Assembly: GCA_027050205.1 (NCBI GenBank)
Contig: JALUCS010000068.1
Location: 1-13,468, forward strand
Direction: 5' to 3'
Length of the DNA stretch: 13,468 nt
Source of the DNA: a candidate division WOR-3 bacterium
Lineage (GTDB): Bacteria > Hydrothermota > Hydrothermia > LBFQ01
Shown here piece after piece: positions 1 through 13,468 of this stretch. Made by a program: the position numbers and the translations under genes. Each line of letters begins with the position of its first letter. The stretch's first letter is position 1. The notes under the pieces are model-generated. The model was not told where the DNA came from. It did not search any database and saw only the letters and a program-made list of their open reading frames with translations.

Positions 1-482
1 GGGAGGGACAGAAGGAAACGCACAGGGAGGGTGAGCCTGGTTCTCCTCTCCTCCTTAACCCCCTCAACGCTGAATTGGAAGCCGAGATCCCTTACGGCGG
101 ATAGGATGGCGTGGGCGTCCGTCTGTACGGGCGAGAACTGGACTATTATGCTCTCGCCTACGGGGTAGGCCGCCACGACTCCGGGGAGGTCCTTCAGTTT
201 GCCAGCGACTGCGTGGGCGTCGCTCTCGGAGGCCCCTATGAGGGTTATGCGCACCTCGTCGTACACGAGGACGTACCCCATCTCCCTGACCCTCCGGGCC
301 GCCTCCGACAGGTTCAGGTCCCCTCCCAGGTCTATCACCGCCCTGCCACCGGCGAAGTCCACCTCCACCCCCTTTACGCTCCCCATTCTCAAAAGCACCG
401 TCTCTACGGTCTTGGCACAGGAGGCGCAGGTCATCCCCCTGACAGGAAGGACGATTCTCTTAACGGCTTTCGTACTCTCCAC
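1..482 (-). CDS. copA: Heavy-metal (probably copper) translocating P1B-type ATPase, N-terminal part; runs off the left edge
   Basis: Not in the ORF track. Manual translation from GTG at 482 gives MESTKAVKRIVLPVRGMTCASCAKTVETVLL..., with an HMA GMTCASC motif. A second Cys-less HMA-like repeat follows, then the start of a hydrophobic segment (LTLPVRFLLSL). The frame is open to the window edge. The ATPase core is not visible, so metal specificity is inferred. Confidence 0.75.
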   Translation of the reverse strand, partial: MESTKAVKRIVLPVRGMTCASCAKTVETVLLRMGSVKGVEVDFAGGRAVIDLGGDLNLSEAARRVREMGYVLVYDEVRITLIGASESDAHAVAGKLKDLPGVVAAYPVGESIIVQFSPVQTDAHAILSAVRDLGFQFSVEGVKEERRTRLTLPVRFLLSL

Positions 483-490
483 AGGTTTTT

Positions 491-500
491 ATTGTAAAGG
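491..500 (-). promoter_or_regulatory. -10 box (CCTT-TACAAT) of a probable leaderless copA promoter
   Basis: TACAAT (496-491) lies 8 nt before the GTG and there is no SD. The same 10-mer occurs at 1457-1466 before the radical SAM gene. Confidence 0.6.
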
Positions 501-523
501 TGAATTACTAAGGTGAATAGTAC

Positions 524-1447
524 TCATTGCCGGTGATCAAACGGGATACCCCTGTGTATCCCCAGGCTCCGGGCGTACTCCACCACCTCGTAGTACTCCT
601 TTAGGGTTATCCGCCTCGCTATCTCCGGGTACTCCCACGCCCTGTAGGTTGGGTAGTACTGCGCCATAACGTTTACCCAAGCGTCCTTAGATAACTCCTT
701 GGCAATGAACTCCATCACCCTTTTACTGCCAGCGACGTCGTTGGGGAGGACGAGGTGTCTTATCAGTACCCCCCTCTTCGCTAAGCCGTTCTCGTCCAGT
801 ACGAGGTCCCCCACCTGCCTGTACATCTCCTTTACGGCCTTCCTGGCCACCTCCCAGTACCCTTTGACACCGGAGTACTTGAGGGCGGTCCTTGAGTCGG
901 AGTACTTGAGGTCGGGCATGTATATATCCACTACCCCGTCCAAAAGTCTTAGACTTTGGAGGGAGTCGTAGGAACTCGTGTTATACACGATGGGTAGGCG
1001 AAAACCCCTCTCAACGGCTATAAGCAGGGCCTCCAAGATCTGCCACACCACGTGGCTGGGGGTTACGAGGTTGAGGTTATGGCAGCCCATCGCCTGGACT
1101 TCAAGGAAAACTTGGGCCAACCCCTCCGGGCCGACTTCCCTCCCAAACCGAAGTTGGCTTATCTCGTAGTTCTGACAGTAGACGCACCTCATATTGCACC
1201 CCGCAAAGAACACCGTCCCTGACCCCCTCCACCCCCGAAGGACATCCTCCTCCCCGAAGTGGGGTCCGTAGGAAGACAGGAGGGCAAACCTACCTACGCC
1301 GCACTCCCCGACCTCTCCCTCCAGACGGTTGGCCAGACAGGCACGGGGACACAGGACGCACCTCCGGGACATCTCCCTCGCCCTCTCCACCCTCTCCCTC
1401 AACTCCCCGGTCTCGTAGAGTTTTAAGTAGGAGGGGTAAGGGGGCAT
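524..1447 (-). CDS. PflX-like radical SAM protein (PFL-activating-enzyme-related, COG1313-type)
   Basis: N-terminal CVLCPRAC...GEC motif, HFGEE...GSGTVFFAGCNMRCVYCQNYEIS (CxxxCxxC), NLVTPSH, LDGVVDIYMPDLKY and IRHLVLP. Confidence 0.85.
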   Translation of the reverse strand: MPPYPSYLKLYETGELRERVERAREMSRRCVLCPRACLANRLEGEVGECGVGRFALLSSYGPHFGEEDVLRGWRGSGTVFFAGCNMRCVYCQNYEISQLRFGREVGPEGLAQVFLEVQAMGCHNLNLVTPSHVVWQILEALLIAVERGFRLPIVYNTSSYDSLQSLRLLDGVVDIYMPDLKYSDSRTALKYSGVKGYWEVARKAVKEMYRQVGDLVLDENGLAKRGVLIRHLVLPNDVAGSKRVMEFIAKELSKDAWVNVMAQYYPTYRAWEYPEIARRITLKEYYEVVEYARSLGIHRGIPFDHRQ

Positions 1448-1456
1448 ACGGAACGA

Positions 1457-1466
1457 ATTGTAAAGG
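1457..1466 (-). promoter_or_regulatory. -10 box (CCTT-TACAAT) of a probable leaderless promoter for the radical SAM gene
   Basis: TACAAT (1462-1457) lies 9 nt before ATG 1447 and there is no SD. Confidence 0.55.
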
Positions 1467-1468
1467 GG

Positions 1469-3010
1469 CTACGAGTTCCTGCCGCTCTGAAGCTCCCCGA
1501 TACTAACGTTGATATCAAACTCGTTCAGGTACCTGTTTATCGCGTAATCGTGCGTGGTCATTATCAGGATCTTCCCCTCCGTTTCCTTCAAAATTACACT
1601 TATCAGCTTATCCTTATCCTCAACATCAACGTTCTCCAGAGGCTCATCAAGGATGTAGCAGTCGGCGTCCCGTGATAGGGCGAGGGCAACGGCGAACTTC
1701 TTGAGCTGACCGGCGGACAGGTTGGAGGGGGTCTTGTCGGGCGGGAGGTTGAAGACCTTTAGAAGCTTCCTGAACTTACCCTCATCAACGGCAAACACCT
1801 TCGGATAGTCCATCAGGGGAATATCTACAAAGGTCTGGGGGGCCAACGACACCCTGCGGCAGGTTATTACGCGGCCGCTGTCCGGAGGAAGGAGGCCAGC
1901 GATGATGTTGAGGACGGTACTCTTCCCGCTCCCGTTCGGACCCGTTATAAGCACCCTTTCCCCCGGTGCTATCCTTAGCGTCAGGCCAGAGAGGACGGGG
2001 CGGTGGTCGTAAGAGAAGGATACGTCCTCAAGGATGACCCCTTCGCCCCTCTCAACCTCGCTTATCCTCTTCTCCTTCAGGAACCTCTCTATCCTGTCCA
2101 ACCTTGACCTTATGGAGACAATCTCCGGAATGGAGTTGAATATGGAGTTCAGCGAACCGTAAAAGGCGTAGAAAGCCGACATAAACCCCACGAAGTCCCC
2201 CACCGTAATCTTGTCCATAAACAGGAGGTATGCGTTTATCACCGTAAAGGATACCTGGGCCAGCATGCTGGCTATCTGAAGGGCGAATATGTAAATCTCC
2301 CGTTTTTTCGTTAAATTGTACGTAGTGTTAAGAAAATTATCCAAAAATTGCACAATAATATTCCATATCCTCTTTTGAGCGTTAAATATCCTGACGAGTG
2401 GGTACGAGCTAAGGGTGTTCGTCAGTCTGTCCTTCAAGAGGGCCTCGTGTTCCATCTGCTCCTTTGTAAGTTTGTCTATGTCCGCGTTGAACCTTGAGGT
2501 CAGGAAGATGGATATGACCGAAATGGGAAGTACGAATATCAGGGCTATGGGAGACAGGATAAACATCGCAATGGTCCTCCCTATGACGTCCATTATCCTG
2601 CTGAAGAGCATTACGAAGGTGTCCAGAGCGCCCGTCACCGTAGCCGTAGGCTCGTCGTAAATCCTGCTCAAATAGTATCCGACGTCGCGGGAAATTATCT
2701 CTTTGTAGGGGATGTAATAAAACCTATCAAGGTATTCCCTGAAAATCTCCTTCTGAATGTCGTTATCCAGCCTGACGTCAAAGAGGGTGTAGAGGTAGGA
2801 AATCACGTTGGACAGGGGGTATATTACCACCATTATTGCCAGAATGACGATCAGGGCGTGGAAATCTTTGGGGATTATGGCCTTATCAAACAAAAATTTC
2901 GTAATAAACGGCTCAATAACCCCTATAGCCGGAAATATAATAACCATAATGAGGGCCTTCAGCAGCACCCTCCCCCTGAACTTCCACAGCAGCCGCTTAA
3001 AAACTCCCAT
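1469..3010 (-). CDS. lanT: ABC exporter, fused TMD + NBD (LanT-type, no C39 peptidase domain)
   Basis: N-terminal multi-TM domain, Walker A GPNGSGKS, signature LSAGQ, Walker B YILDE and H-loop TTHD. It is divergent from the precursor and LanKC genes and shares their AT-richer composition. The role as lanthipeptide exporter is inferred from context. Confidence 0.8.
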   Translation of the reverse strand: MGVFKRLLWKFRGRVLLKALIMVIIFPAIGVIEPFITKFLFDKAIIPKDFHALIVILAIMVVIYPLSNVISYLYTLFDVRLDNDIQKEIFREYLDRFYYIPYKEIISRDVGYYLSRIYDEPTATVTGALDTFVMLFSRIMDVIGRTIAMFILSPIALIFVLPISVISIFLTSRFNADIDKLTKEQMEHEALLKDRLTNTLSSYPLVRIFNAQKRIWNIIVQFLDNFLNTTYNLTKKREIYIFALQIASMLAQVSFTVINAYLLFMDKITVGDFVGFMSAFYAFYGSLNSIFNSIPEIVSIRSRLDRIERFLKEKRISEVERGEGVILEDVSFSYDHRPVLSGLTLRIAPGERVLITGPNGSGKSTVLNIIAGLLPPDSGRVITCRRVSLAPQTFVDIPLMDYPKVFAVDEGKFRKLLKVFNLPPDKTPSNLSAGQLKKFAVALALSRDADCYILDEPLENVDVEDKDKLISVILKETEGKILIMTTHDYAINRYLNEFDINVSIGELQSGRNS

Positions 3011-3025
3011 AATTGTGCGGGGTGG

Positions 3026-3074
3026 ATTATATGGGGGATGGGGTACTTGACAAAATGAAAAAATCGGCCATTAT
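3026..3074. promoter_or_regulatory. Bidirectional sigma70-type promoter with overlapping -35 boxes
   Basis: Plus strand: TTGACA 3047-3052, 16 nt, CATTAT 3069-3074. Minus strand: TTGTCA 3053-3048, 16 nt, TATAAT 3031-3026. Confidence 0.7.
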
Positions 3075-3080
3075 TGTATG

Positions 3081-3192
3081 TCCCCAGGGTGGGGGTTGAG
3101 GGTGACGCCGACCCGGAACGGGCGATACCTCTCTGGGGCTTAACCCCTTCACCCGGAGAGGGTTGAGGCTGAAGGGGAAAAAGGAGGAGAGC
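3081..3192 (+). promoter_or_regulatory. Structured ~110-nt 5' UTR of the precursor gene, with SD AAGGAGG at 3181-3187
   Basis: Stem 3128-3137/3152-3161. Its loop segment 3144-3151 is complementary to 3170-3177. An alternative helix is 3092-3100/3139-3147. The TSS near 3081 is inferred from the promoter. Confidence 0.5.
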
Positions 3193-3315
3193 ATGAAGAA
3201 GGTTTTGAGGCTCCAGAGGGTTAAAGACTCAAGAACACCTAAAATAGTAGTCTGTCCACCTTGGAGACCTTCTAGTTTTCTGTTTAGTATAACCCACGTA
3301 GCCGACACTCCCTAA
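3193..3315 (+). CDS. lanA: Class III lanthipeptide precursor peptide, 40 aa: MKKVLRLQRVKDSRTPKIVVCPPWRPSSFLFSITHVADTP
   Basis: Not in the ORF track. SD AAGGAGG lies 5 nt before the ATG. The N-terminal VLRLQ matches the (I/L/V)LxLQ leader motif of class III precursors. The core is Ser/Thr-rich with one Cys. The gene ends 42 nt upstream of lanKC. Confidence 0.85.
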   Translation: MKKVLRLQRVKDSRTPKIVVCPPWRPSSFLFSITHVADTP

Positions 3316-3357
3316 CGTACAAAATCCCCACCCTGGGGAAAGATATAAGGAGGAATA

Positions 3358-6030
3358 ATGATTTATGGGTACTATTATAGGGAAAAATATAACATTAACA
3401 GAGTAGATGGGGATATATTATACAAAATACCTAAACTCGCAGAGTGTGAGCTTCTAAAGGAGATATCGCCTCCGGAGGACTGGCAAATTGACCGGGATCG
3501 TACGTGGTGCTATCTAAACGTTCCGGAGGATAACCTACCCATACAGGGGTGGAAGATCCACGTCTCTGCAACTCCAAAGAATTTCATAGACATCCTGAAA
3601 ATTGTATCGTCAATTCTGTTTAAAGAGGGAATATCGTTTAAGTTTTTAGCAAATAAAAGGATATTTTTCTCTATGATATCAAAGAACGCCTCCCGTGGTT
3701 CGTCAGGGAAGTTCATAACCGTTTACCCTCCAAACGATGAAGTTTTTAAGTATATCATAGAAAAACTGTACAGAGAATTAAAGGAATTTGAGGGACCGTA
3801 TATTCTTTCCGATAAAAGGTATAAAGATTGCAAAGTGCTGTACTACCGCTATGGCGGAATTCTGCCCAGGTATAAGATGGAACCCACCGGGGAAAGGACC
3901 TCGTTCCTCGTGGCTCCAGACGGTTCCCTCGTTCCCGATGAACGCACTCCCTACTTCAACCCTCCCGACTGGGTTGAGGATCCCTTTCCGGACGAGGAGG
4001 ACGAGGATGAGGAAGGGGATATAATACTGAAGGATAGATACAGGGTCCTTGAGGCGTTCAAGCACTCCAATATGGGAGGGTTGTACCTTGCGGAGGATCT
4101 CAAAACGGGTAGAACTGTCGTCCTGAAGGAGGCACGACCCTTTACGTTTTACGTGGACGATACCCATCACGCTTTCCACGTCCTTGAGAGGGAATACGAG
4201 ATCTTGAAGTTTCTCCGTGAGAACGGGGTAACGAACGGACCGGAAGTTTATGAGACCTTCAGAGAGTGGGAGCATAAGTTCATAGTGATGGAGCGCGTAG
4301 AGGGGGACTCTATGGACGACGTAGCCGGAAGGATGACGATAGGGTTAATCAAGAACGTAGGGAGTGTAAATATGAAAGAAATATATACATCCGCATTTTC
4401 GGAGATATTCAAAAAATTTGCGCTAACCTTGAAAGATATCCACAGATTAGGTATTGCTCACGGTGATATATCGGTCAATAACGTTTTCATAACTTTCAAC
4501 GATGAGAAACGCACGAATGCCGATAAGGTTAGACTAATTGATTTTGAGAGTGCTTCGGTCCTGAACGAAGAGCTGACCGAGAAGTTCAAGGAGAAGGACC
4601 TTCCGCTCCATATGGGTATGTTCACGCCCGGATTCGCGAGGAATGAGAACAGGTTGGAGAGGTATCCGGAGGACGACCTCTATTCCCTCGGCGCCCTTAT
4701 GTTGCACTTCGTAGGCGGGGCCTTCCTGACTATAAGGAACATAAATCCGGACTATTACAAGGTCATATACAAGATCGTCCAGAATTACGGATTACCCATA
4801 GAAATGGCGAAGCTGATTGACGATATACTCAACCTGCGGGTTTCCTACGATGAGATCGTAGAAAGGCTTGACGAAATCAGCGGTAAAAGCGTAGGGGACT
4901 TAAAGCTGCAGGACGTACTGCCCAGAGAGAGGGCTTCAGACCACATAAGGGAGTTCAAAAAGACTTTGGATAACCTTAAGTTCGTAATAGAAGAGGTTCC
5001 GTATCCCCTTTCGGCTTTCGCCTACAACACCAACACCTTGAGTTTGGGGTTCGGTATGTCGGGGATCCTGCGGGTGCTTCACCGCGTCTATGGAGAGATA
5101 GACGATGATGTGATGGAATGGTTTATCAACCGCCTCAAAGACGTAAATTCGGACAACTATCCACCGGGTTTGATGATCGGTATGGCCGGAATATCCTGGG
5201 CCTTGTGGGATCTCGGAATGCAGGAGGAGAGCATAAGACTCCTCAAGATGTCCAACGAGCATACGATACTGTTTGACAATCCGAGCCTCTTTTACGGGAG
5301 TTCGGGGGTGGGACTTGCCAACCTGAATATGTTCTTCAAGACCGGAGACAACTATTTCCTTGATCAGGCCGTAAGGATAGCCAATCACCTGTTGAACAGC
5401 CGGGAGGTGTCGGATAAGGGGACCTCCTGGACACCGGGCGTAGGGTACGGTAACGGACAGGCCGGCATAGGTCTCTACCTCCTGTACATGTACCTGCTTA
5501 CCGGAGATAGGAGGTATCTGGATGCGGGTACGGAGGGCCTGAAGTACGACCTGTCCTTTGAGTACGCCCCTCTGGGGTTCCCTCCCCGCGAAGATATTAA
5601 GATCTACACCACGTACTTTGAGTTCGGGGCAGCTGGAATAGGTAAGGTACTCCACCGCTACCTTCAGGCCCTCGGTGAAGAGTTTGAGTACTACTCCGAT
5701 TTTAAAGACAGGTTGAACAAGATACTTGAGTACATAAAGGTACCGTGGGTGACCTCTTACGTCCTCTTCTTCGGTGCCTCTGGCATCGCCGACTTCCTTA
5801 TGGACGTAGGGGACCCGTACGCCGGAGGTTTCCTGTCCATAATAGACGATATGGTCTTAGACACCAAGTACGGTAAGGTCGTACCGTCGGAGAGCCACAG
5901 CAGGATCATAACGAGCTTCGGAGACGGCCTGTCCGGGGTTATCGCCACCCTTCACCGTTATACGACGGGAAACGATTTGGGTATTGACATTTGGAAGGAT
6001 GTTCAAAGACTTGTCAAAAGTGGGCGGTGA
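3358..6030 (+). CDS. lanKC: Class III lanthipeptide synthetase (lyase-kinase-cyclase)
   Basis: Lyase motifs QGWKIHVSA, SGKFITVYP, GPYILSD and YYRYG. Kinase motifs HSNMGGLYLA, VVLKEARP, HGDISVNN, LIDFE, TPGF and DDLYSLG. The LanC-like GxxG repeats lack Zn ligands (GYGNGQAG, YFEFGAAG, LFFGASG), so this is class III and not class IV LanL. SD AAGGAGG is upstream. Confidence 0.93.
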   Translation: MIYGYYYREKYNINRVDGDILYKIPKLAECELLKEISPPEDWQIDRDRTWCYLNVPEDNLPIQGWKIHVSATPKNFIDILKIVSSILFKEGISFKFLANKRIFFSMISKNASRGSSGKFITVYPPNDEVFKYIIEKLYRELKEFEGPYILSDKRYKDCKVLYYRYGGILPRYKMEPTGERTSFLVAPDGSLVPDERTPYFNPPDWVEDPFPDEEDEDEEGDIILKDRYRVLEAFKHSNMGGLYLAEDLKTGRTVVLKEARPFTFYVDDTHHAFHVLEREYEILKFLRENGVTNGPEVYETFREWEHKFIVMERVEGDSMDDVAGRMTIGLIKNVGSVNMKEIYTSAFSEIFKKFALTLKDIHRLGIAHGDISVNNVFITFNDEKRTNADKVRLIDFESASVLNEELTEKFKEKDLPLHMGMFTPGFARNENRLERYPEDDLYSLGALMLHFVGGAFLTIRNINPDYYKVIYKIVQNYGLPIEMAKLIDDILNLRVSYDEIVERLDEISGKSVGDLKLQDVLPRERASDHIREFKKTLDNLKFVIEEVPYPLSAFAYNTNTLSLGFGMSGILRVLHRVYGEIDDDVMEWFINRLKDVNSDNYPPGLMIGMAGISWALWDLGMQEESIRLLKMSNEHTILFDNPSLFYGSSGVGLANLNMFFKTGDNYFLDQAVRIANHLLNSREVSDKGTSWTPGVGYGNGQAGIGLYLLYMYLLTGDRRYLDAGTEGLKYDLSFEYAPLGFPPREDIKIYTTYFEFGAAGIGKVLHRYLQALGEEFEYYSDFKDRLNKILEYIKVPWVTSYVLFFGASGIADFLMDVGDPYAGGFLSIIDDMVLDTKYGKVVPSESHSRIITSFGDGLSGVIATLHRYTTGNDLGIDIWKDVQRLVKSGR

Positions 6031-6711
6031 TCATACGGCCCTGTGGAGCCTCCCCTCCCTCAACTGGTATATCTCCACCCCCTCCCTCTCCTTTATGATG
6101 GAGGGGATGCGGTTGGACGTCCATAGGACGGCCGTCCCGGAGGAGTCGTTTATCTCCATAAACAGATGCTCAATCTCGTAGGAGGAGCGATCGTCCAGCC
6201 CCAAGGTGGGGTCGTCCGCGAGTAGGATCAGAGGCTCCTTCGCTATCGCCCTCGCTATCGCCAACTTCTGCCTCTGTCCGGCGGAAAGCTCCGGGGGGTA
6301 AGCGTCCTTTCTGTCGGCCAGGCCTACCCTCTCCAAGGCCCTAAGTGTGCGCTCCTTCGCCACGTTCCGGTTGTATCCGAGATGCTCCAGGACGTAGTAG
6401 ATGTTGTCGTAGCAGGTCATATCCTCAAGGTGGACGGGTACCTGCTTTATGACCCCTATCTTCCGTCTGACGTTCTGGAGGACGGCGGCGTTCCTCTTCG
6501 CCTCGCTGTGCCGTACCCCCAAAACCTCCACCTCCCCCTCGTCGGGGAACTCCTGAAAGTGGGCGAGGTTTATGAGGGTACTCTTCCCCACTCCAACCTC
6601 ACCGTAGATAATCGCAAATCCTCCCTTCTGAAGGGAGAGGTCCAGCGACCTTAAAACTTCCCTCTCCCGAAACCTCTTTACGACCCCCTTGAAACTAAGG
6701 ACACTCTCCAC
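6031..6711 (-). CDS. FtsE/LolD-like ABC ATP-binding protein with degenerate catalytic motifs
   Basis: Walker A GEVGVGKS, RRKIGVIKQ and LSAGQRQKLAIARAIAKEP. Walker B reads LLADDPT (usual E is D) and the H-loop reads WTSN. No permease gene is adjacent. Confidence 0.7.
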   Translation of the reverse strand: MESVLSFKGVVKRFREREVLRSLDLSLQKGGFAIIYGEVGVGKSTLINLAHFQEFPDEGEVEVLGVRHSEAKRNAAVLQNVRRKIGVIKQVPVHLEDMTCYDNIYYVLEHLGYNRNVAKERTLRALERVGLADRKDAYPPELSAGQRQKLAIARAIAKEPLILLADDPTLGLDDRSSYEIEHLFMEINDSSGTAVLWTSNRIPSIIKEREGVEIYQLREGRLHRAV

Positions 6712-6712
6712 C

Positions 6713-6970
6713 CTACGCTATCCCCAACCTCCGTGCCTCCGCGAGGAAACTGACGACGTCCCTGTAGGCCTCGGCAAACTCCACCTCGTACTCCTCGGTC
6801 AGGGTGCGGGCTATGTCCTCGGCTCCGAGGCCCTTCCCCTTAAGCTCTAAGATGCGACTGGCCGTCTCGTTCAGGACGTAGGGGGACCTTCCGGCCGCCG
6901 TCAGCTTACCCGTTAGGCCGACGGCTATGGCGACCCCTGCGGCTGCCTTCAGGAAATCACGACGCTTCAT
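6713..6970 (-). CDS. PqqD-family (RiPP recognition element-like) protein with an N-terminal twin-arginine signal
   Basis: MKRRDFLKAAAGVAIAVGL matches the Tat consensus plus an h-region. It is followed by YVLNETASRILEL...AEDIARTLTEEYEVEFAEAYRDVVSFLAEARRLGI, the PqqD helical pattern LNeta..I...I...L...Y.V......Dv..FL. SD-like GAGGG is upstream. Confidence 0.75.
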   Translation of the reverse strand: MKRRDFLKAAAGVAIAVGLTGKLTAAGRSPYVLNETASRILELKGKGLGAEDIARTLTEEYEVEFAEAYRDVVSFLAEARRLGIA

Positions 6971-6976
6971 AGCCCT

Positions 6977-9406
6977 CTATTTTAAGGGTGCGACCGCCCT
7001 CTTTACAACCCCTTTGCACACGATGAAGAAGACCCCCTTCCGGAGGTGGAGGGGATAGACGCCCTTCCCGTCCGTCCTGCCCTCGGCGAGGAGGCGGCCG
7101 TCGGCGGAATACACCTTTACGGGGGTACCCGGAGGGGCTTCCACCTTACCGTCCCCGATGGAGCAGTGGGCATCGGTACCGGCGCCCTCACCTACGGCCA
7201 TACCCGGCAGGATGGAGACGTCGTCTATGGATACGTCGGTGTCCCCGTAGTCGCTCCGGGCCACGAGCTTTAGGTAGAGGGTGTCGGCCGGTGGTAGGTT
7301 GAAGGAGTACTCCCGCCAGAGGGGGATGTCTCCGAATACGCCCCCTAAGAGGTACCATATCCCCTCGCCGGCCCTCTTGTAGTATATGTCAATGCGGTCG
7401 TAGTTCCCCCTGCCCGCCCACGTGGGGCCGTTCCAGACCTTCAGGGAGAGGTGGGCGGGGCCGGAGGACACTATCGGGGGTAGGTGAAGGGCGGAGGAGT
7501 CCCCGGAGGGGAGGACGAAAGATAGGAACTCGGCGAACCCGCTCCCGGAGGAGCCGAAGGTGGGGGAGACGCGGGCGTCCCCAAGGTAATGGCCCGGCAC
7601 CCACCCCCTGCCAGCGATTCCCCAGCCGATTGGGGGCCACCTCCCTTCAAAGTCCTGTACGTAGGGCGGTGAGACGGGCCTGCCAACCGGGACGTAGGAG
7701 AGGACGGAGTCGTTTCCAGAGGACATATCGGGGTTTATGTGCGCTAAGAGGGTGTAATGGCCGCTGTCGGGAGGGAGCCATCGGAAGTGGAGGGTGTCTG
7801 TAGAGCCGTAGGCTACGTTAAGGAGCCTCTCAAAGTGGGCGATGGGGGTACCGTCCCGGAGTATCTCAACCTTCAAGGTCTCCACTTTTATAACGAGGGA
7901 ACGGTTGTCGTATATGATGACGGAGGTCGTGCATACCCTCTCCGCCCAACACGGGCGGATCAGGGGTAGGATGCCGACGTCCCTCCACCCCTCCGGTCTC
8001 TGGAGGGTCAGGTGGGTGTTTGCCGGCCCGAAGGTGTCCGGGGAGAGGTCTGCCGTCTGGGGCCACCACGCCCAGAACTTCCCGCTCCTCCCCTCCCTGT
8101 AGGCCACGAATAGGGAGAAGTCTTCGCCAACCCTCCTGTCCAGCTTACCGGGGTCGGAGGAGGGGGAGATGGGTATTGAGACTTCAAAGGTGCCACCGAG
8201 GCGGGCGAAGTTGAGGGTGAGGTCCTTCCGTGGGAAGACGTACCCCTCGCTGCTGTCCCTGGTCGCCCACAGGGAGTAGGGCCTACCCCACAGGACGTTG
8301 AGGCCCTCCCCCTTTTCCCAACGGTTGTCTCCGTCGTCCTCTATAAACAGATATAGGACATCCGTACTGTCGTAGGTGGTGTCTCCCGTCTGGATTAGGA
8401 GGTTGAGGTGGGAACCGTCGTGTTGGAGCCGCACCATCACCACCCCCGTATCCGTAGGGGGGGAGGCCTTGCCAAAGTAGTTGGAGGCGTCTATCCTGTA
8501 GGAGGAGTCCCACTCCCCCGGTGAGGCCCGGCCGTCCAGATCCACCGATGGGGCGAAGGGGACCTCAAAGATGATGTCGGGGTAGGGCCACACCTTGAAG
8601 ACCTTGCGGGCGGTGTCGTTGCCGGCGTACTCGTCCCCCCCCGCCTCCACGATGGCCACCGCCTCGTACGTTCCGAGGCTCTCCGGTATAAACCACGGGA
8701 AGGCGATGTCGTAGTACGCCCCCGTATCGGCGGTGAGGTCGGCCGTCCCCCTATAGACCGTATCCCCTCGGTAGAGGACGTAGAAGTGGGCGTAGGTGTA
8801 GACGGCCGTCGTCCCCCTGTTGGTTATCCTGACCGTCGGTGAGATGTACTCCCCCCTGTAATGGAGGGCTTCGGGTACGAGTATGGCCGTAGCCTCAACG
8901 TCCGTACCCAAGAGCCTTCGCCCCTCTACGGAAACCTCGTCTATGGCAAACCAGTAGGCCCCCTCTTGGGAGTAGTACGCTAGGGCCACCTGAACGCTGT
9001 CGTACCCCGTAAGGAGGGGTAAGGTATCCCACCCTCTCCCGGTTGCCTCGTACCTCCTTAGGCTCACCCACGGCCCCCAGGTGGAACCGTCGTAGTACCT
9101 GACCATAACGACGGCGGAGTCGGAGGAGGTAGGCCCTTCTCGGTTGAAGGCGTAGGAGTAGGTTAGCCGTAGGCTATCGTACCCGGAGACGGAGACGGCC
9201 GGAGATAGGAGGGTGTCGGCGTAGAGTCCGGGGGTGCGGGCGTCGCATACGGCGTAGTGGGAACCTGCCCCTTCAGGCTCGTAGGGGAGGGTACCGTAGG
9301 CGTAGGTCTGCCAGGTAGGGGCGTCCCCGCCGTTCCCTACGGACCAGCCCGCCAGGCTCCCCTCAAACCCTCCGGACAGCAAATGTACCCACGTGAAGAG
9401 GGGCAT
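6977..9406 (-). CDS. Large extracellular multidomain adhesin-like protein with a T9SS-type C-terminal sorting-like domain
   Basis: Start revised to ATG 9406 (TAGAAT 8 nt upstream; this avoids overlap with dnaB). Two cleaved-adhesin/MAM-like jelly-roll modules (GFEG..GW...AIDEVSV; DFEG.WPP.GW...SIDDVSI), two CARDB/Ig-like modules ending in GND(T/S), a CBM9/DOMON-like module (LDG....GEW) and a C-terminal VKVYSADGRLL...LRKGVFFIV. Domain names come from pattern recognition only. Confidence 0.7.
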   Translation of the reverse strand: MPLFTWVHLLSGGFEGSLAGWSVGNGGDAPTWQTYAYGTLPYEPEGAGSHYAVCDARTPGLYADTLLSPAVSVSGYDSLRLTYSYAFNREGPTSSDSAVVMVRYYDGSTWGPWVSLRRYEATGRGWDTLPLLTGYDSVQVALAYYSQEGAYWFAIDEVSVEGRRLLGTDVEATAILVPEALHYRGEYISPTVRITNRGTTAVYTYAHFYVLYRGDTVYRGTADLTADTGAYYDIAFPWFIPESLGTYEAVAIVEAGGDEYAGNDTARKVFKVWPYPDIIFEVPFAPSVDLDGRASPGEWDSSYRIDASNYFGKASPPTDTGVVMVRLQHDGSHLNLLIQTGDTTYDSTDVLYLFIEDDGDNRWEKGEGLNVLWGRPYSLWATRDSSEGYVFPRKDLTLNFARLGGTFEVSIPISPSSDPGKLDRRVGEDFSLFVAYREGRSGKFWAWWPQTADLSPDTFGPANTHLTLQRPEGWRDVGILPLIRPCWAERVCTTSVIIYDNRSLVIKVETLKVEILRDGTPIAHFERLLNVAYGSTDTLHFRWLPPDSGHYTLLAHINPDMSSGNDSVLSYVPVGRPVSPPYVQDFEGRWPPIGWGIAGRGWVPGHYLGDARVSPTFGSSGSGFAEFLSFVLPSGDSSALHLPPIVSSGPAHLSLKVWNGPTWAGRGNYDRIDIYYKRAGEGIWYLLGGVFGDIPLWREYSFNLPPADTLYLKLVARSDYGDTDVSIDDVSILPGMAVGEGAGTDAHCSIGDGKVEAPPGTPVKVYSADGRLLAEGRTDGKGVYPLHLRKGVFFIVCKGVVKRAVAPLK

Positions 9407-9414
9407 GCTCCCAG

Positions 9415-9466
9415 ATTCTAAGGGCGTACCCTGCGAAGATGCTGTGGCCTTGGCCCACTTTAGAAT
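9415..9466. promoter_or_regulatory. Divergent -10 boxes for probable leaderless transcripts (surface protein and dnaB)
   Basis: Minus-strand TAGAAT 9420-9415 lies 8 nt before ATG 9406. Plus-strand TAGAAT 9461-9466 lies 7 nt before ATG 9474. Confidence 0.6.
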
Positions 9467-9473
9467 TGTGCCT

Positions 9474-10847
9474 ATGCAGGAGATAAAGGTACCCCACAAC
9501 ACCGACGCCGAGATGGCTATCCTATCCGCCTGCTTGTACAAGCCCGACCTCCTGGCCCGCGCTGTGGTGGAGCTTCACGAGGACGACTTCTACGATCCGA
9601 GGCACAGGACACTCTTCTCCGCCCTGAAGTCCCTCCACAGCGAGAAGCCCGCTGTAGACGGGGCTATACTCCTTGAGTACCTCAAGAGGCACAACCTGTT
9701 GGAGAAGGTGGGGGGTCTGAACTACCTCGCCGAGATATTTGACAGGATAAGGGGGTCGGTCTCCCTCTCCCTGTTTGACCAGTACCTCAAGATAGTCCGG
9801 GATAAGGCCATAAAGAGGGGCATAATAAACACCTTCTCCGAGACCATAAAGCTCGCCTACGAGGACGAGTTGGATGCCGAGACCATCCTTGATAAGGCGG
9901 AGAAGGAGATATTTGACATCAGGATGAGGACGATAAGGTCCGCCCAGTGGGTCCCCGTGGGGGAGGTGGCTATGAGGCTGCTGAACACCCTTGAGGAGAG
10001 GGTGAGCGGGAACCTGCCATCGGAGGCGGTGCTGACGGGCTTCAGTAAATTGGACGAGATAACGGGGGGATTCCGGCCGGGGGAGTGGGTGATAGTGGCC
10101 GCCCGTCCGTCCGTGGGTAAGACGGCCTTCGTCCTCAACATCCACCGTAATATGGCCCTGGACGGCATCCCCACGGCTATGTTCTCCCTTGAGATGACGG
10201 CGGAGGCCCTGGCCATGAGGCTCCTCGCCCTTGAGAGCGGCATCCCTATGTTCCTCCTGCGGGAGGGGAGGATAGAACCCAAGGACCTGTCCCGACTCGC
10301 CGACGCCGTTGAGCGTATGTTGGACATGCCCTTCTACATAGACGTCACCCACGGCATAGACATCTTTGAGATAAGGAGCAAAGCCCGTATGGTCGTCCAG
10401 GAGTACGGCGTTAGGATGATCTCCATAGACTACCTCCAGCTGATGGACCTCCGCGGTGGGAGGGGAAGGAACATGACGAGGGCGGAGGAGTTGGCCAAGA
10501 TCTCCCGGAGCCTTAAGATCCTCGCGGGGGAGTTGGGGGTCTCTATCGTAGGCATATCGCAGGTTAGCCGTGAGGTGGAGAAGAGGGCGGACAAGAAGCC
10601 CACGATGGCCGACCTAAGGGAGTCGGGGGCCCTGGAGCAGGATGCGGATATAATCCTTCTCCTCTACCGCCCCGGTCAGTACGACAAGGACGCCGACGAC
10701 ACCCTCGTGGAGGTGGAGGTGGCCAAGAACAGGCAGGGGAGCCAGGGGACGGTGAAACTCCACTTCTACCGTGAGTTTATGAGGTTCGCCGACTGGCACG
10801 AGGAGGACGGCAGCATAGAGGAGGTGGAGGAAGACGTCCCGTGGTGA
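9474..10847 (+). CDS. dnaB: Replicative DNA helicase
   Basis: PHNTDAE N-terminus, AARPSVGKT, FSLEM, IDYLQLM, DLRESGALEQDAD and KNRQG. No intein. Start revised from 9393 to ATG 9474. Confidence 0.97.
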   Translation: MQEIKVPHNTDAEMAILSACLYKPDLLARAVVELHEDDFYDPRHRTLFSALKSLHSEKPAVDGAILLEYLKRHNLLEKVGGLNYLAEIFDRIRGSVSLSLFDQYLKIVRDKAIKRGIINTFSETIKLAYEDELDAETILDKAEKEIFDIRMRTIRSAQWVPVGEVAMRLLNTLEERVSGNLPSEAVLTGFSKLDEITGGFRPGEWVIVAARPSVGKTAFVLNIHRNMALDGIPTAMFSLEMTAEALAMRLLALESGIPMFLLREGRIEPKDLSRLADAVERMLDMPFYIDVTHGIDIFEIRSKARMVVQEYGVRMISIDYLQLMDLRGGRGRNMTRAEELAKISRSLKILAGELGVSIVGISQVSREVEKRADKKPTMADLRESGALEQDADIILLLYRPGQYDKDADDTLVEVEVAKNRQGSQGTVKLHFYREFMRFADWHEEDGSIEEVEEDVPW

Positions 10848-10871
10848 GTTTTTCCCCTTCAGAATATCGGT

Positions 10872-12236
10872 ATGACCTGGAAGGAGCGCCTGAAGATGGC
10901 CCTCGGTGAGGAGGTGGTGAGGGACGACCCCCATCACCTTGAGGGGTACGCTCGCGACTCCTCCGACGCCCCGGCCGTCGTACCGGAGGCCGTCATACAC
11001 CCAAGGAACGCCGAAGAGGTCGTAAAGGCGGTTAATATCCTGCGGGAGTACCGGATACCCATAACGCCGAGGGGGTCGGGTACCTCCTTGAGCGGTGGGG
11101 CCGTCCCCCATCCGGGTGGGGTGGTCATAGCCTTTGACAGGATGGCGAGGATAAAGGAGATAAACGCCGATGACCTCTTAGCGGTGGTTGAGCCGGGGGT
11201 GATAACGGGGGACCTCCACAGGGCCGTGGAGGAGATGAACCTCTTCTATCCACCGGATCCGGCGAGCCTTGAGACCTGCACCGTAGGGGGGAACGTCGCC
11301 GAAAACGCCGGTGGGCCACGGGCCTTGAAGTACGGGACCACCAAACACTACGTCCTGGAGTTGGAGGTCGTAACGGCGACGGGTGAGAGGGTGAAGGTGG
11401 GTAAGAGGACGAAGAAGTGGGTGGTGGGGTACGACCTACCCTCCCTCTTCACAGGGAGCGAGGGGACCCTCGGCATAATAACCGAGGTAGCCTTGAGGCT
11501 CCTGCCCCGTCCCCCCAAGAGGTTCACCCTCCTCGCCGCCTTCCCAGACGAGGTATCGGCCGGACGCACCGTCTCGGAGATGGTCCGTAGGGGACTCTTG
11601 CCCGCCGCCCTTGAGTTCGTAGACCACAAGTGCATAGAGGCGGTCGGCGAAAAGATAGCCCCCTTCCTGCCGAAGGGAACGGGGAGCTTCCTCTTGGTGG
11701 AGTACGACGGCTTCGGCCCGGAGTTTGAGGCTCAGGTTGAAATAACCTACGAGATAGCCTCAAGGAACGGGAGCCTTGAGCTCCTGGCGGCGGAAGATGA
11801 AAGTACCCGGAGGAGGCTGTGGGAGGCCCGTCGGGGGGTACTACCGGCGTTGGAGGGGTTGGGGTACGCCATAAGGCACGAGGACGTCGTGGTTCCGAGG
11901 AGCAGGATACCCGACCTCATAGCCCACACAGAGGAGGTAGAGAGGAAGGTCGGGGTAAAGTTGGCCAGCTTCGGACACGCAGGGGACGGCAACATCCACG
12001 TCAACGTCCTCTACGAGCCGGGGCAGGAGGAGAAGATGGAGCGGGCGGTGAATATGGTAGTGGAGAAGGTCTGGGAGTTGGGGGGGACGAGCGCCGGGGA
12101 GCATGGGATAGGCACCCTCAAGAGGGAGCTGATGAGGAGGGAACTGCCCCCGTTCGTCTATACCCTCCTGAAGGACGTAAAGGCCCTCTTTGACCCGGAC
12201 GGCATCCTAAATCCGCACGTTATGTTCCTGCCGTAG
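10872..12236 (+). CDS. FAD-linked oxidase, GlcD / D-lactate dehydrogenase family
   Basis: PRGSGTSLSGG, YPPDPAS, GGNVAENAGG, KYG, GSEGTLGIITE, GHAGDGNIH, GEHGIG and FDPDGILNP. CAGAAT lies 6 nt before the ATG. Confidence 0.9.
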   Translation: MTWKERLKMALGEEVVRDDPHHLEGYARDSSDAPAVVPEAVIHPRNAEEVVKAVNILREYRIPITPRGSGTSLSGGAVPHPGGVVIAFDRMARIKEINADDLLAVVEPGVITGDLHRAVEEMNLFYPPDPASLETCTVGGNVAENAGGPRALKYGTTKHYVLELEVVTATGERVKVGKRTKKWVVGYDLPSLFTGSEGTLGIITEVALRLLPRPPKRFTLLAAFPDEVSAGRTVSEMVRRGLLPAALEFVDHKCIEAVGEKIAPFLPKGTGSFLLVEYDGFGPEFEAQVEITYEIASRNGSLELLAAEDESTRRRLWEARRGVLPALEGLGYAIRHEDVVVPRSRIPDLIAHTEEVERKVGVKLASFGHAGDGNIHVNVLYEPGQEEKMERAVNMVVEKVWELGGTSAGEHGIGTLKRELMRRELPPFVYTLLKDVKALFDPDGILNPHVMFLP

Positions 12237-12247
12237 GGCTACGGGCG

Positions 12248-12253
12248 TATAAT
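12248..12253 (+). promoter_or_regulatory. -10 box for the riboswitch transcript
   Basis: A perfect TATAAT lies 5 nt before the P1 helix start at 12259. Confidence 0.6.
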
Positions 12254-12258
12254 AGCCC

Positions 12259-12452
12259 GTCTCCGGGTTGAGGGAATCCCGTGAGAATCGGGAGCCGTCC
12301 CGGCGGCCGTGAGCGGGAGCGAAACCCCAAACAGGCCACTGTCCCGCCGAGGCGGGATGGGAAGGCCGGGGGAGTAGGTAGCCCGCGAGCCGGAAGACCT
12401 GCCCGGAGACAGGTCGCGGGACTTCGCCGGGGTTCGGGGTCCCGGATGCGAC
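12259..12452 (+). ncRNA. Cobalamin (B12) riboswitch, long class-I type, with expression platform
   Basis: Closing helix GTCTCCGGG 12259-12267 / CCCGGAGAC 12402-12410. Conserved AGGGAA, T-loop hairpin, GCCACTG...GGGAAGG and B12 box GAGCCGGAAGACCTGCC. Loop TCCCGG (12298-12303) is complementary to loop CCGGGG (12427-12432) of hairpin 12417-12444, forming the kissing loop. Confidence 0.95.
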
Positions 12453-12475
12453 GCTTTCGGATAAGACGGCTATGA
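12446..12475 (+). CDS. Putative 9-aa uORF (MRRFRIRRL) overlapping the downstream start (ATGA)
   Basis: SD-like GGGGT (12436-12440) lies inside the riboswitch hairpin, 5 nt before ATG 12446. The stop TGA 12473-12475 overlaps ATG 12472. Confidence 0.4.
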   Translation: MRRFRIRRL

Positions 12476-13468
12476 TGAGGCGGTTCTTCTTATGCGCAAC
12501 GGTATCGCTCTGGGCGGTACCCGTCTTTGCCCAGAGGGTAGTGGTATCCCACGGGCCGTACGGCTCGGCCGGACCCCTGTACGTCTTTGAGGCTACCTCC
12601 CCCTTCTCCTTCGTAGACTCCTCCGACGCCTACGGTATGCTCGTAAATCACGTCAAGTACGTCGGTGGCAAACTCTACTCCGTCGCCTCCCAGATGGACT
12701 TCATATACATCCACGACACCTCCCTCGTCCCGTTGGACAGCGTACCCACGGACAGTGGGGCTAACCTCTGGATGGGGGACTACACGGAGGACGGTAGGGG
12801 CTTCGTGTCCGAGTACCTCCTCAACCGCATAGCAGCCTACGACCTGAACTCCCACACCCAACTGTGGGCTACGGAGGTGAACCTCTCCCCCACCTACGTG
12901 GGCCTTTACGGGGACAAACTCCTCGCCGTCTCCAGCGGCTACGATATGGGGTCCTACGTACCCGGCCCCTCCACCGTCTATCTCCTTGACACGGCCACCG
13001 GTGGCATCATAGACAGCATCAGGGTGGGGTTGAACCTCCTCTACGCCACCCCCTGGAGGGGGGACACCATCCTCGCCGTAGGGGGAGCCTACGGGGACAC
13101 CACTACCCAGAAGGTGTACGTCCTCCTCTACTCCTCTGGCTTCTCGGTCGTAGACTCCTTCAGGACGCCCTTCTTCGCCTCCTTCATCTCTCCCCTCGGT
13201 GGGGACACGGCCATAGTGGCCGGATACGGGGCCATAGCGTTCTTCGTCCTCTCCTCCGGCACCTTCCAGCCTCTCAACTACGGCTCCCACGGTGGTTTCT
13301 CCTCGGCGGTGGCCTACGGGGATTACATCTTCGCCCCGGCGGCCGAGGACTACGTCTCCCCCGGAAACCTCCTCGTCTTTGACCGTGCCAGCGGAGACTT
13401 GGTGGCGACGCAACCCTTGAGCGTGTCCCCCTCCTCCATCACCCTTATGCCCTCTTCTACCTCCGTCG
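12472..13468 (+). CDS. Secreted YncE/BtuG-like beta-propeller, probable cobalamin-binding protein; runs off the right edge
   Basis: Not in the ORF track. The frame is open from 12472 to the edge. Signal peptide MMRRFFLCATVSLWAVPVFA-Q, blade-like repeats (STVYLLDTATGGIIDSIRVG) and a BtuG-like last blade (EDYVSPGNLLVFDRASGDLVATQPLSVSPSSI). It lies directly downstream of a B12 riboswitch. Confidence 0.8.
   Translation, partial: MMRRFFLCATVSLWAVPVFAQRVVVSHGPYGSAGPLYVFEATSPFSFVDSSDAYGMLVNHVKYVGGKLYSVASQMDFIYIHDTSLVPLDSVPTDSGANLWMGDYTEDGRGFVSEYLLNRIAAYDLNSHTQLWATEVNLSPTYVGLYGDKLLAVSSGYDMGSYVPGPSTVYLLDTATGGIIDSIRVGLNLLYATPWRGDTILAVGGAYGDTTTQKVYVLLYSSGFSVVDSFRTPFFASFISPLGGDTAIVAGYGAIAFFVLSSGTFQPLNYGSHGGFSSAVAYGDYIFAPAAEDYVSPGNLLVFDRASGDLVATQPLSVSPSSITLMPSSTSV

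Follow-up and report, generated by a model that had tools for sequence, protein, structure and literature searches.

The window, i.e., the whole stretch of 13,468 nucleotides that was analyzed and which makes up all of contig C68, carries a short precursor gene (lanA), a gene for a class III lanthipeptide lyase-kinase-cyclase (lanKC) and a divergently oriented gene for an ABC exporter. The positions of these genes, and of the DNA elements and peptide motifs that belong to them, are collected in the table.

Features of the lanA-lanKC locus, with positions counted from the first nucleotide of the window
Feature	Position	Strand	Basis
ABC exporter, membrane and ATPase domains	1469..3010	-	Pfam; divergent from lanA
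Overlapping divergent sigma-70-like promoters	3026..3074	+ (3047-3074); - (3053-3026)	Consensus matches only
Inverted repeat of 17 nt around lanA and its 5' untranslated region	arms 3081-3097 and 3323-3339		Repeat search
Element of ~70 nt ahead of the lanA start codon	3122..3191	+	Sequence repeats
Shine-Dalgarno sequence of lanA, AGGAGG	3182..3187	+	5 nt ahead of the ATG
lanA, 40-aa precursor	3193..3315	+	ORF and translation
Leader motif VLRLQ, LxLQ type, residues 4-8	3202..3216	+	Sequence and alignment
Cys21 codon, probably outside the mature core	3253..3255	+	Alignment
Core module S28-x3-S32-x2-H35, predicted ring-forming unit	3274..3297	+	Motif scan
lanKC, lyase-kinase-cyclase, 890 aa, frame intact, no zinc ligands	3358..6030	+	Domain and profile matches

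The first-pass annotation had read this locus as a 40-residue reading frame with a Shine-Dalgarno sequence and a VLRLQ leader, adjoining a LanKC that lacks zinc ligands, and all of these are as it described. The translation likewise contains every residue that it had listed, i.e., a single cysteine (C21) followed by PPWRP and then by S27, S28, S32, T34, H35 and T39, with further hydroxyl residues at S13 and T15. The annotation had also held that the class III core motif S-x2-S-x2-5-C is absent; a motif scan found none in the lanA core, and the looser pattern [ST]-x2-[ST]-x2-5-C does not occur past residue 12 of the peptide. Instead, the core has one module ending in histidine, which reads SFLFSITH. 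Considered in the 14-residue core alone, this match to S-x3-S-x2-H is weakly above chance (P=0.038 by shuffling), and its weight comes from the related precursors described below. The leader begins with M1-K-K-V-L-x-L-Q8, which is identical across 9/9 aligned family sequences, LxLQ being the motif named for class III leaders in a survey of these systems (PMC7268733). Its second half is changed, and the window leader is the most divergent among the 9 aligned members. The NCBIfam precursor model lanthi_III_a (NF038154) gave weak matches to 7/9 aligned members (best E 0.0011), with member 1 below the cut-off, and no match to the window peptide. C21 is aligned to the Pro-rich end of the leader, where a cysteine is found in 0/7 relatives, and it likely lies outside the mature core. 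lanA is the only family precursor detected in its 2.05-Mb, 93.5% complete genome.

LanKC carries the Pfam domains RamC_N, Pkinase and LANC_like. It scored 583.9 bits against the NCBIfam class III model NF038151, passing the cut-off of 575, compared to 426 bits against the class IV model, below the cut-off of 650. Active-site positions were assigned by sequence alignment: the lyase residues H68, K95, K118 and R164 and the kinase residues K257, D370, N375 and DFE are all present, their roles being those given in the accounts of PMC8341899 and PMC13504147. The only cysteines are at positions 30, 51 and 158; the cyclase domain is thus Cys-free, and E755, F804 and F805 are aligned to S726, F770 and D771 of ThurKC, the sites of the zinc ligands of NisC. 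With no Cys-Cys-His set of ligands, with a single LanKC and with an adjacent precursor bearing an LxLQ-type leader, the locus has the class III features of enzyme and leader and lacks the class III core motif.

The exporter is divergent from lanA, an arrangement that is common to G071, the only one among 6 other genomes of the genus in which a LanKC match was found. A domain search found no peptidase domain in the exporter, and a scan of 10 window proteins brought up no protease gene; elsewhere in the genome there are peptidase matches of the S9 (3) and M1 (2) families. The ~70-nt element ahead of lanA also precedes each G071 precursor and two unrelated genes in the window's own genome, and it gave no credible Rfam match, the one match being at chance level (E 0.13). 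GC content is 41-53% in windows across 2001-6000, compared to 54-64% outside. Between the window and G071 the exporter, the upstream element and lanKC alone align, and the flanking genes differ. The low GC, the single occurrence among the other genomes of the genus and the differing flanks together suggest that exporter, lanA and lanKC form a mobile three-gene island. The host is probably a thermophile, since its genome has a reverse gyrase gene and its DNA is best represented in hydrothermal vent metagenomes; no RNA data set was listed among those that hold the DNA. Relatives place the host in the WOR-3 lineage: P0073, a protein labelled WOR-3, starts in the same way as the LanKC of G050, a genome of the same class, and the precursors of the named record L020 (Ca. 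Hydrothermia) are the same as those of G057, a genome of the same order. Nothing points to a frameshift or assembly error of a canonical core: in run X1, a single contig at a depth of 218 covers 2800-3447 without differences, which speaks for internal consistency only, given that X1 is possibly the source of the window and not independent of it. In runs X2, X5 and X6, positions 3244-3391 are uncovered, which by itself is uninformative.

The nearest relative of the window enzyme is the LanKC of G071, which is 88% identical and is encoded with three tandem precursor cassettes that have the same leader as lanA. Each G071 core has a terminal S-x3-[ST]-x2-C and, upstream of it and in the same register, one or two S-x3-S-x2-H modules. 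The S-x3-S-x2-H motif was recorded ahead of the wider precursor searches. A search with an alignment of 4 sequences gave a single candidate that was a precursor (P0129, 1/1; its variant P0130 is known), and a profile run against 1.84 billion representatives matched 8 proteins, 4 of them precursors; P0133, P0134, P0136 and P0137, which are long repetitive proteins, were dropped from the precursor set. P0129 and P0131 are Cys-free, with two His modules each; P0132 combines one His module with one Cys module; and in P0135 three His modules are followed by a final unit S-x4-S-x2-C. All four were found after the motif had been recorded and all four carry it, a count to be read with the fact that the profiles were themselves motif-bearing, so that motif-less relatives could be missed. 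Among the four database precursors, only P0131 has a pointer to a LanKC, in that it and the LanKC P0122 are both on 60,556-base contigs. Beyond these, a precursor profile run over 272 genomes of the phylum gave 2 matches, and a second protein search, with 9 query sequences, yielded among its 21 candidates only the 4 clusters that were already known. A single LanKC as query over genome contigs found 0 relatives among 598 stretches, an alignment of the 4-member clade found 0/599 over metagenome contigs, and a 32-nt upstream pattern found 0 matches over metagenome contigs.

Across 8 precursors, i.e., the window peptide and seven others with the same leader (P0130 was not counted), the cores are built of 8-residue modules of the form S-x3-S/T-x2-X, in which the final residue, X, is His 13 times and Cys 4 times. 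A Cys module is always the last of its core, and two members of the family are entirely without Cys. Position 1 is Ser in 17/17 modules and position 3 is hydrophobic in 13/13 His modules, that of the window included. Position 5 is Ser in 13/13 His modules, compared to Thr in 3/4 exact Cys modules, and this central Ser would fit a weak nucleophile that needs a more reactive dehydroalanine (Dha). The 8 precursors contain 18 His residues, of which 13 close modules and 5 lie inside them. The loose [ST] version of the class III core motif occurs in 1/5 family cores tested. It had been proposed that C-x5-SS-x3-S-x2-H would prove conserved among homologues: the S-x3-S-x2-H part is, and the remainder of that consensus is not.

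The recurrence of this spacing was compared with shuffled cores. Spacing (3,2) holds 7 His modules in 5 cores, the other 35 of 36 spacings hold at most 1 each, and 0/5000 shuffles of the 5 cores reached 7 modules at any spacing, values which overstate independence because the 8 precursors are kin with one leader. Among 200,000 shuffles, the motif count was matched in 37 for P0129, 45 for P0131, 6719 for P0132 and 19 for P0135, figures that are again overstated, as these later-found peptides came from motif-bearing profiles. As a background, a leader pattern was applied to 92 loci of more distant LanKCs and gave candidates in 69; once 1 non-precursor had been removed, together with 4 rows belonging to 3 loci that duplicate others, 86 unique peptides from 66 loci were left. 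In this background, 85/86 precursors have [ST]-x2-[ST]-x2-5-C and 0/86 are Cys-free. S-x3-[ST]-x2-H occurs in 1/86 (in 3 if Thr is allowed first) and S-x3-[ST]-x2-C in 20/86, among Ser-rich cores. LanKC clusters of the same phylum, whose enzymes are the nearest to these at 32-41% identity, resemble the window in their LxLQ leaders and in the layout lanA-lanKC-ABC, but have canonical Cys-terminated cores without His modules. Thus, the suspicion that homologues would be canonical and the window ORF a degenerate copy holds for distant relatives but fails for the nearest ones, and there is support for the original reading, in which lanA encodes a genuine precursor whose core is non-canonical. The case for His chemistry draws more on the relatives than on the window peptide.

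Since the terminal modules carry Cys where the upstream modules carry His, the pattern is most simply read as one ring program with two nucleophiles. P0129 and P0131, having no Cys, cannot form a thioether, yet each has kept two modules. H35 had been offered as one of several candidate nucleophiles for the window peptide, and it is now strongly favored by the 13 occurrences of its spacing and by the Cys that takes its place in 4 sister modules. Following established LanKC chemistry, the enzyme would bind the leader through the LxLQ motif, and S28 and S32, perhaps also S27, T34 and T39, would be phosphorylated and eliminated to dehydro residues. Labionin formation, as set out in PMC8341899, starts with addition of Cys to the central Dha, and the enolate so formed then attacks the first one; in the window peptide, an imidazole nitrogen of H35 would add to Dha32. 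The resulting enolate could then be protonated, leaving a histidinoalanine ring, or could attack Dha28, giving a labionin-like triamino acid in which C-N replaces C-S. The leader would be cut near P26 by an unclustered peptidase and the product exported by the divergent ABC transporter. On the module pattern, we consider it probable that His replaces Cys as the ring-closing nucleophile, i.e., that a His crosslink of some kind is made. A sulfur-free His-labionin is a tentative assignment, and a plain single His-Dha ring to either serine is to be held with much the same reserve. Where a single structure has to be named as the most likely, we would choose the His-labionin, in the knowledge that the choice is a doubtful one; the LanKC clade might then, just as tentatively, be credited with making sulfur-free labionin, with as many as three such modules in tandem in one peptide.

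The nearest precedent is noursin, made by NorKC (LanKC-Hbt) of Streptomyces noursei (PMC10206099). As that source describes it, noursin is also the product of a class III LanKC, has two serines with three residues between them that are joined in a labionin (Ser3 and Ser7), and has a His three residues past a dehydrated residue, His11, which adds to Dhb8 as an enzyme-guided Michael nucleophile. Noursin is a precedent for the use of His by a LanKC, for a labionin across S-x3-S and for addition of a His to the dehydro residue three positions before it. In noursin, however, the two linkages involve separate sets of residues, with Ser3, Ser7 and Cys15 in the labionin and Thr8 and His11 in the crosslink, the labionin being formed first, whereas in the window family it is the central Ser of the module that the His comes after, a precursor can have as many as three modules, and some members are Cys-free. 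A Thr-x2-His within a Cys-closed labionin ring was not found in the family: the acceptor is Ser in 13/13 His modules, and in the window no Cys stands downstream of the module. The family may thus be likened to noursin in its proposed His chemistry and set apart from it by layout. Noursin also supplies what we regard as the strongest counter-evidence: NorA in which Cys15 was exchanged for His is reported to have been dehydrated but not cyclised, and the His crosslink of NorA to form only after the labionin (PMC10206099), and the Cys-free precursors of the window family would have no such prior ring.

Other known systems share part of this arrangement. Labyrinthopeptin and stackepeptin, and the enzymes ThurKC and TherKC, as described in PMC8341899, PMC10604976 and PMC13504147, have the zinc-free tri-domain LanKC and the LxLQ leader; the account of stackepeptin also includes repeated Ser-Ser-nucleophile modules (motif multiplication), and known class III systems are described with an ABC exporter and no clustered protease. 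They differ in the motif, which is S-x2-S-x2-5-C in the class III systems described and S-x3-S-x2-H/C in the window family, and in the cyclase, where R610, D667 and D771 of ThurKC correspond by alignment to Y646, N699 and F805 of the window LanKC. The same His-to-Dha bond occurs as histidinoalanine in heated proteins, where heat or alkali brings it about through Michael addition (PMC8997915), and in the non-ribosomal theonellamides (PMC10206099); these sources do not describe it as a programmed crosslink that an enzyme makes in a ribosomal peptide. Since heat-driven histidinoalanine is known in food proteins, a thermophilic host may lower the barrier to closure, or might even make the cyclase dispensable for it. 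Although the enzyme is a LanKC, its product should probably not be classed among lanthipeptides, strictly defined, since the Cys-free P0129 and P0131 cannot hold a lanthionine or labionin thioether.

The cyclase domain is remodelled in the clade formed by the four LanKCs of the window, P0001, P0122 and P0123. Relative to 118 relatives, the clade has lost 44/124 conserved cyclase columns, compared to 19/69 in the kinase and 8/78 in the lyase. At 95% conservation its members have lost 15-17/56 cyclase columns and any other of the 118 relatives at most 9. The cyclase losses include D853, K796 and G844, which are invariant in 118/118 relatives. Clade members are 90-96% identical to one another in the cyclase, and its dN/dS of 0.13 for the one pair of window and G071 indicates purifying selection. 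In FastTree analyses of 81 full-length LanKCs (midpoint root; fragmentary and duplicate loci left out; NorKC not included), the nearest cyclase is that of L035, a named Deltaproteobacteria MAG, which is sister to the clade with a support of 0.999 in the cyclase tree and 0.55 in the lyase tree. At the 90% threshold, 20/29 of the clade's cyclase losses are common to L035, as is D856, yet the L035 precursor has a canonical S-x2-S-x2-C ending and no His. Remodelling of the cyclase thus predates the His modules, and the idea that the cyclase was remodelled for His is weakened. The altered motifs of L035 count against a signature of His use, and also against a dead cyclase; as judged from these alignments, the enzyme carries no clear signature of His chemistry. 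Nine cyclase changes are found in the clade only, including H847, I851 and T752 near the last active-site loops, and a role for these three in His chemistry is speculation.

The alternative that survives best is that the His modules are dehydrated and left uncrosslinked, with only the terminal Cys modules of relatives cyclising, so that the product is linear with free His, e.g., for metal binding. Interchange of Cys and His is typical of metal ligands and common in metal sites, and the loss of three residues that are invariant in all 118 relatives could be taken to favor a linear product; metal binding as the role of the product, by analogy with noursin, would itself be a guess. The inability of NorKC to use His in place of Cys for the labionin, as reported in PMC10206099, also speaks for a linear product. 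Such a product leaves unexplained why both serines are held at the spacing of the Cys modules in 13/13 His modules although the x positions vary. It also has to contend with a cyclase that is conserved within the clade and under purifying selection, and with L035, whose canonical Cys precursor suggests that a cyclase with the same altered motifs still works. We judge a linear product to be unlikely, although it deserves to be kept in mind.

A second alternative, which is distinctly improbable, accepts the family as real but takes the window precursor for a decayed copy that has lost its terminal Cys module and is no longer processed. The divergence of the window peptide, its single module, the changed second half of its leader and its lack of an NCBIfam precursor match would all suit such a copy, as would three other vent runs in which loose ends continue as G071-type cassettes. 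Against this, the Shine-Dalgarno sequence, the leader motif and the open frame are all intact, as is each of the three module positions, and the third residue is hydrophobic; lanA is the sole precursor found in a nearly complete genome in which both LanKC and exporter are still intact, and Cys-free members occur elsewhere. That C21 closes the main ring, whether in reverse to a dehydrated S27 or S28, as had been proposed, or to S13 or T15 upstream, is very improbable: C21 is the sole Cys of the peptide and the background precursor L086 likewise has a single Cys upstream of all its core serines, but no relative has a Cys in this region (0/7), two relatives are Cys-free, C21 is aligned to the leader end, and S13-x-T15-x5-C21 is unlike S-x2-S and not conserved.

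With His as the probable ring-closing nucleophile, the family bears on how cyclases of this kind are understood. What defines lanthipeptide cyclases is ring closure started by Cys. Noursin was the one His exception that we found, and by its published account it still needs a Cys ring first (PMC10206099). A literature search lying largely outside subscription papers found no His-initiated labionin and no such precursor family. Taken together, the sequences show a precursor family that is real, conserved and unexplained by a known family, with a His-for-Cys module grammar in a class III system. The alternation of His and Cys at one position of a fixed module amounts to a natural experiment on nucleophile choice in zinc-free cyclases, whose mechanism is described as still open (PMC8341899). 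If true, the proposed chemistry would define a class of cysteine-free polycyclic peptides with a His-initiated C-C bond to the first Dha. The predicted new crosslink is directly testable with two genes in E. coli, and controls are built in: the G071 precursors hold both module types, and P0129 and P0131 hold His modules only. There is also a blind spot, in that genome mining that requires Cys discards Cys-free members by design; a large RODEO survey is described as having discarded all Cys-free ORFs (PMC7268733). An enzyme for C-N macrocycles from a host bearing reverse gyrase could be a useful heat-tolerant tool. In the ESM Atlas, the matches were to generic LanC clusters (0.90) and, weakly, to RamS (<=0.78).

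The gene for the 40-aa precursor, lanA, is preceded by an element of 55-70 nt whose hairpin extends into the SD. Copies of this element are found on two other contigs of the same genome (C117 and C95), and an upstream element of the same type precedes all of the precursors in G071, the genome with the nearest LanKC. Rfam returned no credible match for it. The element may be a cis-regulatory RNA or an operator of a kind not yet described. In addition, lanA lies within an inverted repeat, and similar arms enclose the first two G071 precursors. The 3' arm of the lanA repeat can also form a hairpin of its own immediately 5' of the lanKC SD, and is scored as a terminator on the minus strand.

Features in and around the lanA-lanKC island, and copies of the element on other contigs
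Feature	Location	Strand	Setting	Remark
55-70-nt element	window 3122-3191		5' of lanA	
Copy of element	C117 about 15644-15710	-	before an unrelated gene	
Copy of element	C95 about 24622-24674	-	before an unrelated gene	
17-nt inverted repeat	window 3081-3097 / 3323-3339		flanks lanA on both sides	fold z = -3.1
Radical SAM gene, presumably PflX-like	window 524-1447	-		housekeeping look
FtsE-like ATPase gene	window 6031-6711	-		housekeeping look
DnaB helicase gene	window 9393-10847	+		housekeeping look
FAD-linked oxidase gene	window 10872-12236	+		housekeeping look

None of these four flanking genes adjoins the G071 island.

Among the relatives, the LanKC kinase segment of locus L002 that matches window residues 311-405 has a dS of 2.1 to the window, compared to 0.2-0.5 for the other domain segments; because this divergence is far above that of the rest of LanKC, the sequences suggest a recombined patch in one lineage. 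In G003 and G114 (L013/L017, L014/L016), LanKC is broken into two ORFs, despite which the precursors seem intact, and the G059 match (L009) contains one TAA.

The canonical motif was missing from only one of the 86 background peptides, the Actinospica precursor of L086 (about 5523), which has three Trp and a single Cys located N-terminal to every core serine; its LanKC forms the longest branch in both the cyclase and lyase trees. At L035, locus of the sister enzyme, the precursor (2600-2887; 95 aa when counted from the first ATG) carries a long, helical-looking N-terminal extension and is adjoined by a tRNA-like sequence, and a Memo-like gene lies 3' of lanKC.
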